Positions 1 through 64,000 of a DNA stretch of 64,000 nt are shown in pieces. The stretch is taken from positions 8,370,001 to 8,434,000 of the forward strand of contig NC_086120.1 in NCBI RefSeq assembly GCF_963921235.1, written 5' to 3'. Under the pieces are notes generated by a model. It saw only the letters and a list, made by a program, of their open reading frames with translations. It searched no databases and was not told the DNA's origin. The first letter of the stretch is position 1, and each line of letters opens with the position of its first letter. This DNA is from Mobula hypostoma (lineage: Eukaryota). Both the position numbers and the translations under genes were made by a program.

Positions 1-408
1 GGGCAGCATCATCGGTTTCCACCGGGTCCGGACAGACCAACACCGGCGTCTCAAAGGCTTCCGACACTCCCACATCTCCCTCCGAAAATTCCAATCTCAC
101 TGACAAGTACCCATCGTACGGGTAATCACCATCACTTATGCCCCAAATCTCCAGTACATTAAACGGAGTTACTGGCAAATGCTTCAGATATTTGTTGTGG
201 AACGACCGGTACAGTAAGGTAACCTGTGATCCGGTGACCAGGATGGCTTTCGCAAAGATTCCCTCTATCCGTAGGGACACGCTGGAACGGGGTCCCACCA
301 GTCCATCCGGAATTTGGAATTGTAGTTTCAGGGGTTCCATAGCTGTTTTCTCGGAACGTGTTCCTCCCGATACTCCAGTCCGTTCCCTCACTGAGCCTCC
401 CCTAAGTT
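1..408 (-). pseudogene. Gypsy pol N-terminus (aspartic protease), catalytic Asp mutated
   Basis: The -1 frame relative to gag reads MEPLKLQFQIPDGLVGPRSSVSLRIEGIFAKAILVTGSQVTLLYRSF and stays open to the window edge. LVTGSQVT corresponds to the LDTGSQVT motif (codon 236-238 is GTC). Confidence 0.85.
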
Positions 409-1700
409 TCCCGACACCTCCCCCTTCTTAGTGGCCCGGGGGCCCTCCCACATCGGAGCATCTCGTCTCTCACAATCCCTCCGTAAGTGATCCGCTTCCC
501 CACAGCTGTAGCACACCCCCGGCCACTCACATTCCCGCCGGAAATGCCCCTCCCTCCCACAGTTATAGCACCCGCTACCCGCCGCCTCTCTCCTCTCAGT
601 ACGCCGCCCCGGGGACCCCTTGGATTTCTCTGATCTCACCCCGGCTACCACCTCCTGAAACGCTGAAGACCGTCCCCGGGGGTCCGAGCCCCCTGGTCGG
701 ACCGAAGCACTCTCCTCCGCCCATACCTGTCTAATCAGCTGCCCGAATGCTGGAGGGGGGCTCCTCTTATATGACTGCCGGATACTCCAAGCCACCCTGT
801 CCTCCTCCCGGAAACCTCTAGATATCTGGCTCATCCTCAACTTCGCCACTTCATCCGCCCTCACTACCCCTCGACGCCGCAGCCCCGTAAGCTTCCCTTC
901 TAGCCGGAAAATGTATTCTGAGAGCTTTTCCCCTCTTCTCTGCTCCATCTCTTGAAACTCCGCTAAATGTTGCCAGGGATCTCCTGACAGTCCAAACACT
1001 TCCTCCAAAGCGTCCAAACACTCCAACAGGGAAGCCGAAGGGCGTTCCGCTCTCAAATCGCGTACCACACGGGCCGCCCCGCCCCTTAAACTTTCCACCA
1101 ATCGCTGTCTCTTTTCCTCATCCGAAACTGGCCACACCTCTAAAAACTGGGACGTGTCCTCAACCCAGGTCTCATATTCGTCCTCTCCTTCCGGAGTGGG
1201 CCTGGCTCCCGAGAAAAATCTCAGCTTCGGCGGGGCCCCTCAACCCTTATCACAAGTGAGGTAATGGCAGCCGCTAACTCGGAGGTCTCAGCCCTAACTG
1301 GGGGACGGGGCCTGGCCAAGCCTTCCCACTCCACACCTCCACCCCTGGCTACTGGCACCTCCCCTGGGGCCTCATCTAGCTCCTCCTCCGGCACCTCCTC
1401 ACTTTCGTCCTCCGGTAGGGTGTAGAGACCCCACGGTCCTGCCTCCCCCTGGACGTGGACTGTTGCTGGTAGTTCCAACGTCATGACGTCGGCACCCGTC
1501 CGCACCAACATCCAGCGGGACTCCAGTTCTTTCCCACACCTTCCAGTTACAAGTTCTACCTGCCCGATACCTTTAATCAAACTCAACCCTCGCACTAGTA
1601 CATCTGCCAAAATGCGGAAATCGACCCCACTTAGCACGCATGCATGATTCACCGTTACATCCTCCAATTCACACCAATTTACAATCTTATCTCGATCCAT
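388..1700 (-). pseudogene. PNMA/Ma-like Gypsy gag split by one frameshift near 1240
   Basis: ORF 1221-1700 is the PNMA-like N-terminus. Sequence 1138-1240 reads KLRFFSGARPTPEGEDEYETW in frame with ORF 388-1137, which carries CYNCGREGHFRREC and CYSCGEADHLRRDC. Confidence 0.85.
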
Positions 1701-1755
1701 CTTCGCACCACTTAACGCGGCGACTATACAACTTCACCGAAAATCCAGATCCAGA

Positions 1756-1772
1756 CCGGACGGTAGCCCCCA
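1756..1772 (-). promoter_or_regulatory. Primer-binding site, tRNA-Pro-like
   Basis: TGGGGGCTACCGTCCGG lies 2 nt inside the LTR end; the canonical tRNA-Pro PBS is TGGGGGCTCGTCCGGGAT. Confidence 0.7.
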
Positions 1773-1774
1773 CT

Positions 1775-2308
1775 TGTAACGTTCCGTTATATTGGATCGT
1801 ATATGTCTAGGGGAAATCCCACCCAACACTCAACACTCCCCACAGGGTCGGTTGCCGCCCGAATCAAGCCCAAACATCAATCATCAGCCAGCACACCCAG
1901 TAAATTTTAACAAGTACACTTTATAGATATTACTAATTGTATGACATTACTATAAATTCGATACAGAAAGGAAAGTAATGGAAAAAAAAGGCGCCAACAC
2001 TTATCAAGTCCAAGTTCTTCGCGCGCACCGTTAGAGCTCAATCGAATCCGGACGACCATCCGGATCCTGTCGACTCACGGCTCGGGACCACCCGGAGTGA
2101 TCGACCGGAGCTTCTCCGCACGTCCGCCGTCCTGCTCGTCTCTCCTCCGACTCCCCGCAAATAACTCCGGTCCACAGTCATATGATACAGCATGGTATCC
2201 GAAAACTAAACGATACATGACCACCCATTGGTTAATAGCACCCTGCTATCTTTAATAACCCAAGGAACTGTCTAGTTAGAGACTGTCTCAGCGTTCCTCA
2301 GTATAACA
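1775..2308 (-). repeat. 5' LTR of the Gypsy element (~534 bp)
   Basis: TGTAAC at 1775 and ATAACA ending at 2308, bounded by the PBS on one side and L1 coding sequence on the other. Confidence 0.75.
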
Positions 2309-5040
2309 TAACAAAAGAAGCCATTTTAAACTTAACAAAAAAGCAAGACCCCGTACACGAATATATGATTTAAAAGTATCCCATAATGTCCCACTGGAAA
2401 TATCCTCTGTAGAATTCGTTGTGAAGAAAAAATTACTCTGTTCCTTAATAAACCTGACAAAATCCGAGTCTTGAAGCAAAATGGTATTAAATAGTTATTG
2501 CCTAGATTAGTAGATGTATCCCGTGACTTAATAGACAATTTCAACGGCGCACGATCAGAAACAGCAATGGAGTCATATTCGCAACAAGTAACAAGAGGAA
2601 TTAGTCGAGAATCGACCAAAAAAAAGTCCATTCATGAATAGTGATGATGTACATGTGAAATAAAAGAGAACTCTTTCTCATTTGGATGCAAGAATCTCCA
2701 AATTTCTGAGATTCCAGAGTCGGTCATAAAAGAGTTAATAAGGGTAGCCAATTTATTCGGAAGTACTTAATTGGAAATGGATCTATCGATCAAAGGATTT
2801 AAACAACAATTAAAATCTCCAACCATAATCAACATATAGTCATTTAAATTAGGAAGAAGACATAAGGAGATTTTTTACAAAATCGTGACAGTCAACATTT
2901 GGGGCATAAATGTTAAACATAACAACTTTTTTGTGAAATAACAAACCAGTAATTAACAAATATCTACCATTCTGGTCTGAAATCGTCTCACGGTGCAGAA
3001 ATGAAATTGACGAATCTATAAAAATAGAAACACCTTTAACTTTGGCCTGTGAATTCGAACGGCTCTGTCAGTCTTTCAGAATCTAAAAATACGCTGATGA
3101 TCCTCTTTCCGGACAGGAATTTCCTGTACAAAGATCATGTGAGCATTCACTCTATGGAATACTTAAAAAAAATTCTGCCGTTTAATCGGGTGGTTTAAAC
3201 CGTTTGCATTCCAAGAAACCAAATTAATAATCTTATCCATCGTAATGAGTTCGTGCATATAGTATGTAAAGGGTTAACCAGAGTACAAACTCATGACCCC
3301 GGAAGAGGTAAAATGTCCAATGCGGAATCGGAAGTTACGACATTTCAGACATTTTGGTAGTTTCAAGTCAGCCTGTTTGAAAAGCAAAAATAAGTTAAAA
3401 GTAAGAACAAGAACACCATTCCGCTTCCGCAAAAACCCGGAAGAAGCCGAAAAGTGGCCAGTGGTAAATCTAAAGCTAACTATAAACCCATCTTTCCAGA
3501 AGGAAACCCAAAAGAATTAGTTTATCATAAGAAATACCACCCATATTCGATGAAGTAAAAAGAAGTTACTATAACAGTAGGAAAATGCTTACAAGCATAG
3601 AATAGTTACTTCGTAGTTATATTTCAATAAAAATATCAAGTGCCAGATCATATTATTAAATTTTCGTATATAAATGATCGGTAGTGACATTAAAGAAGAC
3701 AGAATTCTGGGAAGAAGAAGAAGAAAACAATCCACCGTCTTAAAATTCTAATACTCCAGTAATATTTCAGAAAAAAAAGAACGCAAGCATTAAAATCGTA
3801 ACCAAATAACTTCCAAAAAGAAAAGAAACATATTGAGAGTAAAATATATAAGATCACTAACAGAAAAGTATAACATCATTTAACAGTATAGAGCATACCT
3901 ACACTACAAGATCAAGGCAGAAGCCCGAAGTATGAGGTTCTACTTTTACAAACAAACATTAACTTTTTTTTCCTTTAAAAAGAAAGGGAACGTAAAAACA
4001 AATCAAAGGCGAAGAAGAAATAAAAACGATACATTAAATAATCCTCCGCAGAGGGAGACAGGTTGTCAAGGAAATTTTGAGCTTCCATCCGGGTTTTAAA
4101 CCAGCTCCGCGAATTGTCCGGCAGAACAACTCTCAAACAGGCTGGAAACAGTAACGCTATTTTATAGCCCTGACGATAAAATTCTGACAACTGTGGTTTA
4201 AAAACCATCTGTTTTTTCAATACATCCTGGCTGTAGTCTTCGACAATCCGAAACTTAACATCTTGAAACTCAATCATGCCTTTCTGCCGAGCAGCTCGAA
4301 TCACTCGCTCCTTATCACGGACACAATGAAACGAACGATGTTTGGTCTCGGTCTGGCCGGTTTCTCCTGTTTAAAGCGAAAAGTACGGTGTGCGCGATCT
4401 AACAGTGGGGGCTCCTCCAATATATCTGAAACGAACACATCCTTTAACATTTTGGGAAAAAAAACTTGGTAGGATATTCAACATCTCAACATCTTCAGGA
4501 AAACCGATTATTCGCAAATTCTGTCGTCGAGAACGATTTTCAAGATCAATAGTCTTAGCTTGATAACGTTCCAGCTGTTGAGTTACTGAAGATAAACTTT
4601 TTTCAAGAGCTTCAATTTTTCGATCCCGTTTGCGGCCATCTTCATCTTGTTCCGAGATTCTAGCTTGTTGTTGATCGATTTCATGCCGGAATTATTTCGA
4701 ATCATCCTGCATCATCTTCAACACTCCTTCAGTTGCGGCGAGTCTTTGATTAACTGTATCTTCTAGAAGTTTCTTCATTAGTTCCATAGTAATCGGAGCT
4801 TCCTTCGCTGTTCCAGGATCACCATCATTTTTTTTCCGTTCCCGCCGGGACCCTTTCCGTTTTTAACTTCTCGTCCTCTGGTGTGCATTTTCAGTTAGTA
4901 AAAGTCGAAGTTCGATAATATATTTGCAGTATAATTCGTTTAGTGTAGGTATAAGTAAAGTAAATAAGAGTTGTTGCATGTAAAAAAAAAGCAAAGGGTA
5001 TGGAGCAACGCCAAAGTACAGCTCACTCTGGAAAGTCTCA
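2309..5040 (-). mobile_element. L1-clade LINE, 5' portion (5'UTR, ORF1, long spacer, ORF2 endonuclease), degenerate
   Basis: ORF1 ~4888-3975 contains LENRSRRQNLRIIGFPE and the RIVEDYS..LLFPACLRV C-terminus, with a frameshift near 4335. ORF2 starts at 3240 (MDKIINLVSWNANGLNHPIKR) and has NIYAPN, MVGDFN and DFFLVD..SDRAPL endonuclease motifs. Confidence 0.85.
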
Positions 5041-5939
5041 GTACCCTTTGCTAACTTCTCCCTATGTCTGTTGGTCAATATACTGCACATCAAAGCCTAC
5101 AGCAATGAGAGACCTCACAGTAATCTGTAAAATTCAGAAATACAGTTTTATTTTTTTTAATATTAATAGGAAGTGTATGTAACTCAATCTTGCGTATTTT
5201 AACGGCTTGTTTTTTGTTGCCTTTTGTGGTAGAAAATCCGTGTAGAAATTGTCCAGAATTGGGTTCAAAAGTACATTCCATGAATCATGTGTTCCTGTGG
5301 TTTCAGCCACTCCAGAAATTAGTGAAAATTTCCCAGTATTATTCACATTTTACAGATTACTGTGAAGTCTTTCATTGGTCTATGCTCTGATGTATATGAA
5401 GCAAATCCAATCCCACCAAATAGTAGTTCTGAAAATAAGACGTGTACAGGATGTACCTGGATATTTACTTCATTTGTGCATCACTGGAGCCTCACCACTA
5501 CAGGTTGTCAGTGTACTGAATCGTGAGTTTCCCATGCTCGGTCCACAGCAGGTAGTTCGTGATCATATTTGGAGGTCGGCATCCTGGGTTTCAGGGTGGA
5601 TACAATACTTTTGATTTCCTGTTCACCAAAAACAAGATAAATCCAATCCGTCTCGTAACTGTCCATTCAATCTACTCTCACTATTCAGCAAAAATGGAAG
5701 GGGACATGGGCAATTGTATCAAGTGGCACTTACACACCAATAATCTGATCATCGAGAATTGTAAAGGAATGAGCTAGATTTGCTGGTTCAGAGCTTTTAC
5801 CAGCAACAACCTCATAGTCAGTATCAGCAAGATCAAGGAACTAGTTTGGACTCAGAAAGAGGAAATCGGGAGAACCTGCACCAGTACTTAGTGATGTGTC
5901 AGCAGTTGAAAGTGTGAACAGCTTTAAATTCCGAGATGC

Positions 5940-6345
5940 CAACCCCTTAAAGGATCTGTCCTGGCCCAAAACATTGATGCAGTCATGAGAAAAGGTATGC
6001 AAAGGCTCTACTTCATTTGATATTGAGGAGATCTGGTATGTCTCAAACGACTTATGCAAGCTTCTATAGACATAACTACAGAGCATTCTATTTAGCTGCA
6101 TCACAATCTGGTATGGATCCTGCAGTGGTTCAAATGAGGCTACAGAGCACTCTAGATATTCCCTCGTCTTTTTAGTAGCATTAGAGAGGAGGTACAGTGT
6201 GAACACTCAATGGTTTAAGAAGAGATTCTTCCCTCCATCATCAATTTTCTAAATGGTCCATGTATCCACTGTTCGTTACTTTTGTAATTTCTAGTTAATT
6301 TATATTTTTGCACTGTACAGAAGCTGCAATGCAACACATTTCAAG
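5940..6345 (+). mobile_element. L2-like LINE 3' fragment, old
   Basis: Degenerate C-terminal coding resembling KKAQQRLYF and RLRNSFFP motifs, followed by an L2-type tail. Confidence 0.5.
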
Positions 6346-6409
6346 TTGTATAAAATGGCAATGGGAAAACTGTTGTTGACTCTGATTCTCGGAGAGTATA
6401 GAAGATACC

Positions 6410-9400
6410 AAGATAGTATAGTCAGGGGAATAGACAGAGTTCTCTGTCATAAAGATAGAGTGTTCCGAAGGCTGTATTGTGTACCTGGTCTCGCGTTTGG
6501 GACATCTTATCTGACTTGCAGCGGAATTTTCATGGGAGAGAAAAGATCCAGTTGTCATGGTCCATGTGTGTACGAATGACATAGGTAGAATGAGGAAAGA
6601 GGTTCTGCTAAGGGAATATCAGCAGATCGGGACTAAATTAAAGAGCAGAACCAAAAATGTGGTAATCTGTTGATTACTACCTGTGACACGTGCAGATTGG
6701 CATAGGGTCAAGAAGATTAGAGTTAAATGCATGGATTAAGGATTGGAGTATGAGAATTGGGTTTGAGTTCATGGGAAATTGACACCAGTGTTGGGGAACG
6801 AGGGAGCTCTATCAATGAGAGGAGCTCCACTTGAACTGTGATGGGACCTGGATCATAGAAAATCGTATTACTTGGGCTGTGTACAGGGCTTTAAATGAAA
6901 TAGAAGTGGGCTGGGTTCAACAGATTGGAGAATTATGGAGAAAGTAAAAAAAAAGTGAAGCGTGAATAAAGAAAAAAAAACAAAAGATAAAAGAGAGAAA
7001 AGTAAGAGTGGAGTGAAGAAAAGTCAAGTGCAAAGGAGTAAAAGATTACAAGATTTTAAATGCACAATGGATTTGAGGGCACTTTATTTGTATGCCTGTA
7101 GTATTCGAATCAAGATCAATGAACTTGCGGTTCAAATCAGTACAAAGAGGTATGATTTAGCGGCCATTAGAGAGATGTAGTTACAGTCTGGAGAAGATTG
7201 GGAACTAAATATCCAAGGATATCAGGTAATATGGAAGGATAGGCAGGAAGGTAAGGGAGGTGGAGTAGCACTCTTAATTAAAGATGAGATCAGGGTGATA
7301 GTGAGAGACAATATAAGATCTAAGGAGCAGAATGTTGAATCCATCAGGGTAGAGGTTAGGAATAATAATGGGGGAGTAAACATTGGTGGAAGTTGTCTAT
7401 CACCTCCAAAAAATAACATTAGAGTGGCACAGGCAATAAACTGAGAAATATCTGAGGCATGTGAAAAAGGAATAGCAGTTATCATGAGGGCCTTTAACTT
7501 GCACATAGATTGGGTGAATCGAGTTGGTCGAGGCAGTCTTGAAGAAGACTTCACAGAATGCATCTGTGATGGCTTTCTTGAACAGCATGTTACGAAACAT
7601 ACAACAGAACGTGCTATCTTATATCTGCTCCTGTGCAATGAGACAGGTTAAATTAGTGATCTTAAAGTTAGGGATTCTCTAGGAAAGACTGATCACAGTA
7701 TGATTGAAATTGTCATAAAAATGCCGGGTGCAATATTCCAATTTAAAAGCTTAATATTATGCCTAAATCATGGCAACTACAATGGGGTGAGGGAAGATTT
7801 GGCTTGTGTAGACTGGGAACACAGGCTATATGGTGGGACAGTTGAGGAACAGTGGAAAACTTTCAAAGAGATTTTTCAAGGTGCTCCACAAAAGTATATA
7901 CCAATTCAAAGCAATGACAGTAAGTGTCGGGAGAGCCTCCTTGGATAACTCAGGAAATAAAATGTTCATGTATATAAAGTCACCAGCAGTGGGAAGCAGG
8001 AAGATTGGGGAACCTTTATAAAACAACAAAGTACCACTAAGCGAGCAATAAAGAAAGGGAAGCTAGATATGAAAATAAATGAACACAAAAATAAAAACAG
8101 ATAGTAAAAGTTTTTATAATTATATAAAGGAGAACGGGGTGGCTAAAGTAAATGTAGGTCCCTTGGTTGGCATTGATATTGGGTAGTGGGGAAATGGCCT
8201 ATATCAAAGAAGAAATAGTGAGGCATTTGGAAAGAAACGGATCCATCAGGCAGACGCAGCATGGATTCAGCAAAGGCATGTCCTGTTTAACAAACTTACT
8301 GGAGTTCTCTGAGGATATAATGAGCGCAGTGGATAGAGGGGAACAAATTGACGTTATTCATTTAGATTTCGAGAAGGCGATCGATAAGGTGCCACATAAA
8401 ATAAGATAGTGATGCATAGAGTTGGGGGTGATGTATTAGCATGGATAGAGGATTGGTTAACTAAGAGAAAACAGAGTTGAGATACATGGGTGTTACTCTG
8501 ATTGGCAATAAGCTTTGAGCAGTGTGCTGCAGGGTTCAGTGCTGGGCCCGCAACAATTCATGATACACTTTATTGACCTGGAAGGGGTGGCTGAATGTCA
8601 TGCTTCTATGTCTGATAATGGTATCAAATTGAGTGGAAAAGCAAATTGTGCAGAAGATATGGAGAGTATACAGAGAGATATAGAAAGGTTAAGTGTGTGG
8701 GCAAGTGTCTGGCAGATGGAGTATAACGTTGGTAAATGTGAGGTCATCCACTTTGGAAGGAAAAATGAAAGTGTAGATTATTATTTAAATGGTAAAAGGA
8801 AGCATGCTGCTATGCAGAGGGACTTGGGAGTGCTTGTGCACGAATCACAAGTTGTTGGTTTGCAGGTGCAGCAGGCGAATGGAATGTTGGTCTTTATTGC
8901 TAGAGGGATTGAATTTAAGAGCAGAGAGATTATTCTGCAACTCTACAGGGTACTGGTGAGGCCTTATTCAAGCAAGGAGACCAGAACTGCATGCAGAGCT
9001 GAAGGGGTTAGACAATGAGGAGAAATTGAGTTGCCTGGTATTGTACTCGTTGGAACTCAGAAGATTGAGAGGAGATCTCATCAAAACATATAAAATCATG
9101 AAAGGGATAGACAAGATAGAGACAGGAAAGTTATTGCCACTGGTAGGTGAGAGTAGACATAGGGGACATCGACTCGGGATTCGGGGGGAGTATATTTAGG
9201 ACGGAGATAAGGAGGAACTGCTTTTCCCAGAGAGTGGTGAATCTGTGGAATTCTCTTCCCAGTGAAACCATGAAGGTTACATCAGTAAATATATTTAAGA
9301 CAAGGTTGGATATAATTCTACATCTATGAAAAATTAAGGGTTATGTGGAAAAGGCAGGTCAATGGAGAAGAGTCCATGGCCAGATCAGCTATGAACTTAT

Positions 9401-9466
9401 TGAACGGTTGAACAGGCTCGATGGGCCAGATGGGCTACTTCTGCTCCTATTTCTTATGCTCTTATG
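6410..9466 (+). mobile_element. CR1 LINE, degenerate (SGNH-esterase ORF1 end, endonuclease, RT, tail)
   Basis: Motifs DSIVRGIDRVLC and HV.TNDIG, YDLAAIRE, HGFSKGMSCLTNLLEF, QGSVLGP and WQMEYNVGKCEVIHFG; tandem CTTATG tail. Confidence 0.9.
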
Positions 9467-9498
9467 TAAGAGAGCAAAGAATGGCCATTAATCAACAT

Positions 9499-11377
9499 TG
9501 TCATAAGGCGTGAGAGGCTGGGAGCGGACTCAAGTGCAAGGCACAGACACTGAACTACTAGGAACAGGACTAGGATACAGGCTGAGGTCAAGGACATGGA
9601 CACGAAAACCAGGAACCTGGAACAGGACTGGACAAGAGAGCAAGGAGCCCGGGCTAGGGCTCAGAGCCAGAGACTGGACAAGGACTCAGTAACTGGGTCT
9701 TGCCTCTGGCTCAGGCCCAGAACTAGGCAAGGACAAGGCTTGGCTGGCAGGCAGGACGAGGCTGGACTCTTCAGGCCCGGGGCTAGGCAGGAGGCTGGAC
9801 TCTTCAGGCCCGGGGCTAGGCAGGAGGCTGGACTCTTCAGGCCCGGGGCTAGGCAGGAGGCTGGACTCTTCAGGCCCGGGGCTAGGCAGGAGGCTGGACT
9901 CTTCAGGCCCGGGGCTAGGCAGGAGGCTGGACTCTTCAGGCCCGGGGCTAGGCAGGAGGCTGGATCTTCAGGCCCGGGGCTAGGCAGGAGGCTGGACTCT
10001 TCAGGCCCGGGGCTAGGCAGGAGGCTGGACTCTTCAGGCCCGGGGCTAGGCAGGAGGCTGGACTCTTCAGGCCCAGGGCTAGGCAGGAGGCTGGACTCTT
10101 CAGGCCCGGGGCTAGGCAGGAGGCTGGACTCTTCAGGCCCGGGGCTAGGCAGGAGGCTGGACTCTTGAGGCCCGGGGCTAGGCAGGAGGCTGGACTCTTC
10201 AGGCCCGGGGCTAGGCAGGAGGCTGGACTCTTCAGGCCCGGGGCTAGGCAGGAGGCTGGACTCTTCAGGCCCGGGGCTAGGCAGGAGGCTGGACTCTTCA
10301 GGCCCGGGGCTAGGCAGGAGGCTGGACTCTTCAGGCCCGGGGCTAGGCAGGAGGCTGGACTCTTCAGGCCCGGGGCTAGGCAGGAGGCTGGACTCTTTAG
10401 GCCCGGGGCTAGGCAGGAGGCTGGACTCTTCAGGCCCGGGGCTAGGCAGGAGGGTGGACTCTTCAGGCCCGGGGCTAAGCAGGAGGCTGGAGTCTTCAGG
10501 CCCGGGGCTAGGCAGGAGGCTGGAGTCTTCAGGCCCGAGGCTAGGCAGGAGGCTGGAGTCTTCAGGCTTGAGGCTAGGCAGGAGGCTGAACTCTTCAGGC
10601 CCGGGGCTAGGCAGGAGGGTGGACTCTTCAGGCCCGGGGCTAGGCAGGAGGGTGGACTCTTCAGGCCCGGTGCTAGGCAGGAGGGTGGACTCTTCAGGCC
10701 CGGGGCTAGGCAGGAGGGTGGACTCTTCAGGCCCGGGGCTAGGCAGGAGGCTGGAGTCTTCAGGCCTGAGGCTAGGCAGGAGGCTGGAGTCTTCAGGCTT
10801 GAGGCTAGGCAGGAGGCTGGAGTCTTCAGGCTTGAGGCTAGGCAGGAGGCTGGAGTCTTCAGGCTTGAGCCTAGGCAAGCTCCTCCTGTGCAGGGTGCGG
10901 TACTCCACCCGACGGAGGCATGGGACAGGAAGGGACAGAACCAACCGCAGGTAACGGCAAGACAGACTGGCTTAGCCGATGGAGGCAAGAGACAGGAAGG
11001 AAGCTAGGTACAGTGTGGCTCCAGGACAAGACTGTAGGTGAGAAAAGGCGAGAGTTACCAGCAAGACAAGGCAAGTCTTCAGGCAATTCAAGGCGAGACG
11101 AGAACTTCAAGTGAGGCAAGAGTTTCCAGCAAGACAAGGCAGGGCTACAGCCCAGGAAACAGAAGGCAGGAGAAGGGATACAAGGAATAAGGACAAGAAC
11201 AATCCAGCAGTCACACCCTGCTCTCTGAAGGTAGTTATGCAGCCAGCCCCAACGAGCATCAGCTGGCTCAATTGGAGTCCAACAAGCCAGAAACAGGGTA
11301 GTCAGGAAAACCTGGAACTAGGGGTGATGGACTGGACCATGATCCGGAATACGGACTTCACGGACCAGACCATGACA
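9499..11377. mobile_element. Putative solo Gypsy-type LTR (~1.88 kb) carrying a minisatellite
   Basis: Termini TGTCAT...ATGACA are perfect 6-bp inverted ends. Flanks AACAT and AACAC look like a 5-bp TSD with one mismatch. No retroelement protein motifs inside. Confidence 0.6.
9750..10878. repeat. 33-bp GC-rich tandem array, ~34 copies
   Basis: Unit CAGGAGGCTGGACTCTTCAGGCCCGGGGCTAGG; it produces 11-aa periodic ORFs on both strands. Confidence 0.97.
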
Positions 11378-11519
11378 AACACTAGATGAAGGAGACTATA
11401 CTGGTATGCTATTTTACCAGTGTGAACTCTAACCAGGGAAAACATCGATCCGTAAGTGAGTAAAATGGGAATCTCTGCACAGAGCCAGGTTTAGGTCTGA
11501 AATGGATACAACTCAGCTT

Positions 11520-12780
11520 TTATCTGTGAGGAGAAATACATGGCAAACGGAGCGTTCAGGGAAAGGAAGGGTGATATTATGGATCATCTTAGTATTTAGA
11601 AGGAGGAGGTATGAGAACTCTTGAAGAAAGAAGTGGGTGTGTAAGTATCCAGGGCCTAATGGGATGTATCCTCAGCTATTATGAGAGGCAGAAGAGGAGA
11701 TTTCTAGGTCCTTGATGGAGATCTTTCAATTTTGTTCACTGCAGGTGAAATACCAGATGACTGACAGATAGCAAAGATGGTTCTATTGTTCAAGAAGCAC
11801 AGGGGGGATTTGCCAGATAACTGCAGGCCAGAAAGTGTTAAATCAGTGGAGGAGAAGTTATAGCAACAAATTCTAATGTCAGTATATTTTTAAGTCTGAA
11901 TAAATGGCGGTGCAGGCTCGAAGGGCCGAATGGCCTACTCCTGCACCTATTTTCTATGTTTCTATGTTTCTATAACTATTTTTGGGAAATCCTGTCTCAT
12001 TAATTGAATAAATTTTGAGAGGTAGCAAAGAGTATTTTGATTATAGCAGTGTGGTAGATGTGAGCCATCAGTGTTTTGCAAGATTATGAGGAACGCAGAA
12101 AAAATTGATATGAGTAATATCTTTCCAGCAGAGGAAGAGTCTAAAACAATAGCGTGAGGACATTTAGAGGAATCGGAGGGGATGTTTTACAATCAGAGAA
12201 TGATAGGAGCAGCTGACTGAGAATGGGAGGAAGTACTTTCATAACATTTAAGAGGCTTTGAGACAAACTCTTGAATAATTATAGGAAAGATGTCAATAAA
12301 ATTGAGAGAGTACAGAGGAGGTTTACGAAAATGTTGCCTGGTTTTCATCTCCTGAGTTACAGAGAAAGGTTGAACAAGTTAGGTCTTTATTCTTTGGAGC
12401 GTAGAAGGTTGAGAGGGGACTTGATAGAGGTATTTAAAATTATGAGGGGGATTGATAGTGTTGATGTGGATAGGCTTTTTCCATTGAGAGTGGGGGAGAT
12501 TCAAACAAGAGGACATGAGTTGAGAGTTAAAGGGAAAAAGTTTAGGGCTAACATGAGGGGGAACTTCTTTACTCAGAGAGTGGTGGCTGTGTGGAATGAG
12601 CTTCCAGCAGAAATGGTTGAGGCAGGTTCGATGTTGTTGTTTACAGTTAAATTGGATAGATATATGGACAGGAAGGGAATGGAGGGTTATGGACCGAGTG
12701 CAGGTTGGTGGGACCAGCTGAGAGTAGGAGCTCGGCATGGACGAGAAGGGCCGAGATGGCCTGTTTCCATGCTGTAATTG
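11520..12780 (+). mobile_element. Stacked CR1 fragments (old RT piece, a 3' tail at ~11903-11971, younger RT C-terminus at 12265-12780)
   Basis: KIERVQRRFTKMLPG..GNFFTQRVVAVWNELP; (TTTCTATG)n tail. Confidence 0.8.
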
Positions 12781-13639
12781 TTATATATGTTATATGTTAT
12801 AATTTTGGGGTTACAGAAAACATGCAGTTGTTTGGGGTTGCTATAGCTAACCACGATGTTCAGTATGGTGCTATTCAGCTGAAGGGCCTTGTTCATTCTG
12901 TAAAACACTATAACTCTGTTATCTATAACAGCCTTGGTTCAAATACGGACCAAAGGGATGAATTCCAATGTTTAGGTGAGAGTGAATGTAGTACAGGTAA
13001 GACTAGAGGTTAGTCTGTACCAGCAAGAAAAGCAAATTAAGAGGTAACCGAATCTAAATTCAGCTCTGCAGGAAAACAAACTACAGCAGCATAGAAATGA
13101 ATATACCACAAGTTAATAAAAGCTTGCAGAATAATATATAGTTACACAAAGAGACAGAAAGGATAAAAAATGCTACAAGTACAAGAAAAACACAATAGAA
13201 ACAACAGTCTGGACACTAACGCAACAATATCCTGGAGCATTTGACGATTTGTGACATCAAGGAATCCTGATGTCAGTGGATATCATTAAAAAAAACAGAT
13301 CAATGATTGTATTCCTACCACACACAAAGTAAAATTCTGTGGTCAATCATCCCAGTCCCAGGATGTCACTGCAGAAGTTCCTCATGCCATGCATTCAACG
13401 CAACCATGTCCAACTGCTTCATCAATGACCTTCCTTTCACTGTAAGATCAAAAGTGGGAAAGGTCATTGATTATTTCAACTCTCAGCAAATAAACAATGT
13501 GTAACTATCACTGGCAAGACTTAAACAACATTGAGATATAGGCTGGTAAATGGCAAGTAATGTTCACTTAGATGTCACTGAAGAATGTTTTGAACAATGA
13601 AACCTTAGAATTTAATACCATCACCAATACAAAAACTCT

Positions 13640-13895
13640 ACTATGGATGAGCCTAAGCTCAGTTGTGAATGGAGGAGGACTGGGCATGGGGCTAGCAACT
13701 TCATCCTGTGAAAAACCAGAGCTACAGGAACACCAAAAGAAGCTCCAAAGATCTCATCCCTGGGAGAGGAATGATCTTTGAAGGTGGATTACACCTGGGG
13801 ACAACTTAAAAGACTGGCACAGGAAAGAGAACTCTGGAGAGCTGCTGTCCCCAGTCTATGCCCCACCGAGGGTGATGTGTTTAAGTAAGTAGGTA
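13640..13895 (+). mobile_element. Short RTE-derived element (5'UTR-like piece joined to a 3' tail)
   Basis: GGGCATGGGGCTAGCAAC..AAAAACC head and GGAGAGCTGCTGTC..CTATGCCCC..TAAGTAAGT tail resemble RTE ends (from recall). Confidence 0.35.
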
Positions 13896-14559
13896 ACCAT
13901 CACACCGCCTTCCTGCTATTTCTAAGTCCTTAGGCTAGAATATAATGGACTTCCCTCTGCTTTTGGAGACAAGTACAGCTCCAGTACAAAAACAAAAGCT
14001 CATCATTATCCAGGACAAAGCAGCCCAGTTGATTGGCACCCACCCACCTTCACGGACTTTCATTCCCTCCACCTCTGGTGTACAATGGTTGCAGTGTGAT
14101 CCATTTACAAAATATCCTGCTGTTACTGCTTCAGGCTACTCCAATGACACCTCCCAATTCTGTGAGATTTACTACCAATATGACAAAGGCAGAATGTGCC
14201 GGAGAGTACCACCATAGCCAGGTTCACTTCAAGTCACACAACAACCTGACAGGTAATAAAATTTTGGGTGTTAGTTAGGTCGAATTCCTAGATATACCCG
14301 TTCTCCAGTACTGTAGGAATACCTTCACCAGGGAAACAAGAGGGCAACTTATCAGCACTTTCTCAAAGGCAGTTGGGTCTATAAAGGCTTGGCAGAGAAG
14401 TGAACATCCATCTAAGTTGCAAGGTTCTCTGGCTTTCTGTATATACAGGAGAAGCTGAGAGGTGAATTGACTGTATTTTTTTTTAATTGTTGCGTATTCT
14501 GACAGGGTCTGAAGGCAGAGAGTGTGTATATTGGACGAGGTTCAATGAATGAAAATGAA

Positions 14560-15155
14560 AATGAATGGCAAATATGACATGACGAAAATCCTCCTGGAAC
14601 AGTAGTGGTGAGAGGCTGGAAGGCAGAGCCATTTCATGCTCCCATTCCATTCCAACATGTCGCTCCATGTCCCCTATTGCCACAATGAGGCTACATTCAG
14701 GTTGAAGAAGCAACATGTCATATCCTATCTATAACTTCCCATAATGTCTGAACCCTCACCTTTACCTATTTTTCCATTCCTGTTTCTGCTTCCCCTATCA
14801 CTTTTTCCCTTCTCCTTCCCTGTTCATCCGCTTCCTCCATTGCCGTCCTACCTTCCCTTTCTTTCAATGTACACTGTTCTCTCCTATCAGGTTCCTTCTC
14901 CTTCAGACCTTCCACCTATCATGTTGCAGCTTCTTATTTTATTCCCCCTCCCCCATTTGCCCACCTTTCACTTGACCTGGTTTCACATATCACCTGCCTG
15001 TTTGTATTTAATCCCACCCTCCGTTTTCTTATTCTGGACTCTGCTAACTTGCTTTCCAATCATGACGAATGGCCTTGGATTGAAACTTGGGCTATTGATT
15101 ACCCCTCCCCACTATACTGTATATACCAACTGATATGGGGCTGCCTCCAGCATTT
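14560..15155 (+). mobile_element. Penelope-like element 3' fragment, old
   Basis: Degenerate version of the SHSHSDMS..LRLEEQHLIF segment and pyrimidine-rich tail seen intact at 49430-49960. Confidence 0.7.
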
Positions 15156-15684
15156 TGTGTGGTTCAAAATAAATCCCTTTACTGGCAGCTGTTTCCCAGA
15201 GAAAAGAGCTGAGATATTCTCCATGCAGCAGAATCCTCTCTGTGAAACATGTTATATGGAGATTTGATACAAAATATAAAGGAAGATTTGTATTATCACT
15301 GCTGTGTGTTTGTTTCCAGTGTTTTATCCATGAATCAAGCTGCTACACTGGATAGTGTTGTGGTGCCTCATTCATTCCACACTAAAATACAGATCAAACA
15401 TTAGACAATATGACTCATTTTCTGGAGCTGCAGAAATGTGGTTTTTCAGAAGAATGAAATTAAATATCATGGAAGCACGGAGTAGCAAATGAGTGTTGTG
15501 AAAAGCAGGAATAAGAAGACAGCTGATATCATCAATCAGGAAATGGCAGCTATAATTTTTGGGACATGTACTGAGGAAAGAGAAGATCAAACATCTTGGA
15601 GTAATGGGAAGAAATGATGGAAGAAAAAGTCAGGGTCGACAGCGGAAGCCAATCATTAGTTATCTCAATACATGGACAGGCAAA

Positions 15685-17045
15685 AGTTTTCAGAATCAGA
15701 ACCAGGTTTAATATCAACAGCATATGTCATGACATTTGTTAACTTAGTGGCAGCTGTACCGTGCAATAAATGATAAACTTAGGAAACAAAATAATTAATA
15801 AATAAATTACAGTCAGTATACATGTGTATATTAAATAGTTAAATTAAAAATAGTGCAAAAACAGGAATAACAGGTTCAAAGTCCATTTAGAATTCCGGAT
15901 AGAAGAGGGGAGAAAGCTATTCCTACATCACTGAGTGTGTGCCTGCCCGTTTCTGTATCTCCCTCCATATTGTAAGAATGAGAAGAGGGCAGGTACTAGA
16001 TGATGGGGCTCCTTAATAATGGATGCTGCCTTTCTGTGCACTGCTCCTTGAAGATGTCTTATATTCTATAGAGGCTGGTACTCATGATGGAACAGACCAA
16101 TTCCACAATGTTCTGTAGCTGGTGTTTCAATCCTGTACAGTAGAATCAACCCCCTTACCAGACAGTGATTTAGCCTGTCAGAATGCTCTCCACAGTACCT
16201 CTGAAGAAGTTTTCAAGTGTTTTAGGTGACAAACTAAATCTTGTCAACCTCATAATGGAATATAACTGCAGTCTGGCCTTCTTTATAGCTGCAGCGATAT
16301 GCAGGGAGCAGGATAGATCATCGGAGATCTACACACCCAGGAACTTGAAATTGCTGACTCCCTCCACTTCTAATCCTCCTATGAGGATTGGTTCGTGTTC
16401 CCTTGCCTTACCCTTCCTCAGGTCCACAATCAGCTCTTTCATCTTCCTGACACTGAAAGCAAGGTTATTGCTGTGCAACACCTCTCAACTAGTTGGTATA
16501 CCTTATTCCTGTATGGCCACTGATCTCCATATGAGATTCTACCAACAATGGCTGTATGTTAAGGAAATTTATAGATGGCATTTGAGTTATGCCTGGCCAC
16601 ACACACAGGAGTTTAGAGAGAGAAGAGCAGTGGGCTAGGCATACATCTCTGAGGAGTGCCAGAATTGTTTGTCAATGAGGAGGAGTATTATCACCAATTC
16701 TGCACAGATTGTGGCATTCCAGTTAAGAAGTCAAGGATCCAATTCTAGAGGGAGGTACAGAATCCCAGGTTCTGTAGCTTTTTGATGAGAACAGTCAGAA
16801 TGTTAGTGCTAACTGCTCAAATGTAGTCAATAAACAGCATTCTGACATTGGTGCTTGTATTCCGCAGGTGATCTGAGGCTGTGTGCAGAGTCATTAAGTC
16901 TGTACCAGCCAAAGACCAATTGTAGTTATAGCCAAATTGCAGTGGCTCCAGGTCCTTGCCGAGGTAGGAGTTTATTTTGGCTATAAACAAGCTATCAAAG
17001 CATTTCAGCAGGTAGATGTTAATGTTCCTGGCAGAGCTCATTAGA
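15685..17045 (-). mobile_element. L2-like LINE RT fragment
   Basis: Minus-strand LDPLQF.Y and VRMLFIDY motifs; tail TTCAGAATCAGAACCAGGTTTAAT at the left end. Confidence 0.7.
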
Positions 17046-19854
17046 ACTTCTCAGATTAAAGACATATGGAACCCCATGATTACCTTCATCATATGACACA
17101 GCACATAATGATGATGGTGACACTACAGTCTTATGGGCGTTGCAATTAGTACTAATGTACTAATGCCATCTGACTATCATATACCAACTTGCTATCAACA
17201 ACCAATAGAAAATTGAGACCTTTATTTTCCGGTCATTGACATACTTTATTATGAGATTGTCAGAATCCTCATATAAAACGTGGACACTTAAAGGCAACTA
17301 AACTGCATTCAATGCAGAAAGGTGATTAGCTGAGGAAAGGATGCAGAGAGTCGGTCCTGCAGCCATCAGTTTACAGTATCAGAAATCAGCTTCACTAAAT
17401 TGGACTAAGTTATGAATGGAAGTGGACGGCTATTCATATAGTGCAAAATAATTGTGCATTATAAGCTCTGCTAAAGTGTGAGGAAAACATTTTAGTAACA
17501 TAATTTGGTAAATAAAGTTTGTTTCACTATTTAAAATAAAAGAGCTCTGGTGCAGTTCAGATCCACAGCCACCTGGGTGAAAAAATAACAAACATCTGCT
17601 ACGACAGGAGGAAGTAAAGTGTTATTTTAAGGAGAGGGACGGTCCAGAGCTGAGTCAAGATGATTATACTTGCTTTTTATACCATACTACCCAAATATCA
17701 TAGTTTCTGTTCTGCCTGATGTTACTTTAAGTATCTATCAGACACTTAACTGTTCAAACAGACATTTTCTCTGATGTTCTTCTATTGTGGCAGGCAGAAG
17801 AAGAATTGTCTCACAAATTGTGCCATGTTAGTTTTCTGAGTCACTTCACCCCACAGAATTTTCAGTGAATACTGAGGAAAGAAAGTGTTAAATAGTCTAA
17901 TGATTTAACTGGGTGACAGTGATTTCAGACCCCACCCACCCACTTACTTTGCCAAAGCTTGCTTTCCTTTCCATTGAAATTCAAGGAATAGAGAAGTAAG
18001 GCAACATGTAGAATGGGACTTCAGTTCAATGTTGTTTTGCAAATTTGTGAATTAGTTTATATTCTACAAACAAATTCCATACTCTTCATTTCTGAATACT
18101 TTCCACTTACCTGAATACTCTCCAGTGACCAGGTGCAATAACCCTCAAGAGGTTTAACATCATATTGAACACAGCAACCCTCTTCATTACAACCATCTGG
18201 AATAAGTCCTCTAAATATTTACACCTTCCATGTCCAGCTCATCATGGCTGCAGTGTTGAATATCTACAAAATGCACTTCATTTACTCGCTCACGTCCACC
18301 GACAGCACCTCCCAAATCACAACCTCAGCCACCTGGAGCAGGGGTTTCAAACCTGGGCTCCGCCGACACTTCCGTTAATAGCAGGTTTTCAAGGCATACT
18401 GTAAAAAAAGGATGGGACAAGTGCAGATGATTCAGAGGAACACCAGCATCTGCAGGCTCCCTTCCAACAGGCAAACCAGCTAGACCTGAAAATTTATCAT
18501 TGATCCTTCACCTACGTTCAGGTACATCCTCTCTGACGTCATTGTGGGAGCAGCTACCCCAGAAGGACAGCAGCAGTGCAAGACCACAATTCACCATCCC
18601 TCTTTGAAAGGATGGGCAATTGATACTGGGCCTGTCAGCCATGTCCAGATCCCAGAAATTCATATTAAGGAAAATTAGAAAACCTACTGAGATTAGTTCT
18701 GAACACTTAATGAATCACTTTTTCATTTTACTGAGTTTATATCATAAAAGTAAGCTATTGGCTGACTCACTTGTACATACTGTATGTATTTTTATATAGA
18801 ACATGGAGAATAACATGACAGCACAGTGCAATCAAAAAAGCAAAAGGAAGTGCAAATAAGATTGCAAATATTTGTTGGAAATAAGAGGATTTTGGAGTGT
18901 TTAAAAGACAATAGGAAGTAATTAAAAACCATAAAAAGTTCAAAATTCAAAGTTAAAAATACTTTTGTTATTGAAGTATGTATACATAATCCAACCTTGA
19001 TATTGGTCTCTTTACAAGCAGCCACAAAGAAAGAAACCCAAAAGAACCCATTGAAACAAAATCCAACAAACACTCAATGGCAGAGAGAGAAAAATAATAA
19101 TTTGTGCATACAATTAAAGCAGGCAAACAGCATTCAGAAAAAAAGTGAATCCACAGACACAAAGCCCACAGCCTCAGACTCAGTTCATCACACACCAGAG
19201 CAAAACATTGTGGAGCCCACAGACATGAAGGCTCAGGCAGCTGCAGCAGGCCCACATCCTCAGACTCAGTGCAACAAAGAGTGGGGGAAACATTGCAGAG
19301 CAGCAATCAGAACAGGCACAACCCATACCCCCACCCAGAGGTTACATCATCCAAACATCAGATCCTACCTCGCTCAAGGACCCAAACCCTGTTGCATCGT
19401 TACACTCTGGGCCTGAATCCCACTGCCACATTCCAGCACATACTCAAACTTTCCAAATCAGACCAGCACTGAGATCGATCAAACCTCACTCTCAATTTGA
19501 GTGGAAAGGCTTGGAAAGTCCTCCGCCATGACTTTTCTCCACTCCTCTCACTCCAGCTCCATCTCCGACACCGACCACTTTTCCTTGAACGTGCTTCAAA
19601 TCTTAAGTCATCTTAGCCTTCGCTCAGCTCTTTGCTCTTTGCGGAGATCATTTACCATAATTTTCGAGATAATTCTTGCTTTGAGAGCCATCACTGCATT
19701 GTTGCCTGCCTTCAGATGTCCCATCTTAAAATGGAAGTTTTACATTGGAGAGGAAAGATGAAATATGAAGGTAAACTAGCCAATAACATAAATGTGGATA
19801 CAAAAAGAATTTTCAGATATATGAAGAATAAAAATGAGGCAAGAGTGTGTATCC

Positions 19855-22440
19855 ATAAGATATAGAAGCATCATCATGGCTGATCCATTTCCCTCTGAAT
19901 CTCATTCTCCTGCATTCTCCTCATAACCTTTTACGCCCTAACTACTCAATAACCGATCAACCACTGCCTAAAGTTCATCCAGTGACCAGGCCTCCACAGC
20001 CACCTGCAAACGAGAACCACAAATTCAACACCCTCTGGCTAAAGAAATTCAACATAACTTCCGTTCCCTCAGTTCTAATTCTCTTCCCTCTGGTTTAGAC
20101 TCCCCCACCATTATCTACACATCCTATCTTTCTCAGCCTTTCAATGTTCAATAGGTTTCACTGAGATTCCCTCATTCTCTAAATTCCAGCAAGTAAAGGC
20201 ATAGAGCCTTCAAATGATACTCATATTCTAAGCCTTTCAGTGCTGGAATCCTTCCCATGAACATCGTCTCACACTTCTCCAATATCGGCACATGCCTTCT
20301 TAAATAAAGGCCACAAATCTGCATACAATACTCCATGAGTCCTCGCCAATGCCTCATAAGCCCTCAGCATTACATACTTGCCTTTATATATAAGTCCTCT
20401 AGAAATGAATTTTAACATTGCATTTGTCTTCACCACCAACTCAACCTGCAACTTCACCATTATGGAATCCTGCATGATTACACTGAAGTTACTTTGCACC
20501 TTAGATTTCTGAATATTTTTGCCATTTATAGAACGGTCTGTGCTTCTATTCCTTCTATCAAAGTGTGTGCCTATACAGTTCCTGACTTAATGTTCCATCT
20601 GCCATTACTTTGTCTATTCGTCAAATCTGTCTCAGTTCTTCTGCAGCCTCCCTGCTTAATCCACCTGCTCCTCCACCTATCTTTGTATTGTCCCCAAACC
20701 TAGGGAGGAGCCATCAATTCCATCATTCAAATCATTGACCTTCAATGTGAAAAGAAGCAGTCCCAACTCTGACCCCTGCAGAACACCATTCATCCCTGAC
20801 AGCCGATCAGAGTAGTTCCATTTTTTCTTACCCTTTGCCAAGGCTCTATCAATGCAACTATCTTACGATGGACTCTTATCTTGTTGAGTAGCTTCATCTG
20901 TGACATTGTACATAAGGCCTTCTGAAAATCCAAGGACACAACATCCACCAATTCTCCTTTGTCTTTCCTGCATTTTGTTTCTTCGTAAATCATAACAAAT
21001 GCCTCCACAATGTCTTTGGCTAAGTCGTTCAGGACACTGGGGTGTAGTCCAACTGGTGTAGGTCACTTGACTTCTTTCAGACCTTTCAGTTTCAAAAGCA
21101 CTGTCTATCCCTATTAATAATATCTTCACTCACTTCTACCCCTGACACTCATGAATTTCTGGTATACTATTGTGTATTCCACAGTGAAGACTGATGCAAA
21201 ATACTTAATCAGCTGACCTACCATTTCCTTGTCCCCGGCACATTAGTTTTCCAACATAATTTTCCAACAGTCCAATTTCTATTCTTGCCTCTCTTTCAGT
21301 ATTTGCATATCTGGAAAATAATTGTTATCCCCTTCAATATTATTGCTGACATTACCTTCAGATTTCATCTTTTCCCCCTTATGGTTCTTTAAGTTGCCTT
21401 CTGTTGTGTTTTTTTTAAGTTTACCAATCCTCTCTCTTCCCATTATCTTTTACTCTATTATATGGCTTTACTTTAGCTTTTATGTTGGCTTTGACTTTCT
21501 TTATCAGCCACAGTTCTATCATCATGCCTTTAGAATACCTCTTCTTTTTTGAGATGTATCTATTCTGTGCCTTCCTAATTGCTCCCAGAAGCTCCAGTCA
21601 TTGATGCTCTGCGATTATTCCTGCCAATTAACTTGGCTCAGCTCCTCTCTTGTGCCTTTACTGCTCTGTAATACTGAGACATTTGAATTTAACTACTACC
21701 TGTCAAATTGCAAGATGAATTTTGTTGTATTATGATAACTGTTCCTAAGGAGATGGAGGCCTATATATAAGTCCAATCACAGTACTTTTACTCTAGCTGA
21801 TTCTTATCTCTACACATGTATTCTGTCTCCTCAAATTCTATGTCACCCCTTTTTTAAGAATTTGATTATATATTTTGCCAAAAGATCCATGCCACTCCCG
21901 CGGCCTATCTGCCTCTGCTTTCTATATGATGAGTACCCCTGAATGCTAATTTTTCAGCTATAATCTTCTTTCAGCCATGAGTCAGTGATGCCAACAATTT
22001 CCTATCTCTCAGTATCTAATAAGGACACTACAAGATCACATTCCATATAGTGCTTTCATTCCAATGTAACAGCTGCAGTCCTGTATCCATCACCATTTTT
22101 GATTTTGTCCCCTTTTACTATAAAACTGATCCCACTTACTTCAATCTTTCCCTTTTATCTACCTCTCCTTCCTGACAGTCTTATTACTCTGCCACTTCTG
22201 TAAAATAATTTTCTGTTACTTAACCCTATCACTCTGGTTCCCATACCCCTTCCAAATTAGCTTAAACCCACCCAACCTAACAAACCTACCTGGGAGTATA
22301 GTGATCTCCCTCGAGTTCAGTTATATTCCATCCCTAATGTACATTTCATACAGTACATTCCCCAGAAGAGATCCCAGTGTTCCAGAAATCAAAACCCTCC
22401 CCCCTGCAACTAATCCTCTAACTAATGGATCCCCTATCAC
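19855..22440 (-). mobile_element. CR1 LINE, degenerate
   Basis: VDVVSLDFQKA, LCLYLLEFRE and ASGMTVK-type RT/C-terminal motifs on the minus strand; tail at ~19855. Confidence 0.75.
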
Positions 22441-22469
22441 TACCGCAGTCCTCTACTCCCCATTTTGAT

Positions 22470-23790
22470 ATTGGGACCACTTCTTTTGACATTATTTGTC
22501 AATGATTTGGGTGATGCAATTGATGGCTATAAACTCAGGTTTGTGGCCAATTTGAAGATAAGTAGAAAAGTAGGTCATGTTAATGAAGCAAGAGGTCAAA
22601 AAAAAGGACAGACATATTAGGAGAATGGGCAAAGAAGTGGCAGATGGAATATCGTGTAAAGGTGTAGGCAATTTTGTAAATGAGGAGATTATTCAAAAAA
22701 TCAGAGGTGCAAGGGATTTGGGAGTCCTCGTGCAGGATTCTGTAAAGGTTAACCTGCTGGTTGTTTCAGTGATAAGTAAGGTAAAAGTAATAATGGTATT
22801 TATTTTGAGAGGACAAGACTGTAAAAGAAAGAATGTAATGCTGAGTGCTTCTAAGACATTTTTCAGATCACATTTGAGTATTGTGAGCAGTTTTGGGTCA
22901 CTTATCTAGGAAAAGATGAGCTCTCATTAGAGGGGGCCCAGAGGAGGTTCACAGTCGTAGGAGCCATGTATCTACTTATTCTCTGTCTGTATTGTGTTGT
23001 GCATCCTCACTCTGGGTTAAGATACATTGTCATGTGAGCTTGGGTGGCTGTAGAAATAAACAAACAGAAGCAGCTGTTCTCCTGCGCGCAGCAGAGCGAG
23101 GGGGTGAGTAGGGAAAGCATATTTTTTGTTGACTGCTCATCTTTGATTTGATCCCATTACACTCATCTCGCTTGTCTTTGCTTGAGTTTGATATAACTAC
23201 ACTTTTCTCATTCATCTTTGTTTTACATAAATTAAGGAAGAGAAAAATAATATTATTTTTTGTTTCTAATAAAAGATTGAACCTACTTCTTTTGTCTGGG
23301 AGCTCATTTAGTTGGAAGCATGTCATACAGTACGATACTCCTTCATCTAGCATCTCAACAACGTTTAGTTTATTTTCAGTAGTTGTGGCAATGATAATGA
23401 TTCCTGGATTGAAAGGGTTAACATTCAAGAGGTGTTTGATGGCTCTGAGCCTGTACTCAATGGACTTTTGAACAAGGAGTGATGATCTCATTGAAATCTA
23501 TTGAATATTCAAAAGACCAGAGAGAGACAGTGTGCAGAGGATGATTCCTGTAGCAGAGGAGTCTAGAACCAGATGACAAAGACTCAGAATAAAGTGACGT
23601 CGATTTAGAACAGCGATGAAGAGGAGTTTGTTGAGCCAAAATTTAATGAATCTGTGGGATTGATTGCCAGAGTTTGCTGTGGAGGACCAGTCGTTGGGTA
23701 TATTTAAATCAGGAGTTGATAGTTTCTTCATTAGTCAGAGCATAAAAGGTTATAGGGAGAATGCAGGGCCATGCATTAGGGTTCAGACTA
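22470..23790 (+). mobile_element. CR1 RT C-terminal fragment interrupted by a ~440-bp insert
   Basis: Coding reads ..QRRFT up to 22953 and resumes MIPGLKGLTF at ~23397. Confidence 0.7.
22954..23390 (+). mobile_element. Putative small solo LTR inside the CR1
   Basis: Interrupts contiguous CR1 coding; AATAAA at ~23267; ends ..GTGGCA. No clean TG start and no TSD. Confidence 0.4.
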
Positions 23791-26647
23791 TGCTTCTCCA
23801 AATGCTGTCTTAAATGCTCGTAAATGCTGTCTCTGAGAATCTGACTGACTTGCAGAGTAAATGTACCAATATATACTGAAGCGCAGAAATGCAGACAGTA
23901 AAACTGTTTTTATTGGCATCAAGATCAAAATAAATAACTTTAATATTCTGAACTTAACATTATGAATACTCATTGACAACTACAGTTTATAATTTATTCA
24001 ATTTATAGCTTCCCTTTGCAATACAAACACTGAATGGCTTACACAAGCATTGAAGAACATCATTCAGTCAATATTAAACATTGTATTTAATTTCAGTCAT
24101 TTATTGCCCGTTAACCATTTATCCTTTTGGGTGTAATCAAAGAACTTTTGAAATCTGGATAACCATTAGAAGTGCAAATCAAAACATGATCAATATAAGG
24201 ACTAGACTGTTGTGAATCGATTATTCAGAACAAGGAAGAGAACATCTGAAGTGTCCCAAAGTGTATCGCAAAGTATTAATTCAGAACTAATGTAATTTAA
24301 TAAGTATGTATCTCATACCCATAATTTGCAATATAAATTAACCAGAATTGAAAATGTTTAGAAAAGAAAAATCAGGTAATTAATTCTTTCAAAGTTAATT
24401 CAGAAAGTAAACCAAGCAAACAGTTAGAAAGAATAAAAACATGAGTTTAAACTAGAGAAAAGCAAATCCCTGCTTGAGTTGCTTTTTATGACTGGATAGG
24501 CCTAGGATACAGAAAGGGTGTTTCATATAGCTGGGGAGTCTAGGACCAGCAGATCAGTGTCAGAAACCAGGCTGTCCCTTTAGATGTAAATATCTTGTCT
24601 TCGTTCCAGGACATCCCTCTCCTTAAAATAACATTTCATTTCCTGTTGAGGTTACAGATGTTTGTTAATTTCACACCCTGAACTGCACAAAGTTATTTTT
24701 AAATATTTATTTTTAAAATTAGAATATTAGAATTATTTGCTTCTTCTATTTTAACTCAGCTCAATAATGCCCAATTTCTCATGGAGTCCTTTCTCACTGG
24801 AATAGTTTCTGGTCCTTCTTCATTGATAAATTATTCCAAATTGATGATGCTGATTTGTATACTAATTGATTCAGGGACAACTCTCTGCAACCTTGCCCTT
24901 AAAAAAAAAACATTTTCTGTACTAAAATGAGTGCAGTTCATCCTCAATGTCCTTCTTTTATTTTAAATAATAAATAACCTCATGATACATTTTGTCTATG
25001 GATAGAATATGAGCATACTCATATATAACTGTTCACTGACAACAAGTTCAAGTGTGAGAGTCAATGGCATCATTACATCAGTACTATTGATAATGTCATT
25101 CTCGGGACTGTGAATAGCTTAATTTACAGTTGAAACACTGGAAATAAATACTCAGTAATTTTGTATAAGGTATAAATGAAGTTTTCACTGACTTTTTTGC
25201 ATCATGTTTTCATATTACATATTTTGCAGTCAGATAGTCTGTTGTAAATGTTAAGTTTTAGCTATGTCTCTGGTGAAAAAGTGCTTCTGGTGAATAAATT
25301 CTGATGTTTGTCATTCTGGACATTATCTAGATAATACAGCAAATTATCTTTTTTCTCCTCTAAGCATTATGATTGAATCTTTCTAACACCCTTGGTGATG
25401 GATTCTAGAGCCCTATCAACTCACTATGTGAGGAACATTATCTTTCATGTCACTTTTCCTATACCCTGACATTTCATGTCCCCTGGTTCTTGAATCTCCT
25501 CTGATGAGGACAGTTTCTCGGTTTCTACTCTGCTTTTCATTCTGTTATTTTAAATCCTACTGTTAAATTTCCTTGTACCATTCTACGTTTGAAGGAAACC
25601 TACCCAGCCTTGCCTATATATTCAAACAACCAGAGTCTCTCATATTTTAGTTGATTTTTTCTGCCGGGCCTTAATTGTCTGAGCTGCTCTTGAGAAAATC
25701 TGCCTTCTTGAACTTCTGTTGTCCCTCTGTTGAAGGAACTTCCATGGTGGTGTTGCATGGGGAAGTTTATGTATCTGACCCAGTGTCAATCAAGGTCCGT
25801 CAATATATTTCCATGTCAAGGTGATGCATGACTTGTAAGTGAGCCTGCATGTGCTGGTGCTCTTGGGCACATTTTGCCCTTGTTATCTTGGTAGTAGAGC
25901 TCACAGGTGTGGCAGGTGATGCTGGAGTAACTTGGGGAAGTAAGAACAGGACGTTTTGTAAATAGACCACTCTGCTTCCATTGTATGCCATTGGTGAGCG
26001 AATGAATATTCATGGTGACAAATAGAGTGTCAATGAATTGAACTGCTTTGTCCTGGATTGCGTTGAGATTTTGGAAAGTTGTTGGAGCCGTACTCATCTC
26101 CACAATAGGGCAATATTCCTCTTGCTCTTGTCTTAGACCCTAGAAATGGTGATAAAAAAAACTTTGTTAAAGCGGTTGAATCAGTCTGATTTCCTCTTGT
26201 AACAACAATATTCATCTAGCTGATATAGTTGGTTATCATTTGAGTTGATAATTAATGGTGAGTCCCAAGACATTGGATGTAGTTGTTTCAGAGGTTGTGA
26301 TGCTATTGAAAGCCAAGGGTAGGTTGTTATACACACATTTGTTGGACATCATTGCAGTCCATCTCTTCTGTGATGTGAATATAACTTGCTATTTGTCATC
26401 CTAACCAAATTGATGTGTGAACATCTACTGTCTGAGTGAAAGAAAAAACCCTCTCAATTTTTTTTTTCTGAATGACATAAATTTTACCTTATACTTATGT
26501 GCTGTCATTGTAGGCACTCATTTAATTGTAAGAATATTGCTAATATCTATCTTACTGATCATTATGTACATTTGTACATCTTTGTTGGTTAACACATAAG
26601 CCTCTCCTAATCCCATGCAAAAATGTTTTAAGCTACAAATAAAATTA

Positions 26648-27446
26648 CAGTGGATTTCAGTTAAATCAGCAATTGGTTAATTGGGGCAGCCACTTATTAG
26701 GGACTCCTTTCAAAGAACAAAAACCAAATCAGGAAAATAGCCAGGATACCCTTTGTTTATTTGGGACACTATTCCACTTTTAATTTGAAAAGGTCACTGT
26801 ATCAGGCACATGCACGCCTTGTAGCTGTTAGCTACTAGGCTGTGCTGAGAGTGAACAGTTTTTAAATAGTATCACTTGCCTGTGTTTGCATTCAAATGGT
26901 AGTGATTTTTGTCACTGATATTTGGCAAGTAATGAGCAGTAAGGCAATTCACTACAGTTTTCATTACTTGGGTTGGAGATGTTAAATACAGGCAGAGGTG
27001 AAACAATGTCACTATCCAATAAGTTAGCAACTACAAAAAATGTGATGATATCAACATTCACATTGAATATTACAACGAAAATGAAGATTTGGAGGACACC
27101 ATCGTCCAAGCATTGTATGAAGGCTGTCCATAGTCTGCATTAAGTGTCTGCACTGATTTTGCTTTTTCATCGTCAATCAGAAGAACATGGCAGTGTAGAC
27201 CGGATTAATTACTCTATTGATAACCAATAGGAACTAATACACAAATATATAGCACTGTTACAGTTTTGGTAGTGTTCAAATTTGATCTGCTTTCATTCAA
27301 ATACATAATATGTACCTCAGATTAATGGTGTTACTCTTTTTTATACCTTGTTACAATTTCCATGAAACTTCATCTATATGGGGTAGCCATTTAATTGGAC
27401 CAACATGTACTGGTCCTGATGCATCTCAATTATCTGAGCTCCACTG
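26648..27446 (+). mobile_element. Tc1/mariner Tigger-type non-autonomous DNA transposon (~800 bp)
   Basis: TA|CAGTGGATTTCAGTTAA ... AATTATCTGAGCTCCACTG|TA gives imperfect TIRs with a TA TSD. Internal acidic remnant (DDINIHIEYYNENEDLEDTIVQ) resembles a pogo/Tigger C-terminus. Confidence 0.7.
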
Positions 27447-28109
27447 TATTTCTTTATTTACAGTAGTTACATAAAAACAATTTTCATCAACAATTTGAGA
27501 GAGACATTAACAGTACAACTATTCAGTACATCATAGCTTTTTCACCTTTCAATAAGACGGATTATTGGTTTTTCAATATCAGTATGTATGCCACTCCGAA
27601 GTGGTATCTGATCCCCATGTTCAGTAATTTGTTGTCTATTCCATTGTTTTGAAAGTTATTGGGCGATTGTACTGAAACTGCACTTCACTAAATATGATGT
27701 TGGAAAGGTAATAAAACACATTTGGAACTTTTTTTTCCACAGTGCAGGATCATGTCCAGAGATTTCTTTCTGCAAAGGAAAGTCTTGCTATGATTTTTAT
27801 CTTGGGCTTGAAATTTTATAGTGAAATTGGTTCTTCCTTCAATCTGGAATTGGCTTAGACAAAAGATACTGAAATCTCTCTGATATTTCTTTGGGGAGCT
27901 CACCAGATGAGTCTGTATACTTGAAGTTCATCAACTGGTACACTTTTTATTTCTCTTCCAACTGAGAGAGGCACGGAAATTGGAAAAGGTCATGATGGCC
28001 AATGTGTCACTTAAATAAGGTTAACAGACAGAAGTGTGATGATGACTGATTTGACTTTGATAGGATAAACTTCATCTCTTTGCAATTGAAGACTGATTTA
28101 ATTAACTTG

Positions 28110-31050
28110 CTTCTTACAAACTGCCAATTTTGTTGCTGGTGTTTCGGGCAGCAATGAACGTCTTCAGTCTCTGTCTATCCTTGATCATCTTCTCTATTGT
28201 GTCCCAGGTATGGTTCAGGGTCCTTATGTCTGCCTCCATATTACAGTATCAAGTTTCTTTGGTTTGTTGAATTTCAGGGATCCAATGAAGTGCTGTGTTG
28301 ATGATGGAGCTGGCCTCTCAACTCAGCATCTGCCCAATCCATCTCCAGTGTTTCCGCATGAAGATCATGGTCATGTCCTCTTGATGACACTGAAGGAGTA
28401 GGACTTGGTTGGGGATCCTGCATGATTCGAAAATGTGGAGAATCTTGTGGACACTATATGTCTTGACAGGAGGTGGAGTCTCGACATTGAGCGTCATGGT
28501 CTTAGTCTTTCTCTGGCTGATTCTGAATGCAACCTGTTCAGCAAATGTACGTAGGGTTCTATGATTTCTCTCGCAAGTTCTGGTGCATATATGACGGCAT
28601 TGTGATATCATCCCCAAAGTTAAGGTTTTCAGAAGTGTCCAGCTGATGCCCCTCTATTTATCTTTCATTGTTTCCCTCCTAACCCAGACAATCACCAGTT
28701 CAAATAATATCACCAACATCACAAAGCCTTGCCTGTCTTGCCTTAAAAGCTCAAACTACAGTCCGAAGGTATGTAGGTAAAATTAGCACAGAAACCTTGG
28801 ATAAGCTGGACAATTCTAAAAGGGATCCCTTATGATCTGAGTATTAGCCAGATTCTCTCCCTGCAGATGCTATCAAAACCCTTTTCAAAGTCCAGGAAAT
28901 TCACATAAAGTTGACTGTGCCACAGTTCTATGATGATACGCTGTGTGAAGATCCAGTTGACACAGCATCTATTATTTTTTTTCCTGAAGTCAGCTTGCTT
29001 CTACCTCAAACACACACCAACAGTATCTGAAATCCATTGGACAATGACTTTGGAGAGTATCTTGCTGGGTACTAACAGATGTGCGATGTGATACCAACTG
29101 TTGCAATCACTTAGCGCCCCTTTCTTGGCGATCCAAACAATAACTCCTTTTGTTCATTTCTTTGGTACTTTTCCCAGATTATGGTAAATAGTGTTTGCAA
29201 GATGGCTGCTGCAACTATGGTGCAGATTTGAACAGTTCAGCATTCAAATTGTCATGTCCTGGAGCTTTGCTGTTCTTTAATTATTTCATTGCAGCCACAC
29301 TCTGTTCTTTCTTGGGTGGATCTCTGTTAACTTCGAGGACCTCTGCTGCCTCTTTTATGTCAGGTTCCTCACTTTGTGGTGATTTATTCAGTAATTTTCT
29401 GGAATACTCTGACCATCATGCTTTATGCTCTTTCTCAATTGTCAAAAACAGATGTTTCTTATTTCCCATGGGACCGCTGGATATGGCCCGGATTCTGCGT
29501 ACCAATTTTTATTTCTTGTATATATTTCCCTGATCACCCCGATTGCCTGCTGCTTCAACCTTCTCTGCAAGGACAACCATATAGAGTCTCTTATCCTTGT
29601 AAGTCTCTTCACTTTGTTATAAACTTCCATTAATTCCAGCTGAAGTTTCACATTAATCGTGTTAACTTTGAATCTAACACTATCTTCTTAATTTTCTATC
29701 TTTCTTCTCAGGCTGTACAATTTTCCTGCTGTATCGAGTCTTCCTTCCTCTTTCCAGTTCTGGTATTCTAGAAAAGACTCACTGACCTCCTTGAAGACTG
29801 AGGTAATCCATTTCCACATTGTGTCAATCTTGTCAACTGACACATTTTCTTTAAAGTCTTGCAAAGCCTGGAAACTGTTCTTTAGCTGAATGGTGAAGGC
29901 AGATCTCACTCTTGTCATCAAAACATCTTTGTACAGATGTTGTTGTCCCATTGCTTCTCAATTTGACTTCTATCACTTCTAGAACAAGGTGGCAATCACT
30001 TCCTCTATCTGCTCCTCTCTTCACCTTTACATCCTGCAAGGATTGTCTCCATGTACCATTAATCATCAAATGATCAATTTGATTCTTGCTGTATCTACTG
30101 GGTGAGCACCATGTCAATTTGGGAATTTTAAAATAGGGAAGGAAGGTGACCAGATTGTTTATGGTACAGAATTCCACCAGTCTTCTACAATTGATATTCC
30201 TCATTCCACATCCATGCTTGCCCTTAGTGATCTTAGTGAAGTGTAAATTGTTATTTTCCACCCTGATATAGATCTCCCATGATGAGTATTATGCAATAGC
30301 ATGGTGTTAACTCTATGTCTAACTACAGGTGTTTGTAGAAGACATCCTTTTCTTCAATGTCACTATTGTTAGTTGTGGCATAGTACTGATCACAGTTGTA
30401 TTCACATGTTTCACTTTCAGCCTGACTCTCATCAGCCTACTGTTGAATGGTTTCCACTCCAGCAAGCACTTCTCAATGCCTTTCTTCAAAATGGCAGATG
30501 CACAAAAATGATGCTGTTCAACATCCCTTCCTGAGTATAAAACTGTTTCACCAGTTGTTGTCTATGTTGTTTTCAGTCTGCCAGACCATGTCCATCTGCT
30601 TTCATTTATGCCCAGTATATGCACATTGTAATGAACATTTCTGAAGTTATTTGTGCGAGCTCGCCAGTATTGTACATGGTTCTTACATTCCAAAAAGCAA
30701 TAGTTGGTCTTGGTCATGGTGATGTTCTGGGGTTCCTTCATCACGCCAGTGGTTTTCTCTTAGTTTTTACTACTGTCAGACATGCCAGTCCCTAGCGGCT
30801 GTTCAGGAATACTGTTGCACATATATATGGAAGGATTCTGCATAGCTGGCTCCGTAACATTTTTTTTTCAACATTTAGGGCTTTACGCCCTGATTTGAAC
30901 ACCTGAAAATTGATGGCCGGTGGGCCACTCTTAGTCTAGCCCCTAGTCTTTGACCTGTTTGGCATGGGTGCCCTACCAGGAGACTAAGTACAAAGCCAAG
31001 ACTCCAGCCAGCATAAATCTCCAGGTCACTGAGGCACACAAGTCTCCAAA
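28110..31050 (-). mobile_element. RTE-clade LINE, near full span but decayed and internally deleted
   Basis: VHILGINESRWT, NQIDHLMINGTWRQSLQDVKVKRGADRGSDCHLV, AKKGALSDCN and the C-terminal TALHWIPE..RTLNHTWDTIEKMIKDRQRLKTFIAA; 5'UTR at ~30750-31050. Confidence 0.85.
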
Positions 31051-31689
31051 CCTACAAAATGCAGAGTTACTCGTGCATTTTGTGTGTGCTGCTCAAACAA
31101 AGTTTTCGTATTTTCAGAACACTGTTCTCACCTCAGAGACTTCAAAAGTTCAGTGGAAGTCTTTGGAACTTCCTAAAACCAGATATCTCAACAAACTTCT
31201 TTAATATTTCTCTAAATTACAGGTACGCCATTCATGCATTGTGCAGGTTGTTGTACTTTTCCATAATCCAGCCTTTCGTGAAAAATGTTATTTCTACTCT
31301 GGAACTATTAAGATCTCCTGCTGTATTTTTGCAGCTTTTGTACTCCCGTACATTGTGTTGTTTTTTTTTTCTGTGTTCTATTTCCCTCCTCCTCATGAAA
31401 TTTCCCATGAGGACATTTGCCTCATCTCTGGTTCCTCTGTCTGACCTGAGCTGACTGCACCTCCCCATGATACGCACCCAATCACCCGTGGGTCTGCAGC
31501 CTCCCCCTTGCCGTATTTCTTCAGACAGGTATTTAGCAAAACGACACTGCATTTTTGAAACACATTGAGTAAAGCAGCGGAAGTACTCAAGGCATTACCA
31601 CCACTGATGTTCATACTTTCTAAGACCATGATGGTCTCCATCATGACCGAACCAATTTTCCGCTCAGCAGCAGCCTCCTGCCTTCTCCC

Positions 31690-34230
31690 TGTATCCCTTC
31701 ATGCCCTGAACAATCCAGATTCTATCAATCTCTGCCTTAAGTATTCATGAAGACTTGGCCTCCACGGCTGCTTGTCACAAAGAATTCCACAGATGTACCA
31801 TTCTTTGACTAAAGAAATTCCTCCTCATCTCTATTCTAATAGCACTCCCATGTATTCTGAGGCTGTGCCCTATAGTCTTAGACTATCCCATCCACTCTGT
31901 CAAGGCTTTTCATCATTCGGTAAGTTTCAATGAGATCACCCCTCATTGCTCTGAATTCCAGTGAAAACAGGCTCAGAGCCAGAAAACGCTCTTCCTATGA
32001 CAAGATATTCAATACTGGAATCATTTTTTGTGAAACTCCATTCAATCCTGCCAGTTTCAACACATCCTTTCCAAGATAAGGGGCCTAAAATTGCTCACAT
32101 TACACCAAACGAGACCTCATCAGCCGTTTATAAAGCTCAACATGACATCCCCGCTTAAATATTCTAGACCTCTTGAAATTACAGCTAACATTGTATTTGC
32201 ATTCCTCACCAATATTTTAACCTGCAAACTTACATTTCAGGAATGCTATGCAGGGACTCCCAAGTCCCTTTGCACCTCATTTTTATTTGTATTTTCTTTC
32301 AATTTAGAAAATAGTCAACCTTTTCATTATTTCTACCAAAGTGCACGTTCATACATTTCTCAATACTGTACAGCATTCCATCCGCTATTACTTTGTCCAT
32401 TCTTCTCATCTGTCAAGTTTCTCTGTTGCCTCTCTACTTCCTCAATACTACCTGCTCATCCACCTATCTCTATATTAAATGCCGACTTTACAACAAAGCC
32501 ATTAAACTTAAGGAGAATTCATCCTAAAACAGACCCCGGTGGAACAACACTAGCCTCCAGCAGTTGGCCACAAAAGGCTTTCTTTAACCTCATTGTTTGC
32601 CTCCTGCCAATGAGCCACTGCTTTATCCATGGTAGAATATTTCCTGTAATACAATGGGCCTGTAACTTGTTACGCAGTCTTGTGGTACCTTGTCAAAGGC
32701 CTTTTATAGACAACATCAACTGATTCTCCATTGTTATTCCTTCAAAGAATTCTAACAAATCTGTCTAGCAAAACTTCTCTCGTGAAACCGTGCTGAATAC
32801 GACATCTACCCTCAAAGTACCCCAAAACCACACCCTTAACAATCGACTCCAACAACTTCCCAGCCACTGAGGTGAGACTAATTGCCCTATAATTTATTTT
32901 CTTGCATCTCTCTCACTTCTTGCTTTAGAACTCTGAGTTGTACACCAACTGGTCACTTATATACCTTCAGGTCTTTCAGAATCTCAGAAACCTTTTATCA
33001 AGTTATGGTAACTGATAGCGCTTCATGACCCCGACACTTGAAAATTCAACCATACTGAAGGGGTTTTCCACAGTGAAGATAGATGTAAATACTTATTCAG
33101 TTCATTCACCATTCCATTGCCTTTCATTACAATTTCTTAAGCATGGTATCTGAAGAAAAATGTTATCCTCTTTAATATTATTGATTAGCTTACTTCTGCA
33201 TTCAATTTTTACCTTTGTAATGAAATTTTAGTTGTTTTCTGCTTCTTTTTAGAAGCTTGCCAATCTTATAACTTCCCACTAATTTTGCTCCACCACATGC
33301 CCTCCCTTATGTATTTACTTTGGCTTTAACTTTTCTTGTTACCCACAGTTGCTTAATAATTCCCTTAGAATACATGTTCTTCTATGGGGAGTATACATTA
33401 TGTGACTTCTGGATTGCTTTCATAAATTCCAGCCATTGCTGCTCTGCTATCATCTCTGCCATTGTTCTTTCCTAATCAATTCTTACTGACTCCTCTTTCA
33501 TGCTTCTGTAATTCCTTTTACTCCACTGTAATACTGATACATCTGTCTTTAGTTTCTCCTCATATTTCTGGGTGAATTCAATCATATTATGATCACTTTC
33601 CCCTTAGGGTTCTTTTACCTTAAGCGCTCTGATCAATTCTGGTTCATTTTCACAACACCCAATCTAGAATAGCAGATCCTCTGGTGAGCTCAAGCATGAG
33701 CTGCTCTAAAAAAACATCCTGTAGTCACTTTGGGAATTCCCCTGCCTGGAGTCGAGCACCAACCTGATTTTCCCAATATATCTGCATGTTGAAGTTCTCC
33801 ATCATTATTGTACAGGTGCCATTTTGGCAGATGCATTTTCTATCTCCAACTGTAATTTGAAGGCCACATCCTTACTACTGTTTGGGGTTCTGTGTACAAT
33901 TCCCATCTGTATATTTTTACACTTGCAGTTCCTTAGCTCTAACCACAATGATACAATGGCTTCGGACTCAGTCGCACCTCTTTCTAATGCTTTAATTTCT
34001 TTATTTACCAATAGAGCATCGCTGCCCCCACTGCCTTCCCTCCCGTCTTTTTGATACACTGTGTATCCTTGGACATTAAGCTCCCAGCTGTAATCTTCTT
34101 TCAGCCATATTTCAGTGATGCCTACAATATTATACCTGCAAATCTTCAACTGTGTTGCAAGTTCATCTACCTTATTCTGCATTCACATATAACTTCCTGT
34201 CCTATATTCCCCCTTTTCTATTTTGTCTGT
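31690..34230 (-). mobile_element. CR1 LINE, degenerate (endonuclease to tail)
   Basis: YNIVGITEIWLKEDYSWELNVQGY endonuclease N-terminus at 33805-34182; RT C-terminal pieces at 31750-32720. Confidence 0.8.
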
Positions 34231-34904
34231 CTTTTCATATTGCAACTCATTTTCTTGACTACAATTTTGCCCTCTCAATAGCCTCTGTTTGTAGACAGTT
34301 ACCTCATCTTCAGTACTTTACTGTGATACTTCTTGCATTGAAATATACGCAGCTCGGGACTCTCTCCCGGCACAACAAACCAATTTATATGTCCATGCCT
34401 CCAGCCCAGGGGACGACTCCATCAGTCAGTACTCTAAATATCATACAGCGAGGGAGCAGCATGTCCTCATGTGACTGCTGGCTTATCTGTCTGCTCTTCT
34501 AGCTGTCTGGCTGTGCTCCAGTCCCCCATTGTCTGCATTGACTTTAGCTGCCAGATGAGCATCTCCAGAAACATGTTGTATATGAAACATTCAGCCTGGG
34601 CAAGGGCAATCGTTGCACAAACTCCAAATACCAGTGTCCAAGCTCTTCCAGCTGGCAACAAATTCTGTTAATTTTAATCAGAGTTTCTCAAAGAACAAAT
34701 AAAGATTACACTCAAAACACAACTACCATTCAATGACTTGTTGCCTGAACCCCACCTACCCTTCATCCTACCAAAAATGTACTTGATTCCCCTGGATATT
34801 CTTTGAACATGAGTGCGTATGGAAACTCAATGGGACTCGTCATCTGAGAATATGATGTAGGATTGGAGATGGACACAGACGAGCAAAGTTTTTTTAAATT
34901 TATT

Positions 34905-36012
34905 TGAAGATACAGAGGAACAGGCCCTGCCAGCCAGCAAACAAACCTCTGTAACATTAGATTAGATTAGATTATGGGGACACTCAGTCCTCGTTTATTG
35001 TCATTTAGAAATACATGCATTAAAAAAAAATGATACAATGTTCCTCCAGAATGATATCACAAGAAACACAGAACAAGTTAGTTAGATATGGCCCTTGTGG
35101 CTACAGGGGTCAGGGGATATGGAGGGAAGGCTGGGTTCTGAGTTGGATGATCAGCCATGATCATAATAAATGGCGGTGCAGGCTCGAAGAGCCGAATGGC
35201 CTACTCCTGCACCTATTTTCTATGTTTCTAAACCAAGGCTAAAACTGACAAAACCACATAATTATAACATATAGTTACAACAGTGCAAGGCAATACCGTA
35301 ATTTGATAAAGAGCAGACCATGGGCAGGATAAAAAAAAAAGTCTCAATGTCCCGATAGCCACAGCCTCTCACGCAGACGGTAGATGGGAGAAACTCTCCC
35401 TGCAATGAACCTCCAAGCGCCGCAAACTTGCCGATGCAGCACCATTGGAAGCACCCGGCCGCAGCGTTCTCTGAGTCCGTCCGAAAACTTCGAGCCTCCG
35501 ACCAGCCCTTCGACACCGAGCGCCGAGCACCATCCTCTGACGAGTGCTTCGACATCACTCCAGCCACCGAGCAAAAAACAACGCCGAGGACTCTGGACCT
35601 TCCCCTCCGGAGATTTCGGACCCCACAGTAGCAGCAGCAGCGAAGCAGCATTTCAGAAGTTTCACCAGATGTTCCTCCGTGCTGTCATGTCTGTCTCCAT
35701 CAAATCGGGATTGTGCACGGCACCCTACTTGATAAATCACAGACATCACCACCGGAGTGGCCGCTGCGAGCTGTGTCGTGCCGCCATCTTCTCCTCTTCT
35801 CTAATTATAGGACAATTTACAGTGACTAGTGACTAATTAACCTAAAAACCTGTGCATCCTAGGAATATGGGTGGAAATCGGTGCACCCGAAGGAAATGTG
35901 CTCACTCATGAGGAGGGCATACAAACACCTTACAGACGGTACCGGAATTGAAATTCTTAGTCCGGATTGCCCTCAGCTTTAACTGCATCGCCCAAGCCGC
36001 TGCACTACCATG
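34905..36012 (-). mobile_element. tRNA-headed SINE (HE1/V-SINE-like), split by later insertions
   Basis: On the minus strand, an A/B-box-like head (TGGTAGTGCAGCGG; GAATTTCAATTCC) at ~36012-35940, a V-SINE-like core to 35800, and the tail at 34905-34955. Confidence 0.6.
34957..35797 (-). mobile_element. Non-autonomous L2-tailed element with (AATCT)n end; a CR1 tail is inserted at ~35079-35232
   Basis: (TTAGA)n at 34957, AAATGACAATAAA-type tail, GC-rich head starting GAGAAGAGGAGAAGATGGCGGC, no coding motifs. Confidence 0.55.
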
Positions 36013-36061
36013 TCGACTAAGATGGGAGGCTCCCACACCAGAGCGTTAACAGTGTATGTGA

Positions 36062-36348
36062 TGTTACATACCACGTAACTGGGTTGCCAAACCAGCAAAA
36101 ATGGACCACTCAGTTGGAATCTGGATTACTGGAACAAAGAAGGTTTTATTAAAGAAATAAGTAGCACAGTACTCTGAACGTAAGGATATAAATGCAACGG
36201 GTTAGCAATGATAAAACACACATGTACACAGAACTGGGATAATAGGAATCAATCAAGCTCTATCGCAGGCTAGGGGTAAAATGATCAGTCTCAAGTGACA
36301 CAGAGTTCAGTTCAGTTTCAGTTCGCAGTAATCGCTGTTGTGCCGTTG

Positions 36349-36391
<43 letters not shown>

Positions 36392-36922
36392 CTGATGTTC
36401 AAATCGGATTTAACAGACCTTTGATATTCCTCGCAGTTAGTTTTCGGCGCGAGCCATTTTTAATGTCTTCTGAGGTCACCGACGGTGACACCTCCATTCC
36501 GGATACAATCGTTCTTCTGCGGTGAACCCGGCACCCAGGCAAGTGTGGACATACACACACCAGGTTCCCGCCGATCGTACCTTCTCACCTGTGCGTCTAT
36601 GGTTGGTCCCGCGACTAGACCTCCAAAACTCGCACCAACTTGTGGGGGCACACCGCTTTTCCAAGGTCTTGTTATCTCGTGGTGTCATGGTGTGTCTTGC
36701 CTTAGGGAACCTGTTCCTTCTATCCCACTGCTGGGGTATCGTCTGTCCATCAAACATCAAACAGTTCAGGTTCAAAGCAACCAGTCTCTGACAATACTCG
36801 GAAATGTGTCTCCTTGTTGTTAATCCCTCTCGGCCCTCTCTTATTAGCATTTTGAATGTTTCCCCCATTTGTCTATCTCTTATCTCTCTTATCGGCATCA
36901 ATCTTCTGATAACTTGGTCACA
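36062..36922 (-). repeat. 3' LTR (861 bp) with (GA)19
   Basis: TGTTAC...GGTCACA; adjacent PPT-like GATGGGTAGGGG at 36923-36934 (minus strand). Confidence 0.92.
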
Positions 36923-37092
36923 CCCCTACCCATCAAAGGATTTTTACCGGGGTAAAACTTATAGGCATGAATACATTATTAGATACATACAAATATACAT
37001 GTTCATCAGCTATTTGGCTAATACAGAGAACTTTTAGTTGTGAACACCTTGACAGACAGTCAGCAATCACATTTTTCTGTTCCTCTTATGTG

Positions 37093-38907
37093 TTATTTTA
37101 ATAATCCTCTAAAACCAGTCTTCAATTTAGCAAACTTCATAGTGGCCAAAAACACTAATGATTTGTGATCAGTGTAACTTCTCAGTGGTTTTCCTCCTGG
37201 ACCAAGATAACAAGGGTCGTCCCATACCAACTTAGCATTCTTTGGCAAGAGCTTAGTAAGAGGGTGGGTAATATCCGCAAAGTTCTTGCAAAGCTTCCTA
37301 TAGTACCCCACCATCTCCAAGAACCTTTTCAGGGCTCTCTTGTCTGTCGGGTTTGGGACGTCAGAGATAGCCCGCACCTTAGCCTGCATCGGAGCCAGCT
37401 GCCCCTGTCCTACCACAAATCCAAGATAAGTGACCTTCGCGTGGCCGAACTCACTTCTTGCGAGGTTCACTGTCAGGCTGGCTTTGGACAGCCGTTTAAA
37501 CAACTCCTCTACTGCCACAATGTGCTCCTCCCACGTGTCACTCCAGACCACTACATCGCCAATATACACTTCTGTGTTCTTTAGCCCTTTGTCACTGAAT
37601 TAATCATTCTATAGGGGTGTTGCTCACTAAGCTGACCTGTTGTGACAATAACTCCATGTCCCGGCTCTTTGCATCACCTCGGGACATTCGGACATTGGTG
37701 TCCGTGCCGTTTAATTAGCTCTCTTTCCGGGTCGCTTTGTTCGGGGATTAAGTGAGAGAACTCATCAGCAAAGTTGGTCAACACAATAGAGTTCTCCCAT
37801 CTGGTCAGCACCACACTTACCTTTTCAAAATGGGTCCTCCCCTTATCAGGTGGCACCCTAGCCTCATTAATTTTCATAATATCACCAGCTAGATCTGTTT
37901 TCTGATCGTGGTGAGCTTTTAACATGTTAATAGCTTCTAACTGTGTTAACTCAGTTCTACAATAGTCAATAACATCCTTCCTCCTGTGTGGCCAGCAGAA
38001 CGCTTTCATGATTCCGCCGACTGTTTTCCTCCCCCCAAAATGTCCACCGAGGGGTATCTTGTGGGCCAGGTTAAGAATCTCATCCCCATAAATTTTTGGC
38101 ACCATCCCCCATTCCTCATCTGCGGGCACGGTGCTTGGTCTCCATTTCTTCCTTAAAACTCCCTCCCACACACAATAGCCCACTGGTTTCCTTTTTTAAT
38201 TTTGTTTCGGAGAGAGCTGTCTCCGTCAAAACCATCAGCTCCTCGTCTCGCTCCTGTGCCTGTACAAATTCCTTCCTTGCTAATGCTAAGTCGGCCTCAA
38301 CTCCCTCACTCCCTCCTGTTTCACTACGCTCCTTATTTTCACTTTCTAACCCCTTCTGATACAAGGCTGGTAAAAACATCTCAGCCAATTCTATATTTAC
38401 TTCGGCAGCCTTTCTGAACACACGCCGATTCACTGCGCAAACGGGATAAACCTGTGAGTCCATGGGCGGGGCCTCAATGCTGGCAGGCTGGCTGGTCAGT
38501 TTTACTGCTGAGAACATATTTCCGCCGGCGAGGTCATTGCCGAGTAGACCTCCGCGTCTTTCATCGGTAGTTCGGGCCTCACCCCGATCGTGACCGGTCC
38601 AGATACCAAGTCGCTTTTTAGGTCTATCTGGTGCAAAGGTACTGTCTCAGTCCCTTTCCCAATGCCTTTTATGACCCTGACTTTCCCAGTCTCGGTCTCT
38701 GAACTAAAGTCTAACACACTCTTTAAGATCAATGACTGACAAGCTCCAGTGTCTCTCCAGATTTCGTACTGGAACTGGGTTTAACCCCTCCTTCAACGAC
38801 ACCAATCCGGCCGAGATAAACCTCTCGCGCCCTTCCTGAACTTTGTCAGACCTCTTCTCTCCTAGCGGTTTGCTTACCAGCTCAATACAGCCAGTCGGTA
38901 CCGCCAT
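37093..38907 (-). pseudogene. Fragmented pol: protease, integrase N-terminus, partial RT and RNase H
   Basis: ORFs 38704-38907, 37674-38183 and 37093-37569 carry the motifs. The INT core and RT N-terminus are missing, and YIDD has become YIGD. Confidence 0.85.
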
Positions 38908-38919
38908 TTTTCCTCTCCC

Positions 38920-40149
38920 CTATTCCTTCTTTGGGGCAAAGCATCTGGATGCAAAGTGTCCGACTTTCTCACAATTATAACATACGACCCCAGGAGACTT
39001 CCTACCAAACTGCTTCCTGTCTACCTTATCCTTCTCACTAGACCCAGGCTTACCTTCTGACTTTTCTGGCGGACTCTCCCAGCCGTCCTGACTACCCTTC
39101 TGGTAGCCTTTGCTCGGGGCAGACTTCGTTTTATGTGTCAACGCGTACTCATCCGCTAACTTAGCAGTTGCGGCTAAATTGTCTGCCTCTTTCTCATCTA
39201 GGTAGGGTCTTATACCTTCAGGGAAACAACCTTTAAACTGCTCAATCAGGATTAGCTGTATCAGTCTGTCATAATCCCCATTGACCCCTTTCGTGGCGCA
39301 CCAATGCTCACAATATGTCTACAGCTCACGGGCAAACTCTAATACGTGCTTCCTCGTATTCCGGTACCTCTGCCGGTATGCCTCCGGGACCAACTCATAA
39401 ATGCTGAGGATGGCCTCTTTCACCACCTCATACCTCTGGGCATCTTCTGCGGACAAAGCCGAGAAAGCTTGTTCGGCTTTTCCTTTAAGTACACTCTGAA
39501 GCAAAACAGCCCACTTATCCCTCGGCCAGTCCTGACCTACAGCAACTTATTCAAAATGGAGAAAGTACCGATCAACATCGGTCTCGTCGAATGGGGGAAC
39601 TAGCCTAACCTCCTAGGTCGCCCTGAACCCTCCACCTTGGTTCGGCATGGGCCCCGGCGCTGCCATCATCTTTAACTTCTCCAGCTCAAATTCCCTTTCC
39701 CTCTGTTTCTCCAACTGCCTCTCTTCTCGCTCCAACTGTTTGTCCCTCTCTTCTCGTTCCAACTGTCTGTCCCTCTCTTCTCACTCCAACTGTTTGTCCC
39801 TCTCTTCTGGCTCCAACTGCCTCTCTCTCTCTCTTCTCGTTGGTTCTAACTGTTTCTCTTCGTGTTCTAGCTGTCTGACCCGGAACTCGTGATCGAGTCT
39901 CGATTTCTCAAGCTGCATCTGTACAGCGTCTCCACCAGGTTTTCCAATAGATATCACCTCCAGCTCCCCTTGGGGAAACACACCTTTAGACACATAATGC
40001 TGTATGATAGCTCTGTGCATCTCCTCTCTCCTCATGGTCGACTTCCCCTTACAAAGATTCAACCGTTTGGCCACAGCTGCCAATTCTACTTTCCTGGCAT
40101 CCTCTAATGCCTCCAAGGTCGGTGTCTTTAGAAATTCCTCAATCTCCAT
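38920..40149 (-). pseudogene. Fragmented gag (coiled coil, SCAN-like region, CCHC)
   Basis: LQSVLKGKAEQAFSALS..YELVPEAYRQRYR and CYNCEKVGHFASRC, spread over three frames. Confidence 0.85.
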
Positions 40150-40225
40150 TTCTGCTGTTTGCCTTTTCTTTCTTTCGGAAATTTTAACCCAATCAATTTA
40201 CCCAGTCCCAAATTTAGCGTTCAAA

Positions 40226-40244
40226 ATCGCGGACGAGAACCCCA
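40226..40244 (-). promoter_or_regulatory. PBS, tRNA-Pro-like
   Basis: TGGGGTTCTCGTCCGCGAT just inside the 5' LTR. Confidence 0.7.
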
Positions 40245-40248
40245 CTTA

Positions 40249-40535
40249 TATTACCTACCCCGTAACTGGGTTGCCAAACCAGCAGAAATGGACCACTTAG
40301 TTGGAGTCTGAATTACTGGAACAAAGAAAGTTTTATTAAAGAAATAAGTAGCACAGTACTCTAAGCGTAAGGATATAAATGCAACCGGTTAGCAATGATA
40401 AAACACACATGCACACGGAACTAGGATAATAGGAATCAATCAAGCTCTATCGCAGTCTGGGGGTAAAATGATCAGTATCAAGTGACACAGAGTTCAGTTC
40501 AGTTTCAGTTCGCAGTAATCGCTGTTGTGCCGTTG

Positions 40536-40581
<46 letters not shown>

Positions 40582-41117
40582 ATGCTGATGTTCAAATCGG
40601 ATTTAACAGACCTTTGATATTCCTCGCAGTTAGCTTTCGGCGCGAGCCCTTTTTAATGTCTTCTGAGGTTATTGACTGTGACCTCTCGGTTCCGGATACA
40701 ATCCTTCTTCTGCGGTGAACCCGGCACCCAGGCAAGGGTGGACACACACACCAGGTTCCCGCCGATCGTAACTTCTCACCCTATGGGTCTATGGTTGGTC
40801 CCGCGACTAGACCTCCAAAACTCCCACCAACTTGCGGGGGGCACACCGCTTTTCCAGGGTCTTGCTATCTCGTGGTGTCGTGGTGTGTCTTGCCTTAGCG
40901 AACCTGTTCCTTTTATCCACCTGCTGGGGTATCGCCTGTCCATCAAACTTCAAACAGTTCAGGTTCAAAGCAACCAGTCTCTGACAATACTCGGAACTGT
41001 GTCTCCTTGTTGTTAATCCCTCTCGTCTCTCTCTCTTATTAGCATTTTGAATGTTTCCCCCATTTGTCTCTCTCTTATCTCTCTTATCGGCATCAATCTT
41101 CTGATAACTTGGTCACA
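40249..41117 (-). repeat. 5' LTR (869 bp) with (GA)20
   Basis: Collinear with 36062-36922; the left terminus has mutated from TG to TA. Confidence 0.92.
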
Positions 41118-41900
41118 GTAATAATGCCGGAGGAATCATTGTGGAGTTTTTCCCGGTGTCCTCTTGTACCATCGTACATAGTATATATATATAAACTACT
41201 ATACTATAATATAATATAATATACAATGTACATAACGCACCTTACTGCTACTCAGGAAAGATTCCATCCCCACATTTAGACTGAATTGAACTCCTCAAAC
41301 AGTCAGGGTGGATTTGAACTGAACAACTGAATGGATTGTGGTGGAAACAGAAAGTATGTAATTTCTACTCCTTCGTACCTGGATGTGTGAGGGGCATCTC
41401 TAGTCAAGGGATGGAGAACAGCCACTGAATCAAGGAAATAACGGGGAGCTATATATATATATATAAATTCAAAATTAAACTTCATTTGTAATTTTAAAAT
41501 GTAAGAAGGAAGAAACAGTGTAAAACATTAACAATTATTGTTGTGATATTCAGTGAGGTAAACTTTTAAAACACAGAGAAATAAGGCACTATGGCTCCCC
41601 GTGCGGCTCCATATCGTGATTCCCCTTTAATTAGTCAGGAGACTATCCAGCCTATGCAGTAGTCCTTCGAGCATCAGAGGATCAGAGTCTGTAGATCAGA
41701 GGGTTGTAGGTTACATAAGTGCTGGCGACGAATGAGGGTACAGAGCCTTGTACCTTCCTCCTTCAGTGCAAAAGTGGGAAATATCAGACAAAGAACAGAT
41801 CTGCCGTCTCACTACAGTGACACCACTTCATTCCGACGGCGTGTGACTACGAATGGCAGAGTTTCAAAACCTTGCACTGGTTGGTCAGTGTGAGTGTCCC

Positions 41901-41930
41901 TGATTTGCATGGTTTCCTCCCCGGTATAAA
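41901..41930 (+). promoter_or_regulatory. Ig light-chain promoter: decamer/octamer plus TATA
   Basis: TGATTTGCAT at 41901-41910 (the light-chain orientation of the octamer) and TATAAA at 41925-41930, ~95 nt before the ATG. Confidence 0.9.
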
Positions 41931-42020
41931 TGACTCTATAACTAGGCAACACCGGCAACGGCGGCCACAGTCTGTCACAGATCCAGCGGCTGAAGGAAGG
42001 CAGGAAACTGACGGACAACA

Positions 42021-42069
42021 ATGATACGAACGCTGTGCTTTTTCTGGTCTCTGGTAACTTGGCTGGGCT
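42021..42069 (+). CDS. Ig light chain exon 1, signal peptide MIRTLCFFWSLVTWLG
   Basis: ATG in context ACAACAATG; 49-nt hydrophobic exon; phase-1 donor GTAAGT at 42070. Not present in the ORF track. Confidence 0.92.
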
Positions 42070-42173
42070 GTAAGTACAGGCAGCATGTCTGCGCCGCCAG
42101 CGCGTGCCGTTACGGGCTTTTGGGGGTCACATTAAAGAGTCAATGGGTAAAGTTGAATTCCTGTCTTTTACAG

Positions 42174-42530
42174 TTGGAGAGTCCCAGACTCTGACTCAGT
42201 CTCCGACCGTGTCGGTAAGTCCAGGAGCCACGGCCACGCTGGAATGTAACATCGGAACAGAGGATAGCTATCATGTATATTGGTACAAGCAGACACCGGG
42301 AACAGCCCCAAAATTGTTGCTCCGGTATTATCACACACGTACTGAGCCGGTCTATGCGCCTGGGATTAGAAGCGACCGTTTCACGTCGACAGCCAAAAGC
42401 GCCGGCACCGTTTACCAGTTAAACATTAAAAATGTGGAGCTGAATGACGCGGCTATTTATTACTGCGCAAAGTGGATTTCGTCGGGCAGTATTTATTGGT
42501 TCGGCACAGGGACCAAGCTCTTCGTTACAG
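42174..42530 (+). CDS. Ig light chain exon 2, pre-joined V-J, sigma-like
   Basis: Acceptor TTTTACAG at 42173. Reads FGESQTLTQSP..LECNIG..WYKQ..RFTS..YYCAKWISSGSIYWFGTGTKLFVT with both Cys, the Trp and FGxG intact, a long CDR2 and no RSS. Donor GTAAGT at 42531. Confidence 0.95.
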
Positions 42531-42546
42531 GTAAGTGACAGAAAAA

Positions 42547-45270
42547 TAGAACATAGAACATAAAACAATGCAGCACAGTACAGGCCCTTCGGCCCAAAAT
42601 GTTGTGCCGACCTTTAAACCCTGCCTCCGATATAACTCCCACCTTAAATTCCTCCATATACCTGTCTAGTAGTTTCTCTAATTTCACTGGTGTATGTGCC
42701 TGCGCCACCGATTCAGGCAGTGCATTCCACGCACCAAACACTTTCTGAGTAAAAAACCTTCCTCTAATATCCCCCATGAACTTCCCACCCCCTACCTCAA
42801 AGCCATGTCCTATTGTGCTGAGCAGTGGTGCCCTCGGGAAGAGGTGCTGGCTGTCAACTCTATCTATTACGTTTAATATTTTGTATACCTCTATCATGTC
42901 TCCTCTCATCTTCTTTCTCGCCAGAGAGTAAAGCCCTAGCTCCCTTAATCTCTGATCACAATTCATACTCTCTAAATCAGGCAGCGTCCTGGTAAATCTC
43001 CTCTGTACCCTTTCCAATGCTTCCACTTTCTTCCTATAATGAGTCGACCAGAACTGGGCATAGTACTCCAAGTGTGGCCTAACCAGAGTTTTATAGCGCT
43101 GCATCATCACCCCGCGACTCTTAAACTCTGTCCCTCGACTTATGAAAACTAACACTGCATAAGCATTGTTAACTACCCTCTCTACCTGTGAGGCAACTTT
43201 CAGGGATCTGTGGACATGTAACCTTAGATCCCTCTGCTCCTCCAAAGTGTACCGGCACAGACTTCTCCGGGTTGAACTCCATCTGCCACTTCTCAGCCCA
43301 TTTCTGCATCTTATCAATGTCTCTCTGCAATCTGCGACAATCCTCTAAACTATCCACAACACTACCAAACTTTGTGTCGTCTACAAACTTGCCAACCCGC
43401 TCTTCTACCCTCACATCCAAGTCGTTAAAAAATCACGAAAAGTAGAGGTCCCAGAACCGATCCTTGTGGGACACCAATAGTTACAACCCTTCAATCCAAA
43501 TGTACTCCCCCCACCGCGACCCTCTGCCTTCTGCAGGCAAGCCAATTCTGAATCGACCTGGCCAAACTTCCCTGTATCCCATGCCTTTTGACGTTCTGAA
43601 TAAACCTACCATGTGGAACCTTGTCAAATGCCTTATTAAAATCCATGTAGATCACATCCACTGCACCTCCCTCATCTATATGCCTGGTCACTTCCTCAAA
43701 GAACTCTATCAGGCTTGTGAGAAACGATCTGCCCTTCACAAAGCCATGCTGACTGTCCCTGATCAGACCATGATTCTCTAAACGTCCATAGATCCTATCT
43801 CTAAGAATCCTTTCCAACAGCTTTCCCACCACAGACGTAAGACTCACTGGTCTATAATTACCCAGACTATCCCTACTACCGGTTTTGAACAATGGGACAG
43901 CATTCGCCTCCCTCCCTTCCTCCGCTACCATTCCCGTGGACAACGAGGACGTAAAGATCCTAGCCAGAGGCTCAAAAATCTCTCCCCTCGCCTCGTGGAG
44001 CAGCGTGGGGAATATTCCGTCAGGCCCGGGGACTTACCCGTCCTAATGTATTTTAACAACTCCAACATCTCCTCTCCCTTCATATCAACAAGCTGCAGTA
44101 GCAACCTCACTCATATTGTCCTCACTGTCATCAAGTTCCCTCTCATTGATGAATACCAAAGAGAAGTATTCATTGACGACCACGCTCACTTCCACAGCCT
44201 CCAGGAATGTCTCCCCACCTTTATCTCTAATCGGTCCTATCTTCAGTCCTGTTACCCTTCTGTTTTTTACATAATTGAATCATTCCTTGTGGGTTTCCTT
44301 TACCCTACTCGCCAAGTCCTTCTCATACCCCCTTCTTGCTCTCCTCAGCCCCTTCTTAAGCTCCTTTCTTGCTTCCCTATATTCCTCAATAGACCCATCT
44401 GATCCTTGCTTCCTAAACCTCGTATGCTGCCTTCTTCCTCCTGACTAGATTTTCCACCTCACTTGTCACCCATGGTTCCTTCACCCTACCATTCTTTATC
44501 TTCCTCACTGGGACAAATTTATCCCTAACATACTGCAAGAGATCCCTAAACATCGACCATATATCCATAGTACATTTCCCTGCAAAAAACAATATCCCAA
44601 TTCACACCCGCAAGTTCTAGCCTTATAGCCTCATAATTTGCCCTTCGGCAATTAAAATTTTTCCTGTCCTCTCTGATTCTATCCTTTTCCATGATAATGT
44701 TAAAGTCCATGGAGCGGTGGTCACTGTCCCCCAGATGCTCACCCACTGAGGGATCTGTAACCTGACTGGGTTCGTTACCTAATACTAGATCTAGTATGGC
44801 ACTCCCCCTAGTCGGCCTGTCAACATTCTGTGACAGTAATCCGTCCTGGGCACACATAACAAACTCTGCCCCGTCTGAACCATTGGAACAAATCAGGTGC
44901 CGATCAGTATTAGGGAAGTTAAAATCACCTATGATAACAATCCTGTTATTTTTGCAGCTTTCCAAAATCTGTCTCCCAATCTGCTCCTCGGTTTCTCTAC
45001 TGCTACCAGGAGGCCTATAGAATACTCTCAATAGAGTAACTGCTCCCCTCCTGTTCCTTACTTCCACCCATACCGACTCAAAAGAGGATCCTGCTACATT
45101 ACCCACCCTTTCTGGAGCTGTAATAGCGGTAATAGTATCCCTGACCAGTAATGCCACCCCTCCTCCCCTCCCCGCACCCCATCCCTTTTAAAGCACTGAA
45201 ATCCAGAAATATTGAGAATCCATTCCTGCCCTTGTGCCAGTCAAGTCTCTGTAATGGCCATTACATCATA
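42547..45270 (-). mobile_element. 5'-truncated CR1 LINE inside the J-C intron, antisense
   Basis: (TAGAACA)n tail at 42547; RT motifs NYRPVSLTSVVGK, QHGFVKG, KFVDDTK; endonuclease motifs IIGDFNFP and AITETW ending at ~45270. Confidence 0.92.
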
Positions 45271-46255
45271 AATCCCTCCTGCAATTACTAGCTGTCTGAA
45301 TATGGTCACCTTGCAATTACTAATTTATACATCATTATTTATTGGTGAATTGAACGCCCGTCTCTGTGTTTGCGCGGTTCCAGTCCTATTAGTTTGGTCG
45401 CTTTTGCGTTGGCTTGTCGGAAGCCAGCGTGAGAAATACCAGGTTCCCAAAATGCGGCCCGAGTTATCACTGAGGGCATAATGTAGCCGACTGAAGTAAG
45501 CACGCTGTTGTTAAGACAACAGAACCAGACGTTTCAAGTAATTGTATCGGGACGATTCAGTGAAACAACCCTCGTACTTTCACTGAACTTCCAGTCCTCC
45601 CGTCCAGGTGGAAGACTCCTGTAGAAACCCATCCAATTGTTTCGTCTTTTCCTCCTCTCTCCTGCCATCTTCTCAATAAAGCGCTGCTCCTTTTGGGCTA
45701 CGGCCGCTCAGTGATTCTGGTCGCTGCACCGACTAAGGGCGGAGCTCCGGGTCGGGAGAACCCGACCTTCTTTCGCCCAGAATAATTGCTTCTGCATCGT
45801 CAGAGCGTGACTTCCCTAAACCAGCTGTTAAACTGAGGATCGCGCATATGTTGCCCTGCACACTGGGTAAGCGCAGAATATGAAACAGGTTTATTCTGTT
45901 TAGAACTGTGGGTGGCATTGGTGGGACGGCGCATTAGTGTCGAATGGATGTGACAAAGGGCTGGGCACGTGTCATTGGTGGCGCAGCCAGACAGCTGGAG
46001 ATGAAGTCACCGACCTGGTGATTATGCATTCCAGGGACTCACCAGGACAACCCTCAAAAAGGGATTTGACTGCAAATGTCTCTTCCTTCAGCGTTGACCA
46101 AATGCACTGCCCTGCGTAGGCTAAGGGCTGTTCCCTGGTGAAACCCTGTGTCCCATTCTTGAAAGCTGGAACATTTAATTCGCGCTTCCATCCGCTGTGA
46201 AATGCCACGAGATGATTGTTGACCTGTAATATGTCTCCTATTCTTCCCGATCCAG

Positions 46256-46578
46256 ATCAACAGCTCCCGGACCCTTCAGTAAAATTGTTTGGGCCGTCAG
46301 CCGAGGAGATCTCCGCTAAAGGAACTGGCACCTTAGTTTGCCTGGTCAGTAAGCTGTCGGTGGGCTTCCCTGTCATCAGCTGGACAGTGGACGGGAGTCC
46401 GACGAGCCGCGAGGCGCAAACAAGCGCAGTGAAGCGGAACACGGACAGCACTTTTAGTCTCAGCAGCTACCTGACGGTGCCCGGCACAGACTGGAGTAGC
46501 GGCAAGGTATACTCCTGCGTGGTTAAACTAGGAGCAGCCTCGACAACATCCGCAACAGTCACACAGTCCAGTTGTTAA
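46256..46578 (+). CDS. Ig light chain exon 3, constant C1-set domain, sigma-like
   Basis: Acceptor TTCTTCCCGATCCAG at 46255 is phase 1 and matches the J donor. Reads DQQLPDPSVKLFGPS..LVCLVS..ISWTVDGS..FSLSSYL..YSCVV..TQSSC then stop; the terminal Cys is available for the H-L bond. Confidence 0.95.
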
Positions 46579-46916
46579 AACAGAGCGCGGCATCGGACTT
46601 GTTTGCTCCGAAAAACATGATATACTTTTTACTAGTATTTTCACCCACCCTATCACTCTTTTCACTGTACTCCGAAATTCTGATCAGTTCTCTCTGATTT
46701 CCACTTTTTTGTTAGAATATTTGTAGCGAGGCTGATTTTGTTCCGTTTCACCCTCCGAGAAGCTAGGCGGGGTAAAAGTGGCCTGTCACCTGTCATCATT
46801 AGAAATATCAGCCAGTGAGTCAGCTAATAACTTTAATCTAATTAAAATTATTAATTAATATGCTCATGATTTCTCAGCAATATCAGACTGACAGATGGTA
46901 ACGGCCACAAACTTCT

Positions 46917-46922
46917 AATAAA
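46917..46922 (+). terminator. Probable polyadenylation signal of the light-chain gene
   Basis: First AATAAA seen after the stop, with a GT-rich tract downstream; an alternative ATTAAA lies at 46841. Confidence 0.6.
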
Positions 46923-47829
46923 GGTGTTTAGTGCAGGAATGATTTCCGTGTATGCGTATTTTTCTCTTGTTCGCTCTTCCCATTCTCATCCGGGTGGGAA
47001 GAGAGAGGAGGCTCGCAAGGACTGAACAGCACCGACCCATGAAGTCCGAGAGTTCAAATAACGTCAGAAATCCTACCGTCTTGCCGTTGGAAGGGGGAAG
47101 GAAGGAGGGGAGGAGGGGACGGGGGGAGAGAGGAAGAGTCAGAGAGACAAATAATCAGAGAGACCTGGGGTGGACAGAACTGATGAGGTGAGGAAAAATT
47201 TCCCGAGAAGCAACGAAGATGAGGTCGGAGTGGTGAGGGATGGCTCTCTCTCGATGTCGTTGTACCTATTTCCAACCCTAGCACTAGTGGAGACACAGCA
47301 GAGGAGAATATTCCAACGCATTCCGTTGCCCCGTTTAATACCCTTCAAGCCCTTTGACCTGATACTTTCCCATGGAAAGCCAGATAGTATCTTCAGCTGT
47401 TGAGTCATCTTGCCTTCCCACATAAAATATGCCCCACCATTATCTACTCACATGACAGTGGTCTGGTACCTACACTAAGTTTGCCAAACATTGCTGTGGA
47501 CATTTGCCCTTGTCCTTTCTCAAAACATTCCCACATTCCAGACTACATGTTACGAAACTCTACTGTGTGTGCACATTGAGCATATACCAAGAAGGAATCA
47601 ATTTTAACTTTTTACTTACACTCCACCCGTTGATTCCTCTTTGGTAGAATATACAGGAAAGTAAAATACACAACTAAATACAGGTAGCAAGCTCACTTGC
47701 TAACTAAAGTATAATCGTTTAAGTAGTGGAATTATCACAATAAACTTCACAAGGGCAGTCGGCTAAAATAAGATGCTGTACAAGCACAACCAATAGTACG
47801 ATTATAGCAAGCTACGAAGGGATCCTAGC

Positions 47830-48531
47830 AACACTCACAACACGCTGGAAGAACTCAGTCGGTCGGGCAGCATCTGGGAAAACGATCAGTCAAAGTTTTG
47901 GGCCGGAACCATTTGTCAGCACCCAAGAGCGAAGTGGCAGATGCCCTATAAAGAAGGTGGGGGAGGGTGGGAAGGGGAAGGCTGTAGGCTCCAGGTGAAA
48001 AACCAGTAAGGGGAAAGATAAAGGGGTGGGTGAGGGAAAGCAGAAAGGTGATAGGAAGGAAAGGTGAAGAAGGAATAGGGGAAAACACAATGGGTAGTAG
48101 AAGGAGGTGGAACCATGAGGGAGGTAATAGACAGCTGGGGAGGGGGCAGAGTGAAATAGGGATAGGGGAAGGGAGGGTGAGGGAATTACCGGAATTTAGA
48201 GAATTCTACGTTCATACCAAGGGGATGGAGACTACCTAAACGGTATATGAGGAGTTGCTCCTCCAACCAGAGTTTAGCCTCATCATGGCAATACAGGAGG
48301 CTATGTATGGACATATCCGAATGGGAATGAGAAGCAGAATTGAAGAGGGTGGCAACCGGGAGGCCATGGCCTCCTCTACATTGGTGAAACCCGACTCAGA
48401 TTGGAGGACCGCTTCATCGGCACCTCCGCTCCATCCGCCACAACAGACAAGATCTCCCAGTTGCCACCCATTTCAACTCTGCTTCCCATTCCCATTCGGA
48501 TATGTGCATACATGGCCTCCTCTACTGCCAT
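47830..48531. mobile_element. Older Penelope-like insertion: minus-strand 3' end joined to a plus-strand GIY-YIG piece
   Basis: Minus-strand tail and LEEQLLIYR region at 47830-48362; plus-strand GLLYIGETRLRLEDRF from 48367. Confidence 0.75.
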
Positions 48532-48809
48532 GAACAACTTGAAAGAGTGGCCCAGTGGAGAGAACTGTGACCAACTGGTGTCAGTGGGCTATGCCCCAGT
48601 AGGAGTGATGGGCATAAGTAAGTTTGTTAGTCGAGACTTCCAAGAACATTCACTTTATAATGAGGAGGTCGGGTTTCATAACAACTTCGCTTCCCTCTGT
48701 AAAATCTTCCGTCTCCACACATGTACAAGCCAGCAAAAGCTAACGCAGGAATATGTTTCAAAGTTGCTGGTGAACGCAGCAGGCCAGGCAGCATCTGTAG
48801 GAAGAGGTG

Positions 48810-48847
48810 CAGTCGACGTTTCAGGCCGAGACCCTTCGTCAGGACTA
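48810..48847 (-). ncRNA. Minimal type I hammerhead ribozyme motif
   Basis: Minus strand: TAGTC-CTGACGA-AGG gtctcgg CCT-GAAA-C-GTC-GACTG. Confidence 0.8.
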
Positions 48848-49870
48848 ACTGAAGGAAGAGTGAGTAAGGGATTTGAAAGTTGGAGGGGGAGGGGGAGATC
48901 CAAAATGATAGGAGAAGACAGGAGGGGGAGGGATAGAGCCAAGAGCTGGACAGGTGATAGGCAAAAGGGGATACGAGAGGATCATGGGTCAGGAGGTCCG
49001 CGAAGACAGACAGGGGGGGGGACCCAGAGGATGGGCAAGAGGTATATTCAGAGGGACAGAGGGAGAAAAAGGAGAGTGAGAGAAAGAATGTGTGCATAAA
49101 AATAAGTAACAGATGGGGTACGAGGGGGAGGTGGGGCCTTAGCGGAAGTTAGAGAAGTCGATGTTCATCTCCCTCCTGGCACTTATCCATGTAAGCGGAA
49201 CAAGTGCTACACATGCCCTTACACTTCCTCCCTTACCATCATTCAGGGCCCCAAACAGTCCTTCCAGGTGAGGCAACACTTCACCTGTGAGTCGACTGGG
49301 GTGATATACTGTGTCCGGTGCTCCCAATGTGGCCTTTTATATATTGGCGAGGCCTGACGCAGACTGGGAGACTGCTTTGCTGTCCGCCAGAGAAAGCAGG
49401 ATCTCCCAGTGGCCACACATTTTAATTCCACATCCCATTCCCATTCTGACATGTCTATCCACGGCCTCCTCAACTGTAAAGGTGAAGCCACACTCAGGTT
49501 GGAGGAACAACACCTTATATTCCATCTGGGTAGCCTCCAACCTGATGGCATGAACATCGACTTCTCTAACTTCCACTAAGGCCCCACCTCCCCCTCGAAC
49601 CCCATCTGTTACTTATTTTTATGCACACATTCTCCTCTCACTCTCCTTTTTCTCCCTCTGTCCCTCTGAATATACCTCTTGCCCATCCTCTGGGTCCCCC
49701 CCCACTGTCTTTCTTCCCGGACCTCCTGTCCCATGATCCTCTCGTATCCCCTTTTGCCTATCACCTGTCTAGTTCTTGGCTCTATCCTTCCTTCTCCTGT
49801 CTTCTCCTATCATTTTGGATCTCCCCCTCCCCCTCCAACTTTCAAATCCCTTACTCACGCTTCCTTCAGT

Positions 49871-49908
49871 TAGTCCTGACGAAGGGTCTCGGCCTGAAAC
49901 GTCGACTA
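49871..49908 (+). ncRNA. Minimal type I hammerhead ribozyme motif
   Basis: TAGTC-CTGACGA-AGG gtctcgg CCT-GAAA-C-GTC-GACTA: 5-bp stem I, full core, palindromic ACGT stem III. Confidence 0.85.
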
Positions 49909-51099
49909 CACCTCTTCCTACAGATGCTGCCTGGCCTGCTGCGTTCACCAGCAACTTTGATGTGTGTTGCTTGAATTTCCAGCATCTGCAGAATTACTGT
50001 TGTTTGCAGGAATATGTTTATTTACACACAAAATGCTGGAGGATCTCCAGCAGGCCAGACAGCATTGAAGGAAATGAATATTTCTAGGCAAAACTATTCA
50101 TGAAGACTAAAAAGAAAGGGGGAACACGCCAGAATAAATATAATGAGGAGGGAGGGTAAGGACAGAAGCGGCCCATGTTCCCTGTACATACACAACTCCA
50201 CAGGAGGCCAACAATCAGTCCAACTCAACCCCAAATGTATTCACTGTGGAAGTCTCCAGATTTCTATAGGGTGGAAAATTTCCTTGAGAATGGAAATTTA
50301 GCCCCAGCTCCTACATTACTAATCACTCCGAAAAACCATGTCCCCCAGGCGGACATATAACCCAGATCCACCAGATCCTCTCAGCATCTGGCCCTCCGGC
50401 TCCTATATTAGTCATATATATATATATACACACACGCGTGAATTTCATGAAACATTACGAAACATTTCCGAAACCAAAAAAAAAAACAACTCTTGAAAAA
50501 TTCCCGACAGTCTTTACCCAGGACCACAATAATGAAGCAACAATTGAAGAGTGAACAAAGACCTGACAGCAATCACACCGTGCGGTCAGATATTATATGG
50601 CTGCAGTCTGCCGATGGAGTGGAGAGCTCCTATCCATGAAGATAAGGGGGGACTGTGATGGAGGGCCACCTCTGTATCAAAAGGGTGATGGTGTGTTTCT
50701 GAGGACACAGAGCTCCAGGAAACAATCCCACTTAGCCAGAGCTCTTTACGTTTAGAAACCAGAGAGGTGATGTCAGTACTGGCCATTCTGGTGTGGAATT
50801 CATCACTTGAGTATCATCGCATTTCCTGTAGACTCTTACTGCTCCCATTGCACCTTGTCTGCACTGAGCACATTACAATCCACACAAGTCTCTGTGAAAA
50901 TATGTTGAGGCAAAATGGAATAAACCGCCAATCTGCCAATTCAATGACACAGCAGAGAGATCTGATGCTGGAAATATTCAGCAACTCACACAGCACCACA
51001 TCTCCAGAGATAGAGAATATATTGCCATTTCTTACAATGCCACCAACTCCCACATATCTCTTGACTACTTGTCTCCCATCCTTATACGTGTAAAAGTGT

Positions 51100-52250
51100 T
51101 ACTACTTTTTTTCAGTTCCTATAACCATGCTGCATCTGGTCTCCGACTTTCCATTCTTGAACATGCCAGATGTCCTCTTTTATTTAAAAAGGAGTCTCAT
51201 TCATCTCTTTCATCATGCTGCCCTCACCCACATCACATTCATTTCCCACAAATCTGCGCTTATCCCACCTTCTGGCCATTGTAACAGGGCTAGTTAATCC
51301 CCCAGCATGGCTTTGACATAAACATCCAGCATATAATTGTTTGCCAATCTGCCATCTCGTTCGATATCCCACCAACAGGCATACCTCTCTTCTTTCCGTA
51401 GAGATTGTTACTGCATTATTCACTTGTCTGCTCATCGCTCCCTACTATTCTTCCTCCTGGCACTTAGCCGAGCCACTGTCACAAGTGCTACTCCTCCATC
51501 ATCACCATTCAGGGCCTCAAACATTCCTTCAAGGTGAGTCAATACTTCACCTGCGAGTCTGTCTGGGTCAACTATTGCATTGGTGCTCTCGGTGTGGCCT
51601 TCGCTATGTTGGTGAGACCACAGAAATGTCGGCTGACCACTCCATCAAGCATCTTCCCTCTGCTCTCCGCCAAAGCCATGATATCCTTGTAGCCACTATT
51701 TCAATTGAACTACTCTGCTGCCCTGCTGAGTCCAAAGTCAGATTGGAGGAGTAACACATCATCTTCCGTCTGGTTTCCCTTGAATTTCATGGCATGACCC
51801 TCAATTTCAATAACATCAAATAGTTTCCACTACTCCATTCTCCGCGCCCCCCCCCCCCGCTTCTCTTTTCACCATTAACTTTCAGGTTACCTTTTCACCA
51901 TTTCTCTTCTCTTACTCCGCCCTCAGGACTATCAGCTTTTGTTGGGACCCCCTTCTTTTTGAACCTTGCTCCACTCTAGCCTTCTCTTCGATTCCTACTT
52001 CTTCAGCCATTGATCTCTTTCACCTATAACCTTGCAGATTCTTGCATTGTCCACCTCTCCCACTAACCTCATCATGTTGTCTCACTTACAATCTGCTCCT
52101 TGCCCTCCCCGCAGCCTCTGCCATCCAAACTTTCTTAGTCTGGCTCTTTTTGATAAAGGATCTGGGCCTGTAACGTCAACTGTTTATAACCCTGTATACA
52201 TGCTGCCTGAGTCCTTACAGCAGTTTTTGTTTGTGTGCCTGTCAGTATCA
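51100..52250 (+). mobile_element. Penelope-like fragment, old (RT end, GIY-YIG, tail)
   Basis: WCSRCGLRYVGET; degenerate tail with a decayed hammerhead near 52150-52185. Confidence 0.7.
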
Positions 52251-54879
52251 CAAAATATCAATAGACGGCTTCATGATAACAAAAAAAAAACTGAACCTGG
52301 AGGTTCACAACGACATAAAGTGTTAGCATAAATCAATAAAACTTCCTTTGAAAAAGGAGGGCATTTATTATTTTGTGCATGATCATAGGAAGCATTAAAT
52401 ATGGGTCATTTATTCAATTCCTCCCCTCTCATCTGAGCCTGTAAAACACGAAGTAAACATCTGACAGCAGAATATACAAAGCAGTACAACATGTAACACT
52501 GGAAATAGTACACTCCCTTTACACTACTTCCTAGAAGTTTATAAGAAATTTTAAGTAGATATTTATTTGTAGGTAATTTATTCTTCACGTTAACAACAGT
52601 AAGTTTTGCTGCCCTTCCATTGTGCTCCTTGTTTAGATCCAACCTTTGAAATCTGGAGATGTGTTCGCTGTGGATTCCGCACACCATGATCTAGGACCTA
52701 AAACCTGGCTTCATGACCACTCTCACTTTGCACATCTGTGCTGAGTTAAACCATTCAGTTTTATTCTTTGTGAGGTCCAGCTTTCCCTCAGTCTCTGAGG
52801 AGTTCAACACAATTTTTCTCACTGACAAGTGACCACTCTTTCCATGGGAAGGCGGACAGAGAAATTCAAACAAACCCATCTGGCCCAATATTATCCTCAT
52901 CATACACCCAGCATCCAGGGTCACTGATAGTGAGCAGGAGAGTGGATATCCTGACTGAGCTTTAATTTGCAATCCCAGAGCATGGATCGTTGCTGCATTC
53001 TCCGGGGGATAATGTTGATTTAGTTTAGAACTGGAACTAAAGCTAAATATTTTGGTTAATCCATCTGAATAAATCCTGATTGTATATGCACGCACTCCAT
53101 GTGATTGAACCTACCCAAGCTTTTGAGGCTGTGGTGACCGAAATACTTCTACAATCCGCATTGTAACAGTTTGGAAGTCCTCATCAGCTATCATCTTAAC
53201 CCACATTCCCAAGGCATATTCCAATGCAGGAAAGTCTTAACAGGACAATTTATTGGCCAAAAACATCTTCCAGTGCACTTTATACATTCCACCCATCGAA
53301 GCTCCTCCTTCTGAAGCATTCCCTGTCCATAATAGAGGTTAAAATCCCCATTGCTATAAAACCCTGGCTCAGGCAACTTTCTCTAGTTTGCCCAAATATC
53401 TGTTCCTCTGCATTTTACTGGCTTGTGTGCAGATTTAAAGTTAATTAATTTCTAGAATTTCAAGCTATGCACCAGTGAACAGATTATTACTGTCAAATTG
53501 CTACATGATAACATTGACAATGACCTCCTCCCCCTTTGCTGATGAGTGAGAGTAGACAGATTAAGCAGTAATACGCTGGATAAGATTTGCATGTTTTTGG
53601 TGAACAGAACAAACCTGAACATTGTCATACAGAGAGAAGATCTGTATTTGATCTGGACCCTACAATGCCTACTTCCATTTTGGTTCCTTAACTATCGACT
53701 GCAGGTTCAGTGTGGCAGATTGGTCACTGATTACAGAGACAAGTTGTCGTAGTGGGGCTCCAATCCCGTTTCAGCGATGGACAATGTAGTGCCCAAGCAG
53801 GGTACGTTCCTTGTCCTTGTCAATTTCAAAACTTCAGTATGAAGAAAGACTAGTTTACTCTAGCAGACAATTATCGGAGCACAGACGAGTGAAAGATCAA
53901 ACCGTAGACTGTAAAATTCAGACAGGACTGAACAGAACCATTCTTGAGAAGCTTCACCAATCACTGGAGTGGTCAAAGTCGGTGGGTCCTCAGGTTCAGG
54001 GAATAAACTTCAGAACTAGATTACAAATATCTACTGATCTTTCCACCTCGGAGGTAGGTGAAGGCCAGGTCATCCCGGTCATGGATGAGTATTCCCGTTA
54101 GTGTGTGCTCCCACCTTCCCCTCACATCACTACATTGATGTAGCACAAAGGATAATGGGAGAATTTTGAAAAGGTTTTGAAAAGGATGACCAGCTATAAT
54201 CCTATTGAATTGGGCAGCAGTTCAAGGGGCTGAAAGCCAAGTCTTGCTCCAATTTTCATCGGGTCTCTGTTTCTTTCTTTCACCTAGCCACTCTACCAGC
54301 CAGTCTTCATGTTCTTAAAGTTTATTATTATCATTCTTTAAATTGATTGTGCTTCCAGCTTTATGCAAACAGTAATTCTGAAGGTTGAGCCCACCGAAGC
54401 CAAGTGCAAGTCATTAATATGCTTGAAGGATAAAGTCGCCCTCATACCGTCACATAGGTACTCATACTTCCATACAGTCTGATCGATAACCTATCAAGTT
54501 ACTCTCCCTTTATATTAATTGCTGTATCCATGCAAATAGACATCACCAGACTTCCTCCTTCTTGATCTTTATTCTCAGATACATCTTCTTTTCCTGAGAT
54601 TTCAGAAGGCCCTGCTTCATTTGTGCAGAATAAAGTGCCACAGCTCTGTCCTCCTTCCGATTGGACAAGAAAAGCTTGAAGAATAAGGATCTTCAAAACT
54701 TTCTCATTAACTCCTCAGATACTCTGCTTCTTATGGTACTGTTGCCCGTCTGTATTTGGATCATAAAATTTCCCCACTGTGTTCCTGGGATTGTTTATCT
54801 TTTATTCTAATTATTTGTCTTTCAAATACACACGAAATGCTCGCAGATCTCACTGGTCCAGGAAACGTCTTTGGGAAAG

Positions 54880-55165
54880 CGTAGATTGAACGTTTCGGTC
54901 CGAGATGTTTACAGTACTATTTCCCGTTGATACTGTCATACCGAGTGAGTTTCTCCAGCGTTTTGTGTCTGTTTTGTGTCCTGACGAAGGGTCTCGGCCT
55001 GAAACGTCGACTGCGCCTCTTCCTATAGATGCTGCTTGGCCTGCTGCGTTCACCAGCAACTTTGATGTATGTTGCTTGAATTTCCAGCATCTGCAGAATT
55101 CCTGTTTTTTGTGTCTGTTGTTTGGATTTCCAACATCTGCAGATTTTCTCTTGTTTGTGATTGGT
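54880..55165 (+). mobile_element. Penelope-like tail fragments
   Basis: Close match to 49876-50000, with a duplicated GAATTTCCAGCATCTGCAGA-type end. Confidence 0.8.
54978..55011 (+). ncRNA. Minimal type I hammerhead ribozyme motif
   Basis: GTC-CTGACGA-AGG gtctcgg CCT-GAAA-C-GTC-GAC; stem I is only 3 bp. Confidence 0.7.
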
Positions 55166-55399
55166 TCTCCCTAAATTTGCTCACTTCGAAACGCTTCAAC
55201 AGGAGTCGCCAGTCGTACAGCGGGTTTGTACCGAGTGTTCTCTGGTGGTCGAACTGATGCCGCACAAGAACCCAACTGAACGAATTAAATGGCTTACGTT
55301 ATTTCTCTTTAGTGAGGGTCTGGAATGGGTCACAGCTCAGTGGGAGAGAGGACCCCGAATGCTTCTTTATTAGTTAATTTACCAATGTCTTAAAGATAA

Positions 55400-57780
55400 T
55401 CTTTAATCATTCCGTCAGTGGTCAGCAGGCGATTGCGAGACTTCCTGACATCGGACAGGTGGCGAGATTGTGGCTGACAATTGAATCAAATTCGGAACTA
55501 TGACTTTAGAGAGTAGATAGATGGTGAAGTTCTTGCGGACATGTTCTACAAAGGTGTCAACAGCAATCTTAAAGATGAAATGTTATTTGCTGTACTGGAC
55601 CTTAATGGACTAGTCGATTCAGCCATTCGTCTGGACTTCCGTTGCGAGAGTGACGCCAGGATTTCCCCAGCTTCAATCATAACTACTACTCCTCCCCCAA
55701 CTCCGCTTCACCAGCCTTAACATTTCCTATACAGATCCTTTGCCGACCTACTCGCTGGATGCCGTCAAACCATCTCATTCTTGGTTATTAATGGCTGCTG
55801 CAGTAGTTCCCTGTGATTGTCTGGTCAGGGGTAGCTATTAATATATTAATAAGATATTAATTAATTAATTAATTAATTAAGATATCAATGTTGATTCAGA
55901 GAGTTCCTTCTAAATACGTACAAACAGATCTCATGCAGTTTTAGCAAGAAAAATGTTATTTCGCTTCCACCCTTCCGTAATTATGATTGGGCTATTGATT
56001 ATTGCCTGGTTCCCTCCCCTCCCAAGGGAGGCTGTTCTCACTATCCAGTCCTGAGAGATGACCGATGGACGATTACCTCGAACAGGCGTTGACAGCGGAT
56101 TTGTCAGACTCTTGATTTCAACTGTATGGGCAGCATTCCTCTTTGACACGAAGACTGATAGCTGCCTCAGAACCGATGTTTATTATCGGGATCTTAACAA
56201 GATTAACATCAAATCTTTACAACTTGCTCTCAAAAAACTCAGCCTTTGATTTACTGCATTACGTTAAAATTTTCAGTAAATTGGATTTCAGGAAGGTCTG
56301 CAATTTAATTCAATTCGTCAGGGCAATGAATGGAAGATGGCATTCAATACCTCCACCGAATGTTATGAATATCTCGTTATACACTTTGGGATATTAACGC
56401 CCTAACAGTTATTAATATCAGGCATTCATTAATGATGTCTTGAAGGGATGTTAAACAGGTTTGTCTTTGTGCACCTAGATCATATTTTGATTTTTCAACC
56501 TCTTATTGGAACATGTCTCCCATATTTGTCAAGACATAGAAGAGTGGATATCATATACTGTACATAAAGTCTCATTCTCAGATTAATGGATCCGGATGAA
56601 TCTCATACCGTTCAGGACTGACCCATACTCACTTATTTCAAGCAGTTTCAGACTTCCTTGGAGTTTGCCAACTTTTATAAGAGATTTATTCACAATTTTT
56701 ACTCAGTGGCTACTTCGCTGTTTAATATCAACAGGGTTTTGCGAGCTTAGGAGAACGATGGTGCCTACCGGCGACATCTTTGCTTGCATCTTCGGAAGCA
56801 GCTGTATTCCATCTTCGATATCTGTTTCCCCCACCCCCCCCCCACCCCTTTTCAAGGTTCTAGTGAAGACGCTGACGTGGAGTTATACGCTGAGTTAGGG
56901 TTTACCACAAGTCTTCCTCCTTCCAAGGGGAAGACCATTATCATCGTAATTTTGGAATATTTTTCAGAGGTTTGCATATACATTGTCTTGCACAGACTAT
57001 CATTTGCGACGTAGACGGCCGAAATTCTCTTTCACCAAGTCTTCAGGATGGACAGTTTTCCGGTGAACATTTGTCTCTTCGCAGGCCACATTTTGCATCA
57101 TGTGTTGCAGGACGTTCTGTAAGCTGATTGGAGCAATAGTGAGTCTTTAATCTTGGTTTCTCCTGCAATCCGATGGCCGAGGTTGCGTTCCTACGGCCGA
57201 AGAATCATCGAACCCTGCAAGATAAAATGGACTACAGCAAGGGAAATTTTGTTACCTTCTACATATAAAGCTGAAATAAAGGCTACCCACAAGAAAAGAC
57301 GGGGTTCCATTTTTAGCATGGGCATCAGGTCTTGATGTCGACTCAGGTTTTGTCACTCCGACTGGAGTCCAGGAATTTGGCGCCCATGTTCATTGATCCC
57401 TTCAATGTTCTCAAGAGTGTAAACCTGGTTGCTTACACCATGCATCATCAAAGACCTTCCAGATCAATCCCCCTTAACACACTTTAAAATTAAAAACTTG
57501 TGCACACCAGCTCTTTAGCCCCAGGATCATCAGTCCCGCTGTCACCCAAGTGTGTCATTCGAGAACAGGGTTTCACCATGAGAAGAAGTTAGGATTCATG
57601 AACATTTCGGGGTGTTCGGCTGCTTCTCGTGGACTGGGAAGGATTCGGACCCACGGAATGGTGCTGGGTGCCTGAAAGGGACATCTCGGAACCGGCCCTC
57701 ATTCATGATTACTATCATCGTCTCTCTATGTAGTCAGGGCTGTCAGCAGTCAGTCGTAGCAGAGGGATACTTGCTATCAG
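55400..57780 (+). mobile_element. Heavily decayed Sushi/chromovirus-like Gypsy internal region
   Basis: Remnants include gag LKDEM..AIRLD; RT GFVRL..YYRDLNKINIK, KIFSKLDFR and FVFVHLDHIL; integrase GFTTSLPPSKGKTIIIVILEYFS. RT lies upstream of INT. Confidence 0.7.
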
Positions 57781-58049
57781 ACATGCACCTAGCGCTGCCA
57801 GCTTCCGCGTTTTATACGTTCTATCTCTTCGGATTATGGATAGCTGGAACGACCCCTTTTAAGATTTAGGCTGCCCTGTTAATTGGCGGCATGCTTTGGA
57901 ACTGGGATTTAACATTTAAAGAGCACCTGAATTGTGGTTCGGTGTTGAATTGTAAATTCACCTGCATAATCGCCTAGGTTCTTCGTTTGTAATCGCTTCT
58001 ATTTCCATCTCGTATCATGACTCCATCATAGTCTCAGATAAACTTTGCA

Positions 58050-59525
58050 TCATCAGTGGGGACAGGAGAGGTTCTGCAGGATTAGAGGGTTGCGTATGTT
58101 GTTCCCATATTCAAGAAAGGGTGCAGAGATAGTCCAGGAAATTATAGACCAGTGAGTCTTACTTCGGTGGTTGGTAAGTTGTTGGAGAAGATCCTGAGAG
58201 GCAGGACTTATGAACATTTGGAGAGGCAGAATATGATTCGGAATAGTCAGCACGGCTTTGTCAGAGGCAGGTTGTATCTTATGAGCCTGATTGTATATTT
58301 TAAGGATGCGACTAAACATATTGATGAAGGTAGAGCAGTAGATGAGGTGTATATGGATTTCAGCAAGGCATTCGATAAGCAACCCCATGCAAGACTTATT
58401 GAGAAAGTAAGGAGCCACAGGATCCAAGGGGATATTGTTTTGTGGATTCAGAATTGGCATGTCCACAGAAGGCAAATAGTGGTTGTAGATGGGTCATATT
58501 CTGCATGGAGGCCGGTGACCAGTGGTGTGCCTCAGGGATCTGTTCCGGCACCCCTTCTCTTTGAGATTGTTATAAATGACCTGGATGAGGAAGTGGAAGG
58601 ATGGGTTAGTAAATTTGCTGATGACATAAAGGTTGGGGGTGCTGTGGATAGTGTGGAGGGTTGTCAGAGGTTACAGCAGGATATTGATAGGATGCAAAAC
58701 TGGCTGAGAAGTGGCATTTGGAGTTCAACACAGATAAGTGTGAGGTGGTTCATTTTGATAGGTCAAATATGATGCAGAATATAGTATTAATGGTAAGACA
58801 CTTGGTTGTGTGGAGGATCAGAGGGATCTTGGGGTCTGAGTCCATAGGACACTCAAAGCTGCTATGCAGGTTGACTCTGTGGTTAAGAAGGCATACAGTG
58901 CATTGGCCTTCGTCAACTGTGGGATTGAGTTAGAAATTGAGCAGTAATGCTGCAGCTATATAGGACCCTGGTCAGACCCCGCTTGGAGTATTGTGCTTAG
59001 CTCTGGTTGCCTCACTACATGAAGGATGAGGTAACGACAGAAAGGGTGCAGTGGAGATTTACAAGGATGGTACTGGATTGTAGAGCATGCTTTACGAGAA
59101 TATGTTGAATGAACTCAGCCTTTTCTCCTTGGAGCGGCGAAGGATGAGAGGTGCCTGTAGGAGGTGTATAAGATGATTACAGGCATTGATCGTGTGGATC
59201 GTCAGAGGCTTTTTCCCTGGGCTGAAATGGGGGTAACATGAGAAGGCACAGTTTTAAGGTGCTTGGAAGTAGGTACAGAGGAGATGTCAAGGGAAAGGTT
59301 TTACGCAGAGAGTAGTGAGTGCGTGGAGTAGGCTGCCAGTGACAGTGGTGGAGGCAGGTATGATAGGGTCTTTTAAGAGACTCCTGGATAGGTATATAGA
59401 GCTTAGAAAAATATAGGGCTATGGATAACCCGAGGTAATTTCTAAAGTAAGTACATGTTCGGCACAGCATTGTGGGCTGAAAGGCCCGTATTGTGCTGTA
59501 GGTTTTCTAAGTTTCTATGTTTCTA
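58050..59525 (+). mobile_element. 5'-truncated CR1 LINE (RT to tail)
   Basis: NYRPVSLTSVVGKLLEKI, QHGFVRG, YMDFSKAFDK, SGVPQGSV, KFADDIK; (TTTCTATG)n tail. Confidence 0.92.
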
Positions 59526-59689
59526 AAACTTTCATCTTTTCATACTGATATATGGACAAAAGTGATTTTCTCTTAGAATATAAATATTGAGAAATTGGGG
59601 GAGCTAAGTTAAAATTGTTAGACTTGCTGATGGAGGTAGGTTTCAAGATCAGATGTCTGCTGCCCCATGAGGCATGCAAATACAAAATC

Positions 59690-60055
59690 ATCTGCAAAGC
59701 CTCCAGCCTAGGTTATTGCTTGTAGTGCTCCCAATATGGCTTCTCCTACTTTGGTAAGACCAGGCACAATCTGAGAGACCTCTTTGCTGAGCACCTGTGT
59801 TCCATGTGCCATGACTATCTGGAGCACCCAGTTGCCAGATATTTAATTTTGGGGCCTGTTCCTGCACAGATGTATCTATTCACAGCCCTGTTCTCTTCCA
59901 GGTTGAGGCTAAACACAAAATGAAGTATCATCACCTCATATGCCACCTGGGTAGACGACAGTCTAATGGCATGAGAATTAAATTGTCTAATTTCCAGTAC
60001 AGTGTTCCCCCTCTCTTCCATTTTTCTCTCCACCTGGTTGTTCCAGAAAACTGAT
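59690..60055 (+). mobile_element. Penelope-like GIY-YIG fragment, old
   Basis: Degenerate CSQYGFSYFGKTRHNL..FAEHL..HPVA. Confidence 0.55.
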
Positions 60056-60084
60056 ACCCAATAAGAATAAACATGATGGGTGGG

Positions 60085-60540
60085 TGCTGCAACTATTTGG
60101 TTTCGCTTGAACAAATGGACCCAGACTTGGTAGTTCCTCCGACACTCACTTTATTGTTAATACGGAGTAGAAAATAGAGAGTCGCGAGATATGCTTTATA
60201 TTGTACAAAACCTACACCACCAGCAGGTAGGGCTAACTTAAGCAACCCCTAGAAGTCTACACTGCCGAGTGGATGATCGACCATGGACTGGCTAGGGTGG
60301 AGGTCGTTGGCGCCGGTTCAGCTGCTCGGCCTGAGGGTGGGACCCATTCCAGTGGTCTGCCCAAGAAAGAACTTTCCCCCCTTATAGCACTATCAGCACC
60401 TCCCAGTCCAGCTGGAAGGGGCTAGGCATCCAATCCGACGCTTACACGAGCCTAACCCGGGCCAGTCCAAGTCCTGGCCACGTATGATGCAGCATACATC
60501 CTCCATACCTGCAAGTACCAAGGTCAGGAGACATTTAACA
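60085..60540 (-). mobile_element. Putative LTR with an adjacent polypurine tract
   Basis: On the minus strand, GAGGGGGAAAAGGATGGT precedes TGTTAAAT; internal AATAAA; ends ..GCAGCA. No partner LTR in the window. Confidence 0.4.
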
Positions 60541-61979
60541 ACCATCCTTTTCCCCCTCAGGGACAACACATCTTATTAATCTTACAACCAAGCAAAGTAA
60601 AAAAAAAAACAGCATTTTTTAGAGATAAGGTGATTAATTACTTTTACACAAAGCAGCACTTTTAGTTGCTCTCAGGCATGTTATCCAGTAGACCAGAGTC
60701 ACATGTTGTTCTCCCCTTATCTAGTATCAAGAGTGTATCTGCTCATCAACATAACAGGCACACAAATTCCTAATTATTAACCATTTCCCTGTTGTGCCAA
60801 TTTTCAGGCCCGCACATCTGACCCATACAATATGCACTTACCTATACACTGGACTACCCAATTTTTCCTAAGCCTTCCCTGACTCCTATTACCCAATCTC
60901 TGTACCTTCCTTTACCTACCACAACTACCCATCTACTACCAACACCTCCCATTTGGTCTCCCCTCCCTCACCGTTCCCATCTGCCCTCTCCACCTTCCTC
61001 ACTTGATTCCATTACCCAACTTCCCCTCCTGTCAGATTAGATCATCTTCAGCTCTTGTTCCCTCCACCTATCACCTCCAAGCTTTGTTATCAGTTCCACC
61101 TCCCCTTCTTCATCTACCTGTCATTCCCACCCTTCACATCAATCCATTGCCACCTCTTGCTCCACCATTTCCCTTCACCTTTTTAAACTAGATGTCTGCC
61201 CTCTTACCTTTCAGTCCAGATACTGGAATCTAACCCAAAGCTATTTCTGTCCAATTCCCTCTACAGATGCTACCTTACCTGTTGAATTCCGCTAACAATT
61301 TACTTTACGTTTCTTCTTCTGCTTGAGACAAGGCATCTCCCTCATCCGGAAATTAACCTCCAGCTTCCTCTGTCCTTGTCAATCCAGTGCCTCATGCACT
61401 GTTCTTCCTTCCTTGGGTCGAACAGTCTTTCCCTTCCAGATTTTCAGAAATCTTTTTCAGTGGATTCAGCCAAACATTTCACTCACTTTGCTTGACTATA
61501 GACACAGGTCTCAGTCAACCACCTAGGTATTATGAGTAGATATCACATAACAGAACATGCTCACTTACAGTGCAACACTCACAAATTGCTGGAGTAACTC
61601 AACGGGTCAGCCAGAAACTATGGACATGAATGAACAGTCAATACTTGTGAGATGCACTGTGGAACCTATATCTAGTTTGAGTCTATCCTGTCCAATATGG
61701 TCCAGGCTCCTTACCCCATCCACACTTGTATAAACCAATGAAGTATTTGTGTCCATCTGGGGTTCTTTGATATATTCCAAAGGCATATCATACAATAGTA
61801 CAACTGGATAAGCTCCCTCCATTCTTTATTCCTCCGTTTAGTACAAGTATCACCCCTGGATACATGTATTGAGGGACTTTGATTGACTTGGTCTGCCAAC
61901 ATGACACAGCATTAGGTTCTTCCCTGCATTAAATTAGACCTTCCTCACAATCCAAAAATCAAAAACCTTCAATACAGTA

Positions 61980-62520
61980 TTGTCAAACATTGGCTGTCGG
62001 CCACCATTCCTATTGGAAGAAGCCAAAGAACTTAGTAACATGGTGTCATGACAACAACCAATGTCAGTTAAACAAAAGATCTGGTCAATTTCTGCAGGAA
62101 GGGGTTGGTACACAGGATTCTGTCGATATCATTGCTGCTGAGAAAGTTGTGGTCACACCTCAGCACATCAAGAAAACCATCCTCTCCTCCACGGACTCTT
62201 CCTATGCTTCAGTAAAGCAACCAGTATCATCAAAGGCCTATTCCACCCTGGACATTGTCACTTATCCCCCTCTCATCAGGCTAAACAGAAAAAGCTTGTA
62301 AGCATGTACCATCAGGCTCAAGGATACCTTCTGCCTGCTGATATAAGAGTACTGCGTGATTCTCTGGTCCAATAAGATAGATCTTTGACCTTACAATCCA
62401 CCTAATTCTGATCTTTCACCTTATTGTTCACCTGCACTGCACTTTCTCTGCAACTGCTAGTCTTTATTGTGCATTCCATTATTGTATAACCTTGTACTAC
62501 CTCAATACCCTGTATAATGA
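61980..62520 (+). mobile_element. L2-like 3' fragment, old
   Basis: Degenerate WCHDNN, HPGH..PLPSG and TIRLKDTF motifs, followed by the tail. Confidence 0.6.
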
Positions 62521-62999
62521 TATCTCAGTATAGGTGACAATAGTAAACCAATTCCAATTCCGGAAGCGGTTCAACTTTTGAACTCACAAGTTGGAAGAAA
62601 GAAGATGTCTGATTTTAAAATCTGCTTCCCTCTGCTTTTACATACAAACCAATCTGGAATAATCTTGCTCTTATGACATAATGTCTATAACAGAATTAAA
62701 CAGTGACTCAATAAAAGTTCGATTTAGTCTAAGTAGATTACCCCAATTAAAAATTCATTTCTGGAAACTTGGCATCACTGGTAGGCCCGGTGTTGATTGC
62801 TCATTCCTTGAGAGATTGATGGTGAACTTTAGTCTTACACAACTCCTACCCTGGGGATGGTGCTCCCACAGTAATGTCAGACAGAAAGTTCCTGAACTTC
62901 AGTGGAGGACCAGTGATACATTTCCAGATATGGATTACAAAGAAAGCACCCAGAATTAATGACTCTCATTCAGCTGATTAACAAATTCATGTGCTCTAG

Positions 63000-63900
63000 A
63001 ACTGCAAAGGCTCAAAGATCTCATCACAAAGATACTCTATAAATATCACTGTCTGTATCCCCAAACTCTCCATTTACTATGTATTTCTCCCTTTCCAAAT
63101 ATAGTTGAGATGTAACCATTTGAAACCATATACATATCCCTTGACTCCAAGAATAGATTACACTTTTTTCCCTCAATGAACCGAGTCTTCCCCTCATTAC
63201 TTATTTGCTTCTAATATACTTGTAAAGTGACTTGAGATTCTTGTTCATCTGTGTGCCAAGTAGGTTTAATGGCCCATCTTTGCTCACCTAAGTTCTTACC
63301 TACACCCTCTATTCTCAAGGATCTTGTCCGTTTTCAAACACTTATAGCAGCTACGTGCTTCTTTCATTTTTACATCAAGCCCTTCATATATAGTTCCTTG
63401 ATACCGATGATTTCTTCATCCAACCATACATTCCATTTACCTCCATAAGAGCATGTTGGTCCTGAACACTGACTTTCCTACTTTTAACACACTCCCACTA
63501 GCTAAATGTTGCTTGTACCCAAGGCAGCTTCTGACAGTTACTTTAACAGATCCATCAGCTTTTTTGGACCAGACTTACCAATTCAAAAAGCTGCATTGAA
63601 ACTGACAGAATTATCCCCCGCTATCACCAAAATGCTTTTCACTGTCACTACCCTCATTTCTTGAGCCTCACTCCCAAGATAAGGTAGAGTACAGACAAGT
63701 CTTAGCAGGATTATCAATTTATGCCAGAAACGACTTTCCAGGCTGTACTTTACGACTTCCGCCCATCTAAGCCCCTCATGCTGCGGCAATTCCAGTCCAT
63801 ATTGCGCATTTAAAATCTATATAATATATAATTCCCTTGCTAATATACATTTATGTGGTTTTCCTATACATCTGCTCTTCTAACTCCCACTGACTTGTCT
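63000..63900 (-). mobile_element. Old CR1 endonuclease/RT-linker fragment
   Basis: Same family as the other CR1 copies but strongly degenerate. Confidence 0.4.
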
Positions 63901-64000
63901 GGACAAGTAAACTCAAATGTTTCTGTGAAAATAAATGTGTGATTGAGCGATCAGATTATTGCTGTGGAAGTGCCACTTGAACCCATTGTCCATGACACCT

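Follow-up and report, generated by a model that had tools for sequence, protein, structure and literature searches.

Immunoglobulin gene clusters that are already joined in the germline are classic in elasmobranchs. A locus in a 64,000-nt window of the genome of the lesser devil ray, Mobula hypostoma, raises the question of whether a light-chain gene with V and J in a single exon is such a germline-joined gene, which isotype it encodes, how the fusion arose, and whether the gene is still used. Our answer, to which we assign a probability of about 0.85, is that it is a germline-joined sigma V-J-C minicluster gene that was formed from a split ancestor and duplicated in tandem. Positions are those of the window; positions in Mb are those of the chromosome (contig C73).

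Structure of the gene

The coding sequence (729 nt) lies on the forward strand, from an ATG at 42021 to a TAA at 46576-46578. The leader exon (42021..42069; MIRTLCFFWSLVTWLG plus 1 base) has a GTAAGT donor and is kept in the paralogues. It is followed by a fused V-J exon (42174..42530) that holds the end of the leader and FR1-FR4, with the acceptor ...TTTTACAG and the donor GTAAGT. Beyond a 3.7-kb J-C intron with GT...AG boundaries (42531..46255), the splicing model and Pfam place a C exon (46256..46578; acceptor ...GATCCAG) encoding a C1-set domain, the C-terminal Cys, and the stop codon TAA. Both introns, leader-VJ and VJ-C, are of phase 1, and the three exons splice in phase to give a product of 242 aa, in which Pfam recognized a V-set domain from the V-J exon (E 1.3e-20) and the C1-set domain (E 1e-15). 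NCBI model P0001 (M. hypostoma), automatically named "lambda-1-like," is 100% identical to this product. The preliminary description had proposed a complete, intron-containing VJ-joined light-chain gene of 242 aa, which sequence reading and the splicing model confirm; a retrocopy was ruled out because both introns are present.

On the same strand, an octamer in light-chain orientation, ATTTGCAT (41903..41910), lies 118 nt 5′ of the ATG. In 10 of the sigma clusters in this genome, joined and split, the same octamer precedes the ATG by 117 to 121 nt. A TATAAA box was read directly at 41925..41930, with a TATA-like match ∼97 nt 5′ of the ATG. Downstream, pattern matching alone marks a likely polyadenylation signal, AATAAA (46917..46922, forward strand); an ATTAAA is found nearby, at 46841.

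The CDR3 and V-J junction (42467..42499) were delimited by comparison with the 3′ ends of split V and the 5′ ends of split J segments. The CDR3 reads AKWISSGSIYW and is followed by FGTGTKLFVT; the junction itself lies at approximately 42491-42499, between ...GGCAGT and TTCGGC. A pattern scan of the V-J exon found neither the heptamer CAC[A/T]GTG nor the nonamers ACAAAAAC[C/T] and GGTTTTTGT, in agreement with the initial claim that V runs into J in frame with no recombination signal sequence (RSS) between them. Because V and J are already fused, the gene could yield a complete light chain without RAG recombination: transcription would start from its own octamer/TATA promoter, and splicing of leader, VJ, and C would give the full 242-aa chain.

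A degenerate non-LTR retrotransposon in antisense orientation has expanded the J-C intron. This LINE fragment (42546..45230, reverse strand, 3′ limit approximate) consists of reverse transcriptase and AP-endonuclease ORF pieces that match the domains RVT_1 and Exo_endo_phos_2, and its boundary at 42545/42546 is marked by loose contig ends and a jump in depth. In most other sigma clusters of the genome, the V-to-C spacing is far shorter.

The gene is of the sigma isotype

In a V+C phylogeny of 42 rows built with IQ-TREE, the gene sits in a sigma clade with 100/99 support, together with nurse shark sigma (P0043), horn shark sigma (P0030), and bony-fish sigma. The type I/sigma-2 clade, which includes the Leucoraja erinacea type I chain P0109, and the lambda clade, which includes P0060, are separate. 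In GenBank, the shark reference chains bear the name "immunoglobulin sigma light chain variable region" (Criscitiello & Flajnik 2007). The CDR1 of the devil ray gene is 6 aa long, and CDR2+FR3, counted up to Cys104, is 47 aa long. Both named sigma chains have these lengths; the corresponding values are 8/45 in type I, 8/41 in lambda, and 6/39 in kappa. These values agree with the published rule that sigma combines a short CDR1 with a CDR2 longer than that of any other isotype (9-10 aa, IMGT) (PMC5985310). By tree and CDR lengths, the gene belongs firmly to sigma, as had been suggested at the outset; no placement in kappa, lambda, or sigma-2 was obtained, and the lambda identity implied by the automatic NCBI name is ruled out along with sigma-2.

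The closest relatives are Hemitrygon P0002 and M. birostris P0005. Identity to nurse and horn shark sigma (type IV; teleost L2) is 65 to 69% over the full length and 74 to 79% in C, with the same CDR1 and CDR2+FR3 lengths and within the same well-supported clade. Nurse shark sigma genes have been described as split and rearranging, whereas the genomic V and J of the devil ray gene are fused. Rearranging sigma genes have kappa-like RSSs (12-bp spacer at V, 23-bp spacer at J), and this arrangement is found in the split devil ray paralogues and in the sigma gene of the skate Amblyraja, in the form CAC(A/T)GTG-12-ACAAA(A/C)ACT after V and nonamer-23-CACTGTG before J; the joined gene itself has no RSS.

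The join is in the germline

The join could in principle be a somatic rearrangement of a B-cell clone captured by the assembly: the tissue of the assembly is not on record, and lymphoid or blood DNA does hold rearranged alleles. Contigs of read set X1 (probably the assembly's own sample; tissue not stated) tile 41700-42585, junction included, with 0 differences at a depth of 12 to 14. The junction is covered at the depth of its single-copy flanks, and no contig end was listed within it. A contig from a second organism (organism B, read set X5) spans 42236-42596 as a 93%-identical copy, with 24 substitutions, 0 gaps, and 6.6% divergence, and has the same gap-free V-J junction. The chromosome carries 13 joined clusters in all, some of them pseudogenes, and the assembly of the sawfish Pristis also has a joined sigma gene. 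The depth, the organism B copy, and the 13 joined clusters bring somatic capture close to refutation, and we reject it. The same three observations bear out the proposal of a germline join, and they constitute indirect but strong evidence that the joined form is inherited. An age of the join extending beyond organism B is suggested by CDR3 length alone.

Joined and split sigma clusters coexist

Approximately 17 sigma miniclusters lie on the chromosome. Between 8.13 and 9.31 Mb, 13 sigma V exons are joined and three are split. The split V exons, at 8.67, 8.71, and 8.85 Mb, have canonical RSSs with the 12-bp spacer at V and the 23-bp spacer at J, and a conserved V-J spacer of ∼380 bp. The search for a split paralogue that had been recommended thus succeeded within the genome itself, and the sigma gene of Amblyraja is also split. 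The preliminary description had envisaged a special, single invariant gene. This part of the claim did not hold up: 13 of the 16 sigma V exons are joined, CDR3s vary among the joined genes, the sawfish gene is joined, and the lambda, sigma-2, and kappa-like genes sampled from the devil ray genome are joined too. The joined state is the usual state of sigma in this genome, not a one-off, which extends a known peculiarity of sharks and rays to one more light-chain type.

The junctions of the joined clusters fall into groups that retain different amounts of the V 3′ end and the J 5′ end. The four leftmost clusters, with V exons at approximately 8.13, 8.21, 8.27, and 8.41 Mb, have junctions of equal length, of which the older form is ...TACTTG directly followed by TTCGG.... 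On a DNA tree of V, the split genes are nested among joined ones with 100/98-99 support, and at least four changes of state are required. The base of this V-only tree has little resolution, so the count of joining events rests on the junction types and a small number of well-supported nodes and is a lower bound. We had considered the full-length NCBI protein models of other species as evidence of joined sigma, but dropped them because the Amblyraja radiata model P0032 is full length although the gene is split.

Origin of the join

Three split paralogues, several junction types, and at least four state changes on the tree point to derivation from split genes. The form of the junction suggests that RAG acted in germ cells: the fusion would be an old V(D)J-type coding joint made from a split ancestor with the layout of the three paralogues (V-heptamer-12-nonamer, ∼380 bp, nonamer-23-heptamer-J), and the joined cluster would then have multiplied by tandem duplication. 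For this mechanism there is precedent, as shark joined genes derive from split genes and are not primordial (Lee et al. 2000, PMC2193156). A V-J exon free of RSSs is also what one would expect of a primordial, never-split V, a relic predating insertion of the RAG transposon. We consider that origin very improbable. The gene nests in a young family, and it has its promoter, leader, V, and J sequences in common with the split members of that family; the junctions vary in the way that imprecise coding joints do; the skate sigma gene is split; and the published analysis of shark joined genes likewise argues against such a relic (PMC2193156).

A used gene or a decaying gene

In the nurse shark, the joined kappa gene NS4 and the joined sigma-2 gene are expressed preferentially early in ontogeny. 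The devil ray gene could be structurally intact but disused, a joined sigma cluster on which constraint has relaxed and which is decaying towards a pseudogene. The organism B copy carries a premature stop in FR2 (TAT>TAA), and the 17 exon differences between it and the M. hypostoma gene comprise 12 replacements and one nonsense change versus four silent ones; the substitutions between the two copies thus look close to neutral. The terminal branch of the devil ray gene is the longest among ray sigma genes (0.17, versus 0.08 for Hemitrygon), and at several positions the gene has derived residues in place of the family consensus (VYAPGI for TYGPGF; WFGTGT for LFGPGT). The neighbours of the same junction group, at 8.14 and 8.21 Mb, are pseudogenes. 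Two further read sets bearing the same species label, X21 and X22, gave no contigs over the exons, only transposon matches; these runs are small, their tissue and age are not stated, and their status as RNA is a guess, which limits their weight.

Against decay, the reading frame is uninterrupted over its 242 codons. The product retains the cysteine pairs of both domains, Trp41, the FGXG motif, and the C-terminal Cys, and the splice sites, octamer, and TATA box of the gene are intact. In the C domain, identity to Hemitrygon P0002, from a stingray in a different family, reaches 94%, which speaks for long-term constraint on the lineage. On balance, we regard disuse as rather unlikely, continued use of the joined copy as uncertain, and the innate-like role suggested in the preliminary description as hypothetical.

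Discussion

We interpret the locus as a germline-joined sigma minicluster gene, which can be set beside the known joined systems. In cartilaginous fish, all lambda/type II genes and all skate type I/sigma-2 genes are joined, as are some nurse shark kappa genes (NS4) and one nurse shark sigma-2 gene (PMC5192425, PMC4279169, PMC2193156, PMC12227049). The devil ray gene shares with these clusters the anatomy of leader, intron, fused VJ, intron, and C in a minicluster beside split paralogues, junctions that resemble coding joints, and several independent joining events; it differs in its isotype, sigma, and in the dominance of the joined state. In gar, coelacanth, and turtles, joined sigma-2 genes (PMC5985310) are likewise germline VJ fusions on the wider sigma/sigma-2 branch, but in another isotype and lineage, with one to four genes rather than an array of ∼17 clusters. 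Among the full texts available to us, our search met no report of sigma as joined or split in cartilaginous fish, and hence no prior report of joined sigma of the kind that had been raised as a counterargument.

A broader reading is tentative, and we put it at somewhat below even odds. In rays and sawfish, though not, or not fully, in skates, sigma may have been converted almost entirely to the joined form by repeated V-J recombination in germ cells (at least four events here); the light-chain repertoire of the devil ray would then be essentially pre-formed, with RAG hardly needed, and this would be the first time that joined sigma is explicitly described. If expressed, each such gene would have a fixed CDR3, and only somatic hypermutation and the choice among many clusters would then generate diversity.

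The locus also carries two warnings for annotation, as the automatic NCBI name "lambda-1-like" gives the wrong isotype and full-length NCBI models conceal whether a gene is split or joined. Germline-joined immunoglobulin genes reveal RAG at work on the germline, and they are the textbook case of antigen receptors freed from somatic rearrangement. Here, sigma is mostly joined in a ray, split and joined copies are adjacent, and several independent junctions are present, which together make a clean natural series. Such a series could be used to date germline RAG events and to ask whether selection maintains joined light chains, for instance as fixed partners of neonatal IgM, or whether they simply accumulate.

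Structure and germline state of the joined gene

Reading of positions 41500-47300 of the window, with splicing by script, bore out the preliminary description of a + strand light-chain gene in all checkable details. An octamer (ATTTGCAT, 41903-41910, seen by reading and by script) and a TATAAA element (41925-41930, by reading) precede the leader exon (42021-42069), whose GTAAGT donor was used in the script splicing. After an intron of 104 nt, V runs straight into J within a single VJ exon (42174-42530) that also ends at a GTAAGT donor and translates as ...YYC AKWISSGSIYW FGTGTKLFVT. The C exon (46256-46578, ending ...TQSSC-stop) lies beyond a 3.7-kb J-C intron and is followed by AATAAA at 46917. 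Both introns are present, as had been proposed, and both are in phase 1; the 729-nt CDS encodes 242 aa, in which Pfam recognizes one V-set and one C1-set domain. A motif search of the VJ exon found neither heptamer nor nonamer, in agreement with the claimed in-frame passage of V into J.

The J-C intron is enlarged by a degenerate non-LTR retrotransposon (LINE) in antisense orientation (42546-45230, - strand), recognizable from pieces of RVT_1 and AP-endonuclease ORFs. This element is extremely abundant both in DNA contigs and in contigs of runs guessed to be RNA.

Two sequencing runs support the germline nature of the join. In X1, a DNA run with the same species label that is probably the assembly's own sample, contigs tile 41700-42585 without a difference at a depth of 12-14, including a contig over the V-J junction. 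The X1 loose ends listed all coincide with the edge of the transposon near 42546; the junction has none of them. More telling is a contig from X5, a run of a different organism (organism B), that spans 42236-42596, gap-free and with 24 substitutions. Organism B thus carries a copy whose junction and intron start both match those of the window gene, and it shares the LINE insertion, since the contig runs into that element. A somatic join is very unlikely, as it would show neither full depth nor presence in two organisms.

Assignment to the sigma isotype

An NCBI M. hypostoma model matches the protein at 100% identity; its automatic name, "immunoglobulin lambda-1 light chain-like," is uninformative because NCBI applies it to sigma, sigma-2, and lambda chains alike. 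The best human-named matches are two "immunoglobulin sigma light chain" entries, from nurse shark (65% identity) and horn shark (69%); identity to a named sandbar-shark lambda chain is 41%. As a sigma-2 reference, we used a second light-chain group modeled from the same genome (contig C2, 236-238 Mb); "type I immunoglobulin light chain [Leucoraja erinacea]" (76% identity) is among its relatives. In a maximum likelihood tree of 42 light chains, the window gene falls in a clade (100/99) with both named sigma chains, other elasmobranch sigma chains, and sigma-like chains of bowfin and teleosts. Type I/sigma-2 chains form a separate clade (96/88), and lambda and kappa lie across a branch supported at 99/97. 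The six-residue CDR1 and the 47-residue stretch that opens with CDR2 and runs to the second cysteine have exactly the lengths found in the named sigma chains, compared with 8/45 in type I, 8/41 in lambda, and 6/39 in kappa; a long CDR2 is a published hallmark of sigma (PMC5985310). Tree placement and CDR lengths thus support the sigma identity that the preliminary description had put forward for testing by phylogeny.

Joined and split genes in one sigma array

A six-frame search of the whole M. hypostoma genome, together with tblastn on fetched loci, located approximately 17 sigma V-(J)-C miniclusters, all on the + strand of the contig that carries the window (C73) between 8.13 and 9.31 Mb, 25-110 kb apart. 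Joined sigma is thus not the singular case that had been hinted at: 13 V exons in the array run directly into FG(P/R/T)GTKLF. By tblastn, their V regions start at 8130466, about 8138000 (pseudogene), 8209505 (pseudogene), 8271223, 8412182 (the window gene), 8502029, 8611140, 8798147 (frameshift), 8975226, 9097034, 9136238, 9161221, and 9304159. The search for a split paralogue yielded three, at 8669305 (V frameshift), 8711046, and 8847997. In these, the RSS after V has a 12-bp spacer between CAC(A/T)GTG and ACAAA(A/C)ACT; approximately 370-380 bp beyond it, J is preceded by an RSS in which a 23-bp spacer separates a nonamer from CACTGTG. Ten clusters, some joined and some split, have the octamer 117-121 nt upstream of the ATG.

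Intact sigma C exons at 8441415-8441732 and 9301256-9301573, with no recognizable V within about 8 kb upstream, are either orphan C exons or parts of clusters whose V is distant or has been lost. Two clusters 25 kb apart (9136238-9137838 and 9161221-9162821) have identical V exons, which indicates what would be a very recent segmental duplication inside the array.

Origin of the joins

Compared with split genes, the joined genes retain differing amounts of the V 3′ and J 5′ ends, and some carry extra bases. One junction type is common to the genes at 8130k, 8209k, and 8271k and the window gene; others are those of 9097k, of 8975k and 8798k, of 8502k and 8611k, of 9136k and 9161k, and of the Pristis gene. 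Judged from sequence, this variation is what imprecise coding joints leave behind. In a tree of V DNA, split genes are nested among joined genes (100/98-99), requiring at least four state changes. Because a joined gene is mechanistically unlikely to revert to a split one, these changes point to several independent germline joining events in the array, as Lee et al. concluded for kappa in the nurse shark (PMC2193156).

The four leftmost clusters form a group that includes the window gene; they have one CDR3 length in common and also share a ...TAC TTG|TTC GG... join in an older form, preserved by organism B. This group would derive from one old join, followed by duplication of the joined cluster. 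An inverted sigma V fragment spanning FR2-CDR2 (WYKRTPGKTPQ*FLRHYY; 41118-41171, - strand) lies about 1 kb upstream of the window V exon, and a longer one sits at the corresponding point of the 8.13-Mb cluster (C73:8129126-8129206, - strand; 176-256 of locus L005). Both are probably remnants of an inverted V pseudogene older than the duplication of these clusters.

In the protein tree, the nearest relative of the window gene is a Hemitrygon akajei gene (99/89) with an equal CDR3 length and a C domain 94% identical, which hints that the lineage may predate the split between mobulids and whiptail stingrays. The end branch of the window gene is long in this tree, as might be expected of a decaying copy. 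Its 17 exon differences from the organism B copy (12 replacements, 1 nonsense, and 4 silent) are near the neutral expectation, the nonsense change being TAT>TAA in FR2 of the organism B copy, and two runs with the same species label, only guessed to be RNA, gave no exon contigs. A search for runs recorded as RNA that carry the gene found none. Decay nonetheless seems to us less likely than not for a gene whose reading frame is open, whose canonical residues are all there, and whose promoter and splice sites are intact. The structural finding of a joined sigma gene is independent of this question.

Other species and isotypes

The sigma gene of Pristis pectinata (P0007) is joined in genomic DNA. 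That of Amblyraja radiata (P0032) is split, yet NCBI models a full-length 241-aa protein, built over the unrearranged V-RSS ... RSS-J spacer (L039:5001-7490, CM021394.1). Full-length models are therefore uninformative on joined versus split; automatic gene models hide this state. VJ joining extends to other M. hypostoma isotypes: it was seen in the lambda genes sampled (C2, 154.5 and 155.68 Mb), in the sigma-2 genes sampled (C2, 236-238 Mb), and in one gene at 155.60 Mb (C2:155596000-155603500) whose C region is kappa-like at its end (...LVCLVNNFSP..., ...VTHQSLGSPLKRSIQKSGC). In the tree this last gene is placed next to kappa and lambda, on a branch that is long and poorly resolved, and it may be a batoid gene of the kappa type; a published isotype table enters kappa as not determined for little skate (PMC5985310).

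Reviews describe joining for all lambda/type II genes, for one sigma-2 gene, and for some of the kappa genes of nurse shark, and a 2025 paper reserves the description "entirely V-J joined" for lambda (PMC12227049). The literature searched, which did not include the primary sigma paper, held no explicit statement on joined versus split sigma genes in any cartilaginous fish. Set against known germline-joined Ig genes, the window gene is another case of a well-known kind: a joined sigma gene is in principle unsurprising, and useful for comparative immunologists.
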